Of a stretch of DNA of 64,000 bases, positions 1-64,000 are shown one piece after another; the stretch's first letter is position 1, and every line of letters begins with the position of its first letter. The translations under genes and the position numbers were made by a program. The notes beneath the pieces were generated by a model, which was given only the letters and a program-made list of their open reading frames with translations, ran no database searches and was not told where the DNA came from. Source of the DNA: an uncultured Actinomycetota bacterium (GTDB taxonomy: Bacteria > Actinomycetota > Actinomycetes > JAFAQI01); NCBI GenBank assembly GCA_963770565.1, contig CAVYQE010000011.1, positions 544,001 through 608,000 on the forward strand, in the 5' to 3' direction.

Positions 1-373
1 CAATGGCGTTGACACCGGTTCGGTCGTGGTGTTGAAGGGCCGGGTCACCAGCGAAGGCCCGCTGATCGGGCAGATCGGTAGCGGTGCGGCTGGGGAGGCG
101 GGAGTGCCCGTCACCTGCGAGCTTCCCGCCCATTCGACCTGCCGGGTGACCATCGGCGTGCATCGCTCAGGAAGCAAGCAGGTAATGGGACACGCGAAGC
201 CGAAGAACATCCAGGGCACCGATATCAGGACCATCACGGTTCACTTCAATGCGGCCTTCGAGCGGCTGCTCTCGAGGCCGAAGGGCGTGAAGGTTACGTT
301 CACGGTTCGCGAGACCTCTCATGGCAAGCTGAAGGCCTCCGGGAGTTCAACGGTCCAGTTCATCCCTGAATAG
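1..373 (+). CDS. Hypothetical protein, C-terminal part (5'-truncated by window edge)
   Basis: Frame open from nt 2 to TAA at 371-373; beta-rich, Lys-rich tail typical of secreted actinobacterial proteins. Confidence 0.6.
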   Translation, partial: NGVDTGSVVVLKGRVTSEGPLIGQIGSGAAGEAGVPVTCELPAHSTCRVTIGVHRSGSKQVMGHAKPKNIQGTDIRTITVHFNAAFERLLSRPKGVKVTFTVRETSHGKLKASGSSTVQFIPE

Positions 374-472
374 AGACAACGATCCGCACCGGAATCAGGT
401 GACTGGGTTACCGGTGATCAGTCTGGTTTGTCGGGTGTTCGCAATCGCCCGATGGGGCGTGGCGGAGTCGCC

Positions 473-679
473 CTACCGCCGCAGTAGCGGTGTCTCAGTG
501 GTCGCCGCTCGGCTGTCCGGGACCTCCACCGGGCCTTGCAAACGTGCCCGCCGCGGCGCTCGCATCAAGGCGCCGAGCCGTCGCCGCCGCGGCCGGTGGG
601 GAGGGCAGGGCGCGGCGCTGCAGGCCAGGCAGCGTTCACCGTCAGGGCCCAGCAACGCGCCGCAGTACGAGCAGAACAT
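473..679 (-). CDS. Small zinc-ribbon protein
   Basis: N-terminal MFCSYCG-x9-CLAC (two CxxC pairs). Confidence 0.5.
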   Translation of the reverse strand: MFCSYCGALLGPDGERCLACSAAPCPPHRPRRRRLGALMRAPRRARLQGPVEVPDSRAATTETPLLRR

Positions 680-879
680 GCCGATGACGTCGACCTGACC
701 GGCAGGCCTCTGATCACCCGGATGGGCGAGCGCCCATACCTCCCGGGAGCCGCGGGAGCTTGAGTCGAGCCCCGCAGACCACGGGCGACTCGGCTTCAGC
801 GGACAAAGAACCGCCCCCGCTGGGGGAGAGTCCTGCGGGGGCGGTGTGCCCGGTTAGCACTTCGTGCTTCGAACAGGCG

Positions 880-1155
880 CTAGCCGGCGCAGCTGTGGAG
901 CGGCTGATCCAGGTGGCACATCGCCGACTGGTCCCTCCGGTATGCCCGGAGGGCATCCTCCGCGCGCTCGAGGTGGGCGAGGGCGAGCTCCTGCATCAGG
1001 TTGAGCTGCACGGACCGGACCGTCTCGCCTGAGTGCAGTCGGTCGAAGACCATGTGGCGTGCCCGCCGGTATGCCCGTTCCACATCGTCCAAGAGCATGT
1101 CCAGCTCGGGGCGGAGCGACGGCTGGTCGGGGAAGCTGAATTCCGTCCGGTTCAT
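880..1155 (-). CDS. Hypothetical helical protein
   Basis: ATG preceded by AGAGG; protein-like composition; no family recognised. Confidence 0.55.
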   Translation of the reverse strand: MNRTEFSFPDQPSLRPELDMLLDDVERAYRRARHMVFDRLHSGETVRSVQLNLMQELALAHLERAEDALRAYRRDQSAMCHLDQPLHSCAG

Positions 1156-1532
1156 GCCTCTAACTGTCGGCGTCGATGAGTCTGCGCGCCACCGCCAAAA
1201 GTCCTGAACGGGACGGGACCTCTGACATCGGTTGGATGGTGACAGGAACGGTGGTCCAGGCCGATCGGCGCCGATGCCAGCCGTTGATGACGGTGGTCGC
1301 CGCGCGCGCCGGGATTCCGGCGCGGTTCCTGGCCGCCACGGTGATCTGGTGCATCCCGCGCCTCGCGACCGGCTGTACCGTGTTGGTCCCCTGGCGCTTC
1401 AAGGGTGCAGGTGCGGTCGCCGGGAATGCGGCCGAACGGGTGAGACCGCGGCGACGAGCAACGTCGCTGGGCGCCCGATGTCAGATTGGTTGATGGCGTT
1501 GGCGGTCGGCGGCGCCCAATCCGGGAGGAATC

Positions 1533-2066
1533 GTGCGAATCAGTACTGCCAAGTCGGCGCCGATGATGGCGGTGGCCGTGGTCGGCCTCGTCGTCGGGCT
1601 TGCGCTGCCGGCCGCGGCACGCGAGACCAAGTTGATCATCAGCGGTAGCCAGATCAAGGCGAACACCGTGACCGGGAAGCAGGTCAAGGAGTCGACCCTG
1701 GCCACCGTGCCCAAGGCGACGCTGGCGACCAAGCTCCCACCCCTGGTCTGGCACCCGCTCGCGCTCGATGCTCCCTGGAAGAGTGTCGGATTCACGAACT
1801 TCGCTGCCGGGTACGCCGTCGACGCCCAAGGCATCGTGCACCTTCGCGGTGCGATCACCGGAGGCGAGGAGAACCAGGATGCATTCACCTTGCCGGCCGA
1901 TTTGACCCCGTCGTTCCTGAAGGTCCCGGTCCAGTGCACGGCGGGCGTCGGATTCCTCGAGATCAACGAAGACGGCGACCACGCCGTAAAGGTGGAGAGC
2001 CAGGAAGAGACCGAGGACGGTGGCAACCAGTACACCGATCTCGATGGTGTGACGTTCGCATCTTGA
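1533..2066 (+). CDS. Secreted hypothetical protein
   Basis: GGGAGGA RBS before GTG; hydrophobic signal peptide ending PAAA; ISGSQIKANTVTGKQVKESTL segment; C-terminal beta domain. Confidence 0.75.
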   Translation: MRISTAKSAPMMAVAVVGLVVGLALPAAARETKLIISGSQIKANTVTGKQVKESTLATVPKATLATKLPPLVWHPLALDAPWKSVGFTNFAAGYAVDAQGIVHLRGAITGGEENQDAFTLPADLTPSFLKVPVQCTAGVGFLEINEDGDHAVKVESQEETEDGGNQYTDLDGVTFAS

Positions 2067-2188
2067 CTCATTGAGTGCTCGCCGATCGTTGCAGGCGCCG
2101 GATCGACTGCAACACCATTGCAACGGGCGCTGACAACGTGAGTGTGCGCGATCATTGTGTACGGAACGCGACGCTCAGGGGGCAACGG

Positions 2189-3184
2189 ATGCATCAGATC
2201 AGGGTTGCTGCGGTTCAGACCGCGCCGGTCCTGCTGGACCGGGACGCGACGATCGACCGGGTGGAGCAATGGGCCGAGAAGGCGGCCGCTGAAGGCGCGG
2301 GCCTGGTCGCGTTCCCCGAGGCGTTCATTCCCGGCTATCCGGACTGGGTGTGGCGGACCCGGCCGTGGGACGCCAATGCCACCGCCTGTTACGCGCGACT
2401 GCTCGACCAGGCGCTCGTCGTCGGCTCACCGGCGTGCGACCGGCTCGGGCGGATCGCAGCCCGGCTCGGGATCTGGCTGTCGGTGGGAGCCGACGAGCGC
2501 GATCCGGACGGCTCAACGATCTACAACTCGTTGCTGCACTTCGCGCCGGACGGATCCCTGGCGGCCAGGCATCGCAAGCTCATGCCGACCGGTGGCGAGC
2601 GGCTGGTGTGGGGGATGGGTGATGGCTCGACCGTGCGGGTCGTCGACACCGACTTCGGCCGGCTCGGCGGGCTGATCTGCTGGGAGAACTACATGCCCTT
2701 GGCCCGGACCGCGCTATATGCCCAAGGGATCGACGTCTACCTCGCCCCGACCTGGGACAACTCAGACGAGTGGGTGCCGACCCTGCGCCACATCGCCAAG
2801 GAGGGGCGCACCTTCGTGATCGGCATCACCGCCTGCATTTCGGCGGCCGATGTCCCGGCGGATCTACCCGGACGCGACGAGCTGTACGCCGATCCCGCCG
2901 GGTGGCTCTCCCGCGGCAACTCGGCGATCGTCGGACCTGATGGTCAGCTTCTGGCCGGTCCGCTGATCGGGGAGCCGGGCGTCTTGTATGCCGACATCGA
3001 TGTGTCACTCGCCCGGGTGGCGCGTCAGGAGTTCGACCCGGTCGGCCACTACAGCCGCAGCGACGTGTTCCGCCTGGTGCTTGACGAGACACCGCGCACG
3101 GCGGTGACCGTCGTCGGCTCCGATCACGGGAGCGAGTCGTCCGTCTCGCCCTTCGTGCCGCCGGCCTCGGCTACTCCGGGCTGA
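2189..3184 (+). CDS. Nitrilase / carbon-nitrogen hydrolase family protein
   Basis: Catalytic E-K-C motifs FPEAFIPGYP, RHRKLMPT, LICWENYMP; C-terminal FDPVGHYSR; start set at MHQIRVAAVQ. Confidence 0.93.
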   Translation: MHQIRVAAVQTAPVLLDRDATIDRVEQWAEKAAAEGAGLVAFPEAFIPGYPDWVWRTRPWDANATACYARLLDQALVVGSPACDRLGRIAARLGIWLSVGADERDPDGSTIYNSLLHFAPDGSLAARHRKLMPTGGERLVWGMGDGSTVRVVDTDFGRLGGLICWENYMPLARTALYAQGIDVYLAPTWDNSDEWVPTLRHIAKEGRTFVIGITACISAADVPADLPGRDELYADPAGWLSRGNSAIVGPDGQLLAGPLIGEPGVLYADIDVSLARVARQEFDPVGHYSRSDVFRLVLDETPRTAVTVVGSDHGSESSVSPFVPPASATPG

Positions 3185-3237
3185 CCGTCGTCCCCACCCG
3201 TCGGTGGCCTTGCTGCACAGCGTTGACTGGCGCCGGC

Positions 3238-4176
3238 TCAGATCCGGCGGTAGTCCTGGCGGGACAGCCGCGGGCCTCGCCGCGGCGGCAGGCTGCCGGG
3301 AGTGAGCTCCAGCAGCCGTACGACGCGGAACCGGTGCGGCCGCCACGGCTCGTAGAACGCCTCGACGTCGTCCTCGTCGAGGGCGGTCCCGGTCAGCGCC
3401 CAGCCGGTCATCGCGGCCAGGTGGTAGTCACCGATCGGCAGGGCGTCGGCATCCCCGAGTGCGCGATGGCCGACTTGCGCCGCGGTCCACGGCCCCACTC
3501 CGGGGATCGCGAGCAGCAGCCGGTAGACCGCGCCCGGATCCGTCGCGGGGTCGGCGGCAACCCGTTCGAGCTTCGCGGCGTACCGGGCGCAGGCCAGTGC
3601 CGTCGTCGCGTGGCGCTGGTCGACGCCGGCCTTGTGCCACTCCCATGACGGCACTGCCAGCCACTGCTCGGCGGTGGGCGGCAGTCGCATGCCGCTCGGC
3701 ACCGGCCCGGGCGCCGGCTCGCCGAACCGGCTGACCAGCCGTCGCCACGCCGCCGCTGCGTCGATGCCGAGCACCTTCTGCTCGAGCACGGCGGGGATCA
3801 GCGCTTCCAGCACCCGGCCGGTGGCGGGGATCCGAAGTCCGCCGAGTCGGGCGTGCGCGCGGTGCAGCAGCGGATGTCGGGGCTCGAAGCTGTCGGGGTC
3901 GTCGCGCGCGCCGAGCAGGTCGGGAACTGCAGCGATCAACTCGGCGGCGCCCGGCCCCCACGCGGTCGCCGCCACTTCCCGCTGGCCAGGCTGGGTGATC
4001 CGATAGCTGACCGGGCCGGTTGGCATCCGGCTCGTACGCCACACCGCGCCGTCGGGGGTTTCGCGGTGGCGCGGGTCACCGCGATGGTGCCCGAGCAACG
4101 ACAGCGTGAGCCGGGCGTCGACCGGGTACGCCGGCCGCCAGACCGTGCTGATCTCCGGCTCGGCGACGACGGTCAC
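3238..4176 (-). CDS. DNA-3-methyladenine glycosylase II family (AlkA-like, HhH-GPD)
   Basis: HhH motif LLAIPGVGPWTA followed by ALPIGDYHL; AVLEQKV. Confidence 0.9.
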   Translation of the reverse strand: MTVVAEPEISTVWRPAYPVDARLTLSLLGHHRGDPRHRETPDGAVWRTSRMPTGPVSYRITQPGQREVAATAWGPGAAELIAAVPDLLGARDDPDSFEPRHPLLHRAHARLGGLRIPATGRVLEALIPAVLEQKVLGIDAAAAWRRLVSRFGEPAPGPVPSGMRLPPTAEQWLAVPSWEWHKAGVDQRHATTALACARYAAKLERVAADPATDPGAVYRLLLAIPGVGPWTAAQVGHRALGDADALPIGDYHLAAMTGWALTGTALDEDDVEAFYEPWRPHRFRVVRLLELTPGSLPPRRGPRLSRQDYRRI

Positions 4177-4277
4177 GCCGCCAGCCTGTCATCCGGCTGC
4201 GACCGGCGGTCCGGCTACTGTCGAGGAGTGCGCCCGCCGACCCCGCCCCGGCCGTTGACTGCACCGGCGGCGGGTCG

Positions 4278-4928
4278 ATGACGTCGGACCTCGCCGGTGG
4301 CGCGGAGGACTCCGAGGACTCCGATCTGGGCATCGCTCCGACTCCGTCGCCGTATCCGGCGTCGGCGACTGCGCAGTGGTGGGACGAGGCGCAGCGACCG
4401 TCGCGGGCGCCGTCGGCCGCGTCGTACACCGAGCTCGGCCGGGCGGTCGGCCAGCATCTGATCGATGTCCACGACCACTTGCGGGCCGAGCTCCGCCAGC
4501 TCCGCGAGCTGGTCGAACAGCTTCGGGTCGGCGCCGTCGATGCGGCGCAGGCCCGTAACTTCATCGCGCAGATGACGATCCGGCAGAACAACTGGACCGT
4601 CGGCGCCTACTGCGCGTCGTACTGCCGGATCCTGACCCAGCACCACAGCATGGAAGACATCGCGGTGTTCCCGCACCTGCGATCCGCCGACCCGAAGCTT
4701 GCTCCGGTGCTCGACCGCTTGGCCGAGGAACACCTGGTCATCCACGGTGTGCTCGAGACGGTCGATCGGGCTTTTGTGGACTTCCTTGCTCAACCGGGCG
4801 ATTTCGCCGCAATCGATGCCGCCTTGCATGCACTCGATTGCACCCTGCTGTCGCATCTGTCCTACGAGGAGGGGCAACTCGTCGAGCCGCTTGCCCGGCT
4901 CGGCTTCTACCCCGACCAGGTGACCTGA
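4278..4928 (+). CDS. Hemerythrin domain-containing protein
   Basis: HDHLR, HHSMED..VFP, EEHLVI, HLSYEE iron-ligand pattern. Confidence 0.85.
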   Translation: MTSDLAGGAEDSEDSDLGIAPTPSPYPASATAQWWDEAQRPSRAPSAASYTELGRAVGQHLIDVHDHLRAELRQLRELVEQLRVGAVDAAQARNFIAQMTIRQNNWTVGAYCASYCRILTQHHSMEDIAVFPHLRSADPKLAPVLDRLAEEHLVIHGVLETVDRAFVDFLAQPGDFAAIDAALHALDCTLLSHLSYEEGQLVEPLARLGFYPDQVT

Positions 4929-5048
4929 TCGGCCCAGTCTGGACCGACCATCTGGCCTAGTGCTACCGTTTTTCTGCCCACCAAAAAGAGTAACTGCCGG
5001 TTCCTCAGCGTCCGCAATCGCGGGCGCTGGCGTCTACTCCGAGGTGTC

Positions 5049-5282
5049 ATGGCTGTCGGGTTCGCATTTACCTCACGAGCAGCAGAGTTGCTGAACCTCG
5101 TCATCGAGCGGCTAGAGGCCGAGTTCCCGTCGATGCCGCGCGGTCAGGTCGAGCGCTGCGTGGGCTTCGCGCGTGAATCGGCAAACACGACCGCGACCGA
5201 TCTCGGCGCCTACGCCAACATCGTCGAGGCCCTGGCCCGCGACTATCTGGAGAAGCTCCAGGCGGTCCACGGCAAGGGGTGA
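5049..5282 (+). CDS. Small three-helix-bundle-type protein (DUF3562-like)
   Basis: VIERLEAEFP..V..CV..AR...IVEALARDYL pattern; GAGGTG RBS. Confidence 0.6.
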   Translation: MAVGFAFTSRAAELLNLVIERLEAEFPSMPRGQVERCVGFARESANTTATDLGAYANIVEALARDYLEKLQAVHGKG

Positions 5283-5339
5283 CCGGGCCGCCGATCGCGC
5301 CCCGCCTGCGATCGGCCGAGAAGTGCCACACTGTGCCGC

Positions 5340-5705
5340 GTGAACGAGTTGCCGCCTGAGCTTGCCGACGAAGCACAGCGCCGGCTCCGCGCAACCCGAG
5401 CACTCGACATGCGCAACAACCGGTACGGCGCGGCGTCGGCGTACATCGCGTGGGCGCTGGAGATCCTGCTCGAGCTCGACCCACTCGACACCGCGGTCCT
5501 GCTCGCCGACGGCGCAACGCTCGACTCGGTCCTGGCCCCGCATGTCCCGGTGGCCGAAGCTGACCTCGACCGGCTACGGGCCGAGGTGCGGCAGATGTAT
5601 GCCGGCCTCGAGGCGACCGCCGACCCGTCGCGACGCTCGGTCGAGGCGGTCCACAACATCGGACTGGCCTTGAGCCTGATCGAACAGACCCTGTTGCCGG
5701 AGTAG
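5340..5705 (+). CDS. Hypothetical protein
   Basis: Helical composition, GC3-rich codons. Confidence 0.65.
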   Translation: MNELPPELADEAQRRLRATRALDMRNNRYGAASAYIAWALEILLELDPLDTAVLLADGATLDSVLAPHVPVAEADLDRLRAEVRQMYAGLEATADPSRRSVEAVHNIGLALSLIEQTLLPE

Positions 5706-5760
5706 CGGTCTGGTCGATCACGGCCTGCGCGCGACGACTTCCGCGGTGCAAACTGGTGGT

Positions 5761-6240
5761 ATGGCTCGCCGGGAGGACGATGCGTCCACGGCGAAGGCGA
5801 CTGCCCTGTTGCGATCGGCCGGTCAGCGGGTGACGAAGCCTCGGGTGGCCTTGCTGGCCTGCGTGGTCGCGGCCGGCGGCGATCACCTGTCTGCGGACGC
5901 GTTGCTCGACCAGGTGGCCGGCAGCGATCCGCCGATCCATCGGGCCACCGTCTATCGCACGCTCGAAGGGCTGACCGCGGCCGGCGTTCTGCGGCACGTG
6001 CACCTCGATCGCGGTCTCACGGCGTACCACCTGGCGGACGCTCGGCAGCTGGCCAACCACGGCCGGCCCGAGCATCTACACGCGCAGTGCTCGCAGTGTG
6101 GTCAGGTCACCGATCTCCCCGCCCACGTCCTGGGGGACACCGCTGCCCGGATCCGCCGGGTCAGCGGGTTCCGGCTCGACGCGAGCCACGTCGCGCTGTC
6201 CGGCCGCTGCCGTAACTGCGCCGAAGCCGGCACCCACTAG
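5761..6240 (+). CDS. Fur family transcriptional regulator
   Basis: GQRVTKPR, HRATVYRTL helix, HLHAQCSQCG and C-terminal CRNC zinc site. Confidence 0.92.
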   Translation: MARREDDASTAKATALLRSAGQRVTKPRVALLACVVAAGGDHLSADALLDQVAGSDPPIHRATVYRTLEGLTAAGVLRHVHLDRGLTAYHLADARQLANHGRPEHLHAQCSQCGQVTDLPAHVLGDTAARIRRVSGFRLDASHVALSGRCRNCAEAGTH

Positions 6241-6345
6241 CGACCGGGTGATCTCTCGTTCGTCGGGCAACACAACGGCCGACCCTCCGATACTCTGACC
6301 CCTCCTCGGATCGAGCCGTCGAAGCCCGGCGGCGGAGAGGCAGCG

Positions 6346-8163
6346 ATGTCGCGTCGCGTGTCGAAGGCATCCCGCACCCTAGCCACCCTCGCGGTCGCGA
6401 CCGTCGTACCTGCGGCGTTCGCGGGTGCGCTCGGATCGGCGACCGCCGCTCCGCTCGGTCACGCTCACGCCGGCCGGACCTTCGTCGTCACCACGACGGC
6501 TGACAGCGTCGACGCCGACGTCGGTACGCCGAAATGCGCGGACGCGCACGGCAAGTGCTCGCTGCGGGCGGCGATCATGCAGGCGAACTTCGACGCAGGC
6601 CCTGACACCATCAAGGTCCCGGCCGGCACATACCGGCTGACCCGCAAGGGCCTCGACGATCTGGACGTGCTCGGTGACCTGGACATCGCTCATTCGCTGA
6701 CGTTGCAAGGTGCCGGCGCCGCCAAGACGATCATCGACGGCAACGGCAAAGTCACCGGCGACCGCGTCCTGCAGGTCCTCGGGACCGCAACCGACGTGAC
6801 GATCACCGGTGTCACGATTCGCGGCGGAACCGCACTGGACGGGACCTTCGACGAAGGCGGCGGCCTGGACTGGGCGGGGCAGGGCGGCAACAAGCTTGTC
6901 ATGACCCATGTGGTGGTGACGGGTAACCAGGCCTACTACGACGCCGGGTTGGCGCTCACCTTCAGCAACGACGAAGACATTGCGACCTTGACCGACCTGA
7001 CCGTGCAGGACAACCACGCGACTTCGGCAGCCGGGGGAGTCGGAGTGCACGTCGGCACTCAGGGAACGTTCCTGATGCGCGACAGCCTGGTCGTGGCCAA
7101 CCGGGCGTACGAGGGCGCGGGTATCTACCTCGATAGCAACGGTCCCTCCGATGCCAAATCGATCCAGATCCGGCACACCGTGGTCGCGTCCAATCAGGCC
7201 TCCGGGCTGTCCGGTGGTATGGAGAACCATGCCGGTTATGGCGGGAAACCGGTACTAATCGTCGGCACCTACTTCCACGACAACACCGCCAAATATCAGG
7301 GCGGCGGGATCGGGAACTATGGCAATCTCCATCTGAACAGCTCGACGGTCGAGGCCAACTCCTCCGGCCTGGGTGGCGGGATGTATGACTACGAAGGTGG
7401 CCTCGCGACGCTGACCAACGACACGCTCGCCGCCAACTCGGCCACGTCGGAGGGCGGAGCGGTCTACGTCGAGTTCTTCATTCACGGAATGGCCGACGTC
7501 GCGTTCCGGAGCTCGACATTGAGCGGCAATTCGGCCCCGACCGGTGGCGGTGTCTTCGTCGATCCGGCCGGCGCCCGCGCGTCGTTCGCGAATACGATCA
7601 TCGCCAAGGGCACCGGTGCCAACTGCAACGAGAACCTAGCCGGATTGACCAGTCTTTCGGACGACAGCTCGTGTGGCTTCGGGGCGGGCGATGGGATTGC
7701 GAACCTCGGGCTCGGCCCGATCGGCGCCCACGGCGGCTTCACCAGAACGCTGGTTCCCAAGGTCGGGAGCCCGGCTCTGGACGTCGGGACCGCGGCTGGC
7801 GCACCGGCGACCGATCAGCGCGGGATCACCCGGCCGCTGGGAACCGGGGTGGATATCGGCGCGGTCGAGGTCTGCCCGCTTGCGCCGGGAGTGCCGGTCC
7901 GGGTGGCTCCGCTCGGCGCTGCCAAGGGTCCACGCCTCACCCTCGACTGGAAAAACGTCGCGTGCATCCAGACGTACTCCGTCGTGATCAGGGCCAAGTC
8001 GACGAAGGGCAAGATCGTGCAGTCGAAGAGCGGATTGCTGACTTCGACGTTCCGTACGAAGAAGTTGGGCAAGGGCAAGACGTACTTCTGGCGGGTCAGC
8101 GCGATCGGCGACCGGGGGACCACGGTCTCCGGCTGGCACCGCGTACGGGTGAAGTTGCACTGA
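6346..8163 (+). CDS. Secreted CSLREA / choice-of-anchor Q beta-helix protein with C-terminal FN3-like domain
   Basis: Signal peptide; CSLRAAI motif; GG(G/A)I..N..A repeats; GSPALDVG...DQRG..R...DIGAVE; YFWRVSA. Confidence 0.85.
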   Translation: MSRRVSKASRTLATLAVATVVPAAFAGALGSATAAPLGHAHAGRTFVVTTTADSVDADVGTPKCADAHGKCSLRAAIMQANFDAGPDTIKVPAGTYRLTRKGLDDLDVLGDLDIAHSLTLQGAGAAKTIIDGNGKVTGDRVLQVLGTATDVTITGVTIRGGTALDGTFDEGGGLDWAGQGGNKLVMTHVVVTGNQAYYDAGLALTFSNDEDIATLTDLTVQDNHATSAAGGVGVHVGTQGTFLMRDSLVVANRAYEGAGIYLDSNGPSDAKSIQIRHTVVASNQASGLSGGMENHAGYGGKPVLIVGTYFHDNTAKYQGGGIGNYGNLHLNSSTVEANSSGLGGGMYDYEGGLATLTNDTLAANSATSEGGAVYVEFFIHGMADVAFRSSTLSGNSAPTGGGVFVDPAGARASFANTIIAKGTGANCNENLAGLTSLSDDSSCGFGAGDGIANLGLGPIGAHGGFTRTLVPKVGSPALDVGTAAGAPATDQRGITRPLGTGVDIGAVEVCPLAPGVPVRVAPLGAAKGPRLTLDWKNVACIQTYSVVIRAKSTKGKIVQSKSGLLTSTFRTKKLGKGKTYFWRVSAIGDRGTTVSGWHRVRVKLH

Positions 8164-8164
8164 C

Positions 8165-8249
8165 CCAAGCAATGTCACATTGCCCCGCACTTCGTGGGGG
8201 CAATGTCACATCACCCCCGGAAACAGCTGGGCAATGTGACATTGCTTGG
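8165..8249. repeat. REP-like palindromic element (family C) between convergent genes
   Basis: Perfect 21-bp inverted repeat CCAAGCAATGTCACATTGCCC at 8165-8185 / 8229-8249; third internal GCAATGTCACAT copy at 8200-8211. Confidence 0.8.
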
Positions 8250-8262
8250 AAACTGACGGGGG

Positions 8263-8853
8263 CTAGTCGACGTTCGCCGAGAGCCACGCGCCGAGGGCCA
8301 CCGCGCTTCGCTCGATCGTCTCGGCCCACGACAGTGCACCGGCGTCGGCGTTGTCGCTGACGTGCTTGACCAGTCGGCACCGCACGCCGGCTTGTCGGCA
8401 GGCCCAGGCGACCGCGAAACCCTCCATGTCGACGAGCGCTGCACGCGGCGCGAGCGCGGCCCGCTCGTGCGGGTCGGCGATGAACGAGTCACCGGTCGCG
8501 AGGACGACATCGTCGCCGCCGGGAATCTCGATCCGGTCGGTGATGTCGACGCCCAGGCTGCGGATGAGCTCGGCGGACAGGTCGTGGTTGATGACCGCAC
8601 CGGGTAGGTGCAGTCCGTCGAGACCGTCATGAAGCGCCCCCGCCGACCCGATGTTGACGACGGTGACCTGCGCATCGCGGTCGGGCCGGTCGGCCAGCGC
8701 GTGCGCGACCGCGGCAGCAGCCGCGACCTTGCCGATCCCGGTCAGCAACAGCGGTAGGCCGGCCGGCACGTAGCGTGCCTCCGCGGCGGTCGCCGCCACG
8801 ACGAGTACGTCGTCGCGCGCCTCGCCGCTGCCGGTGCCATACCCGCCGCCCAC
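8263..8853 (-). CDS. Nucleosidase (MTA/SAH nucleosidase, PNP_UDP_1 family)
   Basis: TGIGKVAAA, NIGSAGAL, LATGDSFI, VDMEGFAVA, KHVSDNAD motifs; start uncertain. Confidence 0.88.
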   Translation of the reverse strand: MGGGYGTGSGEARDDVLVVAATAAEARYVPAGLPLLLTGIGKVAAAAAVAHALADRPDRDAQVTVVNIGSAGALHDGLDGLHLPGAVINHDLSAELIRSLGVDITDRIEIPGGDDVVLATGDSFIADPHERAALAPRAALVDMEGFAVAWACRQAGVRCRLVKHVSDNADAGALSWAETIERSAVALGAWLSANVD

Positions 8854-9040
8854 GAGCCGAGCCTACGAGCGCCTCTCCGGTTCGACGACCCGCAGTCGGG
8901 TGAGTAACTCGATATTCCATAGTGGATTACACAAAAATGCTCGGCACGCTGCGATCGAAGGTGCCTCGGGGGCGTCCCTCCCAGTGAACAACTTCGCGAT
9001 CGACCTGGCGAGATTGACCCGCCAGCCCGCCGGGTCGCGC

Positions 9041-9554
9041 TCAGACCACGACCGTCGAAGCGGACGGAGCATCGAGCAGTGATTTAGCCATTCAGGCCAG
9101 CACGACGCGGTACCCAAGCGAGTCGTACAAGTGTCGGGCGACTGCGTTGAATTCGAAGACGCTGAGCCCTAGTTCCGTGTACCCCGCGTCACGAGCAACA
9201 CGCTCGGCCGAGCATCGCGGCCCTGCCCAGACCACGACCGCGGTGGCTCTCATAGACCTCGATGTCCTGGACGTACGCCGCCGCTGCGCGGTCCGGATCG
9301 GCGCGAATCCAAAGGGTTCCGGCCTCAGCACCTTGCTCATCGAGGATCATCAACAGCCAGGTGCGCTCGGTGTTCACGCCGTCTGGCAAGAGCTGGTGCA
9401 GCTGCTGCTGAGCGCGTTCTCGGGTGACATCGACGGAGTTGCCGGTGGCGCGGGCGAGGTCGTCGGCGTACGACGTGACTGCCCTCACAGACCAGATCTC
9501 GAACTCCTCGCCGGTCATCGGCCGGACCATCGCAGGTTGCGCCGCGCCCGTCAC
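9041..9554 (-). pseudogene. GNAT N-acetyltransferase, disrupted (frameshift near 9210, in-frame TGA at 9092-9094)
   Basis: HRGRGLGRAAML continues as AERVARDAGYTELGLSVFEFNAVARHLYDSLGY in another frame; MAKSL continues in frame after the TGA. Confidence 0.75.
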
Positions 9555-9765
9555 GCCGGCTCCCAGTGCGCCAGCCATCGTGGCCCGATGACCGGAAGCC
9601 CCTGCTCGAATCTCCGTGCGCGCCCCGCATCGCCACGCGTCAACACCTGCTCATCATGACCATGATCGAGCGGGTTGGACAGGACCATGTTTCCCGTAGA
9701 GCGCATGTCGAGGCCTGCCAGTGTGGGCGGCGCCGGCTCCACCTGGTGACTGAAGGGCTTCTCGC

Positions 9766-10074
9766 TCAGTTGGTCGGGCGGTCGACGGCGTACCCGGGTC
9801 GAGTGCCTTCACCCGGTTGCTCCGCCGACGACCGCTCCCACCCGGCAAGCCGTACGAGGCCCGAGCTCTGTTGCGGGTCATCGATGCACACCCACGCGAC
9901 GTAAGTGCGGCCCGTTCGTCTGGCCTCGTCGTCCGCCCAGGTCAGCACCTCGGGAATGTCGGCCTCGGTGATCTCGTACTCGTCGGATCTCCCGCGCTCC
10001 CAGAAGTAAACGCGGTAGGTGGCCGAGTGTTGCTCCCAGCTCGTGTCCCGCGGATCGACGCCTGCAATGTTCAT
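9766..10074 (-). CDS. Hypothetical protein (VDPRDxxWE...YRVYFW type)
   Basis: C-terminal 102 aa of the long ORF is protein-like; ATG at 10074. Confidence 0.7.
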   Translation of the reverse strand: MNIAGVDPRDTSWEQHSATYRVYFWERGRSDEYEITEADIPEVLTWADDEARRTGRTYVAWVCIDDPQQSSGLVRLAGWERSSAEQPGEGTRPGYAVDRPTN

Positions 10075-10162
10075 CGCGGAAGTATCGCGCCAGCCCAGTC
10101 GCACGGACCCGGAGGACCAATGACTCTGGTCGCGCAACAGGGGCGACCGCACAATTCGTGAC

Positions 10163-10450
10163 ATGGACGAACCGCCGGAGCTGCAGTTCAACCGGCACTG
10201 GAGGATGGCCGTCTGGGGCCTCCGAGTGGGGTACGTCGGGCTGGCCGTCGCCCTCGTCGGCCTCATCGTGAGGTCGTCGGGATCCACGCCGTGGGTCCTG
10301 GCCGTCGGGGTGATTATCTGGCTTGCCGCCGCCATCGTCACGTTGGTCGGGTTCCTCCGCGGCCGGCATGAGCTTCCCGAACCGCGACCGGGGTTCTGGC
10401 CGATGAGGTTCATGCTCATCCGCGACACCGTCCACGCCCGCCGCCGGTAG
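10163..10450 (+). CDS. Small two-TM membrane protein
   Basis: Two hydrophobic helices; ATG start. Confidence 0.65.
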   Translation: MDEPPELQFNRHWRMAVWGLRVGYVGLAVALVGLIVRSSGSTPWVLAVGVIIWLAAAIVTLVGFLRGRHELPEPRPGFWPMRFMLIRDTVHARRR

Positions 10451-10717
10451 CGGCCGCATCGGCCCCCGGTCCTGTTGATCGCGCTGGCGGCCCTGCCGCC
10501 GCTGTGGGTACCCGCGACCATCCGCGGCCGCATGCTTCCGCGCAGCGTGCTCCGATCCGCCGCGAGCCACAACGACCCGAGCGCTGACCCGAGGACCGCA
10601 CCAATCCTTCCTCGTACCGACTGGGTGCACCTTGGTGTCGTCCTGATCGAAATCGCAATCCTCGGGTGGCTCCTGCGCGGCGGAACGGCGTAGGGACCCA
10701 GCCAGCGAACCTGGACG

Positions 10718-11086
10718 TCAGTCCGGCATGGGTATCTCCCGCTCGGCCGCCGGGATTGCGAGCGCGTCCTCGGGCACGAGGACAACGTCGTACACGCGGC
10801 CCGGCATACCCGCGTCGGCGCCAGCAGCCAGAGCCGTGTCGACGGCCAGCTGCGCCGCGCTTCCGTAATCCATGCCCCGCACCATGAAGGTGAGCCCGAT
10901 GACCGGCGAGCCTTCATGCCCGCGACCCTGGTCGACCCCGACCAGGTCGCGATCGCCACCATTGCCGAACGGCAACTGACGGATCACCGCATCAGCGAGC
11001 AGGCCGACCGAATGGCCATCGGCATCGGGTGCGACGAGATCCACCCGAACGCTGAAGAGCTCCGGACCGTCACCGACCCACCTCAT
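10718..11086 (-). CDS. Hypothetical protein
   Basis: Alpha/beta-like composition; GC3 bias. Confidence 0.6.
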   Translation of the reverse strand: MRWVGDGPELFSVRVDLVAPDADGHSVGLLADAVIRQLPFGNGGDRDLVGVDQGRGHEGSPVIGLTFMVRGMDYGSAAQLAVDTALAAGADAGMPGRVYDVVLVPEDALAIPAAEREIPMPD

Positions 11087-11186
11087 GACGAGCAGCCTCG
11101 CACTCGCCGGGCGCCGGGGTTCGAATCCGGACCACAGCGGTCGCTCGTGTCAGACTGAGCTCCGACCTGACAAGGCGAGGTATCCC

Positions 11187-11315
11187 ATGACCGCACCACC
11201 GCTGCCGCCCGACATCCCCGACAACCCCGATGACCCGGATCCCACGCTGGACCAGCCAGAGCGGACCCGCGAAGAGATCGGTGACGACGAGTCGGAGCCC
11301 AACGAGGCCGACTGA
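11187..11315 (+). CDS. Small acidic Pro/Asp-rich peptide (42 aa)
   Basis: GAGG RBS then ATG; MTAPPLPPDIPDNPDDPDP... Confidence 0.45.
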   Translation: MTAPPLPPDIPDNPDDPDPTLDQPERTREEIGDDESEPNEAD

Positions 11316-11366
11316 CCGAACGAACCGGCCGCGGGTAGCGGACAAGTTGATCCGGCGAGTGTCGGC

Positions 11367-11876
11367 CTACTCCGCTTCGACCGTTCGGGCCAGGATTCCC
11401 AAGGTCGCGCGCAAGGCCGACTCCGGGATGACCGGGAAGATTCCCGCGTCGCGATACTGCGGCTCGATCTCGCTCCAGTCGTAGTAGGACATGACGACGG
11501 TGCCCTTCTCGCTGGGCTCGAGGCGGTATCCGTACAGGTGCCTGATCGGCGGCTGAATCACGCCGGAGACCGTCCATTCGATCAGCTCGTTGCGCTGGAA
11601 CTTCGTGATGATCACCGTGACGTCGTACTTGCCGAGCGGGTAGTCGTTAAGGGCTTCACGATCCATGTGCACGATGAACGTGTCGCCCACGCGTTGCACG
11701 CTCTCACCATCGGCAGACTGCAGCATCCCGGAGCTGTCGATCGCAACGTGACCGCGCGGGTCGCGCAAGAGGTCGAACACGACCGCCGGATGCGCGCCGA
11801 TGTCGCGCAGGATCTCGAATCGCTCGGCGGTCGCGCCGCCGCCATCCCGATCTTGTGCGCTCGACGTCTGCACCAT
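11367..11876 (-). CDS. SRPBCC / polyketide cyclase family protein
   Basis: AVVFDLLRDPRGHVAIDSSGML, YGYRLEP..GTVV..YYDWS pattern. Confidence 0.85.
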   Translation of the reverse strand: MVQTSSAQDRDGGGATAERFEILRDIGAHPAVVFDLLRDPRGHVAIDSSGMLQSADGESVQRVGDTFIVHMDREALNDYPLGKYDVTVIITKFQRNELIEWTVSGVIQPPIRHLYGYRLEPSEKGTVVMSYYDWSEIEPQYRDAGIFPVIPESALRATLGILARTVEAE

Positions 11877-11910
11877 CAGTCGATCATGCCCCACAAAGCC
11901 CGGTTGAGGG

Positions 11911-12813
11911 CTAGAACAGTGGGTCGAAGCGTTCGGTCGCGACGACCTGAGGCGACGAGGCGGCCCGCAGATGCAGGACCGTCATGCCGCCCTTGCGCAC
12001 GGTGGGATCGCTCGGCGGCGTCGCACCCAGCGCCGTGCAGGCGGCGCTCAGCAAGGCCGGCAACGTCTTGCCCTGACTACATACCACCGACGGCGCGCCG
12101 CTTCCGATGATCTCGAGCAGCCGCTCCAATGCGCGGTCGGGTTGTTCGGCGTACCCGGCCTCCGACAGCAGCGGCTCGCTTTCGACCGGAAGGTGCGCGC
12201 GGGTTGCGTACGGTCCGATCGTCTCCATGCAACGCAGCACGTCGGCGGACAGCACGATCCGGATCCCGTACGCCGAAAGCAGGGGCACGAGTGCCTCGGC
12301 CTGCTCGTCGCCGAGATCGTCCAGCGGGCGTTCGCGATCGTCGCCCTGCCAGGCCGAACGATCACCGGCGCTGCCATGGCGGACCAGTAGGCACGGCCAG
12401 GTCGTGACGGCGTCGACGTCGACACCGGTGAGGATCCGCTGGTCGCGATCCGGCAGCAGGTGCCGCATCGCCTCACGCGGCGGCAGCCACATGATCTGGT
12501 CGACCTCGGCGTTGGCGGCGAACTCGCCGGCCGCGACCCGCATCGCCCAGTAGCGCACCCGCTTCGGAGTGCCATCCTTCACGTAGCGAATCTCGCCGAG
12601 CGGTCGCCCTGGCACACCGGTGTAGCCGGTCTCCTCCCACACCTCGCGGACGCCGCCGACCACTGGGTGCTCGCCGATGTCGAGCTTGCCCTTGGGGATC
12701 GACCAGTCGTCATACTTGGGGCGGTGGACCAGTGCGATCTCGATCCCCGAACCACCGGTCGCGTGCCGCCACAACACTCCACCGGCGGCTTCGATGACCT
12801 TTTCTGGCGCCAT
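11911..12813 (-). CDS. mutT1: NUDIX hydrolase fused to histidine phosphatase domain (MutT1 type)
   Basis: VHRPKYDDWSIPKGK, Nudix box GE......REVWEETG, LVRHG phosphatase motif; TGATG overlap with CHAD gene. Confidence 0.9.
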   Translation of the reverse strand: MAPEKVIEAAGGVLWRHATGGSGIEIALVHRPKYDDWSIPKGKLDIGEHPVVGGVREVWEETGYTGVPGRPLGEIRYVKDGTPKRVRYWAMRVAAGEFAANAEVDQIMWLPPREAMRHLLPDRDQRILTGVDVDAVTTWPCLLVRHGSAGDRSAWQGDDRERPLDDLGDEQAEALVPLLSAYGIRIVLSADVLRCMETIGPYATRAHLPVESEPLLSEAGYAEQPDRALERLLEIIGSGAPSVVCSQGKTLPALLSAACTALGATPPSDPTVRKGGMTVLHLRAASSPQVVATERFDPLF

Positions 12814-14369
12814 CAGGGCGTCAACCATCTCCGGAGTCTCGGTCGCGAGGCGTCCGCCCACACGCGTCCGAATTCGGCGCGCGCGGCGAGCGCTGCTGCG
12901 GTTTGGCGGGCATGGAGCACTCCGAGCGTAAACGCCGTCGTACCGGCCCCCTTCGCGGTGGCCATGGAATAGAGCAGATCCGCGGCGATGACCGCGTCCT
13001 GGTGCTCGCCGAGCGCCTCCTGGACCCGCTCGGCCTGCTGAGCCAGCGCCCGGGCCGGTTTGCCGAACATCGGCTCGACCGCCTCGCAGGCGTAGCGCAG
13101 CTGCTTCGCGTCGATGCGCACCCGGTGCCAGTCGTGCTCGGTGGCGTCGGGACGCGACAGCCGCCGGGCCTCCTTCGCCATCCGGGTCCAGGCCGCGCCG
13201 ACCAGCGCGGGGAGCACCTCCTCGACCGTTGCGTCAGCGGCCGGCGCGGTCATCGGCTCCCAGGCCGCGTCCACCAACCGCTCGAGCAGTACGACGTACC
13301 GCTCGGAGCGAAGGGTTTCCAGTGCCTGGCTGCCGCCGGCGGCCAGATCGCCGCCGACCACGTGCTCGATCCGGGCCCGAACCGGGCCGAACACGAGCTG
13401 CGGGGGAAGTCGGTCAAGGTCGCTGAGCAGGCGTTCGAGCAGGACCTCGTTGTCCCGGGCGCCGGCGAGTGAGTCGCCGAGCCACTTCAGCTCGGCCCGC
13501 AGCGAGGTTGCCCACTCCGGATCGAGCAGCGGCCCGAAGGTCTTCAACCCGCTGCGCAGCCGCCGCGAGTTGACCCGCATCTGGTGGACCGCATCCGGGA
13601 TGTCACGGCGGACCGCGACGTCGTGAATGATCAGCGCCCGGACATAGCGGCGCAACATGTCCCGAATGCCGCAGCGGGCCGGCTCACCGAGCCCGACCGG
13701 CCCGGGCAGCGGCGGGTCCGGGTCGGCCGTCGCCTGCGGGCCGAGCGCCCGGACCACCTTCGGGAGGAACTCGCCGCCGACCGCCCCGCCGGCGCGCAGC
13801 ACGTTGCCGACCGCCTCGATCGCCTCGACCCCGCCGCCGCAGTCCTCGACCTCGATCTCGCGGAACCGGCCGGCGACGTGCCCGGAGCTGAGGACCGACA
13901 CCAGATCGTCGGTCAGCTCCACCAACGCGTTGCCGCGCTCGTCGCGCAGGAGGTAGACCGTCCGCTGCGTCACCAGGGTCGCCACCGGTCCGAGTACGGC
14001 GGTGCGGGTCCATGGGGTGATCAGGTTGCGCAGGCTGTCGGGGATCGTGTCGCTGATGCCGGTTGCGTGCAGCTCGTCGCGGGTGCCGATGCTGCCGTCG
14101 GGCACTCGTCCTTCGCCGACCGGCAGTTTCAGATGCCAGCCGTCCTTGCCCGGCCCTTCGCCGAAGCGGTGCCGCAGCGTCACGCCCTCGCGGGCCAGCC
14201 GGAGGTCGCTGGTGTCCCAGTAGACCGCGCGCAACTGCTGTTCCTGCGCGGCGTCGACGGTGGCCGCGCCGCTTCGTTCACCGGTCAGGTCGGGCAGCTC
14301 GAACGGCGGGTGGACCCGAAACTTCGCCTCGACTTCTCGGATGGTCGAGGTCGCGGGCTTGGCGCTCAC
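12813..14369 (-). CDS. CYTH and CHAD domain-containing protein (polyphosphate-associated)
   Basis: EVEAKF (ExExK), [31 protein letters not shown]; GTGA overlap with ppk stop. Confidence 0.92.
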
Positions 14370-16555
14370 GGATGCGGCTCCGCCCGGGCCTCGGCCGCGC
14401 GGGCGGCAGTTGCTTTGAGCAGGGTGAGCTGGTAGTCGCGCAGCGGTTCGCCGTCTTCGTTCTTGGTCTGGCGCCGCCACGATCCGTCCCGGCGCAACTC
14501 CCAGGCCGAGGTGCCAGGGTCGGTGACGAGGCCGAGCAGGCGCTGGAGGCCGGCGCGGGCGTCCGGGTCGCGGACCTCGACCAGCGCCTCGACCCGGCGA
14601 TCGAGGTTGCGGTGCATCGCATCCGCGCTTCCGATGTACAGCTCCTCCGCCCCGTCGTCGCAGAACCGGAAGATCCGGGAGTGCTCGAGGAACCGGCCGA
14701 GGATGCTGCGGACCCGGATGTTGCTCGACAAGCCGGGCACGCCGGGGCGAAGGCAGCACATGCCGCGAATGACGAGGTCGATCGGCACACCGGCGGCGGA
14801 CGCGTCGTACAGCGCGTCGATGATGAGCTCGTCGACGATGCTGTTGAGCTTCCAGGTGATGCCGGACGGCCGCCCGGCGCGGGCGTTGTCGGCCTCGCGA
14901 GTGATCTTGGCGACCAGGCTGCTGCGCAGCGTCTCGGGGGCGACCAGCAGGGTGCGGTAGTCGCGATGCTTGGTGTAGCCGGAGAGGTGGTTGAACAGGT
15001 CGGCCATGTCGGCGGTGACGGCTGGATCGACGGTGAGCAGGCCGAGGTCCTCATAGAGTCGGGCGGTCTTCGGGTTGTAGTTGCCGGTCCCGATGTGGGC
15101 GTAGCGGCGCAGGCTGCCGTCCGGCTCCTGCCTGACGACGAGGGCCAGCTTGCAGTGCGTCTTCAAGCCGACGACGCCATAGACGACGTGACATCCGGCG
15201 TGCTCGAGTGCGCGGGCCCACTTGATGTTGGCCTGCTCGTCGAAGCGGGCGGTGATCTCGACCACAACGAGCACCTGCTTGCCCGCCTCGGCCGCGTCGA
15301 CCAGGGCGTCGACCAACGGTGAGTCGCCACTGGTCCGGTAGAGCGTCTGCTTGATCGCGAGTACGTCGGGATCGGCCGCGGCTTGCTCGACGAAGGCCTG
15401 GACGCTGGTGGCGAACGAGTCGTACGGATGGTGCAGCAGTACGTCGCGCCGCCGCATCGCTGCGAAGACGTCGACCGCGCTCGACGTCTCCCCGCTGCCT
15501 CGCAGCTGCGGGTGGGTGACCGGGGGAGTGGCGTCGTACTTCAGGGCCGGCAGGTCGAGGTCCACGATCGCCCAGAGCCCGGCCAGGTCGAGCATGCCCT
15601 TGATCCGGTAGAGCTGCGGCTCGCTGATGTCGAGCTCGCGCACCAGCAGGTCGAGCACCCGGTCGCCGATGTCGGCTTCGACCTCGAGTCGTACGGCGGG
15701 GCCGAACCGGCGGCGGACCAGCTCGCGCTCGAGCGCCTGCAGCAGGTTGTCGACGTCGTCCTCGTCGACGGTGAGGTCCTCGTTGCGGGTCACCCGGAAC
15801 AGCGACGCCTCGATCACGTCCATGCCGGGGAACAACGCCGGCAGGTGGGCCGCGATCACTTGCTCGATCAAGACGAAACGGCGGGCGCCGACGCTGATGA
15901 AGCGCGGCAGCAGCGGCGGCACCTTCACCCGGGCGAAGTGCTCGCGGCCGTTCTCGCGGTCGCGCACCACGATCGCCAGGTTGAGGGAAAGGCCGGAGAT
16001 GTAGGGGAACGGATGCGCCGGGTCGACGGCGAGCGGCGTGAGCACCGGAAACACGTGCTCGTCGAACAACGCATCGGCGGTCTTGCGCTCGTCGTCAGCC
16101 AGCGCGTCGTACATGACGACTTCGATGCCCACCTCTTTGAGCGCGGGCAGGATCTGGCCGCGGAACAGCTCGCCGTGGCGGGTCGCGAGCTCGTGCGCCC
16201 GGGTGCTGATCAGCTCGATCTGCTCACGGGCGGACAGGCCGGCCGGCGAGGCCACCCCGAGCCCGGTGGCGATCCGGCGCTGCAGGCCGGCGACGCGCAC
16301 CATGAAGAACTCGTCGAGGTTGTCGGCGAAGATCGCCGCGAACCGGGCCCGTTCGAGCAACGGCACCGAGGCATCCTCGGCCAGCTCGAGCACCCGGGTG
16401 TTGAAGTCGAGCCAGCTGCCCTCGCGGTCGAGGAACCGATCCGGGTCGGATGGGCGGTCGCCGGGTTCGGCATCCTGGCTGAGATCCTCGATTTCCTCCG
16501 CGAGCTCCTCCGCGTAGCGCGGCAGGTCCCTGGAGCTCGGGGTGGTCGTGCTCAC
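14366..16555 (-). CDS. ppk1: Polyphosphate kinase 1
   Basis: [53 protein letters not shown]; alternative ATG at 16588. Confidence 0.97.
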
Positions 16556-16594
16556 CGCCTTACTCTCGTCGCTGTAGTCGGGCGGCATCCGAGG

Positions 16595-16627
16595 CCAAGG
16601 TGAACGCCTGATGAACGGGAGTTGAAC
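16595..16627 (-). promoter_or_regulatory. PHO-box-like site (three 11-bp direct repeat units) upstream of ppk1
   Basis: Minus strand GTTCAACTCCC-GTTCATCAGGC-GTTCACCTTGG; resembles the Streptomyces PhoP GTTCACC unit. Confidence 0.7.
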
Positions 16628-16653
16628 AGTCGCCGAAAATGATCATCGTCAAG

Positions 16654-16674
16654 CGTGGACAACCCTGTGGATAA
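16654..16674 (-). promoter_or_regulatory. Two DnaA boxes
   Basis: TTATCCACA (perfect, 16666-16674) and TTGTCCACG (16654-16662) on minus strand, 3-bp spacer. Confidence 0.55.
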
Positions 16675-16720
16675 TCCACCCGGGGTTGCGTCTGCCTGTT
16701 GACGGCGCGAACGTTTCGCC

Positions 16721-16927
16721 ATGGCGCCGACACTCTCACTTGCCGATCAGGTCGACAAGGTGACGCAGCGGCTGACCGCGGAGTTCTCGGGCAGGGTGCC
16801 CGATCCCGAGGTACGCCGGATCGTGACCGAGGTCTACGGCGAGATGTCCTCAGCGCGGGTCACCCAGTTCGTCCCCGTGCTGCTGGACCGTGGCGTCCGC
16901 GATCGGCTGCGGTCCCGAGCCGGCTGA
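16721..16927 (+). CDS. Three-helix bundle dimerization domain protein (DUF3562-like)
   Basis: RLTAEFSG.V....V..IV......ARVTQFVPVLLDR. Confidence 0.8.
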   Translation: MAPTLSLADQVDKVTQRLTAEFSGRVPDPEVRRIVTEVYGEMSSARVTQFVPVLLDRGVRDRLRSRAG

Positions 16928-17018
16928 GCCGCCGCCCGGATCGCGGGCGCTGATGGGCGACCACCTGCGGTGGCCGCAGCGAAACCTCGCGTTCATAAAC
17001 CCATGCAACCGTGGAGGC

Positions 17019-17462
17019 ATGGAAGGAACACGCAGTCATGAGGCACCGTCGGGTCGACGGATCGCCTTGATCGCCCACGACAACAAGAAGCAGGACATGC
17101 GGGAATGGGCACGATTCAACCTGCACCGCCTGCACGAGCACGAGCTGTTTGCCACCGCGACCACCGGCCGGATCCTGATCGACGAGCTCGGCCTACCGGT
17201 GACCTGTTTCCGTAGCGGCCCGTACGGCGGCGACCAGCAGATCGGCGCCCGGATCGCCGAGGGCGAGATCGACCTGCTGGTTTTCTTCTGGGACCCGCTG
17301 GAGCCGCATCCGCACGACCCGGACGTGAAGGCCCTGCTCCGGATCGCCGTCGTCTGCAATATCCCGGTGGCGTGCAACCGCGCGACCGCCGACTTCATGA
17401 TCTCCTCGCCGCTGATGCATCAGCCGCACCTCGGGATCGTGCCCGATCTCCTGACCGCCTGA
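17019..17462 (+). CDS. mgsA: Methylglyoxal synthase
   Basis: IALIAHDNKK, ATATTG, SGPYGGDQQIG, FFWDPL..HPHDPDVKALLR; GGAGG RBS. Confidence 0.96.
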   Translation: MEGTRSHEAPSGRRIALIAHDNKKQDMREWARFNLHRLHEHELFATATTGRILIDELGLPVTCFRSGPYGGDQQIGARIAEGEIDLLVFFWDPLEPHPHDPDVKALLRIAVVCNIPVACNRATADFMISSPLMHQPHLGIVPDLLTA

Positions 17463-17514
17463 CCGGCTGGACCGCCGACTACACGGCCGAGGGCAAAGCC
17501 GGGTCTGGTCTCAC

Positions 17515-17553
17515 TGTGAACAGTTAGTACTGGACTACTCAGTACGGTTCACA
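17515..17553. repeat. Degenerate copy of REP-like family A palindrome
   Basis: TGTGAAC...GTTCACA; aligns to the reverse complement of the 39151-39198 core with a 3-nt gap. Confidence 0.55.
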
Positions 17554-17687
17554 CCGCGCCTAACGGGCTTGGGCTATTTCGTCATCCTCCGGAGGTCGTT
17601 TCGAGCCTGATGCCGGCGTGGCGCCGGACGCCGCTGCGCCGGACGACTGGCTCAAGCCGTTGCCGCCCAGTGGGAGCACACTCCGGG

Positions 17688-18347
17688 TCAGGACTCCAGA
17701 TAGCGGAGGACGGCGAGCACCCGTCGGTGGTCGGCGTCTGAGGGTGCCAAACCGAGTTTGGCGAAGACGTTGGCGACGTGCTTCTCGACTCCCCGTTCCG
17801 AGATCACAAGGGTGCCGGCGATGGAGCCGTTCGACTTGCCTTCGGCCATCAGGGAAAGGACGTCGCGCTCTCTGGGGGTGAGAGCGTCGAGGCCATCGGT
17901 GCGCCGGGCGGCCTCTCGGAACAGTTGCGTGACGACCTCGGGGTCGAGGGCGGTGCCGCCGGCCGCCACCCGGCTCAGCGCGTCGACGAACTCCCCAACA
18001 TCGCCGACGCGGTCCTTGAGCAGGTATCCGATGCCGGCGGCACCGCGGCTGGATGCCGCTTCAAGGAGCTCGGCGACGTGGCGGGTCTCGATGTACTGAG
18101 AGAAGACCAGCACTCCGGTGCCGGGGTGGTCACGGCGGATGGCGATCGCGGCCCGGATGCCCTCGTCGGTGTAGTCGGGCGGCATTCGCACGTCTACGAC
18201 GGCAGCATCCGGCTCGTGCTCGTCCACGGCCGCTCGCAGCGCCTCGGCATCGCCTACCGCGGCCACCGTCTCGTGTCCCCGGTCGGCGAGGATCTCAACC
18301 AGCCCGGCCCGGATGACTGCGGAGTCTTCGGCGATAACGATCCGCAT
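17688..18347 (-). CDS. NarL/LuxR family response regulator
   Basis: MRIVIAED, DVRMPP, GYLLKD, LTPRERDVL.LMAEGKSN..IA HTH. Confidence 0.95.
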   Translation of the reverse strand: MRIVIAEDSAVIRAGLVEILADRGHETVAAVGDAEALRAAVDEHEPDAAVVDVRMPPDYTDEGIRAAIAIRRDHPGTGVLVFSQYIETRHVAELLEAASSRGAAGIGYLLKDRVGDVGEFVDALSRVAAGGTALDPEVVTQLFREAARRTDGLDALTPRERDVLSLMAEGKSNGSIAGTLVISERGVEKHVANVFAKLGLAPSDADHRRVLAVLRYLES

Positions 18348-18366
18348 TCGAGCTGCTCCTATCGGG

Positions 18367-19260
18367 TCAGACGTGAGAGGGCAGTACGACGGTGACCACC
18401 GTGGGGCCGCCGGCCGGACTTTCGACCTGCAGCCTGCCATCAACTGTCTTGACCCGCTCTGCGAGACCGGCCAGGCCTCCGCCGGGCTCGAGCCGGGCGC
18501 CGCCGGGTCCTTCGTCGCTGACCCGCATCGTCACCAGGCCGGCGTGGTTGAGCACCTCCACCTTGGTATGCTGGGCACCGCTGTGCTTCGCGGCGTTCGT
18601 GAGCAGTTCGGCAGCGCAGAAGTAAGCCATCGTCTCGATGGCAGCGGACGGACGCTCCGGCAGGCCGACGACCAGTTCGACTGGCAGGTCGCTGCGTGCC
18701 ACGAGGCCGGCGAGGGCGGCACCGAGGCCTTCGTCCAGGGCCGGCGGATGGATACCTCTGGCCAGGTCACGCAGTTCGGTGATCGCCTCCATCGCGCCGC
18801 GGCGGGCCGCGGTCACCAGTTCCAGGACCCGGTCGAGATCGGCGCCCCCTGGCCTGGCCGCCGAGGTGTTGAGATGGTCCTGAGCGAGCCCCAGCTTCAT
18901 GACGACAGCGACCATCTGGGCTTGGGCTCCGTCGTGCAGATCCTGCCCGATGCGGCGTAACAGGGCTGCCGCGTCGTCCACCACGACAGCTCGGGATCGT
19001 TGCAGCTCGCGCACGCGCTCGACGTTCTTGGGGGCATCCCGGAGTAGGTTCCAGCGCGGCACCAGGTAGGCGAGCGAGCCGTTCAGCCCGGCCGGCACGA
19101 ACAGGAACACCCCCCACCACTGACCCAAGGCCAGCAACACCGCCCCCCAGACCACGAAACAGACCGCGGCAACCCAGCGCGCGACTGCCACGCCTTTGAC
19201 ATGACGCGCCCCGAACGCCGTGAAGGTGCCCCTGGTGGCCGATGGACCCGCCTCGGTCAT
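18367..19260 (-). CDS. HisKA_3 sensor histidine kinase with two N-terminal TM helices
   Basis: RRIGQDLHDGAQ H-box; ELLTNAAKH, SDEGPGGA, GGGLAGL, SPAGGPT ATPase boxes. Confidence 0.92.
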   Translation of the reverse strand: MTEAGPSATRGTFTAFGARHVKGVAVARWVAAVCFVVWGAVLLALGQWWGVFLFVPAGLNGSLAYLVPRWNLLRDAPKNVERVRELQRSRAVVVDDAAALLRRIGQDLHDGAQAQMVAVVMKLGLAQDHLNTSAARPGGADLDRVLELVTAARRGAMEAITELRDLARGIHPPALDEGLGAALAGLVARSDLPVELVVGLPERPSAAIETMAYFCAAELLTNAAKHSGAQHTKVEVLNHAGLVTMRVSDEGPGGARLEPGGGLAGLAERVKTVDGRLQVESPAGGPTVVTVVLPSHV

Positions 19261-19506
19261 ATCGAGACCTACGTCGAGAGGTTGGCGTTCTTGGGGGCAT
19301 CCCGGAGCAGGTTCCAGCGCGGCACCAGGTAGGCGAGCGAGCCGTTCAGCCCGGCCGGCACGAACAGGAACACCCCCCACCACTGACCCAAGGCCAGCAA
19401 CACCGCCCCCCAGACCACGAAACAGACCGCGGCAACCCAGCGCGCGACTGCCACGCCCTTGACATGACGCGCCCCGAACGCCGTGAAGGTGCCTCTGGTT
19501 GCTGAT
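19023..19506. repeat. 221-bp direct duplication (19023-19243 and 19286-19506)
   Basis: Copies differ at 5 positions by manual alignment, all synonymous on the minus strand. Confidence 0.95.
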
Positions 19507-19550
19507 AGAGCGACGTCGGTCGGTCGCTGATGTTCACTCATGTCGGGCAT
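19269..19550 (-). CDS. Small membrane protein identical to the kinase sensor/TM domain
   Basis: AAAGGAGG RBS before ATG at 19550; 73 aa identical to the kinase N-terminus. Confidence 0.85.
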   Translation of the reverse strand: MPDMSEHQRPTDVALSATRGTFTAFGARHVKGVAVARWVAAVCFVVWGAVLLALGQWWGVFLFVPAGLNGSLAYLVPRWNLLRDAPKNANLST

Positions 19551-19630
19551 CGGACTGCCTCCTTTGATCTTCGGCATCGACCACCTTGGTCGTCCACGGT
19601 TCGATCTTCGTCCCCAACGAGCCACAGATT

Positions 19631-19674
19631 CCACCGTGCGAGCACCCGAATCCGGGGTACGGCTAGCACGGTGG
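19631..19674. promoter_or_regulatory. Inverted repeat, candidate response-regulator operator
   Basis: CCACCGTGC-N26-GCACGGTGG about 80 nt upstream of the 19550 start. Confidence 0.4.
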
Positions 19675-19840
19675 TCATCGCCTGACATAAGCATCGAACC
19701 GGGAAGTGCGCCCGCCCATTTACACCGGCTTCCGGACGCTGCCGCCAGACCGATCGGTCAGTGAATGCCGTTCTAGGGCACTTGAACTGACGCTCTGATG
19801 GGTTGTTGGGCCTGGGATGAGCGCCGGAGTCCGGATCGAG

Positions 19841-20539
19841 TCAGTGGGGCTCGCTGACCGCCTCGGTCTCGAAGCGGTAGCCCATCCCCGTCTCGGTCAG
19901 CAGGTAGCGCGGGCGCGAGGGGTCGGGTTCGAGCTTGCGCCGCAGCTGCGCGACGTACACCCGCAGGTAGTTGACCTCGGTGGAGTACGCCGGGCCCCAG
20001 ACGTCGTGCAGCAGCTGGCGCTGCGTGACCAGCTTGCCGGGATTGCGGACCAGCACCTCGAGCAGCTGCCACTGCGTCGGCGTGAGTTTGATCTCGCCGT
20101 CCGAGCGGGTCCGCACTCGCTTGGCGGCGAGGTCGATGGTGAAGTCGTCAGTGGTGATCACCGGCGCGTCCTGGGCCGGCGCGGCCCGCCGGACCGCCGC
20201 GCGCAGTCGCGCGAGCAGCTCGTCCATCCCGAACGGCTTGGTGACGTAGTCGTCGGCACCGGCGTCGAGGGCGGCGACCTTGGTTACCTCGTTCTCGCGT
20301 GCCGACAAGACGATGATCGGTGCACTCGACCAGCCGCGAATGCCGCGAATCACCTCGGCTCCATCCATGTCGGGCAGGCCGAGGTCGACGATCACGACGT
20401 CCGGCCGCTCGCGGGCGACCGTGGCGAGCCCGCTGATCCCGTCACTTGCGGTCTTCACGTCGTACGAGCGGGCGGTGAGGTTGATCCGGAGGGCGCGGCA
20501 GATCGCGGCATCGTCGTCGATCACGACCACCTTGGTCAC
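19841..20539 (-). CDS. kdpE: KdpE-like OmpR family response regulator
   Basis: DLGLPDMDG.EVI..IRGWS, KVAALDAGADDYVTKPFG, YLRVYVAQLRRKLEPDPSRPRYLLTE. Confidence 0.9.
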   Translation of the reverse strand: MTKVVVIDDDAAICRALRINLTARSYDVKTASDGISGLATVARERPDVVIVDLGLPDMDGAEVIRGIRGWSSAPIIVLSARENEVTKVAALDAGADDYVTKPFGMDELLARLRAAVRRAAPAQDAPVITTDDFTIDLAAKRVRTRSDGEIKLTPTQWQLLEVLVRNPGKLVTQRQLLHDVWGPAYSTEVNYLRVYVAQLRRKLEPDPSRPRYLLTETGMGYRFETEAVSEPH

Positions 20540-22362
20540 GACTGTGACCGGGGCGCCTCGGCGTTGGCGACGGTGGCAGCGGCCGGCAGGGAAATCGTCA
20601 TGGTGAGCCCGCCGCCCGGCGTCTCGCTGGCCTCCAGCGTGCCGCCCATCACCTCGACGAACCCGCGTGCGACGGCGAGCCCGAGGCCGATGCCGGTCGC
20701 CGTGTCGTGGTCGCCGAGTCGCTGGAACGGCTCGAACATGGTCTGGCGCTGCGAGGCGATGACGCCCGGCCCGTGGTCGACGACCGTGATGAGGACACCA
20801 TCCGGTCCGGACCGGGCCCGCAGCATCGGCGGGCGCTGAGGCGGGGAGTAGCGCAGCGCGTTGCTGAGCAGGTTGGCCACCGCGCGCTCGAGCAGCCCGG
20901 CGTCCGCACGCAGCAGGGGCAGGCCCTCCGGGATGTCGAGTCGCACGGTGTTGGCGCCGTGCAGGCCGTGCAGGGCCAGCGGGGCAACCTCCTCAACCGC
21001 GACCGGCTGCACGAACGGCTGCAGCGCGCCGGTCTGCAGCCGGCTCATGTCGAGCAGGTTGGCGATCAGTACGTCGAGCCGGTCGGTGGAGTCCTCCACG
21101 GTGGCGAGCAGCTCGCGCTCGTCGTCGTCCGAGTAGGCGACGTCGGGCTGGCGCAGGCTGCTGATGCTGGCCTTGATCGATGCGAGCGGCGTCCGTAGGT
21201 CGTGGCTGACCGCCGCGAGCAATGCAGTCCGCATCCGGTTGCCGGCCTCGAGCGCCTCGGTCTGAGACGCCTGCGTCCGCAGTCGATCGCGGTCGAGTGC
21301 GGCGGCCGCGAGGCGGGCGGCGGCTTCGAGCAGCGCGGGCGCAACCTCGCCGATGTTGTCGCCGACGATCAGGCGCAGATCGCTTCGGACCACGAACGTG
21401 CGAGCGGTCTCGGCATTGACGTCGCCGGTATCGGCGATCCGCACCCACCGGTCGCCGACCCGTTCCTGCAGCTCGGCGGTCACACCGAGGTGGTCGTGCA
21501 GGTGCTGGAGGACCGAGGTTGGGGTGTCGTTGGCGCCGAGCACGGTGCGGGCGAGCCCGAGCAGCGCCTGGGCTTCTCCGGCGCTCTGGCTGGCCAGCGT
21601 GGCCCGCCGTGCGGCCACGTGGACGACGCTGGACACGCTCATCGCGACCAGGATGAACAGCAGCAGCGCGAGCAGGTTGCGCGGTTCCTCGATGGTCAGC
21701 GTGTGAACCGGGGGGGTGAAGAACCAGTTCAGGCAGAGGCTCGCGGCCGCGGCGGCGAGCACCGCCGGCCCGAACCCGCCGATGACCGCGACCGCGACGA
21801 CCGCGAGCAGGTAGATCAGCAGGTCGTCGGCAAGGTTGAGGTCGCTCTGGATCAGCGAGAGGAGGAGGGTGAGCAGGCTCAGCATGACGACCCCGACCGC
21901 GATACCCAGTCGGCGACGGCGCCCGTCAACCGCCGCGACGAAGTCCGTGATGGACGGTCGGCGCGGCTCGCTCACCACGTCGGTTGGCGGGACCACGTCC
22001 TCCAGTGTGATCCCAAATCCTCTCGACGTCGCGCCGGCACCCAGACCGATCGCCGCCGCGGTCACGAGCACGATCGCTCCGAGCGCAACCGGGCGGTGGT
22101 GAGCGGTGAGGACGGCGTACGGCGCGTTGGCGAATGCGATTGCCGTCATCCAGCCGATCCCCGTGACCGCCGCGGTCGCCGACAGGTTCGAAACCGCTCC
22201 GGTCGCGGCCACGATCACCGCGCAGCCGGCGAGGACACCGCTGCTCGGCAACCCGCCGTGCAGGCCGGCCGCGAGGGCGCCGAGGCACAACAGGGCCGAG
22301 GACGCGATCGGGAGCACGAGGTGGGCAGGAGCGCGCCTTAGCAGTGCCCGCTCGGTGTCCAT
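20536..22362 (-). CDS. KdpD-like sensor kinase lacking the N-terminal KdpD/Usp domains
   Basis: DUF4118-type TM block (LNWFFTPPVHTLTI); LLAAVSHDLRTPLASIKA; GIGLGLAVARGFVEVMGG; extra N-terminal TM block. Confidence 0.85.
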   Translation of the reverse strand: MDTERALLRRAPAHLVLPIASSALLCLGALAAGLHGGLPSSGVLAGCAVIVAATGAVSNLSATAAVTGIGWMTAIAFANAPYAVLTAHHRPVALGAIVLVTAAAIGLGAGATSRGFGITLEDVVPPTDVVSEPRRPSITDFVAAVDGRRRRLGIAVGVVMLSLLTLLLSLIQSDLNLADDLLIYLLAVVAVAVIGGFGPAVLAAAAASLCLNWFFTPPVHTLTIEEPRNLLALLLFILVAMSVSSVVHVAARRATLASQSAGEAQALLGLARTVLGANDTPTSVLQHLHDHLGVTAELQERVGDRWVRIADTGDVNAETARTFVVRSDLRLIVGDNIGEVAPALLEAAARLAAAALDRDRLRTQASQTEALEAGNRMRTALLAAVSHDLRTPLASIKASISSLRQPDVAYSDDDERELLATVEDSTDRLDVLIANLLDMSRLQTGALQPFVQPVAVEEVAPLALHGLHGANTVRLDIPEGLPLLRADAGLLERAVANLLSNALRYSPPQRPPMLRARSGPDGVLITVVDHGPGVIASQRQTMFEPFQRLGDHDTATGIGLGLAVARGFVEVMGGTLEASETPGGGLTMTISLPAAATVANAEAPRSQS

Positions 22363-22401
22363 GACATCGAGGACACGCCCCCAACGCGCGCAAAGCCAGG
22401 A

Positions 22402-22453
22402 TTTTCACACTTTCTTCACGCCTCTCCAGCGGGTCTTGACGCTGCCTTGACGC
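22402..22453 (+). promoter_or_regulatory. KdpE-like direct-repeat operator and promoter
   Basis: TTCACAC-tttc-TTCACGC and CTTGACGC-tgc-CTTGACGC, both with 11-bp period; TACCGT -10 at 22473. Confidence 0.6.
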
Positions 22454-22484
22454 GGGAAGGCCTCGTCCGCTCTACCGTCGAGGC

Positions 22485-24893
22485 GTGGATGACGCGGCTC
22501 GGCCGTTGCCGATCGACGTCGACTTGCCGGAACGCCTCAGCTACCGGATCAAGCGACGCCTGCTTGGCCTGCCGCTGGTGACCGACAAGCTCGCCGAACA
22601 ACGGTTGCCGAATCCGGTCGCCTTCGGGGTCTTGTCACCGGACTGCATCTCGTCCTCGGCGTACGGCACCGAGGAGATCCTGATCGAACTGTTGCCCTAC
22701 GCGGGCATGGCCGCCTTCGCACTAGTGCTTCCGATCACGGCGGTGATTCTCGGGATCCTGCTCCTGCTGCTGTTCAGCTACCGGCAAGTCTTGACGGTCT
22801 ACACCAAGGCCGGTGGGTCGTATGTGGTCGCGCGGGACAACTTCGGCCCGCGGGTCGCGCAGATTGCTGCGGTAGCGCTCCTCATCGACTACGTCGTCAC
22901 GGTCGCCATCCAGACCGCCGCCGGCTCGGCGGCTGTGGTGTCCGCGGTTCCATCGATTGGTCGGTTGTTCGGCCATCACGGCACTATCGTGCTGACCTTG
23001 GCGGTGGTTGCGCTGCTGTTCTACGGCAACCTGCGCGGGATCCGGGAAGCGGGTCGGGCCTTTGCCTTCCCGCTCTACTTCTTCATCATGATGGCCGGGT
23101 TGACCGTCCTCGTGTGCGTCGCCCGGGAGATCACCGGACACCTCACGATTATTGACCCGCACTCGCTGCATGGCGTTTACCAGATCCGGAAGCGCGGCGG
23201 GTTCATCGAGGGTGCCACCCTGATCGTGGTGTTGCGCTCGTTCGCCAACGGTGGATCATCGCTGACCGGGTTCGAAGCGATCAGCAACGGCGTAAGTGCC
23301 TTCCGGCCGCCGGAGGGCCCCAATGCTCGCAAGGTGCTCTTGGTGATGGCGTGCACCCTCGGCTTCCTCGTCGGCGGGGTGTCGTGGGTGGCGCACGTTA
23401 CGCATGCGACGCCGTACCTGAGTGGTACGCCCACGGTGATCAGCCAGGAAGCCCGCCTCGCGTTCGGCCACAGCGCGATCGGTTCCCTCCTGTTCTACTT
23501 GATGCAAACTGCAAGCGCCCTGATCCTCTACACCGGCGCGAACACCAGCTTCAACGGCTTCCCGTTCCTCGCGAACTTTGTCGCCGAGGATCGCTTCCTT
23601 CCCCGCCAACTCACCCGGCGTGGCCACCGGTTGGTGTTCAGCAACGCGATTGTCGTGCTGACCCTGATTTCAGGCCTCCTGTTGCTGATCACCGGGGCAA
23701 AGGTCAACAACTTAGTGCCGTTCTACGCAATCGGGGTGTTCACCGGATTCGCGATGGCGGGTTTCGGGATGGCAAAGCACTACTCGAGAACCCGCGACGG
23801 TCGCTGGCGGCGAAGTATCGCGATCAACATGGCCTCCGGGATCGTCTCGACCATTGTGGTCGGGATCTTCGCGATCGCGAAGTTCACCGAGGGCGCCTGG
23901 GTCGTGGTGATCGTCTTCCCGGTGATGGTATTCGTGCTGATCCGGCTCAACCGCGAGTATCGGGAGGAGGCCGAGGCGCTCGGCTCGATCACGCCCGAGG
24001 TGCTGTCGTGCCCACCCAACTTCTCCCGGCACGTCGTACTGATCTTCGTCAACGAGCTCGACCTCGCGGTGATCGGTGCGCTTCGTTATGGGCAGACGCT
24101 CAAAGCGACTGAGCTGCGGGCCGTGCACTTTGCATTGGACACGGCGGCCGCGACCGCGCTCGATCGGCAGTGGGAGCAGACCGCCCAGAGCGTCGTGCTC
24201 GAGATTGTCGATGTCCCCGACCGGCGGCTCGGGCGGGCCGCACTCGAGCTTGTGATGCGCGAGACGTCGGTGCCGGGCACGCACGTCACCGTCCTGCTGC
24301 CTCGCCGCGGCTTCTCACCGGCCTTCGGCCGGCTGCTCCACGACCGCACGGCCGACAAGATTGCAGCGGTGATCAGCCGGATCCCGAACGCGGCTGCCAC
24401 GATCGTGCCCTTCGACACCTCGAAGCCCGAGCAGGCGATGATGGCCGTCGGCGGCTTGGCCGTTGGCCGTCAGTCGAGGTCGGCCCGGGCAGCAGCTCGG
24501 GTATCGGGCCGGGGCTCGGTTCGGGCCAACGGCGCGGCGCACAATCGTAAGGGCGAGCCCGGGTCCGCGGCGCAACTCGACATCAACCGATTGCTCGGCA
24601 GCGACCTTTCGCCCGGCCCGGATGCGATCGGCAGCCTTGCTTCGCGCCAGCCCGCGACCATTCACGGGCGGATCCGAAGCGTGCGGATGCGGTCGGTCGC
24701 GGACACGCCGATGCTGGTGTGTGAGGTGGTCGACTCGACCGGCGGTCTGGAGTTGTTGTTCTACGGCCGCCGCTCGATTGCCGGCATGGTCGCCGGCGCC
24801 ACCATCAAGGCCACCGGCCGGACGTTGAGCCATCACGGCACGCTGGCGATGGCCAACCCCCGCTACCAGCTCAACCCCGAGTCACGGCACTAG
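22485..24893 (+). CDS. APC family permease (KimA/YdaO-like) with C-terminal OB-fold
   Basis: LSPDCISSSAYGTEEI, GGSYVVARDNFG, LLIDYVVTVA, SSLTGFEAISNGV, ANTSFNGFP; C-terminal DSTGGLELLFYGRRSIAG...MANPRY. Confidence 0.9.
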   Translation: MDDAARPLPIDVDLPERLSYRIKRRLLGLPLVTDKLAEQRLPNPVAFGVLSPDCISSSAYGTEEILIELLPYAGMAAFALVLPITAVILGILLLLLFSYRQVLTVYTKAGGSYVVARDNFGPRVAQIAAVALLIDYVVTVAIQTAAGSAAVVSAVPSIGRLFGHHGTIVLTLAVVALLFYGNLRGIREAGRAFAFPLYFFIMMAGLTVLVCVAREITGHLTIIDPHSLHGVYQIRKRGGFIEGATLIVVLRSFANGGSSLTGFEAISNGVSAFRPPEGPNARKVLLVMACTLGFLVGGVSWVAHVTHATPYLSGTPTVISQEARLAFGHSAIGSLLFYLMQTASALILYTGANTSFNGFPFLANFVAEDRFLPRQLTRRGHRLVFSNAIVVLTLISGLLLLITGAKVNNLVPFYAIGVFTGFAMAGFGMAKHYSRTRDGRWRRSIAINMASGIVSTIVVGIFAIAKFTEGAWVVVIVFPVMVFVLIRLNREYREEAEALGSITPEVLSCPPNFSRHVVLIFVNELDLAVIGALRYGQTLKATELRAVHFALDTAAATALDRQWEQTAQSVVLEIVDVPDRRLGRAALELVMRETSVPGTHVTVLLPRRGFSPAFGRLLHDRTADKIAAVISRIPNAAATIVPFDTSKPEQAMMAVGGLAVGRQSRSARAAARVSGRGSVRANGAAHNRKGEPGSAAQLDINRLLGSDLSPGPDAIGSLASRQPATIHGRIRSVRMRSVADTPMLVCEVVDSTGGLELLFYGRRSIAGMVAGATIKATGRTLSHHGTLAMANPRYQLNPESRH

Positions 24894-25732
24894 CAAGCTT
24901 GGTAGACGTAACCTTTCGTTCCGCGCGGTACGACGTCACGGTCGCGCAGGATGACCGAGATCTGTGCTCCGCGTCTCGTGCACGCGGTCTGGTAGGCGGC
25001 CCGGCCGTTGTCGGTGTACTCGATCTCGTAGACCTCGTCGCCGTAGGTCTTCAGATAGAAGCTGCACTCGTCGTAGACCTGGCATTCCTCGGCGATCGCG
25101 AAGTCGAAGTGGACCGTGCGGCGCAGGTGGTTGCTCTGCTCGGCGTCGTTCTTCTGCGCCATCGCCAGGCCGTCCGTGTGGCCCTGGGCGACCAGCAGCT
25201 TGGCAAACGCGAAGTCATCCGCCTGGCTGAGCAGGCCGTGCGAGCGGGTGTTGGAGTCGAGGTTGTCCGACTCCACCGCGGCGAACCCCTTGCTCTTGCA
25301 GCCGTGCAACCAGCCGGTCTCGATCTTGAGCAGGGCGCGTCGGTCGGCACTCGTTGACGTGTTCAGGATGATCTCGCCCGGCCAGCCCGGGTCCTCGATC
25401 AGCGCACCCTTCGCATTGCGCAGCAACAGCTTCGGATGGTGCCGCTTCCACCACCCGTCGTTCTCAGGCTGGGTCTGGAAGGCGTTGATGTAGCAGATGT
25501 TGTAGACCCCCGACGCCGGCTTCGAGGTGCGGTCACGATCCACGATCCGCACCGACGGCAGCGGCTTGTACGACCCGCCGAGCTGGTAGTCGAACCGACC
25601 GTTGGCTGGCGGAAGGCGCACCTTGGGCGTGATCGCCGGTCGGGTCGCAGCCGAGCTGCCGACCGATGTTGAACCGACGATCGCGGCGATGACGGCACCG
25701 GCGACGATCATCGATCGCCACGGTGCACGCAT
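24890..25732 (-). CDS. Secreted glycoside hydrolase family 114 (endo-alpha-1,4-polygalactosaminidase-like)
   Basis: FDYQLGG, ICYINAFQTQ, KGFAAVESDNLD, AQKN, AIAEEC, EIEY; signal peptide. Confidence 0.88.
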   Translation of the reverse strand: MRAPWRSMIVAGAVIAAIVGSTSVGSSAATRPAITPKVRLPPANGRFDYQLGGSYKPLPSVRIVDRDRTSKPASGVYNICYINAFQTQPENDGWWKRHHPKLLLRNAKGALIEDPGWPGEIILNTSTSADRRALLKIETGWLHGCKSKGFAAVESDNLDSNTRSHGLLSQADDFAFAKLLVAQGHTDGLAMAQKNDAEQSNHLRRTVHFDFAIAEECQVYDECSFYLKTYGDEVYEIEYTDNGRAAYQTACTRRGAQISVILRDRDVVPRGTKGYVYQAC

Positions 25733-25734
25733 CG

Positions 25735-26349
25735 CTACTCTCCCAGTCGGATGATCTGGTCGCAGGTCTCGGCCACCGAGTCGTCGTGAGTCGAGAGTAC
25801 GACGATGCTGCCTGAGCGGGTGGCTTCGTGCAGCACATTCACGGCGTGCTCGCGGCTGTCGTGGTCGAGCTCGCTGGTCGGCTCGTCGGCGACGATCAGT
25901 GCCGGGCGCGGCGCGACCGCCCGGGCAACCGCAACCCGCTGGCGTTGCCCGCCGGACAACCGGGTCGACTCGCGGTCGGCGATCCCGACGAGTGACAGCT
26001 CGGCCATCAGCTCGGCGACTCGCTCGCGAATGTCTTCGGCCTCCCAGCCGATCGCCTGCAGCGGCAGGCTGATGTTCTCTGCCACGGTGAGGGTCGAGGC
26101 GAGCAGCACCGGCTCGGTGACGACGCCGATCTCGCCGCGGCCCACCCGGCGTACGTCGTTGCCGTCGAGGGCGATGACGCCGCCGGTCGGTGCGACCAGG
26201 CCGGCGATCGCCATCAGTACCGAGGTCTTGCCCGCACCGCTCGGCCCGACCACCGCCAAGCTGGCCCCAGGCGGCAGGTCGAGGTCGGTCGGCGGCAACA
26301 GGGTGCGCTCGCCGACCGCGACGTGCAGCGCACGACAGGTGAGGGTCAC
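25735..26349 (-). CDS. ABC transporter ATP-binding protein
   Basis: GPSGAGKT, LSGGQRQR, ADEPT. Confidence 0.93.
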   Translation of the reverse strand: MTLTCRALHVAVGERTLLPPTDLDLPPGASLAVVGPSGAGKTSVLMAIAGLVAPTGGVIALDGNDVRRVGRGEIGVVTEPVLLASTLTVAENISLPLQAIGWEAEDIRERVAELMAELSLVGIADRESTRLSGGQRQRVAVARAVAPRPALIVADEPTSELDHDSREHAVNVLHEATRSGSIVVLSTHDDSVAETCDQIIRLGE

Positions 26350-27182
26350 GGCCGCCTGCCCTCGTCGTCGTACGGCCTGAGCAGGATGCCTTCGCTGGTG
26401 ATCTCCACCCGGGCATAGTGGCCGGGGGGCAGCACCTCGAGCGCCTCGCCGGACAGCGCGATCGAGCCGTCCGCGCCGACGACCGCGAGCTGGGTGCCGT
26501 CACGTCCTTCGGCGCCGACCCGCCCGTCCCGCATCGACAGGGTTCGCTCGAAGGAGCCGGCGACGACCGGGTCGTGGGTGACCACCACCAGCGTGCTGCC
26601 GGTGCGCGCGACCGCGGCGTGCAGCGTCGTGATCACGACGTCGCGTTCGGCCGGATCGAGCCGGCTGGTCGGCTCGTCCACGAGCAGCAGCCCCGGTCGC
26701 CGCGCCATGACGACCGCAAGGGCGAGCCGCTGCAGCTGGCCGGCCGAGAGCTCGCGGGCCGGCCGGTCGGCCACCTCGTCGAGCGCGAAGTCCGACAGCG
26801 TGGTCGCCGGGTCGGGCGCGCCGGCATTCTCCAGGGCGAGTCGCGGGCTGGCGTAGGGGAGCAGCGCCCGGCTCGGCTCCTGCAGGAGGAGCGCTACGGT
26901 CTCGGCCCGCAGTCGCCGCCCGGCGAGCGGGTCGGCGGTGAGGTCGTGGTCGCCGACGACGAGCCGACCGGTCGACGGCCGTTGCAGCCCGGCCAGCAGG
27001 CTCATCAGGGTCGACTTGCCGCAGCCGGACGGTCCGAGCAGGGCGATCGACGTACCCGCCGGGATGGTCAGGTCGACGTCGCGGAGCGCGACGACCTGCT
27101 CGTCGCCGGTCTGGTAGAGGTGGGTGATCCGCTCGCAGACGACCGCGACACCGAGGGATGTGGTGAGCATCTCGGTGGTCAT
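26346..27182 (-). CDS. ABC transporter ATP-binding protein (LolD/MacB-like)
   Basis: GPSGCGKST, LSAGQLQR, VDEPT, VTHD; ATGA overlap with permease. Confidence 0.92.
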   Translation of the reverse strand: MTTEMLTTSLGVAVVCERITHLYQTGDEQVVALRDVDLTIPAGTSIALLGPSGCGKSTLMSLLAGLQRPSTGRLVVGDHDLTADPLAGRRLRAETVALLLQEPSRALLPYASPRLALENAGAPDPATTLSDFALDEVADRPARELSAGQLQRLALAVVMARRPGLLLVDEPTSRLDPAERDVVITTLHAAVARTGSTLVVVTHDPVVAGSFERTLSMRDGRVGAEGRDGTQLAVVGADGSIALSGEALEVLPPGHYARVEITSEGILLRPYDDEGRRP

Positions 27183-29881
27183 GGCAGGGCCGCCCGCAGG
27201 CTGGCCGCGTCGGTGCGTTTCGCGGTGTAGGAGCAGATCGCGATCTCGGCCACCAGCGCGGGGATCAGCGCGATGGTCACCGCGATGAAGGCCGGCGAGA
27301 TCGGTAGCGGCAGCAACGGCGACGGTACGGCGCCAGCCGCAGTCTGCGGAATGAGCCGAGCGGACAGGTGGGCAGTGGCGATTCCGCAGACGAGGGCGGC
27401 GACCGCGGCCGCTCCGAGTCGGGCGGACGCTGCGGCCGTGCGGCCGCGGACGATCGTGCTCCTGGACACCCCGGCCGAGGTGAGCGCGAGCGCCTCGGTG
27501 CGCTGCCGGCTCGCGGCGGCGACGCTGGTGCCGATCAGCAGCGCGATTGCGAGGATCGCCGCTATGACCGCGACCGCGAGGTATCCCGAGAGCCCGGCCG
27601 TCTCGGCGCTGCGCTCGAGGACTTGAGTCACCTGGTTGCGGGTGGTGATCCCGGTCACGATCAGGCCCTGGGCGCGCAGCCGGGCGAGCGCGTTCGCGGG
27701 CGCCTTCGCACCCAGCCACACCTGATTGGACAGCTGCGTGGTGCCGAGCCGGGCTTCGGGGATCGGCTTCGCGACCGCGATGATCGAGCTGAGGTCGGCC
27801 ATCGCACCCTGGTCGAGCAGTTCGGGCAGGACCGATGTCTGGCGCACCTGCATCCGCGCCAGCGGCTCGTTGTCGAGACCGAAGGTGGAGCCGTCGACCG
27901 GCCCCGCGGTCAGCAACGGCAGGGCGAGCCGGGCCACGCCGCTCGGCACATGGAGCAGGTGCTCCACTCCCTTCGGACCCAACCCGTCGATCCGCCGGTG
28001 CCAACCCGCGACCGCGGCCAGCCTGGTGGTGTCGATCGCGAGAGTGCGCTGCGCCTCGGATCCGAGCGGAGCGAGCAACTCGGCAGCCATCGCCCAGCGC
28101 CCGTTGGGATCGGCCGCGTCGACCGCGGCGATCAGCGACTTGCCGGGCGGCACTGCCACGGTGGCCACGGTCGGTGCCCCGACGATCAGGCCGGCCCGAT
28201 CGGTGCGGTCGCTGGCCGCGCCGCGGCTGACCGTCACCGCGAACGCGAGCAGGCTGAGTGCGAGCGCGACCATCGCGGTTACCCGCCAGGCCGCGCGGTC
28301 GCGCCGCAGCTCGCGGATCGCGAGGAATCGGGCGAGATCGCGCGACTCCGCGGTCGACCGAACCGCGGAACGCAGCAGCGCCGGGACCAGCCTGCCGAGC
28401 GCAAGGCCGGCGGCCAGACCGGTCAGCGAGGGGGCGAGCAGCGACCACGGCGTCGACGAGCTGCCCGAGTGGGTCGAGAACAGCTCGATCAGGCCCGCCG
28501 CAGCGAGCGTGATCGCGATGACGTCGATCCAAGCCCCACCGCGCCCGCCCGCGGATCGGGCGTCCTCGGCGAGTTGCTCGGCCAGTGGCCGCGATGCCAC
28601 GACGAATCCGACTACCACGGTCACCACTGCGGAGATCGCGGTCACGATGAGTGCCGCGGCGACCGAGCTGTCCGTGAGGTGCACCGGCGTACCGGGTCGC
28701 AGCCACAGGTGCGAGGCGATCACCGCCAGTGGCGCGCTGACAAGCAGGCCGGGTATGACGCCGACCAGGAGCAGAAGCACCGGCTCGGCCGCGATCGAGA
28801 AGGCGGTCGCTATCGGCTGCCGGCCTTGCAGGGTGGCGATCACGAGCTCGGGCCGGCGCCGGTCCATGCTCGCCGCCAGGATCGCGATCAGCACCAGTCC
28901 CACCAGCAGGAGCAGCTGGAGTTGGGCGAGCGTGACCAGGTGGTCGAGCTGGACCCGATCGGCCGCGTCGGCGTGCAGCAAGGCCGGGATCGAGGTGAAG
29001 ATCGAGATGTTCTCGGCCCGGTTGGCGTTCAGGCTCGCGATCGCGCTCTTGACCCCGGCCAGCTCCGCCGGGGTGGCATGGCTCCAGTCGAACGGTTGGT
29101 CCACCGTCACGTTCGCCCGGTACGGCGGTGGGAGGCCGACCAGCGTGGCACGCGGTACGAGTGCGGTCACCGTCGAGACCTGCGTGCCGTCACCGCTGAC
29201 GATCGGTGCGCTGATGTTCTTGCCGAACCAGTACGTCAGCTGGCTCGGCGGGACGGTGAAGAAGCCGACGATCCGTTCGTGCAGCTCGTAGCTCGAGGCG
29301 TCGAAGTGCGGATTCCCCGGGACGGTCTGGTCATTGATGTTGGTGACATCGCCGAACACCGGCCGGTCGAGACCCGACGCGACGATCGGGCCGCCGACCG
29401 TTGCGGACAGGACCTGCGCCGCGCTGACCGGTAGCGCGATCTCATGCGGTCCGGTTGGGCACCGCCCCGACGTGAACGTGACGTGTGCGCAGTCGTCCTG
29501 CCGCCACTCGAGCGCGGCGTACTCGACGAACTTGCCCGGCACCTGCAGCTGTGTGGTCGTGCCGCCGACCGACAAGCCGCGGATCACCGCACTCGACAGC
29601 GGCAGGCGCGGCACTCGCTTTTCGAGGATCTCGTCCGGTGAGTCTCCCGGCCAGGACGCGCCGGCCACCTCGACACCTGAGGCGTCCACCGACGCGCCGG
29701 TCATCCGCGCGCGCAGCGCCGAGATCGCTGCGGCAGAGCGGTAGGTCGGTGCGACCGCGGCGGCCGCGCAGGCAGCCATCGCTACCACGACGATGAGCAG
29801 GGCGATTCCGCGCCGGTAGAGCACGCCGCGAAGCAGGAGGCGAAGGACCGCGCCGATGCGGCGTCGACCCTGCATTGCCAT
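27179..29881 (-). CDS. FtsX/MacB-like ABC permease
   Basis: Two extracytoplasmic domains and two FtsX-like TM blocks (RRRPEL, RQRTEALAL). Confidence 0.85.
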   Translation of the reverse strand: MAMQGRRRIGAVLRLLLRGVLYRRGIALLIVVVAMAACAAAAVAPTYRSAAAISALRARMTGASVDASGVEVAGASWPGDSPDEILEKRVPRLPLSSAVIRGLSVGGTTTQLQVPGKFVEYAALEWRQDDCAHVTFTSGRCPTGPHEIALPVSAAQVLSATVGGPIVASGLDRPVFGDVTNINDQTVPGNPHFDASSYELHERIVGFFTVPPSQLTYWFGKNISAPIVSGDGTQVSTVTALVPRATLVGLPPPYRANVTVDQPFDWSHATPAELAGVKSAIASLNANRAENISIFTSIPALLHADAADRVQLDHLVTLAQLQLLLLVGLVLIAILAASMDRRRPELVIATLQGRQPIATAFSIAAEPVLLLLVGVIPGLLVSAPLAVIASHLWLRPGTPVHLTDSSVAAALIVTAISAVVTVVVGFVVASRPLAEQLAEDARSAGGRGGAWIDVIAITLAAAGLIELFSTHSGSSSTPWSLLAPSLTGLAAGLALGRLVPALLRSAVRSTAESRDLARFLAIRELRRDRAAWRVTAMVALALSLLAFAVTVSRGAASDRTDRAGLIVGAPTVATVAVPPGKSLIAAVDAADPNGRWAMAAELLAPLGSEAQRTLAIDTTRLAAVAGWHRRIDGLGPKGVEHLLHVPSGVARLALPLLTAGPVDGSTFGLDNEPLARMQVRQTSVLPELLDQGAMADLSSIIAVAKPIPEARLGTTQLSNQVWLGAKAPANALARLRAQGLIVTGITTRNQVTQVLERSAETAGLSGYLAVAVIAAILAIALLIGTSVAAASRQRTEALALTSAGVSRSTIVRGRTAAASARLGAAAVAALVCGIATAHLSARLIPQTAAGAVPSPLLPLPISPAFIAVTIALIPALVAEIAICSYTAKRTDAASLRAALP

Positions 29882-30003
29882 CCTCTCCTCGCCGTCAGGC
29901 GATCTTCAGCGACCCTCGCACGATTCACAAACCTTGGCACGCTAGCCCGCGGGCGCGCCCGGTCCGTGACGGGATTGTGATCGGCGCGTGCCGATGCCGA
30001 GCC

Positions 30004-30051
30004 GTTCGCGAGCCGTTGTGCGTGCCTCGCTACTGCTGACGGCTCACGAAC
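30004..30051. repeat. REP-like family A palindrome (48 bp)
   Basis: GTTCGCGAGCCGTT-N20-GACGGCTCACGAAC; contains the stop of the 30044-31060 gene. Confidence 0.75.
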
Positions 30052-31060
30052 TCGAGCCGATGCCCGTCCGGTGGGCGCCGGCGTGGATGGCCAGACGGAG
30101 TGCGCCGAGCACCAGCGCCTGTGCAGCGAAGCCGAGTAGGCCACTCCATTGGTAGCGGACGAACACGAAGACCTGGGTGAAGAGCAAGGTCACCAACGCC
30201 GAGCGGTACAGCACCCGCATCGCTTCCTGGATCCGCCCGCGCTGCATGAACCAGATGCCGACCGCGGCGTAGGCACCGGATACCGCGGTCGAGATCTCGG
30301 CGCCGAGGTCGGTCACGTGTGACCCGCGACCGAGGCCGATGTCCGGCCGCAAGATCACCAGCAGCAGCTGGGCGACCATCCCGATGACCTGGAGGACGAC
30401 GAGCACTCGCAAACCCGGGACGAACGCCGGGTGGTCGACCGCCTTTCGGGCGAGGACGAGTAGTCGCTCGCGCACCCGGGTGGCGCGGGTCAGCGGGCGG
30501 ATGTTGGCGCTGTCAGCGCCGGTGAGGCAGTTGCGGATGCCGGTGGCGAGCGGGCTCGGGGCGGCGTCGTCGAGCAGACCGAGGGCGTACTGCTGGCCGG
30601 CGCTGTCGAGCTGGCCGAGGGCCAGGTCTCCGGCTGCGGCTGCGGCGATCGCCAGCCGGCGGGGATCGGTCATCGGCCGCCGGAGCGCCAGCTCCCGGAC
30701 AACGACATAGAACAGCACGAAGACCGCGTAGATGATGGCCACCGCTGGCCGGAAGAAGTAGTTGACGTCCTTGGTCAGAAACTTGCCGACCTCGTCGATG
30801 AACAAGCCGAAGCCGATGCCGCCAATGAAGGCCGCATGCACCCTGGCCCTCGTGCCAGGGGCGATCTCCACGGTCACGATCGCGGCGCCCATCAGCAGTC
30901 CGCCATACAACACGTGCGCGACGTGCAGGCCGTTGCCGCCCACCTGCGGATAGCCGGTGGCGGCCAGAGCGGACCGTACGACGAGGACGGTCGCGACCGC
31001 GGTCCCGAGGAACAGCTCGAAGCGAGCCAGCGCCTGGGAGTCGCGAAGGTCGTGTCGCAT
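30044..31060 (-). CDS. Conserved multi-TM membrane protein
   Basis: GYPQVGGNGLHVAHVLYGG, GIGFGLFIDEVGKFLT.D.NYFF motifs; multiple TM helices. Confidence 0.8.
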   Translation of the reverse strand: MRHDLRDSQALARFELFLGTAVATVLVVRSALAATGYPQVGGNGLHVAHVLYGGLLMGAAIVTVEIAPGTRARVHAAFIGGIGFGLFIDEVGKFLTKDVNYFFRPAVAIIYAVFVLFYVVVRELALRRPMTDPRRLAIAAAAAGDLALGQLDSAGQQYALGLLDDAAPSPLATGIRNCLTGADSANIRPLTRATRVRERLLVLARKAVDHPAFVPGLRVLVVLQVIGMVAQLLLVILRPDIGLGRGSHVTDLGAEISTAVSGAYAAVGIWFMQRGRIQEAMRVLYRSALVTLLFTQVFVFVRYQWSGLLGFAAQALVLGALRLAIHAGAHRTGIGSSS

Positions 31061-31106
31061 GACGCGACCGTAACGAACGTCGAGCCGATCCGAGCGCGAT
31101 CAGCGC

Positions 31107-32192
31107 TTAGAAGACCACCACGGAACGCAGCACGTCACCTTTGTGCATCTTGTCGAAGGCAGCCTCGACGTCGTTGATGCCGATGGTCTCCGAGACGAAC
31201 TTCTCCAGCGGCAGCCGACCGGACAGGTGCAGGTCGACCAGCATCGGGAAGTCGCGGCTCGGCAGGCAGTCGCCGTACCAGGAGGACTTCTGCGACCCGC
31301 CGCGGCCGAAGATGTCGATGAGCGGCAGCTCGATCGTCATGTCCGGTGTCGGTACGCCGACGAGGACGACGCGCCCGGCCAGGTCGCGGGCGTAGAACGC
31401 GGCCTTGTAGGTGTCGGGGCGCCCGACCGCCTCGATCACGACGTCGGTGCCGAGCCCGTCCGTGATCGCGTGGACTCCTTCGACGATGTCGGTGGTGCGC
31501 GAGTTGACCGTGTGAGTGGCGCCGAATCCCTTCGCCCACTCGAGCTTGCGGTCGTCGATGTCGACCGCGATGACGGTGCGGGCACCGGCGATCGACGCGC
31601 CCAAGATTGCCGCGTCACCGACGCCGCCGCACCCGATGACGGTCACGGTCTCGCCGCGGCGAACCGCAGCGGTGTTCAGCGCGGCACCGAGCCCGGCCAT
31701 CACGCCGCACCCCAGCAGTCCGGCCACCTCGGGACGGGCCGCCGCGTTGACCTTCGTGCACTGGCCGGCTGCGACCAACGTCTTGGTCGCGAACGCGCCG
31801 ATCCCGAGCGCGGGGGACAGCGGCGTACCGTCGGTCAGGGTCATCCGCTGCGTGGCGTTGTGGGTGGCGAAGCAGTACCAGGGCTCGCCGCGCGAGCAGG
31901 CCCGGCATTGGCCGCACACGGCCCGCCAGTTCAGGATCACGAAGTCGCCAGGCGCGACGTCGGTGACGCCCTCGCCCACCGCGGACACCACGCCGGCCGC
32001 CTCGTGCCCGAGCAGGAACGGGAACTCGTCGTTGATCCCGCCCTCGCGGTAGTGCAGGTCGGTGTGGCAGACGCCGCACGCCTTGACGTCGACGAGCGCC
32101 TCGCCCGGCCCCGGGTCCGGGACCACGATCGTCGTGACCTCGACCGGGTCACCCTTGCTTCGCGCGATGACGCCTTGGACCTCGGTGGGCAT
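31107..32192 (-). CDS. mscR: S-(hydroxymethyl)mycothiol dehydrogenase
   Basis: 361 aa; [44 protein letters not shown]. Confidence 0.95.
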
Positions 32193-32270
32193 TGATCTGG
32201 ATCCTCTCGTCGGGTTGGGCCGGGCCGAGCGATCGTACGCCGCGCGCGCTTGCGGCGGTACTGTCCGGGG

Positions 32271-32618
32271 GTGGTGTCGAGCGACCCTGGCGAGCACGCG
32301 GGCGGCGACGGAAGTCTCGGTGAGATTCGCCGGGTCGACCCGGCGTCGTACGACGCGGCCGCAGCGCTGCTGAAGGCGCTGGTCGCGCCGATCCGGCTGG
32401 CCCTGGTCGACCTGCTCTCGGAGGGTCCGCGCTGCGTCCACGAGCTGGTCGCCGCCCTCGACGCATCGCAGCCACTGGTCTCCCAGCATCTGAAGGTCTT
32501 GCGCAGCGCCGGCCTGGTCGCGACCAACCGTCGAGGCCGGGAGGTGGTCTACCGGCTCGCCGACGACCACGTCGCTCATGTCGTGCGGGACACCGTGGCG
32601 CACGCCGGCGAGGTCTAG
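32271..32618 (+). CDS. ArsR/SmtB family metalloregulator
   Basis: [21 protein letters not shown]; C-terminal DDHVAH alpha5 site. Confidence 0.9.
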
Positions 32619-32716
32619 GAGCAACTGACCCTAGGCCATCGGCGGGGTCGGAGCGGTGCAGCCTTCCAGCCCGTCCCGCCGAACTGAGCAGTTGCGGTAA
32701 CCGACGCTCTCGATCG

Positions 32717-32764
32717 GTTCGTGAGCCGCTGGCGGTGCCGGGGTACCCGTAACGGCTCACGAAC
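32717..32764. repeat. REP-like family A palindrome (48 bp)
   Basis: GTTCGTGAGCCG...CGGCTCACGAAC; 32711-32773 reverse-complements to 39142-39204 at 52/63 nt. Confidence 0.8.
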
Positions 32765-32925
32765 CACGCAGAGGGGAGCCGTTCTTCTACGTCGCGTCCG
32801 CCACCTATCGCCGTCGTGTAATGACGGCGACAACGCAGCGGCGCACCGACAGGATGTGTCGACCGAGCGGGCGCTGGGCGTCGCCCACCGCCGGATAGTC
32901 ATGCAGCTGGGCGCATAGTGTCGCT

Positions 32926-32970
32926 GCCGTTCATACCGTTCATGCCGTTCATGCCGTTCATGCCGCTCAG
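32926..32970. repeat. 9-bp tandem repeat (GCCGTTCAT, about 5 units)
   Basis: Direct reading; first four units near-perfect. Confidence 0.8.
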
Positions 32971-33094
32971 CAGCGCCACGCAACTGGCCTTCTGTTCGAT
33001 TTCGGCGGGCCGGCTTCGGCTCCCGAACCCGGGTCACACGGTCCGCGGTGTGCGGCACGGGCGCGGTCGCGGCAGTAGTGGCCTCCTACGTACG

Positions 33095-33870
33095 TCAGGC
33101 ATCTCGTACCCGCAGCAGTACGCCGCCGAGCAGCAATGCGCCCGCGGCCCAGGCGGCGAGCACGCCGAGGCCCGCCCACGGACTGAGCGGCATGCCGGCG
33201 AGATTGGTGGTGGCCTCGACGGCCTGTCCGGCGGTCATCGGCCCGATCTGCTCCAGGTGCCGGTGCCAGGTCGGGGTCGCTGACCATCGAGGCGAGGATC
33301 GGTAAGAGATACAGCAGCCCGAGGACGAGGCCGGTCGCAGTTGCGGCGTCACGGACAGCGGTCGCGATGCCCAGGCCGAGCAGCCCGATGAGGACGAGGT
33401 AGAGCACCGCGCCGACGGCCGCGCGCACCGTCGTCGCATCGGTCACGTCGACCAACGCATAGCCGTGCGCCGGCGTGAGGCCGGCGCCGGGCAGCAGCAG
33501 CCGGGCAAGGAGCAGGCAACCGAGCACAGCGAGCCCCCCGGTCGCCAGCACGATGCCGCTGAGCAGCGCGGCCTTACCCGCCAGCACCGCGAGCCGTCGC
33601 GGCATCGCGAGCAGCGTGGTGCGGATCATGCCGGTGGTGTACTCGCCGGCGACGACCATCACTCCTAGCCCCGCGACGGCGACCTGGCCGACATCGATTC
33701 CGGTTAGTCCGAGGCGTACCGGATCCTGTCCGGATCCGGGGGCGACGTGCACGGTCGCGGCGACGAGCGCGCTGACCCCGACGGTGAGGCCGATCACCGT
33801 CAACGCCAGCGACGCGGGGGCCGGTCGTGGTGCGCAGCTTGGTCCACTCGGCGTGCAGCACCCGCCTCAC
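33095..33870 (-). CDS. ABC-2 type permease (frameshifted as assembled)
   Basis: VLHAEWTKLRT start, AGEYTTGMIRTTLLAMPRR, C-terminal LLRVRDA split across frames. Confidence 0.8.
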
Positions 33871-35450
33871 GCGTCGCGCCTGCGCAGCAGCCATCCGGCG
33901 GCGCCGAGCGCGAGGAGGGTCCAGCCGCACAACACCGCGAAGCCGGCCCAGGGCGCAAGCGGGTAGTACCCGTTGACCGGGAGGTAGGAGTTCGCCACCT
34001 GGTGGTAGCGGGTGAGGCTCTGCTGGACGGCGAAGCCCGCCGCGGGGGTGACCCGCAACAGCCAGCTCCCGATCGATCCGGACAGTGTGAGCGCCAAGAC
34101 GTACGGCACAACCGTTGTCGCGACGACGGCAATGACCGCAGGCGGAGCTCCGCCGGGTGAGGGTCGCCACTGCGAGTGCGAGCGCCGAGGTGACCGCGAT
34201 CAACCCGCCGATGCCCACGACCACACGGAGCTCGGTCAAACCGCTGAGCGGAAACAGCGCGTTGCCGTTCTTCGACAGCACGTGACGGCTGACGGCAGTG
34301 GCGACGACCGCGCCGATCACTGCCGGGACGAACGTCGCCGCGGCGAGGACCAGAGCTTTCGCGGCGAGGACGCGGCCGCGATGCGGCGTCGCGGTGAAGG
34401 TGGTGCGGATCAGGCCACGGCGGTACTCCGAGGTCATGAACAGCGCGCCGAGGATCGCCACCACGATCAGCGCGGCGAACGCCCCGACGAGCCCGAGTGT
34501 CGCAGGTCCACCGCTGGCGCCGTTGCCTGCGACGGCGGGGGCGATGTCGCCGGAGCCGCCGACGGTGTAGCCGGTGGCGGTGCGCTGGAAGTGCCCGCGG
34601 GCGAGGGTCTGGTAGCCCGGGCCGCCTCCGATGGTTGGTTCCGACCCAGGTGGGCCCGTGGACGGAGCGTCGACGGAGACATGGTCGAACCCGGCGGTCG
34701 CGTATGTCGAATGACCGGGTCCGAACCCGTTGTGCGAGGTGACCGGTGAGGTGACGAACAGACCGACCTGTACGGTCGCCGGCAAATCGTGCAGCCGCGC
34801 GGTGGAGACCGTCGTCCAGTGCACGCCGTCGGTGGAGTCTGACCCGGTGATGATGTCGCCGGATCGGGTCAGCCGCAGCCATCGCGGAGAGGTTGCCGAG
34901 ACCGCCCCGGGCATCCCGGCGGTGTCATGGGTGTAGTCGCTCTGCATCCGCACGCCGTTCCCGCCGGTGGCCATGACCGCGGCGTACTGCGTTCCTTGCT
35001 TCAGGCTCGGGGTGACCAGCAGGCCGGCCTTCGCCCATGTCGCCAGACCGGCGCGGCTCATCGGAGAACGGGTTGGTGCCGGCGCGCCACCGCGTTGCCT
35101 TCGGTCGAGACCGCGCCGGTCAGCGCCGTGACCCGCGTGGTGATCGTGGCGTCGCCGGTCAGCGGCTGGTGGACGAAGTAGTAGCTGTCCGCGACCGCCT
35201 CCCCATCCGGTCCGACCGGCAGCGGCGGCTCGCCGTGGCAGTTGCCGGGGGGCGGACCGGTGCACACGCCGGCGTGGATGCCCGTTGGAGGTCAGCCAGG
35301 AGAACAGTACGAGTACCAATGCGGCGAGGACCGCAGTCACCATCCAGGATCGGACGGTACGGAGCTTCGTCCACTCTGCCCTGCACCAGTTGCGGGAAGC
35401 CGGTCCGGGCGTGGCGGGCCGGCTGCATACGCCGGCACCCCGGCGCTCAT
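33867..35450 (-). CDS. ABC-2 type permease with inserted ConA-like (DUF1349-type) extracellular domain (frameshifted)
   Basis: AEWTKLRT; YFVHQPLTGD.TIT.RV, WAKAGL, WLRLTRSG, VQVGLFVTS; TSEYRRGLIRTT; LLRRRDA. Confidence 0.8.
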
Positions 35451-36390
35451 CAGGCGCCGTCGGTCGGCTCGGCGTGGAACTCCACCGCGTCGCGGGTCAG
35501 CGCGCAGGTAGGCCTCCTCGAGGCTGGCGCGATGCGCGGAGATCTCGGAGAATGTCACGAGCCTGCTGCGGCGAGCACCGCGACCATCCGCTCGGCGCTC
35601 AGCCCGGTCACGCTGAGCGCGTCGGGACCCGCAGCGGTCACGGTCGCCCCGGCGCCGGTGAGCACTGCTGGTCGCGTCGGTGGCGGCGGTCGTGCGCAGC
35701 ATCACTCGGTCGCCGGAGACGGTGGCCACGAGACGCATCGACGCGTTGTGTCGGCGAGGATCCGGCCGCGCCCGATGACGATCAGGTGGTGGGCGACGTC
35801 TTCCAGTTCGCTCATCAGGTGGCTTGAGATCGAGCACCGCGCGACCGCGCGCGGCGAGCGAGCGCAGGAAGCCGCGCATCCAGACGATGCCCTCCGGGTC
35901 CATGCCGTTGAACGGCTCGTCCATCAGCAGCACCGGCGGGTCGCCGAGCATCGCCGCAGCGATCCCCAGGCGCTGCCGCATGCCGAGGGAGTAGCCACCG
36001 GCCTTTCGCCGCGCGGCCGTCCCGAGCCCGACGAGGTCGACGACCTCGTCGACCCGGCTCGGCCGGCAAACCGTGCGAGTGCGCCAGCCACAGCAGGTGG
36101 TTGCGGCCGCTGCGGTTGGGCTGCACCGCACCCGCGTCGAGCAGCGCACCGACCTCGCACAGCGGCTCCGGAAGCTCCGCGAAGCGGCGCCTGCCGACCA
36201 GGGCGGTGCCGGCCGTCGACCGCGTCGAGGCCGAGGATCACCCGCATCGTCGTCGACTTCCCCGCGCCGTTCGGGCCCACGAACCCGGTGATCTCACCGC
36301 CGCGACACGGTGAACGACACGTCGTCCAGCGCGACGGTCGCGCCGTACCGCTTGCGCAGGCCCGCTACCTCGATGGTGGCGCGCTTCCAT
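35450..36390 (-). CDS. ABC transporter ATP-binding protein, BcrA-like (frameshifted)
   Basis: AAGGAG RBS; [34 protein letters not shown] in different frames. Confidence 0.82.
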
Positions 36391-36444
36391 GCGTCGATCT
36401 CCTTACCGTCCGGTGCTGATCACCGACGGTTGTACGGGACGGGC

Positions 36445-36486
36445 GGTGTCAGCACGGTGACAGACTACTGACACCACGCTGACACC
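36445..36486. promoter_or_regulatory. Symmetric four-box operator in divergent promoter
   Basis: GGTGTCAG (36445), GGTGACAG (36456), CTGACACC (36468), CTGACACC (36479); 11-bp period within each pair. Confidence 0.7.
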
Positions 36487-36528
36487 GCGGCGCCTGGCAT
36501 CGTGGTGCGGGTCGGAGGTCGGTTGCCC

Positions 36529-37198
36529 ATGCGAGTGCTGGTGGTTGAGGACTTCGAAGTGCTCGCGCAATCGATCGCGACTGGCTTGCGGAACGAGGGC
36601 ATGGCGGTGGACGTCACCCTCGACGGGCGACAGACGCACTCGAGCATCTCGGCGTGACGCGCTACGACGTCGTGGTACTCGACCGCGACCTGCCCGGCGT
36701 GCATGGCGACGAGATCTGCCAGCAAGTGGCCGCGACCGCGACGACGTGCCGGATCCTGATGCTGACCGCATCCGGCACATTGCAGGACCGGGTTGACGGG
36801 CTCGGAACTCGGAGCGGACGACTACCTGCCGAAGCCCTTCGACTTCCCCGAGCTTGTGGCGCGGGTGCGTGCGCTGGGCCGGCGCAGCGCGCCGGCGCTG
36901 CCTCCGGTGTTGCGCGGCGGATGACGTGACGCTCGACCCGAGCCGGCGCGATCGCCGACCCGTGGCGGGCGGCGACTCGATCTGAGCCCGAAGGAGTTCG
37001 CCGTCCTTGAATACCTGCTGTCCTGCGAGGGTCGGGCCGTCTCCGCGGAGGAGCTCCTCGAGCGGGTGTGGGATGAGGACGGCGGACCCGTTCACGACGA
37101 CGGTGAAGACAACCATCCGGCGGCTGCGGGCAAAGCTCGGCGAGCCGCCGATCATCGCGACGGTGCGGGAAGCCGGCTACCGGATCGGCGAGCGGTGA
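36529..37198 (+). CDS. OmpR family (VanR/CutR-like) response regulator (frameshifted)
   Basis: [51 protein letters not shown] across frames. Confidence 0.85.
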
Positions 37199-38370
37199 GG
37201 AGGCTCCCCGACGCTGTCCGGGCGCTCTACCGTGCCCGGGCACACCGTGCGGGCCCGGCTCGCGATGCTCTACTCCGGCGTGTTCTTCGTCTCGGGGCTC
37301 GTACTGCTCGCGATCCCCGCAGGATTCGTCCGGGTCGGATCGACATCGCAGGCGGCAGCCGTCCCTGCCAACGGTGCGCCATCGTCACCGGGCGATGTCA
37401 GTCGCGACCTCGCAGCACAGCACCGACCTGCACTACCTCGTCGTCGGCTCGGTCGTGGCGCTGGCGGTGCTAGTCGTCGGTCTCCGCGATCCTCGGCTGG
37501 GTGCTCGCAGGCCGAGCGCTGCGGCCGTTGCGCACGATCACCGAGACCGCCCGCGACATCTCCGCCAGCAACCTGCATCGCCGGCTGGCGCTGGCCGGGC
37601 CGGACGACGAGTTCAAGGAGCTCGGGGAAACCCTCGACGAGCTCTTCGCACGGCTGGAAGGGTCGTTCGACTCGCAACGACGGTTCGTCGCCAACGCCAG
37701 TCACGAGCTGCGCACGCCGCTGACCGCCGAGCGCACGGTGCTCCAGGTGGCGCTCGCCGACCCGGGTGTCGACGTGGGCACGTTGCGCGCCGCGTGCGAG
37801 AAGGTGCTCGCTCTCGGCGAACAGCAGGAGCGCCTGATCGACGCGCTGCTCACGCTTGCGGCGACCGAGCGAGGGCTCGAGCGACGTGAGCCGTGCGAAC
37901 TGGCCGACCTCGCCGCGTCCGTGCTCGCACGTCGTCGCAGCGAGATCGACGCCCACGCCCTGCAGGTCGAGGCGACGTTCGCCTCAGCACCGGTCGCCGG
38001 CGACCGACGCCTGCTGGAGAGCCTGGTCAACAACGTTGTCGACAACGCGATCCGGCACAACCGAAGCGGCGGCCGGATCCAGATCGCGATCTCGACCGTC
38101 GACGGACACGCCAGGCTGTCACTCGCCAACACCGGAGCGGACATCCCGGCCGAAGATCTCAGCCGGCTGTTCCAGCCCTTCCAGCGCCTGGCCGCAGACC
38201 GTACCCGATCAGTAGAGGGGCATGGGCTCGGCCTCGCCATCGTGCAGGCGATCGTCGACGCGCACGGTGCGACGCTTCACGCCATCCCTCGACCGGAGGG
38301 CGGTCTCGAGGTCACGATCGACTTCGCCACTGGCCATCCTGACGTCGCGCTTCGTCAGCGTTACCCCTGA
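37195..38370 (+). CDS. HAMP-HisKA sensor kinase, VanS/CutS-like (5' frameshifted)
   Basis: TVRARLA.LY; HAMP; FVANASHELRTPL; DNAIRHN; GHGLGLAIV. Confidence 0.88.
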
Positions 38371-38656
38371 AGGTGGCAATCGTCACCCGGTCGTCGCAGA
38401 TCCGGCATTAGTTCACGCTCGCCGACGTTACGTCCGACCGCGTCGTGCTCAGCACCCTTGCATAACCATGCGCTGGTGACTGCCATCGACACGGCCGGAG
38501 TGCCGAAGCCGCACGGCCGTTTGCAGGCCGATAGGCCGTCGTGCTGGCGCAGTTACATGTCGCCTTGCGACGGCAGAGCGGCGACGAGGAGGTGCCGTCA
38601 TTCGACAGGTGACGACCATTGCCCGAACGATGAAAATAGCATCACTTCTGCGTCGG

Positions 38657-39097
38657 CTACCTGGCGCGTCGGCGATGGTGAACACAGCTGATCTCGGAGT
38701 CCATCGCAGCGCCGGTCTTCTCGTTCGACACGTTGACGATCATCCGGATTCGACCCTGCTCGTTGACGACTGACGGCCCGTAGCCACCAGCGCAATCGCC
38801 TGCGACCGGCGGGTTGAACACGGTGCGTACCACCTTGACGAGCAGCCCCGGGTGGACGTTCGCCTCGCCGGTCAGACCCGGGTTGCGGTTGTTCAACTCC
38901 CGGTAGGTCATGACCGTGGTGGTGACTACCGTCGGACGAGGGCGCGGTGAACTCGATGGTGCCGTCGGCGCGACCGTGCTGCCGTGCTGAGCCGCCGCAT
39001 GCGGAGCCGACCCGCCACCCGAGCAGCCGACGGACAGACTCAACGCAGCGAGGACGGCCAAGCCGCGAACCACCCCGCCCCTTGGACGCCTAGGCAT
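38657..39097 (-). CDS. Putative lipoprotein
   Basis: Lipobox LSVGC after a hydrophobic stretch; P/T linker; 3' end may be frameshifted. Confidence 0.6.
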   Translation of the reverse strand: MPRRPRGGVVRGLAVLAALSLSVGCSGGGSAPHAAAQHGSTVAPTAPSSSPRPRPTVVTTTVMTYRELNNRNPGLTGEANVHPGLLVKVVRTVFNPPVAGDCAGGYGPSVVNEQGRIRMIVNVSNEKTGAAMDSEISCVHHRRRAR

Positions 39098-39150
39098 ATC
39101 GACAGGTTTCCATATATTCGCAGGGCCGACCGGAACGTCGGCTCTGCGTG

Positions 39151-39198
39151 GTTCGTGAGCTGTTACGAGTAGCCCGGTACTGCTAACGGTTCACAAAC
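39151..39198. repeat. REP-like family A palindrome (48 bp)
   Basis: GTTCGTGAGCTGTT-N20-AACGGTTCACAAAC. Confidence 0.8.
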
Positions 39199-39257
39199 CA
39201 TTCGGGAGTGCGGGTTCGGCGCGGTTCGCCGGTGCGGCTCAGGAGGGCAGTCCTAGA

Positions 39258-39358
39258 GCGTGGGGCTATGACCCCACCGATGGGCCATGCGTGGGGCTAT
39301 GACCCCACCGATGGGCCATGCGTGGGGCTATGACCCCACCGATGGGCCATGCGTGGGG
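39258..39358. repeat. 31-bp tandem REP-like repeat x3.25 (family B)
   Basis: GCGTGGGGCTATGACCCCACCGATGGGCCAT, identical units, no spacers; internal GTGGGG/CCCCAC stem. Confidence 0.92.
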
Positions 39359-41223
39359 TCGAGGCTGAGCGCTCCGGTCGCGTCCTGGATCAGCTCGACC
39401 GGCAGCCGCTCCGCCGGCGGTCCGCCGATCTCACCGATCCGCAGCCACACCCCCCAGCGTCCTGGTGACCCTGGCAGTTCGGGTACTCGGGCGTCGATCG
39501 TGGCGCCGTCCGGCCTGATCTGCATGGTCGCGCGGCAGCTGACGACGCCACCGTCGGGACCGTCGAGTGGGGCGAGGATCAGGTCGGTCGGTGCCTGGTC
39601 GGACTCCGGCCCGAGCACGCCGGTGACCGGCAGGGTGATCCGGCGGTCGGCGCCGATCGATGGCGGAGCAGACCGGGCGAGAGCGATCGAGGCGCTGAGC
39701 GAGCGGACCGATTCGTCGATGTCGAGATGAAGGATGGGCGGCTGCGAGCCGGTCGTGAACGTGGCCGCGGAATGGAGGCCGGACTCACTGACCTGCACCC
39801 ACGCGCTGCTCGCCGTACTCGCTTCCGTCAGTCCGATCGGAGCGGTCCGGGACAGCCCGGCGACGGTCGTACGCAACCGGAGGCTCCAGCGGCCCGGCGT
39901 CAGTGCCGCGCCTCCCATCACGGTGGCGGGGTCGAGCTCGACCTCGCCGTGGATGCGCGGATGGCCGTCGTCGATGGCGAAGCGGAGTCCCGCAGTCGTC
40001 GACCACAGCGCCGCGTCCGCGAACGACACGGTCGCCAGGTCGAGATCGAGGTCCTCGTCGTCGGCCGAGGTGAGTCGTCGGTCAGCCGGGTCGGTGCCCG
40101 GCGCGAGCGAATGCGGGAGGAGCCAGCCGGCATCGTCGCGTTCGAGTTGTAGCGGCTGGTCGCGCCAGGACAGCCCGGCCTCGAGCGCGAGCACGAGCCG
40201 GCCGTCTCGCCACAGCGGCGGCGCGGCCGTCGCGCGCAACCGGATCGCTTCGACGCCCTCGGCGAAGGCGACCAGCCCGGCGATGTCGTTGTCGAGCAGC
40301 AGCCGTGACTGGACCCGCTGGAAGGCGGGCAAGCGATCGCGGAACTCCGGATCGAAGCGGGTGGCGGCGAGCGCCCGCACCTCGCTGACCAACTCCGCTC
40401 GATAGTCCGGCTCGTAGCTCAGCATGGCCGGGCCGCGGAGCCGTCCGAGCATCTCGTTCCGGTAGAAGCGGGACAGGACCGCCGCCCGGGTCTCGGCGGA
40501 TTCGACGGCGGCGTCGACCAGATCGAAGATGCCGGCCAGCTCCCGGTAGTAGTCGGCCGGCACGATCGGGGTGTCGCCGTGATGATGACCACTCGTACGC
40601 CGGCGCCGGTAGAGGTAGCAGACGAGGTCACCGACGATGGCCACAGACCGGGCCCGCGCATAGGCCTCGATGCACAGTCGCTGGTCCTCGATGTAGTGCG
40701 GGCCCTCGGGAAGCCGGATCCCGTGGTCAGCGAGGAAAGCGCGGCGGAACATCTTGCAGACGGTGAGGTTGAGCATCAGCGGGGAGTCGTCGAGGGTGCG
40801 GCCGGTGACAGTACGCCGGAACAGCGGTTGGTGGATCCCGCGGAAGTCGCTGGCGAGCTTGCCGATCACGATGTCGGCGGCTGAGGAGTCGGCGATCTCG
40901 AGCTGGTGCTCCAGCGCTCGCGGCGCGAGCGCGTCGTCGCTGTCGAGGAACTGGATGTAGCGACCACCAGCGGCGTCGATACCGATGTTGCGCGCCCGAC
41001 CCGGCCCGCCGCGTTCCGGCAGGTGATGGACGGTGGCCCAGCCGGAATGTCGCGCGACCCAGTCGTCGACCCGCGAGCCACTGCCGTCCGTGCTCCCGTC
41101 GTCGACCAGGACCACCTCGAACCGATCGCGGGGCAGGGTCTGATCGCGCAGTGATCCCAGGCAGTCTTCGAGATTGGGCCCCGGGTTGTAGAACGGGACA
41201 ACCACGCTGACGTCGAGAGGCAT
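39328..41223 (-). CDS. Glycosyltransferase family 2 with long C-terminal extension (TarS-like architecture)
   Basis: VSVVVPFYN, VDDGSTDGS, ARNIG, FLDSDD, IEDQ. Confidence 0.9.
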   Translation of the reverse strand: MPLDVSVVVPFYNPGPNLEDCLGSLRDQTLPRDRFEVVLVDDGSTDGSGSRVDDWVARHSGWATVHHLPERGGPGRARNIGIDAAGGRYIQFLDSDDALAPRALEHQLEIADSSAADIVIGKLASDFRGIHQPLFRRTVTGRTLDDSPLMLNLTVCKMFRRAFLADHGIRLPEGPHYIEDQRLCIEAYARARSVAIVGDLVCYLYRRRRTSGHHHGDTPIVPADYYRELAGIFDLVDAAVESAETRAAVLSRFYRNEMLGRLRGPAMLSYEPDYRAELVSEVRALAATRFDPEFRDRLPAFQRVQSRLLLDNDIAGLVAFAEGVEAIRLRATAAPPLWRDGRLVLALEAGLSWRDQPLQLERDDAGWLLPHSLAPGTDPADRRLTSADDEDLDLDLATVSFADAALWSTTAGLRFAIDDGHPRIHGEVELDPATVMGGAALTPGRWSLRLRTTVAGLSRTAPIGLTEASTASSAWVQVSESGLHSAATFTTGSQPPILHLDIDESVRSLSASIALARSAPPSIGADRRITLPVTGVLGPESDQAPTDLILAPLDGPDGGVVSCRATMQIRPDGATIDARVPELPGSPGRWGVWLRIGEIGGPPAERLPVELIQDATGALSLDPTHGPSVGS

Positions 41224-41282
41224 CCGGGTCAGTCTCGCAGACCCCTCCGACGGCCCGAGCGGTTGCGGAATATGGTCCTCTG

Positions 41283-42212
41283 GTGGCCAAGCCTGCACCG
41301 CTGACGGTGGATGACCTCGAGGACTCGATCGGTGCACTCCGCCGGATTGTCGATGAGCAGGCCTATCCGCCGATCGCCATCCAACGCGGCTATCTGCGCG
41401 ACCTACACCAGTTGCTGGCGCGGGCGGCAGCCTCGGGTGCCGACGTGCCGCAAGCGAGCCTGACCGCGTCGGTCGAGATCCTCGCGAAGTGTGAGGCCGG
41501 GGTTGCGGACGGGTTGCAGCCGCGGCTGCGCACGGCCTTCCGGTTGCTGCGGGCGGGTGCGTTCGACGCGGCCTGGGCGGTCGTGGGCGAGAACGCGATC
41601 GGTGTGGTTGACGAGCCGTTTCGGGGTTCGACGGCGACCGGCGAGCAGCGGGCGCCGTCGCGTCTGCCGCTGCTGACCCGGATCGAGAGCCTGCGGGTCT
41701 TCGCGGAGCTCCCCGGGTTTCGCGACCCTCGCTTCGATGCGCCCGACGGTTGCTACGACATCACCGCGACGATCCGGGTGCGCTTCCGGCTCGATGAGGT
41801 TGAGATCACCGACGACGCGGTGAGCTTCGGCGGCTCGGCAGCACTCAACGTCTTCCCGGCCCGTGCGGATGAAGGGGTGCGGCTGATCGCCAGCGGTCGC
41901 GGTGGCGCGTTCGCGGTCGTGGGCCGTCGGTGCCGGCAGCCGGACCTACAGCCCGGGACAGCGGACCTCAACCTCCGCCGCGAGTGGGCCGGTTGGTCGG
42001 TCCGGCTCGAGCTGGCCGATCCGCGGCTCACCCCCGGGTCCTGGGGACTGGCTCTTGAGATTGCGCATGCCGGGATCGCCCGTCGAGCCCCGATGGGGGC
42101 AAATCCCCAGCCACTGGCGAGCGCCGCGATCCGCACCGTGACCCGGGCCGGCGGCCGATCGCTCGGCTGGGAGACCCGCGACAATCAGCTGCGGCTCGTC
42201 GTCGGGGAGTGA
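41283..42212 (+). CDS. Hypothetical protein resembling the non-catalytic C-terminal part of GT2/TarS-like proteins
   Basis: FAELPGFRDP, LTPGSWGLALEI; similar to the neighbour's LTPGRWSLRLR segment. Confidence 0.65.
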   Translation: MAKPAPLTVDDLEDSIGALRRIVDEQAYPPIAIQRGYLRDLHQLLARAAASGADVPQASLTASVEILAKCEAGVADGLQPRLRTAFRLLRAGAFDAAWAVVGENAIGVVDEPFRGSTATGEQRAPSRLPLLTRIESLRVFAELPGFRDPRFDAPDGCYDITATIRVRFRLDEVEITDDAVSFGGSAALNVFPARADEGVRLIASGRGGAFAVVGRRCRQPDLQPGTADLNLRREWAGWSVRLELADPRLTPGSWGLALEIAHAGIARRAPMGANPQPLASAAIRTVTRAGGRSLGWETRDNQLRLVVGE

Positions 42213-42224
42213 CGCGAGGCCGGG

Positions 42225-42454
42225 TCAGGTCGGGTATCGACCTCGCCCGCGGCTTGCCGCGGATGGCCGCCACAGCGCGGCGCCGGCGGCGACCAGGCCG
42301 CCGGCTGCCGCGAGCGCGACCGGCGCGGGTCCAGCGAACCCATTTCCGAACAGTGCAATCGACGCGACGATGGCGGCGCCGGCGAGCACGAAACACCCGA
42401 CCGCACACAACCGCCGCGCGACCGATGGTCGACGCGGCGGTTGTTGGGACTCAC
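42225..42454 (-). CDS. Possible small two-TM protein (start unclear, possibly frameshifted)
   Basis: Hydrophobic LCAVGCFVLAGAAIVASIALF...VALAAAGGLVAAGAALW. Confidence 0.4.
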
Positions 42455-42471
42455 TGGTGTTGCTCAGTGTG

Positions 42472-42995
42472 TTACCTCTTGCGTGCGGTGGTCTTCTTCG
42501 CGGCGGCCTTGCGAGCCGGTGCGCGTCGTGCAGTGGTCTTGCGGGCCGTCGTCTTCTTGGCGACGGTCTTGCGTGCGGTCGTCTTGCGGGCCGCGGTCTT
42601 GCGCGCTGGTGCGCGCTTGGCCGGAGCCTTCTTCGCCGCGGTCTTGCGGCGGTCGTCTTGCGCGCGGTCGTCTTGCGCGCGGTGGTCTTACGCGCAGTCG
42701 TCTTCTTGGCCGCGGTCTTGCGCGCGGTCGTCTTGCGCGCGGTGGTCTTCTTGGCCGCGGTCTTGCGTGCGGTGGTCTTCTTCGCGGCGGCCTTGCGAGC
42801 CGGTGCGCGTCGTGCAGTGGTCTTGCGGGCCGTCGTCTTCTTGGCGGCGGTCTTGCGTGCTGGTGCGCGCTTTGCCGGAGCCTTCTTGGCGGCGGCCTTG
42901 CGTGCTGGTGCGCGCTTCGCCGGAGCCTTCTTGGCCGCGGTTCTGCGTGCGGTGGTCTTGCGTGCAGTGGTCTTCTTTGCCGCTGCTCTTGCCAC
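42472..42995 (-). CDS. Histone H1-like Lys/Arg/Ala/Thr repeat protein (one-base frameshift near 42649)
   Basis: AGGGGG RBS before GTG; KTTAR/KTAAK/KAPAK/RAPAR pentapeptides; adding one G gives 174 aa ending TARKR-TAA. Confidence 0.85.
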
Positions 42996-43354
42996 GTGAG
43001 CCCCCTAGCTCGAATAGTGGAGGACTGTGCTGCTCGCAACTGTTTCATCGAATGTCGGCTCATTCCATTACCGCGCGTGTGAACGCAATGCGTGTCGCGC
43101 GACCGGTTTGGCGCGCGCAACCCAGTCGACATCGGGGTCGCATTGACGGTGACCGCGAGAACGTCAATGTTCGCAACGCGTTTGAGTGCGTGTGAGCGCT
43201 CAACACACGCTGGAAAACGCGCTTTATGGGGGTGGCGGCGCGCAAAAACTTTCTTGCGACTGGGACGATGCGACAGCTGACAATGCCGGTCGAAACGGAG
43301 GATTCGTGCGCACAACACCCGACCCGGAAGTGCAGACGGCGCGTGCAGGTTTGA

Positions 43355-44170
43355 GTGTCACGGACGTTTGACGACGACGCCGGCAACCGCGTTACTGTCA
43401 CCGACCTGACCACTTCGGTGATCAGCCTGGTGCCGTCTCTCACCGAGGCAATTGCAATGACTGCACCAGGTCTGCTCGTCGCGGCGACCGACTGGTGCAC
43501 GCACCCGCCGACACTCGGCGTCGCACGGATCGGTGGCACGAAGAATCCACGGGTCGATGACATCGTCGCGCTCGGCGCGGATGTCGTGATCGCGAATGAC
43601 GAGGAGAATCGCGAGGCCGACATCACCGCACTGCGTGCGGCCGGTCTGCCGGTATGGGTGACGGCGCCGCGGACCCTGCCCGGTGCGTTCGTCTCACTCG
43701 ATCGGATGTTGCGCTTCGCATGCGGTCTTGCCCGTCCGGACTGGCTCGACGCCGCGACCGCCGCGTGGCATGGCGGGTACGCCGGGCCGCGCCGCCGCGC
43801 CGCGGTATTGATATGGCGCCGACCGTGGATGGCGGTCGGACGAGACACCTTCGCCGGCGACGTGCTCGCGCGTCTCGGTGTCGACAACGTGTTGGCCGAC
43901 TCGACCGAGCGTTATCCGCAGGTGGACCTCGCGGAGTTGCGCGACCGCCGGCCCGATCTCATCGTCCTTCCCGACGAGCCCTATGCATTCGGCTGGTCGG
44001 ACGGTCCGGAAGCCTTCGCCGACTGGGCAGTGCCGATCGCGTGCGTGAGCGGCCGGCACTTGACCTGGTACGGCCCTTCGCTGATCGAGGCGCGCGCGAT
44101 CCTGACCCGCCAGCTCGCCGAGGCGCGCGAGGGACGGGCCTACTCGAACGAGTGCTCGGGTCCCGGGTAG
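43355..44170 (+). CDS. Helical backbone metal receptor (BtuF-like substrate-binding family)
   Basis: [43 protein letters not shown]. Confidence 0.88.
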
Positions 44171-44985
44171 ATGCCGTCGGCGACGTCGTCGGCGTATGCC
44201 CGGGCGGCGGCTGTGATCACCGAACGGACGTCGGCATAGCGCTTGACGAACCGCGGGGTCGGGCCGGAGTTGAGACCGGCCATGTCGGTCCACACCATGA
44301 CCTGGGCATCGCACTCGGGTCCGGCACCGATCCCGATCGTCGGGATCTTGACCTCCTTGGTGATCTGACCGGCGACGTCGGTCGGAATCATCTCGAGCAC
44401 GATCGCGAAGGCACCGGCCTCCTGCAGTGCCAGTGCATCGTTGAGCAAACGCTCGGCGGAGTCACCACGGCCCTGCACCCGGTAGCCACCGAGACCGTGC
44501 TCGCTCTGTGGCGTGAAGCCGATGTGCGCCATGACGGGCACACCGGCGTCGACGATCGCTCGCACCTGACGCAAGACCGGCGCGCCACCTTCGAGCTTGA
44601 CCGCCTGCGCGCCGCCTTCCTTCATGAACCGGATCGCGGTCTGTAGCGCCTGCTCCGCGGACACCTGGTAGGAGCCGAACGGCAGATCGGCGACGATCAA
44701 CGACGAGCGGGTCGAGCGGACCACGGCGCGAACCAGTGGCAACAACTCGTCCACGGTCACGGGCAACGTCGTGTCGAGACCGAACACGTTGTTGGCTGCG
44801 GAGTCACCGACCAGCAACGCCGGGATCCCGACCTCGTCGAAGATCGACGCGGCATGCATGTCGTAGGCGGTGAGCATCGCCCACCGCTCGCCTCGGTCCT
44901 TCATGGCCTGCAAGTGATGGGTACGGATCCGGCGGACCGTGTTGTTGCGTGGGCTGCCGTACGGCGAAATCCCGCCCTCGGTCAT
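44140..44985 (-). CDS. panB: 3-methyl-2-oxobutanoate hydroxymethyltransferase
   Basis: [41 protein letters not shown]. Confidence 0.97.
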
Positions 44986-44999
44986 GAGATGTCCTCCTC

Positions 45000-45027
45000 G
45001 TCTCGAGGCCCGTTCGGGTCCCCGGAC
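45000..45027 (-). ncRNA. Candidate cis-regulatory hairpin resembling the pan RNA motif
   Basis: GUC-CGGGG-A-CCC-GAAC-GGG-CCUCG-A-GAC: two bulged A residues, directly 5' of the GAGGAGG SD of panB. Confidence 0.5.
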
Positions 45028-45052
45028 AACGACCAGTGTGCCACCTTGGTGG

Positions 45053-46846
45053 CTAAGTAGGTGACTTGCCGGTCGGTTCGCGCCAGGCATTCGTGATCGG
45101 CAGCCGGCGGTCCCGGCCGAAGCCCTTCGATGTCACCTTCGGCCCGGGTGGGTACTGGCGCCGTTTGTACTCGGCGGTATCGACGAGTCGGATGACGCGG
45201 TCGACGAGCGCGGGCTCGTAGCCCGACGCGACCAGCTCGTCGTGCCCGCGATCGTGCTCGACATAGTCATCGAGCAACCGGTCCAGGACCTCGTAGTCCG
45301 GCAGACGGTCGGAGTCGAGCTGTTCGGGGGCGAGCTCGGCCGACGGTGGCTTGTCGATGATCTCGCCGGGGATCGGCTCGACCTCGCCCCGGTCGCGCGC
45401 CTGCGCGTTGCGCCAGCGGGCGAGAGCCCACACCATCGTCTTGGGGACGTCCTTGATGGGTGCGAAACCGCCCGCGCTGTCGCCGTACAGCGTGGAGAAG
45501 CCGGTGGCGAGCTCGCTCTTGTTTCCGGTGGTGAGCACCAGGTGGCCGCACTCGTTGGACAGCGCCATCAGGGACAGCCCGCGCAGCCGGGCCTGGAGGT
45601 TCTCCTCGGCCAGGCCGTGCAGGCCGCCGGTCGGCGTCTCGGTGAAGGCCTTGTCGACGCTGTCGACCATCGACTCGATCGGGATCAACATCCAGGACAA
45701 CCGCTGCCGGGTCGCGAGCTCCTCGGCGTCGGTGACGCTGCCGGCCGAGGAATAGCGGCTCGGCATCCCGACCACCGTGACCGCGTCGGGGCCAAGCGCG
45801 TCGGCCGCGATCGTCGCGACCAGGGCCGAGTCGATTCCACCGGAGAGCCCGATGACGACGGAGGTGAAGCGGTTCTTGCGCACGTAGTCGCGGGTGCCGG
45901 TCAGAAGCGCGGCCCACACTTCGGCGAGGTCGTCGAGGCGTTCCGCCACGACGGCCGGCTCCGGCGTACGGTCGCCGATCGGCGCCGCATCGACGACGAT
46001 CCGCTCGACCCGCATCCGGGTGCCGTCGGCGGCATCGACGTCTCCGAGGAGATCGGAGGTCGCGGCCCGGAGCTCGAGATCGGCCACCAGCAAGTGGGAC
46101 TCGAACTGCGGCGCGCGGGCCACCACGTCGCCGGCGGCCGTCACGATCATCGAGTCGCCGTCGAAGACCAGCTCGTCCTGACCGCCGACCAGGTTGACGT
46201 AGGCCAAAGTTGCGCCGGCTTCCGCAGCGCGGGTCTGGTTCAACGTCAGCCGGACGTCGTCCTTGTTGCGTTCGTACGGCGAGCCGTTGATGCACAGCAC
46301 CAACCCGGCATCCGCCGCGCGGGCAACCGCGACCGGCCCGCCGTCCTGCCACAGGTCTTCGCAGATCGTGGTCGCGATGTCGACGCCGTTCAGCCGCACG
46401 ATCGGCAACCGGTCGCCGGGTACGAAGTACCGAACCTCGTCGAACACCCCGTAGTTGGGCAGGTGGTGTTTCGCGTAGCGGGCGACGACCGCGCCGCCCG
46501 CGATAACGGCAGCCGCGTTCTGCGGCTCGCCGGCCGGACGGCCCACTCGCGGGATCGCGTCGGGGCAGCGGTCGACGTACCCGACGACCACCACGATGCC
46601 GCCGAGGCCCTCCTCGGCGAGCCGGCCGGCCAGCGCGTCGAGCGCGGCCCGCGAGGCGTCGACGAAGGACCGGCGAAGGACCAGGTCCTCGGGCGGGTAT
46701 CCGGTCAGCGCCAGCTCGGGAAACACCGCGAGGTCGGCGGCGCGCTCAGCCGCTCCGCGGGTGGCTTCGACGATGATGTCGGAATTCGCGGCGAGGTCGC
46801 CGACCGTGGTGTTGACCTGCGCCAGCGCGATCCGCAACCGAGGCAC
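45053..46846 (-). CDS. nadE: Glutamine-dependent NAD+ synthetase
   Basis: Nitrilase-like N domain ([22 protein letters not shown]); [29 protein letters not shown]. Confidence 0.97.
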
Positions 46847-46951
46847 GGCTCCAGGGTAGGCCGTCGCGGGCGAGCGTGATCACGCCATCGTGATCGAAGC
46901 CGCGGGCGCGCCGATATCCCCTTGTAACACGCGCGCCGTACGCTGAAGGGC

Positions 46952-48292
46952 ATGGATCGCCAGCAGGAGTTCGTGCTGCGCACCATCGAAGAGCGAGAGA
47001 TTCGTTTCGTCCGGTTGTGGTTCACCGACGTGCTGGGTTTCTTGAAGTCGGTGGCGATCGCGCCGGCCGAGCTCGAAGGGGCGTTCGCCGAGGGGATCGG
47101 CTTCGACGGGTCCGCGGTCGAGGGCTTCGCCAGGGTCCACGAGTCCGACATGCTGGCTCGCCCTGACCCGTCGACCTTCCAGGTCTTGCCCTGGCGGGAG
47201 GAGCAACCGGGCACCGGGCGGATGTTCTGCGACATCTTGATGCCCGACGGTTCGCCGTCGTACGTCGATCCACGCCACGTGCTCCGCCGGTCGATGCAGC
47301 GCGCGGCCGATCTCGGCTTCACCTTCTATGTCCACCCGGAGGTCGAGTTCTTCCTGCTCCGTGGCCGCCCGACGCCGGAGGAGATCCTGCCGGCGCCGAT
47401 CGACTCCGGCGGCTACTTCGACCAGACCCCGCACGACCTCGGGCACGACTTCCGTCGCGACGCCATCACGATGCTCGAGCGGATGGGCATCAGCGTGGAG
47501 TTCAGCCACCACGAGGTCGCGCCGGGGCAGCAGGAGATCGACCTTCGTTACGCCGATGCGCTGACGACCGCCGACAACCTGATGACGATGCGCTTGGTCG
47601 TTAAGGAGGTCGCGCTCGCGCAGGGTGTCTACGCGTCGTTCATGCCGAAGCCGTTCGCCGACCAGCCCGGCTCGGCGATGCACACTCACCTGTCGCTGTT
47701 CGAGGGCGATCGCAACGCGTTTCACGACGGCAGCGATCCGCTGTCGTTGTCGAAGGTGGGACGTGCATTCGTCGCGGGACTGCTCACCCACGCGCCCGAA
47801 TACACCGCGGTCACCAACCAGTGGGTGAACTCCTACAAGCGGCTCTGGGGTGGTGGCGAGGCGCCGGCGTACGTCTGCTGGGGTCGCAACAATCGCTCGG
47901 CGTTGATCCGGATCCCGATGTACAAGCCGCAGAAGGGCAACTCCACCCGGATCGAGATCCGCTCGCCCGACTCGGCCTGCAATCCCTATCTGACGTACGC
48001 CGTGCTGCTCGCGGCCGGCCTGAAGGGAATCGAAGAAGGCTACGAGCTGCCGGATGGTGCGGAGGACGACGTGTGGGCACTCACCGACGCTGAGCGCCGG
48101 GCCATGGGCATCCCGCCGCTGCCGGGATCGCTGGCCGATGCGATCGGCGCGATGGAACGCTCGGAGCTGATGGCCGAGACGCTCGGTGAAGGGGTGTTCG
48201 ACTGGTTCCTGCGCAACAAGCGCACGGAGTGGGACGACTACCGCAGCCAGGTGACCCCGTTCGAGCTCAAGCGCTACCTCCCGGTCCTGTAG
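46952..48292 (+). CDS. glnA2: Type I glutamine synthetase family protein (GlnA2 type)
   Basis: MDRQQEFVLR start, FDGSAVEGFAR, HHEVAPGQQEID, FMPKP, NRSALIRIP, EIRSPD.ACNPY. Confidence 0.95.
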   Translation: MDRQQEFVLRTIEEREIRFVRLWFTDVLGFLKSVAIAPAELEGAFAEGIGFDGSAVEGFARVHESDMLARPDPSTFQVLPWREEQPGTGRMFCDILMPDGSPSYVDPRHVLRRSMQRAADLGFTFYVHPEVEFFLLRGRPTPEEILPAPIDSGGYFDQTPHDLGHDFRRDAITMLERMGISVEFSHHEVAPGQQEIDLRYADALTTADNLMTMRLVVKEVALAQGVYASFMPKPFADQPGSAMHTHLSLFEGDRNAFHDGSDPLSLSKVGRAFVAGLLTHAPEYTAVTNQWVNSYKRLWGGGEAPAYVCWGRNNRSALIRIPMYKPQKGNSTRIEIRSPDSACNPYLTYAVLLAAGLKGIEEGYELPDGAEDDVWALTDAERRAMGIPPLPGSLADAIGAMERSELMAETLGEGVFDWFLRNKRTEWDDYRSQVTPFELKRYLPVL

Positions 48293-48305
48293 GGGATGCG
48301 ATCAG

Positions 48306-48974
48306 ATGGCGCGCGTGCATGTCGTCCAACACACGGTGACCGAAGGGCTCGGCCTGCTGGCTGACTGGTTGCCGGCGTTCGGCGTCGACGTCCACCCGAC
48401 GCATCCCTATCTCGGGAACCGGGTGCCGCCGTCGGTCGAAGGCGATGCGCTGATCGTCCTGGGCGGGCCGATGGGTGCCCTCGACGACGAGGCCGCCCCG
48501 TGGCTGCCCTCGGTCCGGGAGTTGTTGGCGAGCGCGGTCGATGACGGTGTCCCGACGATTGGGATCTGCCTGGGCGCCCAGTTGCTCGCCGTCGTGGCCG
48601 GAGGCGCGGTCGAGCGCGGCCAGGCAGGCCCGGAGATCGGGCTCGGCGAGGTCACCGTGCCGACCGGCGACGAGCTGTTGAACCCGGGCGTGATGCCGGT
48701 GGTGCAGTGGCACTACGACGCGATCACGAACCTCCCGGAGTCGGTCGAGGTATTGGCGTCGAACGACTGCTATCCGGTGCAGGCGTTCCGCGTGGGCGAG
48801 GTGGCGTGGGGGTTGCAGTTCCACGTCGAGACCACGGCTGAGATGGTGCGGGGCTGGGCCATCGAGGACGGAATGGACCCCTCGATCGGCGATCCGATCG
48901 CGTTCGCGGCCGGTCGGCTGGCTGAGGTCAACGAAGCGATCGCGCGGCGGTTCGCGGCGATCATCACCGGCTGA
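48306..48974 (+). CDS. Type 1 glutamine amidotransferase
   Basis: VLGGPMG, GICLGAQ nucleophile, GLQFHVE. Confidence 0.9.
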   Translation: MARVHVVQHTVTEGLGLLADWLPAFGVDVHPTHPYLGNRVPPSVEGDALIVLGGPMGALDDEAAPWLPSVRELLASAVDDGVPTIGICLGAQLLAVVAGGAVERGQAGPEIGLGEVTVPTGDELLNPGVMPVVQWHYDAITNLPESVEVLASNDCYPVQAFRVGEVAWGLQFHVETTAEMVRGWAIEDGMDPSIGDPIAFAAGRLAEVNEAIARRFAAIITG

Positions 48975-49036
48975 GCACCTCCTCGCTCGATCGAGCGCGG
49001 AGCCACGGGTCCGAGCCCGGCAGTAGCGTTCCCGAT

Positions 49037-51976
49037 GTGACGGTGCCGGAGCGGTCGGAGGCGCTGCCGGTCCGGCTCGCTCGTACCGGCTTCGGGGACG
49101 GTGACTGGGCGCACCTGCGGCTCGCCGATCTGGGTCTGACCGAAGCGCCAGCCGATGCGGCGGTGATCGAGGCGCTGGGCCGGGCCGCCGATCCCGACTT
49201 GGCGCTCGCGACGCTGTGCCGCTTGGCAGAGGCGATGAGCCCGGCCGAGCGGGCCGATTTCCTGGCCGCGATCCGGGCTCGGGAAGGTCTGCGGGTCCGG
49301 CTGTTCGCCGTGCTCGGGGCGAGTGCTGCGCTCGGTCAGTCGCTGGTTCGCCGGCCGCAGGACTGGCGTGCTCTTGCCGAGGACTCGATGGCGCACATGC
49401 GGCCCACGCTGCTGGGGATGCAACGCGCCCTGCTCGACGCGGTCGGTGGTGCTCTCGGGCGCGAGGGCTATGACGCGTTGCGTGTCTCCTATCGGCGGCT
49501 GTTGCTCGGGCTCGCCGCCCGCGACCTGGCCGGCGACGTGGTGGTCGACGACGTCGCCGCGGAGCTGGCCGACCTGGCCGAGGCCACGCTCGGTGCCGCC
49601 CTCGAGCTGGCCCGCGCCGAGGCACCGTTGGAGCGCGACGGCCGGCTCGCGGTCATCGGCATGGGCAAGTGCGGCGGGCGTGAGCTCAACTACGTCAGCG
49701 ACGTCGATGTCATCTTCGTGGCCGAGCCGGCCGACCAGGCCGCCGCGGCACTCGCAGCCGGTCTGATCCGGGCCTGCTCGGAAGTCACCGCGGAGGGTGC
49801 GATCTGGCCGCTCGATACGGCGCTCCGTCCGGAGGGCAAGGCCGGCCCATTGGTCCGGACCTTGGCCAGCCACGAGGGCTACTACGAGCGCTGGGCGAAG
49901 ACCTGGGAGTTCCAGGCGCTGCTGAAGGCCCGGCCGGTGGCGGGCGACGGTGCGCTCGGGCGCGCCTACATCGACACGGTCGCGCCTCTGGTATGGGCCG
50001 CGGCCGGGCGGCCGAGCTTCGTCGCGGACATCCAGGCGATGCGACGTCGGGTGGTCGACACGCTGCCACCCGACGACGTCGAGCGTGAGGTGAAGCTGGG
50101 CCCGGGCGGGCTGCGTGACGTGGAGTTCGCCGTCCAGTTGCTCCAGCTCGTGCACGGGCGCACTGACCCGTCGTTGCGCAGCTCGACGACGCTCGTTGCC
50201 CTGCAGGCGCTGTCCGACGGCGGCTACGTCGGTCGCGACGACGCGGCCCGGCTGGCCGCGGCGTACCGGTTCCTTCGGACCGTCGAGCACCGCCTGCAGT
50301 TGCAGCACCTGCGGCGTACCCACCTGCTCCCGACCAGCGAAGCCGGGCTGCGCTGGCTGGCCCGGGCGATGAACTTCCGTGACACCGCCGAATGGCGCCA
50401 CGAGTACGACGGTCATGTGCGCGAGGTCCGCCGGCTGCACGAGAAGTTGTTCTACCGGCCGCTGCTCGACGCGGTCGCGCGGCTGCCGGTCCAGGACTCG
50501 AGCCTGACGCCCGAGGCGGCCCGCGAGCGGCTCGAGGCGCTCGGCTTCTCCGATCCGGCCGCGGCGCTCCGCCACCTCGAGGCGCTGACGTCGGGCGTGA
50601 GTCGCAGTGCGGCGATCCAGCGGACGTTGCTGCCCGCGATGCTCGGCTGGTTCGCCGATGCGGCGGACCCCGACGCCGGCCTGCTGTCGTTCCGGCAGGT
50701 CAGCGACGCACTCGGCAGCACTCCCTGGTATCTGCGGGTGCTGCGCGACGAAGGCGTGACCGCGCAACGGCTGGCTCGACTGCTCGCCACCAGCCGCTAC
50801 GTCGCCGACCTGCTGGCCAGGGCCCCCGAAGCGGTGGCCTTGCTGGCCGACGACGCCGAGCTCCGGCCCCGCGGGCGCGCGGTCCTGGGCGGCGAGATGC
50901 TCGCGGTTGCCCGCCGCAACGACGACTGGGACGGTGCCGCCGCGGCGGCCCGCTCGCTGCACCGCCGGGAGCTGCTCCGGATCGCCTGCGGCGACCTGCT
51001 CGGCCTACTCGACGTCGCCACGGTCGGGCAGGCGTTGTCCGACGCGGCGGCGGCGACGCTGAGCGCGGCGCTGGAGTCCGCCCAGCGCAAGGTCGAGTCC
51101 GACCGCAACGGCGCGCTGCCGCTGCGGCTGGCGGTGATCGGCATGGGCCGGTTGGGCGGCTTCGAGCAGGGGTACGGAAGTGATGCGGACGTGTTGTTCG
51201 TGTTCGAGTGGCTCGAGGACGACGAGCGCGCCTCGACGACCGCCGCCCACGAGATCGCCCAGGAACTGCGCCGATTGTTGTCCATGCCCGCACCCGACCC
51301 GCCCCTGCTGGTCGATGCCGACCTGCGGCCCGAGGGTCGTCAGGGGCCGCTCGTGCGCAGCCTCGACTCCTATGCCGAGTACTACCGCCGGTGGTCGGTG
51401 CCATGGGAGAGCCAGGCGCTGCTACGGGCCAGCCCGATCGCGGGCGACGTCGACCTCGGCGGCCGGTTCGTCGACATGATCGCGGCGTTCCGCTATCCGC
51501 CCGGCGGGATCGACGACCACGCCCAGCGCGAGATCCGCCGGCTCAAGGCGCGGATGGAGGCCGAGCGGTTGCCGCGCGGGGTGGACCCCGCCATGCACAT
51601 CAAGCTCGGGCGTGGTGGGCTGGCAGATGTGGAGTGGACCGTCCAGCTCTTGCAGCTGCAGTACGCCGGGCAGGTGCCGTCGTTGCGGACGACCTCGACG
51701 ATTCAGGCGCTGGCGGCTGCGCGGGGCGAGGGCCTGCTGGGCGATTCCGATGAACGCGCCCTGCGCGAGGCGTGGCTGATCGCGACCCGGGTGCGCAACG
51801 CGATCATGCTGGCCCAGGGCCGGTCCTCCGACGTCGTGCCGTCGGACGCCCGATCGCTGGCCGCGGTCGCTCGGGCGATGGGTTATCGCGCCGGGCACAC
51901 CGGCGATCTGCGTGAGGACTACCAGCGCGCGACCCGACGAGCCCGACGAGTGCACGAGCGGTTGTTCGCTTCGTGA
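49037..51976 (+). CDS. glnE: Glutamine synthetase adenylyltransferase / adenylyl-removing enzyme
   Basis: Two NT domains: GMGKCGGRELNYVSDVD and GMGRLGG.EQGYGSDAD; LRPEG; KLGPGGLRDVEF. Confidence 0.96.
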   Translation: MTVPERSEALPVRLARTGFGDGDWAHLRLADLGLTEAPADAAVIEALGRAADPDLALATLCRLAEAMSPAERADFLAAIRAREGLRVRLFAVLGASAALGQSLVRRPQDWRALAEDSMAHMRPTLLGMQRALLDAVGGALGREGYDALRVSYRRLLLGLAARDLAGDVVVDDVAAELADLAEATLGAALELARAEAPLERDGRLAVIGMGKCGGRELNYVSDVDVIFVAEPADQAAAALAAGLIRACSEVTAEGAIWPLDTALRPEGKAGPLVRTLASHEGYYERWAKTWEFQALLKARPVAGDGALGRAYIDTVAPLVWAAAGRPSFVADIQAMRRRVVDTLPPDDVEREVKLGPGGLRDVEFAVQLLQLVHGRTDPSLRSSTTLVALQALSDGGYVGRDDAARLAAAYRFLRTVEHRLQLQHLRRTHLLPTSEAGLRWLARAMNFRDTAEWRHEYDGHVREVRRLHEKLFYRPLLDAVARLPVQDSSLTPEAARERLEALGFSDPAAALRHLEALTSGVSRSAAIQRTLLPAMLGWFADAADPDAGLLSFRQVSDALGSTPWYLRVLRDEGVTAQRLARLLATSRYVADLLARAPEAVALLADDAELRPRGRAVLGGEMLAVARRNDDWDGAAAAARSLHRRELLRIACGDLLGLLDVATVGQALSDAAAATLSAALESAQRKVESDRNGALPLRLAVIGMGRLGGFEQGYGSDADVLFVFEWLEDDERASTTAAHEIAQELRRLLSMPAPDPPLLVDADLRPEGRQGPLVRSLDSYAEYYRRWSVPWESQALLRASPIAGDVDLGGRFVDMIAAFRYPPGGIDDHAQREIRRLKARMEAERLPRGVDPAMHIKLGRGGLADVEWTVQLLQLQYAGQVPSLRTTSTIQALAAARGEGLLGDSDERALREAWLIATRVRNAIMLAQGRSSDVVPSDARSLAAVARAMGYRAGHTGDLREDYQRATRRARRVHERLFAS

Positions 51977-53496
51977 GGGTCGACCGGGCCCGGCTCGCCG
52001 ACTGGTCGCCGTACTTCGTTGCGGTGGCGATCGCCGCCGTCTACGTCTGCTTCGCGCCGCACACCGCCGACCTTGCCGGGCAGACCGCGCGTGAGGAACT
52101 GTTCCGTCGAAGCGGCTTCGTGGCCTTCTGGTCCGGCTGGTACGCGGGGGTGCCGAGCGCTGAGTACAGCCTGATCACGCCACCGTTGCTCGGGTTGTTC
52201 GGCGCGGTCTGGCTCGGTGCCCTTTCGATCGTCGCGACCGCGCTGGTCGTCGTGCCGATGCTGCGCACCACGGTCCGGCCGCGGTTGGGCGCGATCGCGT
52301 TCGTCGTCGCGGCTTCACTCGACGTCGCGTCGGGGCGGACGACGTTTGCCGTCGGCGCCGCCGTGGCGCTGGCCGCGATCCTTGCGGTCGAACGGCGATC
52401 GGTCCCGCTGACCGTTTCGTTGGCCGCCCTTGCCACCGCCGCGAGCCCGGTCGCCGGCTTCTTGTTGTTGGTGGCCGCAGCGACGTTGCTGCTCGCGGAC
52501 CGGTCGCGTCGGCAGGTCGCGATCGGCCTCGTAGCCGGCGGGGCCGTCATGCTCGGGGTCGTGGCGCTGCTCTCCCGCGGCACCGTCGGATATGAGCCGT
52601 TCTCCCGGGTGTCGCTGCTGATGGCGGTCGCGACCACGGCGGTGGTCGGACTTGCTCCGGTCGGTCGCCGGCTCCGGGTCGCGGCCGCCGTGACGATCGT
52701 CATGCTGACGGGGGTCTACTTCGTGCACTCGCCGGTCGGTGCCAACGCGACCCGGATCGCGGTGCTGGCCGCTGCGCCGACCTTGATCGCCGCCGCGAAG
52801 GTGTCTCAGCGAATGGTCCTGGTGGCGGCTGGGGTGCTTGCCGGGTTGCTGCCGCTCGCGCAGTTCCACAACGACCTGCGCGCCTTGACCGCCGACGACA
52901 GCTCGCGGGCGTTCGTTGCCCCGTTGCTGGCCCAGCTGTCGACCGATCCGCTGGTCAAGAACCACCGGGTCGAGCTGGTCGACACCGCAACCCACTGGCC
53001 GTCGACCTACCTGCTGCCGAAGGTCGAGCTGGCCCGGGGCTGGGAACGTCAGGTGGACGAGTCGCGAAACCCGATGTTCTACGGTCGCGGGCCGCTGACC
53101 GCCCGCACCTACCGCGAGTTCCTCGACCGGAACGCGGTCGGGGCGATCGCGGTCGCAACCGGCGTACCGCTGGACTACGGCGTCACGCGCGAGGCTGCAC
53201 TGCTGAAGACCGGCCTGCCGTACCTGCAGCTGGTCTGGAGCGACCAGCACTGGCGGCTCTACACCGTCGATCGGCCGACCCCGATCGTCGCCGCTCCGGC
53301 CCGGGTCCTTCGCCTCACCGACACCGGGATGACGATCAAGGTGCCGGCCGCGGGCAACTACTTACTGCGGATGCAGTGGTCGCCGTACCTCGCAGTGACC
53401 GGCGGCCAGCTGAAGGAGACCGCGAACAACCAGGTCGAGCTAAGGCTCACCAGCGGCGGGACCCACGAACTGCACGCCATCTGGCGCCTGCTGTAG
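51973..53496 (+). CDS. Polytopic membrane protein (possible GT-C-like)
   Basis: DLAGQ...WSGWYAG; many TMs; LARGWERQ; GTGA overlap with glnE. Confidence 0.75.
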   Translation: MRVDRARLADWSPYFVAVAIAAVYVCFAPHTADLAGQTAREELFRRSGFVAFWSGWYAGVPSAEYSLITPPLLGLFGAVWLGALSIVATALVVVPMLRTTVRPRLGAIAFVVAASLDVASGRTTFAVGAAVALAAILAVERRSVPLTVSLAALATAASPVAGFLLLVAAATLLLADRSRRQVAIGLVAGGAVMLGVVALLSRGTVGYEPFSRVSLLMAVATTAVVGLAPVGRRLRVAAAVTIVMLTGVYFVHSPVGANATRIAVLAAAPTLIAAAKVSQRMVLVAAGVLAGLLPLAQFHNDLRALTADDSSRAFVAPLLAQLSTDPLVKNHRVELVDTATHWPSTYLLPKVELARGWERQVDESRNPMFYGRGPLTARTYREFLDRNAVGAIAVATGVPLDYGVTREAALLKTGLPYLQLVWSDQHWRLYTVDRPTPIVAAPARVLRLTDTGMTIKVPAAGNYLLRMQWSPYLAVTGGQLKETANNQVELRLTSGGTHELHAIWRLL

Positions 53497-53502
53497 GCGG
53501 GC

Positions 53503-54309
53503 TCAGACGCGGACCAACTCCGGGGCGAGCTCGGCGTCGGGCAGCACGATCGTCCCGGGCCGGTAGACGGGCCGGCCTGCCAGCATCCGCTGGATCACGA
53601 TCGCCACGCCGAGCGTCACCGCACCGCCGATCGCATCGAGCACGAAGTGGTTGGCGGTGCCGATGATCACGAAGAACGTGGCTAGCGGGTAGAGCGCACC
53701 GAGCACCTTGACCCAGCGGCGTTCGGCGAGGGCGACGATCGCGAAAGCGCACCACAGCGACCAGCCGATGTGCAGCGACGGCATCGCGGCGAACTGGTTG
53801 GACTCCTTCGCCAGGCCCGGCGAGGCGAGCGAGCCCCAGGTGTGCAGCTTCACCACGGTGTCGACGTACCCCGCCAGCATCCGAGGCGGCGCGACGGCGA
53901 TCAGCCAGAAGCCGATCAGCGCGACCAGGTTGGTCAGGATCAGCACCGAGCGAATCGATCGATAGCGCAGCGGGTGCTTGACGTAGAGCCAGACCAGTAC
54001 GCCGATCGTCACGACGAAGTGCAGCGTCGAGTAGTAGTAGTTGCAGATGTAGGCGAGCCAGTCGTGGCTCGCGACGAAGTGGTTCAAGGAGCGCTCGACG
54101 TCGATGTGCAGCCGGGCCTCGATGGACAGCACCGTCCGCGCGCGGTTGAACGCGCCCGCATCACCGGTGGGGACCGCGTTGCGGACGAGTGAGTAGAGGT
54201 AGTAGACGATCCCGATAAAGGCGATCTCCTGCCACCAGCGCGGCGGTCGAACCGAGCGGACCCGCGCCGGCAGCCAGGCAAAGCCGCGCTTGGCACGATC
54301 CACGCTCAC
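53503..54309 (-). CDS. PAP2 superfamily (Aur1/IPC synthase-like) membrane protein
   Basis: APPRM, AAMPSLHIGWS, GTANHFVLD motifs. Confidence 0.9.
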   Translation of the reverse strand: MSVDRAKRGFAWLPARVRSVRPPRWWQEIAFIGIVYYLYSLVRNAVPTGDAGAFNRARTVLSIEARLHIDVERSLNHFVASHDWLAYICNYYYSTLHFVVTIGVLVWLYVKHPLRYRSIRSVLILTNLVALIGFWLIAVAPPRMLAGYVDTVVKLHTWGSLASPGLAKESNQFAAMPSLHIGWSLWCAFAIVALAERRWVKVLGALYPLATFFVIIGTANHFVLDAIGGAVTLGVAIVIQRMLAGRPVYRPGTIVLPDAELAPELVRV

Positions 54310-54437
54310 GCCGCCACTCCCTGCGCTCGATCGGATTCGTGCCACGCCTCGTCGATTCTGCCAGATCGCGGGCGGTTGGAACCGGCCCCGCGCGCGGCGC
54401 GTCCAAATCATCGGACGAGTGGGAGGGTGATCCGGAC

Positions 54438-55697
54438 ATGAGGAAGGTCAGCCGCAGCGTGGCTGCCGGTGTATCGCTTGCGGTCGTAGCTGGCCTGGCC
54501 GGCTGCGGCGGGTCGGCGAGTTCGGGCGGGTCGGCAGGCCCGCGGGTCGCCGGCAACGCGATCCTGGTCGGCCAGGTCGAGCCGCTCCATCCGGGGTCAT
54601 TGACCGCGCGCCAGGTCGCCGCGGACGACACCGCATTCGGGTTCGCCCTGTTCCACCAGCTGTGCACGGCCGCGCCGACGGCCAACCTGACCATCTCGCC
54701 GGCGAGCGCGGCCCAGGCGCTCGGCATGCTCGACGCCGGCTCGGTGGGCGGCACTCAGGCCGCCGTCAGCCGGCTGCTGCGCCTGCCTAGCTGGAGTCCG
54801 GCGGTAGTGGCTGCCCTGCACGCCCAGACCGCGGCGCTCAAGACCGTCTCACAGGTGACCGTGACCAACCACGTCTTCGAGCAGACCGGTCTGGCGCCGA
54901 CCAAGAACGCCCTCGATGACCTGCAGACCGCGTACGCCGCCGACCTGCGGCAGCTCGATTTCGCCTCGGAACCGGGGGCCACTGACACGATCAACTCGGT
55001 GATCAGCCACGACACCGACGGGTTGATCCCGTCGTTGTTCGGTCAACCGCTCGACCCGAGCACCAGGACGGTGCTCGCCAACGCGATCCTGCTCGACGCG
55101 AAGTGGCAGCAGCCGTTCCCCACCTCGGCGTCCGGGACATTCCACTCCGCGAGTGGCACGACCGTGACGACGCCGATGATGTCCAATGAGAACGGCTCAT
55201 TCGCTAGCCGGACGGCGGATGGCTGGCAGTCGGTCGTCCTGCCCTACGTCGGCGACCTGCAGGCGGTGGCCATCCTGCCGCCGGCCGCCACGGATCAGAG
55301 CTCCGCAGCCGGGTGCGCAACGCCGAGTGCGCCGACCGTGGCGGCGTTGACGACCGGGAGCGCCCAGAACGTCGAGGCGGTTCTGCCCAAGCTGAACCTC
55401 TCTCAGACCCTGCCGCTGACCAGCACGCTCGGGTCGATGGGCTTGCCGCTGTCGGGCGACTACTCCGGCCTCGGCGCGGGTGACAGCCAGATCTCCGAGG
55501 TGGTCCAGAAGGTCGTCATGAAAGTCGACCAGCGTGGCACGAAGGCAGCCGCGGCAACGGGCATCGCGGTGACGTCATCGGCCCGGGTCGGCGGAACGGT
55601 CGTGACCTTCGACCGGCCGTTCCTGTTGCTGCTCGAGGACCGTACGACGAACACCCCGCTGTTCCTCGCCCGCGTCGCGGACCCGACCCAGCAATAG
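54438..55697 (+). CDS. Serpin family lipoprotein
   Basis: Lipobox LAGC; ISPAS, LANAILLDAKW..PF, hinge GTKAAAAT, FDRPFL. Confidence 0.92.
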   Translation: MRKVSRSVAAGVSLAVVAGLAGCGGSASSGGSAGPRVAGNAILVGQVEPLHPGSLTARQVAADDTAFGFALFHQLCTAAPTANLTISPASAAQALGMLDAGSVGGTQAAVSRLLRLPSWSPAVVAALHAQTAALKTVSQVTVTNHVFEQTGLAPTKNALDDLQTAYAADLRQLDFASEPGATDTINSVISHDTDGLIPSLFGQPLDPSTRTVLANAILLDAKWQQPFPTSASGTFHSASGTTVTTPMMSNENGSFASRTADGWQSVVLPYVGDLQAVAILPPAATDQSSAAGCATPSAPTVAALTTGSAQNVEAVLPKLNLSQTLPLTSTLGSMGLPLSGDYSGLGAGDSQISEVVQKVVMKVDQRGTKAAAATGIAVTSSARVGGTVVTFDRPFLLLLEDRTTNTPLFLARVADPTQQ

Positions 55698-55756
55698 CCC
55701 CACCAATGGGCCATGCGTGGGGCTATGACCCCACCAATGGGCCATGCGTGGGGCTA
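55695..55756. repeat. Family B REP-like repeat (two units) between convergent genes
   Basis: TAGCCCCACCAATGGGCCATGCGTGGGGCTATGACCCCACCAATGGGCCATGCGTGGGGCTA; unit differs from the 39258 unit by one base. Confidence 0.9.
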
Positions 55757-57538
55757 GCGGCGGACCCGAGCCGGTACCCGACGTAGCCGGCGCCAGCCGG
55801 CCGCCGCGACCACCGCGATCGCCAACAGTCCGCCGTACGGCCAGGGCAGGCCGAGCCCGCCTTCCAGCCGACGCGACTGGTAGGGCCGCGACTGGTAGGG
55901 CTTCGTGTGCGACGACGCGCACCATGGGTTGGCCGGCACGCCCGCGCACGGGTTGGGCATCGTGCGCTGTTTGGGAAGCGGCTTGAGCCTGACCTTGGTG
56001 GTCTTGGGGTAGTGCGCGACCACGCCGCTCGGGCAGTCGATGAGCAGACCGCTTGCGCAGCTGGCCTGCTCGGCGAGGGTGAAGGTCGGTCCGGACCCCG
56101 GGTAGATCGCCTTGCCGCAGGCGCCTTCGTACTTCTGCAGGTGGTGCGGCCAGGTGCTCAGACCCGCGCTGTCGGTGTTGTGGGCGAAGCAGTTGCCCGG
56201 CTCGTGCGGCCGGTTTGCCGGGTCGAGAGCCAGGTTGGCGATGTCGCCGTTGGTCACGTTCCCGTAGCCGCCGTTGTGGCTGAAGGTGTTGTCCTTCACG
56301 ATGTTTGCGGTTGTGTAGAACAGGCACTTCACCGGGATTCCGAGGATGTTGCCGTTCGCCACGCCGCCGTGGCAGTTGCCCGGTGAGTGGGCGGCCGTGT
56401 GACCGGTGTCCGGGAAGATCGTGGTCAGGACGCCCCACGACTTGTTGTCCGTGATCCGGTTCTTGTACAGCGTGATGTTGTGCGTCCCCGCCAGCACGAT
56501 CCCGGTGCCGACCGGCCCGAACCCGGCCGTTCCGGCGTACGGCACGTTGGGGTTGTTGTTGTCGTGTACGTAGTTGTGCCGCCAGATCTCGCATGACGTG
56601 GTGCCGAGCGGCCCCGTCACGCCCTTCCGGCAGCTGCCGAGCTGGGGTGGCGGCGGGTCGCCGCTGTTCATGCTGTTGGAGACCATGCCGGCCTTGTTCT
56701 GGTCCCACTCGGTGTTCTCGATGATGAAGCTGCCGCCGGAGTTGGTCGCGGACAGGCCGAGTGCCGAGTTCTCCGCGTGGCCGTGGTTGATGATCGCGTG
56801 GCAGTTGCGGCAGGCGCCGATGTAGTAGGCGGAGTCGTTGAAGTTGCTCGAGTAGGTGTGATTCATCTCGCCCGGGCCACGTGAGTTGCTGACGAACAGG
56901 CCGTACTGAGCGGCGCTGTCCGGGTGCTTCGGGTTGAAGAACGTCGTCGTGGCGGTCAGGTAGTTGCCGTACCACGAGCCGAGCCCGATCTTGCCGCCGT
57001 CGTCACCGCCGTTCCACCAGATCTCGTTGCCGGTGTCGGCGCTTCCGGTCAGGAAGTTGCAGACCGTGAAGTTCTCGAAGTAGACCCCGCTCGCGCCCAG
57101 CGCCTCCGGGCCATTGCGGCCCTGGGCGACGCCGTGGACCTTCTGTCCGTGATCCTGCGCCTGCTTGCTCTTCGAGCACGGCTTCGAGCCGACCTTGGTG
57201 CCGTCGATGATCACCTTGTTGCGGTTCATCCCACGGATGTGGACCTGCGGTGTCGTAACCAGCATCGCCGACGGGAACGGCGTCCCCGACTGTGCCTTCG
57301 ACTTGTCCATCTGCGGGTGCCAGTCACCCGGGCCGATCAACAGCCAGTCGCCCGGCTTGAGGGCAGCGATCGCCGCATCGATGGTCGGCTCGTTGCCCGC
57401 GATGCCGTGCCAGGTGCCGACTCGAAGGACCTGAGGGGTGGCGGCGCTGCTGCCGGCGACCCCGACCGAGGAGGAGGCGAGCAGCGTGAACGCCGCGATG
57501 CCGACGACGAGGTGGGTGACTCTAGGTGGGCGCATCAC
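55754..57538 (-). CDS. Secreted right-handed beta-helix protein with C-terminal membrane anchor
   Basis: Signal peptide; IDAAI..LKPGD.LLIGPG; Asn/Gly-rich repeats; several Cys pairs; C-terminal TM plus Arg-rich tail. Confidence 0.8.
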   Translation of the reverse strand: MMRPPRVTHLVVGIAAFTLLASSSVGVAGSSAATPQVLRVGTWHGIAGNEPTIDAAIAALKPGDWLLIGPGDWHPQMDKSKAQSGTPFPSAMLVTTPQVHIRGMNRNKVIIDGTKVGSKPCSKSKQAQDHGQKVHGVAQGRNGPEALGASGVYFENFTVCNFLTGSADTGNEIWWNGGDDGGKIGLGSWYGNYLTATTTFFNPKHPDSAAQYGLFVSNSRGPGEMNHTYSSNFNDSAYYIGACRNCHAIINHGHAENSALGLSATNSGGSFIIENTEWDQNKAGMVSNSMNSGDPPPPQLGSCRKGVTGPLGTTSCEIWRHNYVHDNNNPNVPYAGTAGFGPVGTGIVLAGTHNITLYKNRITDNKSWGVLTTIFPDTGHTAAHSPGNCHGGVANGNILGIPVKCLFYTTANIVKDNTFSHNGGYGNVTNGDIANLALDPANRPHEPGNCFAHNTDSAGLSTWPHHLQKYEGACGKAIYPGSGPTFTLAEQASCASGLLIDCPSGVVAHYPKTTKVRLKPLPKQRTMPNPCAGVPANPWCASSHTKPYQSRPYQSRRLEGGLGLPWPYGGLLAIAVVAAAGWRRLRRVPARVRR

Positions 57539-57584
57539 CCGGGCACCATACGACCCTTGCCCGGCCTTGGCGAGCGGTCGCCGG

Positions 57585-58535
57585 TTACTCCGGGCGGTCG
57601 ACCTGCAGGCGGATCGTCGTGCCCGCCGCGGTGGACCGCAGCTGGACCAGGTCGCACAGCTCGTTCGCCATCCACAGACCGCGGCCGTGGTCGGCTCCGT
57701 CGCTCGGCGGCCGCCGCCCGGCGAGCGGGTCGGCGATGAACCCGGTGTCGCGGATCTCGCAGACCACCGTGTCCGGTGTCGACCACATCCGCAGCGTGCC
57801 GGACCCGGGCGTGTGCACGATGGTGTTGGTGGTGATCTCGTTGACCGCCAGTACCAGGTCTTGACAGCGCCGCGGTGTCAGCCCGCTGGCGAGCGCGAAG
57901 TCCAGCACGCAGCGCCGCAAGCCGGTGACGTCGTCGTCGACCGCCACGATCGATGCACCGTCGGGCGGGTCGGGCAGCGGGTCGGCCTCGGTGTAGAGGC
58001 GAGCCGGGTCGGCGTAGTGCGCGCTGCGACGGTGCCGGGCGGCCTCGATCATGCCCGGATGCGTGCGCCAGGCGTCCGCGATGATGCCAGGAGCGAGGCG
58101 GGTCACGTCGTACGGGCACAGGATGTCGACCGCAACCCGGCGAAACGCCGAGTTGATCATCGCCTCGTGCCGGGTGGCCTCGTGGATCTCGGCCGCCGAG
58201 CGGCCGGCCCAGATCGGCTCGCCGACGAACCGGACCCGGCGGGACGGATGGGCGTCGACGAAGCGGTAAATGGCGGGCATGATCCGGCCCGGGTTGCGCC
58301 CGATCTCACTCATGTCAGCGAACCGGACGTCCCGTCCCTCACCGTCGAGCCGGTCGCGGATCGCGCTGAGGTTCGGCTCCGGCACCGCGACGAAGACCGG
58401 TTGGTCCGCGTGCAGGCCGGCCCGCAGGAAGCCGAGGACGCCGGCCAGGTAGTCGTTGCGGTCACGGTAGAGCAGGCCGTCGTGCGTCAGGGCGGCATCG
58501 CCCGTCGCCTGTTCCTCGAGGACCGCGCTCACCAT
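57585..58535 (-). CDS. MEDS-HATPase anti-sigma regulatory protein (RsbA/PrsR-like)
   Basis: HDGLLY, GRNPGRIMP, VGEPIWAGRS, CPYD; AVNEITTN..H, DTG, GRGLW. Confidence 0.9.
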   Translation of the reverse strand: MVSAVLEEQATGDAALTHDGLLYRDRNDYLAGVLGFLRAGLHADQPVFVAVPEPNLSAIRDRLDGEGRDVRFADMSEIGRNPGRIMPAIYRFVDAHPSRRVRFVGEPIWAGRSAAEIHEATRHEAMINSAFRRVAVDILCPYDVTRLAPGIIADAWRTHPGMIEAARHRRSAHYADPARLYTEADPLPDPPDGASIVAVDDDVTGLRRCVLDFALASGLTPRRCQDLVLAVNEITTNTIVHTPGSGTLRMWSTPDTVVCEIRDTGFIADPLAGRRPPSDGADHGRGLWMANELCDLVQLRSTAAGTTIRLQVDRPE

Positions 58536-58678
58536 CGAAGTGTTCCCGCCGCCTAAACACCGCTTCAAACCCGCTGGCACCGGCGTCGTACCGGATTTGT
58601 CGCCCGCGCCCCACTTCGGCGGCCTGGTCCGCCCCCGGTGGTTCGCATCCGGCCGGTGCGGGTCCGTACCCTGCAGGT

Positions 58679-60169
58679 ATGCAGACGTTGATCGCGCATT
58701 GGATTGGTGGAAAGCAGGCGCCGAGCGAATCGGGCCGGACCTCGCCGGTGTTCAACCCGGCGACGGGGGAGCAGACCGGGTCGGTCGGCCTGGCAAGCGC
58801 CGCGGAGGTCGATGCCGCCGTAGCGGTCGCCAAGGAAGCGGCGCGGGAGTGGCGGACCGCTTCGCTGTCGAAGCGCGCGGCCATCCTGTTCGAGTTCCGT
58901 GAGCTGCTGCACCGCCGCCAGACCGAGCTGGCCGCCATCGTGACGAGCGAGCACGGCAAGGTCCTCGCGGACGCGCTTGGTGAGGTCGCTCGTGGCCTGG
59001 AGAACGTCGAGTTCGCGACCGGGGTCCCGCAGCTGCTCAAGGGCGGCTTCTCCGAGCAGGCCTCGACCGATGTCGACGTGTACTCGATCCGCCAGCCGCT
59101 GGGGGTGGTGGCCGGGATCACGCCGTTCAACTTCCCGGCGATGGTGCCGCTGTGGATGTGCGCGAACGCGATCGCGGCCGGCAACGCCTTCGTGCTCAAG
59201 CCGAGCGAGAAGGACCCATCGGCGTCGTTGTTCCTGGCCCAGCTCTGGAAGGACGCGGGTCTGCCCGACGGCGTGTTCAACGTGGTGCAGGGTGACAAGG
59301 AGGCGGTCGACCGGCTGCTGACCCACCCGGACATCGCCGCGGTGAGCTTCGTCGGGTCCACGCCGATCGCCCGCTACATCTACGAGACCGGTACGGCGCA
59401 CGGCAAGCGGGTCCAGGCGCTCGGCGGTGCCAAGAACCACATGCTGGTGCTGCCGGACGCGGACGTCGACATGGCCGCCGATGCCGCGGTCTCAGCGGCG
59501 TACGGCGCGGCCGGAGAGCGGTGCATGGCGATCTCGGTGGCGGTTGCCGTCGGCGACGTGGGCGACCGTCTTGTCGATGCCATCGCCGCGCGGCTGCCGA
59601 AGCTCACGATCGGCAACGGCGCCGATCCCGACACCGACATGGGGCCGCTGATCACCGCGGAGCACCGCGACAAGGTCGCCGGCTACATCGCCGCCGGCGC
59701 CGAGGCCGGCGCGCGCGTGGTGGTGGACGGCCGCGAGGCGCAGTTGCCCGAGGCCGGTTTCTTCCTCGGCACCACGTTGCTCGACAACGTCACCACCGAG
59801 ATGTCCGTCTACGTCGACGAGATCTTCGGTCCGGTCCTCGCGGTCGTGCGGGCCGACACCTATGAGGACGGGCTCGAGGTGATCAACTCGAACCCGTACG
59901 CCAACGGGGCCGCGATCTTCACCCGCGACGGCGGCGCCGCTCGACGGTTCCAGTTCGACGTCGAGGTCGGGATGGTCGGGGTCAACGTCCCGATTCCGGT
60001 GCCGGTCGCGTACTACTCCTTCGGCGGCTGGAAGGCCTCGCTGTTCGGCGACCAGCACATGTACGGCCCGGAGGGCATCAACTTCTACACCCGGGGCAAG
60101 GTCGTGACGTCGCGCTGGCCGGATCCGGCCGACTCGATGGTCGACCTCGGCTTCCCCCGCACGCGATGA
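58679..60169 (+). CDS. mmsA: CoA-acylating methylmalonate-semialdehyde dehydrogenase
   Basis: ITPFNFPAMVPLW, LKPSEKDP, FVGST, GGAKNH, GERCMA, EIFGPVL, MVGVNVPIPVP. Confidence 0.96.
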   Translation: MQTLIAHWIGGKQAPSESGRTSPVFNPATGEQTGSVGLASAAEVDAAVAVAKEAAREWRTASLSKRAAILFEFRELLHRRQTELAAIVTSEHGKVLADALGEVARGLENVEFATGVPQLLKGGFSEQASTDVDVYSIRQPLGVVAGITPFNFPAMVPLWMCANAIAAGNAFVLKPSEKDPSASLFLAQLWKDAGLPDGVFNVVQGDKEAVDRLLTHPDIAAVSFVGSTPIARYIYETGTAHGKRVQALGGAKNHMLVLPDADVDMAADAAVSAAYGAAGERCMAISVAVAVGDVGDRLVDAIAARLPKLTIGNGADPDTDMGPLITAEHRDKVAGYIAAGAEAGARVVVDGREAQLPEAGFFLGTTLLDNVTTEMSVYVDEIFGPVLAVVRADTYEDGLEVINSNPYANGAAIFTRDGGAARRFQFDVEVGMVGVNVPIPVPVAYYSFGGWKASLFGDQHMYGPEGINFYTRGKVVTSRWPDPADSMVDLGFPRTR

Positions 60170-61550
60170 CCGAGTTGATGCCGGCCCGGGCCGGCGAGAC
60201 CCTCGACGAGGCGCAGGTCCGCGCGCTCGACCGCGCCCACGTGTTCCACTCGTGGTCGGCGCAGGCGCTGATCGACCCGCTGCCGATCGCCGGTGCGCTG
60301 AGGGTCGCTGCTTCTGGGACTACGACGGCCGGCGCTACCTCGACTTCTCCTCGCCAGCTGGTCAACGTCAACATCGGCTACCAGCACCCCAAGCTGGTCG
60401 CCGCGATCCAGGCCCAGGCGGCCAACGCTCTGCACGATCGCACCGTCGTTCGCCAACGACGCGCGCAGCGAGGCGGCCCGGCTGATCGCGGAGCTCGCCC
60501 CCGGGGATCTCAACCAGGTCTTCTTCACCAACGGCGGCGCCGAGGCCAACGAGAACGCGATCCGGATGGCCCGGCTGCACACCGGGCGGCACAAGGTGTT
60601 CGCGGCGTACCGCAGCTACCACGGCGCCACCGCCGGCGCGATCGCGCTGACCGGCGACCCGCGGCGCTGGGCCGTCCGAGCCGGGCATTCCCGGGCATCG
60701 TCCGCTTCTGGGGCCCGTACCCGTACCGGTCGGCGTTCCACTCGGCCGACGCGGCCGAGGAGTCGGCAGCGCGCGCTGCAGCACCTGCGCGACCTGATCA
60801 TGGTCGAGGGGCCGCACACGATCGCCGCGATCATCCTCGAGACGGTCGTCGGCACGAACGGCATCCTCGTGCCGCCGCGACGGGCTACCTGGCCGGCGTC
60901 CGGGCGATCTGCGACGAGTTCGGGATCATGATGATCGCCGACGAGGTGATGGCCGGCTTCGGCCGCTGCGGGCGAGTGGTTCGCGGTCGACCACTGGGGC
61001 GTCACGCCCGACCTGATCACCTTCGCGAAGGGCGTGAACTCCGGCTACGTCCCGCTCGGCGGCGTGATCATCTCCGACGCGATCGCCGCGTCGTTCCAGA
61101 CCAGCGCTCTACCCCGGTGGCCTCACCTACTCGGGGCACCCGCTGGCGTGCGCGTCGGCGGTGGCCTCGATCGGGATCTTCCGTGAGGAAGGGATCATCG
61201 AGAACGCCCGGCGGATCGGGACCGAGGTGCTCGGGCCCGGCCTCGACGCACTCGCCGAGCGGCACCCGTCGATCGGCGAGGTGCGCGGGCTCGGCGTGTT
61301 CTGGGCGGTCGAGCTGGTCCGCGACCGGCGGACCCGGGAGCCGCTGGTGCCGTTCAACGCCGGTGGCCCGGCGGCCGCGCCGATGGCGGAGTTCACCGCG
61401 GCCTGCAAGGAGCGCGGGCTCTGGCCGTTCGTGCACTTCAACCGAACGCATGTCGTCCCGCCCTGCACGGTCACCGACGACGAGGCCCGCGAGGGACTTC
61501 AGATCCTCGACGAGGCGCTCGAGGTCGCGGACCGCTACTACACCGGCTGA
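60166..61550 (+). CDS. Class III PLP aminotransferase (multiple frameshifts as assembled)
   Basis: HVFHSWSAQ, FWDYDG..YLDFSS, FTNGGAEANENA, SYHGAT, IADEVMAGFGR, PDLITFAKG, GEVRGLG across frames; ATGA overlap with mmsA. Confidence 0.88.
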
Positions 61551-61677
61551 CCGATCCGCGGATCTGGTGATCATCGCCGCGGGTCTTGTGTCAGACTGGT
61601 CGGCATCTAGCGCGCCTGGATCTGACCCGGACCCTGTGCTCCTCGCCGCTTGGCAACGCCAGGCGAAGGTGGCAAGC

Positions 61678-62001
61678 GTGACAAAGCGACGTGACTCGAA
61701 GATCGACCCCTACCCTCCCGATCCGGCTGCTCTGCCGCGCTGGGATGTCCCGCCCCGGGTCACCCGGGGCGATGCACGATCGGTTTCGTGCCTGTACTGC
61801 GCGGCCGCGATTCCGGCCAGTGCGTTCGTCTACTGGACGCGCAAGACCCGGCTGTTGTCCGCGGACTGCCCCGAGTGCACCCGTCGTACGACGTTGGCGG
61901 TGCGCGGGCTCGGTCCGCTCCTGCTGCCGGCTGAACGCGGGATCACGGTCGTGCTGTCGCGATCAACGCTCGAACTGGTGGATGCTCACCCGGCGGGTTG
62001 A
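61678..62001 (+). CDS. Small putative zinc-finger protein
   Basis: CLYC ... CPEC pairs; start uncertain. Confidence 0.5.
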   Translation: MTKRRDSKIDPYPPDPAALPRWDVPPRVTRGDARSVSCLYCAAAIPASAFVYWTRKTRLLSADCPECTRRTTLAVRGLGPLLLPAERGITVVLSRSTLELVDAHPAG

Positions 62002-62005
62002 GCGC

Positions 62006-64000
62006 TCAGCCTGCCGCCCGACGGGCGACCGCGGGTGCGCGCAGCGCCGGGTCCGCGTGGTGCGGCATCGGCCGGCCCAGCAGGTAGCCCTGCGCGAGCG
62101 TGACGCCGAGTTGTTGCAGGAGCGTGGCCTGCTGCTCGGTCTCCACGCCCTCGATCACGAGCTTGAGCCCGCAGCCGGTGGTCAGCTCGACCATCGCGCG
62201 GACGATGTGTTCGCTGATCGGCTCTAGGCCGAGCCCGGTCACGAAGCTGCGATCGACCTTGACGATGTCGATCGAAGGGAAGCGCTGGAGGTAGCCGAGG
62301 CCGGCGTACCCGGTGCCGAAGTCGTCAATCGCGAGCGAGACGCCGAGCGCGCGAAGTCGGTCGAGCAACGCCGGTCCGTCCGGTCGTGAGAGCAGCCGGT
62401 CCTCGGTCAGCTCGAGCACGAGGTCCCGCGGGTCGAGATCGGCCTCGGCGAGGCAGCTGCGGACCATGTCCGGCAGGTCGCTTCGCCCGACCTGCAGCGA
62501 GCTGATGTTCACCGAGACGGTCCGGGCGCGGCCGGACTGCGTGCTGGCGTCGAGGCAGGCCTGCCGGAGCACCCAGTCGGTGACCGGCGTCTCGTACTCG
62601 CTGTCGAGAATCACATCCAGGAACTCGGCCGGCATCAGCAGGCCGCGCTCGGGGTGCTGCCAGCGCAGCAGCGCCTCACGGCCCATGATCGTGCGGTCCT
62701 CGAGCCGGACGATCGGCTGGTAGTGCAGGACGAACTGCCCGTGTTCGAGGGCCGGCCCGACGTCGTTGCGGAGTTGGAGCTCGGCGGCCGCTGAGGTCCG
62801 CATCGTGGGGTCGTAGACGTACCACGCCCCGCGCTCCTCGAGCTTGGCCCGGTACATCGCGGTGTCGGCCTGCGCCAGCATCTCGTCCGCCGTCGTCGCG
62901 GTACCCGCGCCGTACGCGATCCCGAGCGACAGCGACGGGGTGAAGCTCACGCCACCGAGGCGCAGCGGCTGGCGCACTCCCTCGACCACCCGGGCGGCCA
63001 GGCTGATCACCTCGACCTGGGACCGCACCCCGCGCACGATGACGACGAACTCGTCTCCGCTCAGGCGGCCGACGATGTCTTCCTCGCGAACACTGGCCCG
63101 GATCCGGCGGCTGACCTCACGGATGTAGGCGTCGCCGACCGCGTGGCCGTGGCCGTCGTTCACCAGCTTCAGCCGGTCGAGGTCGCAGAAGAAGATTGCC
63201 GTCACCGAGTCCGGGCTGGCCTCGGCGCTCAAGGCCTCTTGGAGGCGCAGCATCGAGAGCGCCCGGTTCGGCAACCCGGTCAGTGCGTCGAAGTGCGCCT
63301 GCTGGACCAGCCGCTCCTCGACCCGTTTTCGGTCGGTGACGTCCTCGACCTGCGCGATGACCGTGCTGGGCTCGTCGACGCCGTCCAGCGAGGCCAGGTG
63401 GAGCCGGCCCCAGACGATGTTGCCGTCCGGGAGCATGTACCGCGACTCCAGCGGGAAGCCCTTGGCCGACTCGACCGGCCGGCCGGTGATCGGGCTGGTC
63501 AGCGAGAGCAGTCGGGCCGGGATCACGTCGTCGGGGTGCATGAACTCGGTCAGGCGGTGCCCCACCAGATCGGCCGGTGACCGCGACAGGAATGCACAGA
63601 AGGCCGCATTGACGCTGGAGAACCGGCTGTCCTCGTCGAGGAGGGCGATCGCGACCGGGCTGGTGTCGAACACCGACTGGAAGCGCCGGACGCCGCGCCG
63701 GCTGTCGGCGGCGAGGGTGGCGTGCTGGATCGCGAGCGATGCGGTGACGGCGAACGCCTCGAGCGCGCGCCGGGTCGCCGGACCGGGCCGCTTGCCGTCG
63801 CGGGGGACGTCGACCGAGAGCATGCCGAGGTGGCGGCCGTCGGAGGACTCCAGCGGCGCGAACAGCGCGTCCTCCGGGTGCCAGGCGTCGGGGTCGTCGG
63901 AGACCGGAAGGTCGGGAACCCAGGAGAAGATGTCGGCCGGGTCCTCGACTGAGGTCGCGTGGTCGAGGAAGCGCAGCCGCCCCCACGGCTCGCTGGCGGC
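62006..64000 (-). CDS. GAF-PAS-GGDEF-EAL protein (5'-truncated by window edge)
   Basis: Frame open to 64000; WHPEDALFAPL..LGMLSVD GAF; PAS/PAC; DALTGLPNR, RxxD plus SGDEF; EALLRW, DDFGTG, EGVET. Confidence 0.93.
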   Translation of the reverse strand, partial: AASEPWGRLRFLDHATSVEDPADIFSWVPDLPVSDDPDAWHPEDALFAPLESSDGRHLGMLSVDVPRDGKRPGPATRRALEAFAVTASLAIQHATLAADSRRGVRRFQSVFDTSPVAIALLDEDSRFSSVNAAFCAFLSRSPADLVGHRLTEFMHPDDVIPARLLSLTSPITGRPVESAKGFPLESRYMLPDGNIVWGRLHLASLDGVDEPSTVIAQVEDVTDRKRVEERLVQQAHFDALTGLPNRALSMLRLQEALSAEASPDSVTAIFFCDLDRLKLVNDGHGHAVGDAYIREVSRRIRASVREEDIVGRLSGDEFVVIVRGVRSQVEVISLAARVVEGVRQPLRLGGVSFTPSLSLGIAYGAGTATTADEMLAQADTAMYRAKLEERGAWYVYDPTMRTSAAAELQLRNDVGPALEHGQFVLHYQPIVRLEDRTIMGREALLRWQHPERGLLMPAEFLDVILDSEYETPVTDWVLRQACLDASTQSGRARTVSVNISSLQVGRSDLPDMVRSCLAEADLDPRDLVLELTEDRLLSRPDGPALLDRLRALGVSLAIDDFGTGYAGLGYLQRFPSIDIVKVDRSFVTGLGLEPISEHIVRAMVELTTGCGLKLVIEGVETEQQATLLQQLGVTLAQGYLLGRPMPHHADPALRAPAVARRAAG

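Follow-up and report, generated by a model that had tools for sequence, protein, structure and literature searches.

A separate copy of a sensor kinase's own membrane domain heads a conserved, apparently mobile two-component cassette of Actinomycetota

Results

A cassette made of a small membrane protein gene, a HisKA_3 kinase gene and a NarL-type regulator gene

The locus lies in a stretch of 64,000 nt from a soil actinobacterium (the whole DNA that was analysed, called the window from here on), whose positions serve as coordinates throughout, and every feature described below is on the minus strand. It consists of a 2.0-kb cassette (17665..19673, with boundaries given by blastn) that is made of a leader, a small ORF, a kinase gene, a regulator gene and a 3' hairpin. 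The conserved 122-nt leader (19551..19673, defined by sequence and fold) contains the ribosome-binding site AAAGGAGG at 19565-19558, ahead of the small ORF (19269..19550). This ORF runs from an ATG at 19550 to a stop codon at 19271-19269 and encodes a 93-aa protein. Between its variable N-tail and its short, likewise variable C-tail, this protein has a juxtamembrane segment and two hydrophobic helices that GQWWG connects. Kinase domains are absent from it, no Pfam-A or NCBIfam model matched it at E <= 0.01, and 171 clusters of relatives of about 89-95 aa were found in the protein database; distant relatives of ~100 aa were also found by search.

The second gene (18367..19260) encodes a sensor histidine kinase of 297 aa, in which the same membrane domain is followed by HisKA_3 (residues 102-175; PF07730, E 2.6e-09, 37.9 bits against a cut-off of 24) and HATPase_c (residues 215-295; PF02518, E 3.5e-07, 31.1 bits against a cut-off of 26.4). 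An alignment of 26 kinases shows no variation at H109-D110-G111, at N222 or at the residues of the G box. The third gene (17688..18350) encodes a NarL/LuxR-type response regulator of 220 aa with REC (PF00072, E 4.5e-13) and GerE (PF00196, E 6e-15) domains, which is 84-93% identical at the amino acid level in 31 of 33 long loci. The two proteins constitute a HisKA_3/NarL-type two-component system. A short conserved hairpin (17666..17687), located directly 3' of the regulator stop codon, forms the 3' end of the cassette, as seen from the right boundaries of 47 loci.

An earlier note on this DNA had pointed to an inverted repeat upstream of the genes, and the leader indeed carries one with perfect 9-nt arms (19674-19666 and 19639-19631), together with an inner palindrome. 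The 41 aligned leaders are conserved without compensatory changes. A role as an RNA switch is not supported: RNAalifold on these leaders found no covariation at the long inverted repeat, and variants of its 3' arm have unpaired changes. We favour a putative protein-binding site over an RNA switch, and the palindrome would likely be an operator for autoregulation. A sigma-70 promoter scan returned 0 sites. A divergent upstream 'ORF' in other loci was also discarded, its frame not being consistently open.

The small protein is predicted to form a membrane hairpin whose two termini face the cytoplasm. An AlphaFold2 monomer model gave one long helix (pLDDT 68.9, pTM 0.33) that is uninformative on a hairpin and, since this model is of low confidence, the proposed topology is read from the hydrophobic stretches and the charge distribution only. 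The prediction of a complex between kinase residues 1-175 and the small protein (score 0.00, mark 0.32) is given no weight either way.

The small ORF and the kinase gene share a direct repeat

The small ORF and the 5' end of the kinase gene each hold one copy of a direct repeat, located at 19286..19521 and 19023..19258, respectively, with 96% identity and a spacing of 263 in a repeat search, and with a period of 263 and 97% matches by TRF. The linker that separates them (19259..19285) holds the small-ORF stop codon (TAG, 19271-19269), which is followed after 8 nt by the kinase ATG (19260-19258), whose first base still belongs to the linker. As the earlier note had reported, and as alignment confirmed, the repeat core encodes the same 73 aa (SATRGTF...RDAPKN) in the small ORF and at the kinase N-terminus, and its five DNA differences (TCG/TCA, GCC/GCA, AGG/AGA, AAA/AAG and CTA/CTG) are all synonymous. 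With 50.7 synonymous and 138.3 non-synonymous sites in the core (Nei-Gojobori counts), five synonymous changes out of five have a chance probability of ~0.0014 under neutrality and of ~0.035 at omega 0.35. The window's own genome contains exactly two copies of the repeat.

Could a single real copy have been wrongly doubled during assembly? The source is a metagenome-assembled genome, and the low-depth contigs from public runs, among which no RNA run contained this stretch, gave almost no cover of the repeat and reach over the linker, not across both whole copies. The likelihood of such an artefact, against which the earlier note had argued from the sequence differences, is nevertheless practically nil: the copies carry five differing sites, have unlike flanks and are separated by a linker; the same layout with the same linker is found in 46 unique independent loci; and one public-run contig of 151 nt covers 19158-19308 without mismatch, running from the 5' part of the copy in the kinase gene across the linker into the final 23 nt of the copy in the small ORF.

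The two-copy arrangement is old and widely conserved

Using an HMM of the small protein, we sorted 92 loci into 52 with two copies (46 of them unique), 17 with a single, fused copy and 23 that are broken or cut by contig ends. In the two-copy loci, the small ORF is followed by the kinase gene and then by the NarL-type regulator gene, so that the relatives that the earlier note had proposed to look for do exist and the gene set is conserved as a single unit. The repeat period is 263 in 25 of the unique loci, 262 in 13 and another value in 8 (range 247-266 nt), and it is not divisible by 3 in any of the 46. In every two-copy locus, part of an intramembrane-type HisKA_3 kinase gene, at its 5' end, has been duplicated in tandem, which left an upstream ORF with the juxtamembrane segment and the membrane helices alone, and the full kinase and NarL-type regulator genes downstream. 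Since one homologous linker is common to all two-copy loci, the duplication happened once and is old, and the suggestion that a kinase had recently captured its target gene as a sensor is not supported. The direction of the duplication points from the kinase to the small ORF, given a weak in-register likeness between the small-ORF tail and the kinase linker that follows the membrane part (identity 0.42, versus 0.18-0.35 in other registers). Outside the window's genus, the domain of the small protein was not found in a class sample (401 genomes) and a phylum sample (401 genomes); the same two samples yielded two remote two-helix ORFs, neither of them beside a kinase gene.

On a neighbour-joining tree of 55 kinases (Biopython, without support values), single-copy forms are scattered among two-copy forms. 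In the single-copy loci, the N-tail of the small ORF is joined to the kinase body, as a deletion from repeat to repeat would give. Such a loss cannot be reversed by simple recombination and the two-copy form persists, which argues that it is favoured, an argument that fails if the 17 single-copy loci are collapsed short-read assemblies. Should they be genuine, the kinase does not need the small protein as a separate product in order to function.

Stop-start spacing suggests that kinase translation is coupled to the small ORF

The earlier note had placed the small ORF, with a strong ribosome-binding site of its own, at the head of the gene set, and this generalises, no other gene of the set having a strong site: Shine-Dalgarno (SD) matches are 5-7 nt long ahead of the small ORF in 45/45 loci and 0-4 nt long ahead of the kinase start in 45/45 loci. 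The distance from the small-ORF stop to the kinase start is 7-8 nt in 41/45 loci. This short gap and the lack of a good ribosome-binding site for the kinase suggest translational coupling, by which ribosomes recruited at the small ORF would go on to translate the kinase, and the small protein would then be made in amounts at least equal to those of the kinase.

Two copies lying 7-8 nt apart on one strand might also be joined by a programmed frameshift or by read-through into one four-helix kinase, of which the small ORF would be the first part. We find this barely credible, because the copies are offset by +2 in 30 loci but by +1 in 16 others, so that a single conserved shift cannot serve all loci, and because in 45/45 loci the copies are separated by a stop codon and by a conserved start codon, ATG or GTG.

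Gene conversion homogenises the two copies

Within a locus, the two copies differ by a median pS of 0.10, a median pN of 0.018 and 2 of 62 residues, while the medians between loci are a pS of 0.28, a pN of 0.11 and 13 of 62 residues when small copies are compared with each other, and a pS of 0.276, a pN of 0.109 and 13 residues when small copies are compared with kinase copies. The nearest or tied-nearest DNA relative of a copy is its own partner in 63 of 92 cases. Homogenised tracts have variable ends, at ...LLRDAPKN in some loci and at ...PRWN in others, and in one congener (G004) the central codons are near-identical in DNA and encode genome-specific residues, with synonymous differences in the flanks. 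The copies are therefore closer within a genome than between genomes, synonymous sites included, and they form mosaic tracts, which is concerted evolution by gene conversion. Taken together, these comparisons show a recurrent, patchy homogenisation of the two copies by gene conversion, and the identity of the copies in the window's genome is a recent state of this process.

The claim that the twin is kept identical at the protein level did not survive this comparison: the pairs of eight loci (L035, L040, L047, L095, L097, L099, L111 and L116) differ by 9-16 of 62 residues, and the pooled pN/pS of 0.34 within loci is no lower than the ~0.39 found between loci. The near-identity of the copies is not due to selection for identity.

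The core of the small protein is under purifying selection

We then polarised the changes within loci by treating the state found in most other loci as the ancestral one, an assignment that recombination among alleles could blur. The small copy acquired 95 non-synonymous and 92 synonymous changes (51% non-synonymous, n=187) and the kinase copy 81 and 102 (44%, n=183), compared with a neutral expectation of 73% from Nei-Gojobori site counts. Over the core, the small copy has a pN/pS of 0.39 and the kinase copy one of 0.38, so that both copies are constrained as coding sequences, as had been proposed from the window's five differences. Since the changes accumulated between conversions are mostly synonymous relative to that expectation in both copies, the core of the small copy appears to be selected as a protein. 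Purifying selection on the small ORF is seen in the shared core only, its private tails being about neutral (pN/pS 0.97 for the N-tail and 1.24 for the C-tail). Part of the core constraint could be borrowed from the kinase through conversion, but the polarised changes argue against this.

These data bear on the possibility that the small ORF is a remnant of the duplication event and has no role as a protein. It would survive through its promoter, its start codon and the sole good ribosome-binding site, the kinase depending on ribosomes that terminate 7-8 nt ahead of its start and conversion from the kinase keeping the core clean. Such a relic would account for the neutral tails, for the poor SD match (<=4 nt) and tightly conserved gap at the kinase start, for the single-copy fused forms in 17 of the 92 loci and for the frequency of conversion. 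We regard it as rather unlikely, since the changes of the small copy since the last conversion resemble those of the kinase copy more than unconstrained ones, and since a mere leader could shrink, yet the 171 database clusters keep their length and the core is shortened in no two-copy locus. Nor has the irreversible loss of one copy displaced the two-copy form. Most probably, the small protein would act in the membrane as an accessory to the kinase.

The cassette appears to spread horizontally

In 48 of 91 loci, the remaining ones being cut by contig ends, blastn likeness to the window starts at 19668-19676 and stops at 17660-17692. The genes that flank the cassette in the window are found in none of the 33 long loci, and the flanks are diverse, with 32 upstream clusters among 36 loci and 28 downstream clusters among 31 loci. 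One congener (G001) has an empty site, in which ppk is joined directly to kdpE, and the closest congener (G003, ~94% nucleotide identity in the flanks) has other genes at the site and no cassette. Relative to the window's polyphosphate kinase (Ppk), that of congener G004 is 88% identical and those of four other carriers are 62, 57, 49 and 43% identical, while the cassettes of the carriers with 43-62% Ppk identity are 85-92% identical in DNA. A sharp-ended unit that occurs in unrelated contexts and is conserved far beyond a housekeeping gene points to horizontal spread, and measured against this one housekeeping marker in four genomes, the data show that the cassette has, by all appearances, moved between genomes.

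The cassette consists of its three genes, with no visible mobility gene. No direct or inverted repeat of at least 9 nt is common to both junctions of the cassette in the window, the two 8-mers found there are within chance, and target-site duplications at these junctions were not found beyond chance. tRNA genes lie within ~1.5 kb of the cassette in 7 of 42 loci, and tRNA was the sole Rfam match in the four loci searched.

A mobile cassette invites the idea that the small protein is its output, namely the sensor in free form, which would sequester the stimulus that the kinase detects in the membrane (a membrane-active compound, say) and would thereby protect the cell and switch off the kinase, with conversion matching decoy and sensor. 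The cassette has no other candidate effector, its own leader is the only target guaranteed to be present when it moves among unrelated genomes, the small ORF is its best-translated gene as judged by SD match, and decoy receptors made of a truncated receptor are described for animals (PMC13421766). As an explanation of the cassette this is improbable: selection for identity beyond ordinary constraint is not seen, pairs that are 9-16 of 62 residues apart persist, the decoy has no known ligand, and the regulator could equally control host genes.

Discussion

The explanation that we prefer for this locus, and to which we would give about an even chance of being right as a whole, is a duplicated, converted, mobile and coupled cassette in which the twin serves as an accessory membrane partner of the kinase. 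Having the same sequence as the membrane domain of the kinase, the small protein would most likely pack against this domain or compete for what the domain senses in the membrane. It may thereby set the activity of the kinase in the manner of LiaF or MgrB, without kinship to either. A bolder version, which we hold to be quite improbable, is a self-contained mobile 'sense-and-sponge' module, in which the free sensor domain would titrate the membrane-borne stimulus of the kinase and would be the only dependable output in a new host. Conversion would then keep the two specificities matched, and repeat number, changed to one, two or more copies by unequal recombination, might act in populations as a heritable dial on the decoy-to-sensor ratio.

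Since some partners are identical and others differ at up to 16 of 62 residues, the family is a natural experiment on the pairing of membrane sensor domains. It also provides a clear bacterial example of a parent gene and its fragment evolving in concert, and a compact signalling unit that seems to cross distant Actinomycetota without a visible mobility gene. A twin that proved to be a modulator or a decoy of the kinase would embody a simple design principle for the tuning of two-component signalling.

Comparison with known systems

Gene conversion makes some duplicated bacterial genes evolve in concert, tufA/tufB being an example. As in cases of that type, paralogues within a genome are closer here than orthologues between genomes, at synonymous sites too, but here conversion joins a whole gene to a fragment of itself, in different reading frames and 263 nt apart.

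Accessory membrane proteins that control sensor kinases are already known, but our literature search did not turn up any that consists of the sensor domain of the kinase itself, made as a separate, translationally coupled protein. The closest layout is that of LiaFSR and VraTSR, which act in envelope stress of Firmicutes and have the same order of an accessory membrane protein, a HisKA_3 kinase with a minimal membrane sensor and a NarL-type regulator. In these systems the accessory protein controls the kinase, LiaF being described as a negative regulator (PMC3543457 and PMC7191749). Gene order and spacing of our cassette fit this layout, and its two-helix sensor topology is deduced from hydrophobic stretches and positive charges only. 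The accessory protein of our cassette is no relative of LiaF or VraT but a paralogue of the sensor of its own kinase. Its 17 aligned relatives gave no LiaF family match at E <= 1, the kinase scored 36.3 bits against the LiaS model NF052531 (cut-off 450) and is not a LiaS equivalog, and there are no attached liaIH-like target genes.

Short membrane proteins paired with a sensor kinase offer a second comparison, with MgrB and SafA (on PhoQ) and ScrA (on SaeS) acting on their kinase within the membrane, some of them in feedback (PMC2789325 and PMC12239555). Peptides of that kind have one helix, share no ancestry with the kinase and have their genes at other places in the regulon, whereas the protein described here is the twin of the kinase, is encoded at the head of the same presumed operon and undergoes gene conversion with the kinase. 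A word search of a 2025 review on small membrane proteins (PMC12648545) found neither 'duplication' nor 'decoy'. Finally, a truncated, catalytically inactive version of the Corynebacterium glutamicum kinase ChrS changes signalling, and kinase heterodimers were detected by two-hybrid assay, according to PMC9491836. That pseudokinase is described there as a product of laboratory evolution that keeps the dimerisation domain and replaces the kinase, whereas the cassette carries a natural separate gene that encodes the membrane part alone, alongside an intact kinase.

The cassette and its relatives

The cassette lies on the minus strand of the window and opens with a 122-nt leader holding a perfect 9-nt inverted repeat (arms 19674-19666 and 19639-19631), followed by a ribosome-binding site (AAAGGAGG, 19565-19558), the small ORF of 93 aa (19550-19269), an 8-nt spacer, the kinase of 297 aa with its HisKA_3 and HATPase_c domains (19260-18367), a 16-nt spacer and a REC-GerE regulator of 220 aa (18350-17688). 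A direct repeat on the same strand (19023-19258 and 19286-19521, 96% identical, spacing 263) encodes the same 73 residues in the small ORF and in the N-terminus of the kinase. By alignment, all five DNA differences between the two 73-residue copies are synonymous and the window's own genome holds these two repeat copies only, which confirms the protein-identical twin reported in the earlier note. A scan for terminator-like structures picked up the same hairpin, each time with a T-rich run after it, in the two repeat copies (19455-19428 and 19192-19165, minus strand); it lies within the codons for GVAVARWVAAVCFV and is probably an incidental effect of the coding sequence.

The same gene set of small ORF, kinase and regulator is present in two congener genomes, G004 and G001. 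The small protein, which matched no Pfam or NCBIfam family, is represented by 171 clusters of about 89-95 aa in the protein database. Scanning genome and metagenome contigs yielded 33 plus 56 loci; these 89 and the three of the genus were classified through a search of all their six-frame ORFs with a small-protein HMM. Among the 92 loci, 52 (46 of them unique) are two-copy, so that the small-ORF, HisKA_3 and NarL arrangement that the earlier note proposed to look for in relatives does recur, and 17 are single-copy, with the N-tail of the small ORF continuous with the kinase. The small ORF alone was seen in seven loci, the kinase copy alone in seven and fragments in nine, mostly through cuts at contig ends and in a few cases with frame errors. 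In one locus, L032, likeness to the window ends at window position 18728, inside the kinase gene, no regulator was found within its 7.5 kb and the kinase forms a very long tree branch; this cassette may be truncated or disrupted.

A profile search also detected distant stand-alone relatives of about 100 aa and 36-46% identity (P0125, P0128, P0130, P0131, P0133 and others) and distant kinases with the shared domain at the N-terminus (P0129 and P0154), so the pairing of small ORF and kinase may be older and wider than the clade studied here.

Mobility of the cassette

In 48 of 91 loci, likeness to the window runs from 19668-19676 to 17660-17692; in the remainder, it is cut off by contig ends. 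Among the 33 loci that span 6 kb or more, none contains the genes next to the cassette in the window (ppk, a DUF3562-like ORF, mgsA and kdpD), and 31 contain the regulator at 84-93% identity. Clustering of the flanks gave 32 clusters for 36 loci upstream and 28 for 31 downstream. In G001, ppk and kdpE are separated by only 20 nt and the cassette is located elsewhere in the genome; in G004, it is on another contig. No cassette was found in the closest relative, G003 (92% completeness, 92-94% flank identity), where other genes occupy the corresponding site. Matches were limited to 4 of 36 genomes of the family, all in the window's genus, and to 3 of 401 genomes in a sample of the class, again in this genus only. 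Ppk is 88% identical to that of the window in G004 and 62, 57, 49 and 43% identical in four other carriers, while the cassettes of those carriers show 85-92% DNA identity to that of the window. The variety of flanks, together with a cassette identity far above that of Ppk, indicates that the cassette is transferred horizontally. We found no mobility gene for it, and no terminal or target repeats at its junctions in the window.

The ppk-kdpE interval (window 16928-19855) is a variable spot in the genus, as seen by comparison with loci L135 and L131 of G001 and L129 and L134 of G003: it holds mgsA and the cassette in the window's genome, mgsA and then two unrelated ORFs in G003, and about 4.8 kb of other sequence in G004. 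Between ppk and mgsA, the window also has a 68-aa ORF (16721-16927, plus strand) that scores just under the cut-offs for Phosphatase-like_N (26.8 bits against 27) and DUF3562 (25.3 bits against 26.3).

Many loci (L033, L034, L037, L041, L044-L046, L050, L055, L056, L060 and others) have in common an extra 110-170 nt of conserved sequence that is missing from the window, upstream of the leader and in the region some 60-170 nt 5' of the edge of the cassette; in L033, L034 and L120, about 170 nt lie between the points matching window 19678 and 19673. On the opposite strand, this stretch starts with ATG and is open for 57 aa in one locus, for 88 aa in another and for less elsewhere, and it was rejected as an ORF since the frame is not consistently open across loci. 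Of 42 scanned loci, 7 have tRNA genes no further than about 1.5 kb from the cassette (among them L039:4643-4716, L041:3440-3596, L056:2926-3136 and L044:2398-2471, also L032 and L050). Two loci share one and the same Gly-Pro pair upstream, and in one a tRNA-Val comes immediately 3' of the regulator; these genes may hint at island insertion sites.

Origin of the duplication and gene conversion between the copies

Measured from start to start, the period of the copies is 263 in 25 loci, 262 in 13 and within 247-266 in the eight others; it is divisible by three in none of the 46 loci, so that the copies stand in different frames throughout. All two-copy loci have one linker in common (...CTCTCGGCG TAG GTCTCGAT ATG ACC...), which means that the duplication was a single event. 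Likeness also continues beyond the core: on the 5' side, MT(D/G)AGPSA of the kinase aligns with STGxAPSA of the small ORF, and on the 3' side, the last six codons of the small ORF match the VERVRE codons of the kinase at 0.42 identity in register, compared to 0.18-0.35 at other registers. This flanking likeness is a weak indication that the small ORF represents a truncated 5' end of the kinase gene rather than a captured foreign gene, which is the reverse of the earlier proposal that the kinase had captured its target gene.

Divergence was compared over a 62-codon core in the 46 unique loci. Within loci, median pS was 0.10 and median pN 0.018, with 2 residues different; between loci, the values were 0.28, 0.11 and 13 residues for small versus small copies, 0.27, 0.107 and 12 for kinase versus kinase copies and 0.276, 0.109 and 13 for small versus kinase copies, with no type-specific divergence at all. 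For 63 of the 92 copies, the nearest or tied-nearest DNA relative was the copy's own partner. The central membrane codons of G004 are near-identical in DNA and include genome-specific residues, with synonymous differences located in the flanks. These comparisons show that the copies undergo recurrent, patchy gene conversion.

The idea that the twin is kept identical at protein level is not supported, since pairs differ by 0 to 16 residues of the core and pooled pN/pS is 0.34 within loci versus about 0.39 between them, thus no lower within and giving no sign of selection for identity as such. The identity in the window's genome (pS about 0.04-0.06) simply reflects a recent last conversion.

Translation signals of, and selection on, the small copy

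A start codon was located for the small ORF in 45 of the 46 unique two-copy loci. All 45 have a Shine-Dalgarno match of 5-7 nt before it, which extends to relatives the strong ribosome-binding site noticed for this first gene in the window. Before the kinase start, there is no match in 17 loci and one of 4 nt only in 28, and the distance from the small-ORF stop to the kinase start is 7-8 nt in 41 of the 45 (range -4 to +10). We infer that the kinase is translated through termination-reinitiation coupling with the small ORF. A programmed frameshift fusing the two copies was also considered, and the mixed frame offsets between them speak against it, 30 loci having +2 and 16 having +1. A rival explanation is that the small ORF is a functionless leader ORF retained for coupling.

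Within-locus differences were polarised by the majority state among the other loci, which gave 95 non-synonymous and 92 synonymous changes derived in the small copy and 81 and 102 in the kinase copy (42/40 and 25/44, respectively, under a stricter rule). Counts of synonymous and non-synonymous sites predict about 73% non-synonymous changes without constraint. The lower share among small-derived changes indicates that the core of the small copy is under its own purifying selection (omega about 0.38 by our arithmetic from the polarised changes), only slightly weaker than that on the kinase copy. By contrast, the private parts of the small ORF are close to neutral (pN/pS 0.97 for the N-tail and 1.24 for the C-tail), and the continuation in the kinase has a pN/pS of 0.14. 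The earlier suggestion that both copies are constrained thus applies to the shared core of the small ORF and not to its tails.

Single-copy forms and extra copies

In a neighbour-joining tree of kinase bodies without support values (n = 55, with 40 two-copy, 13 single-copy and two undetermined forms, six exact duplicates and all sequences retaining under 205 residues downstream of the domain being left out), single-copy forms are dispersed among two-copy ones, examples of such neighbours being L086/L108, L037/L041, L069/L066 and L073/L087. The single-copy L065 and the two-copy L066 also have flanks in common, the L065 kinase body being absent from the tree as an exact duplicate of that of another locus. 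Such forms would match the expected product of homologous deletion between the repeats, or they could be collapsed assemblies of near-identical repeats. If they are real, loss occurs repeatedly and cannot be reversed, and the survival of two copies speaks for an advantage of this arrangement. L059 has an additional perfect 474-nt duplication, in which a perfect 300-nt repeat at a spacing of 474 (4037-4961) brings the sensor segment to three or more copies; its sister L053, which shares the flanks, has two as usual, and the extra repeat stems either from a very recent unequal exchange or from a misassembly.

A putative form of three-component signalling

The cassette is a genuine three-gene unit, both conserved and mobile, and it is a new, putative form of three-component signalling. 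Its kinase and regulator are ordinary representatives of the HisKA_3 / NarL class, and their best NCBIfam matches (MctS, LiaS and MadR) fall far below cut-off. In the shared domain, about 39 hydrophobic residues are interrupted by GQWWG and flanked on both sides by positive charges, which fits a two-helix hairpin with both ends intracellular; a monomer model of the small protein did not resolve this hairpin. Its invariant polar or small residues are C43, G55, G59, N69 and G70. C43, in the numbering of the small protein, is an invariant Cys across 27 small proteins and 26 kinases; the kinase copy of G001 (L004) has a Gly at this position, and its small copy retains the Cys.

The best reading is that the small protein is a kinase-less partner, which would pack against the identical membrane domain of the kinase or compete with it; alternatively, it may be a matched decoy or effector. 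A literature search, including the passages of one review on small membrane proteins reached by a word search, returned no accessory protein that is a kinase's own sensor domain. The proposed hairpin with both ends inside the cell resembles that of intramembrane-sensing kinases, and the mode of action that we propose for the kinase-less partner would be similar to that of LiaF and MgrB, two proteins to which it is unrelated.
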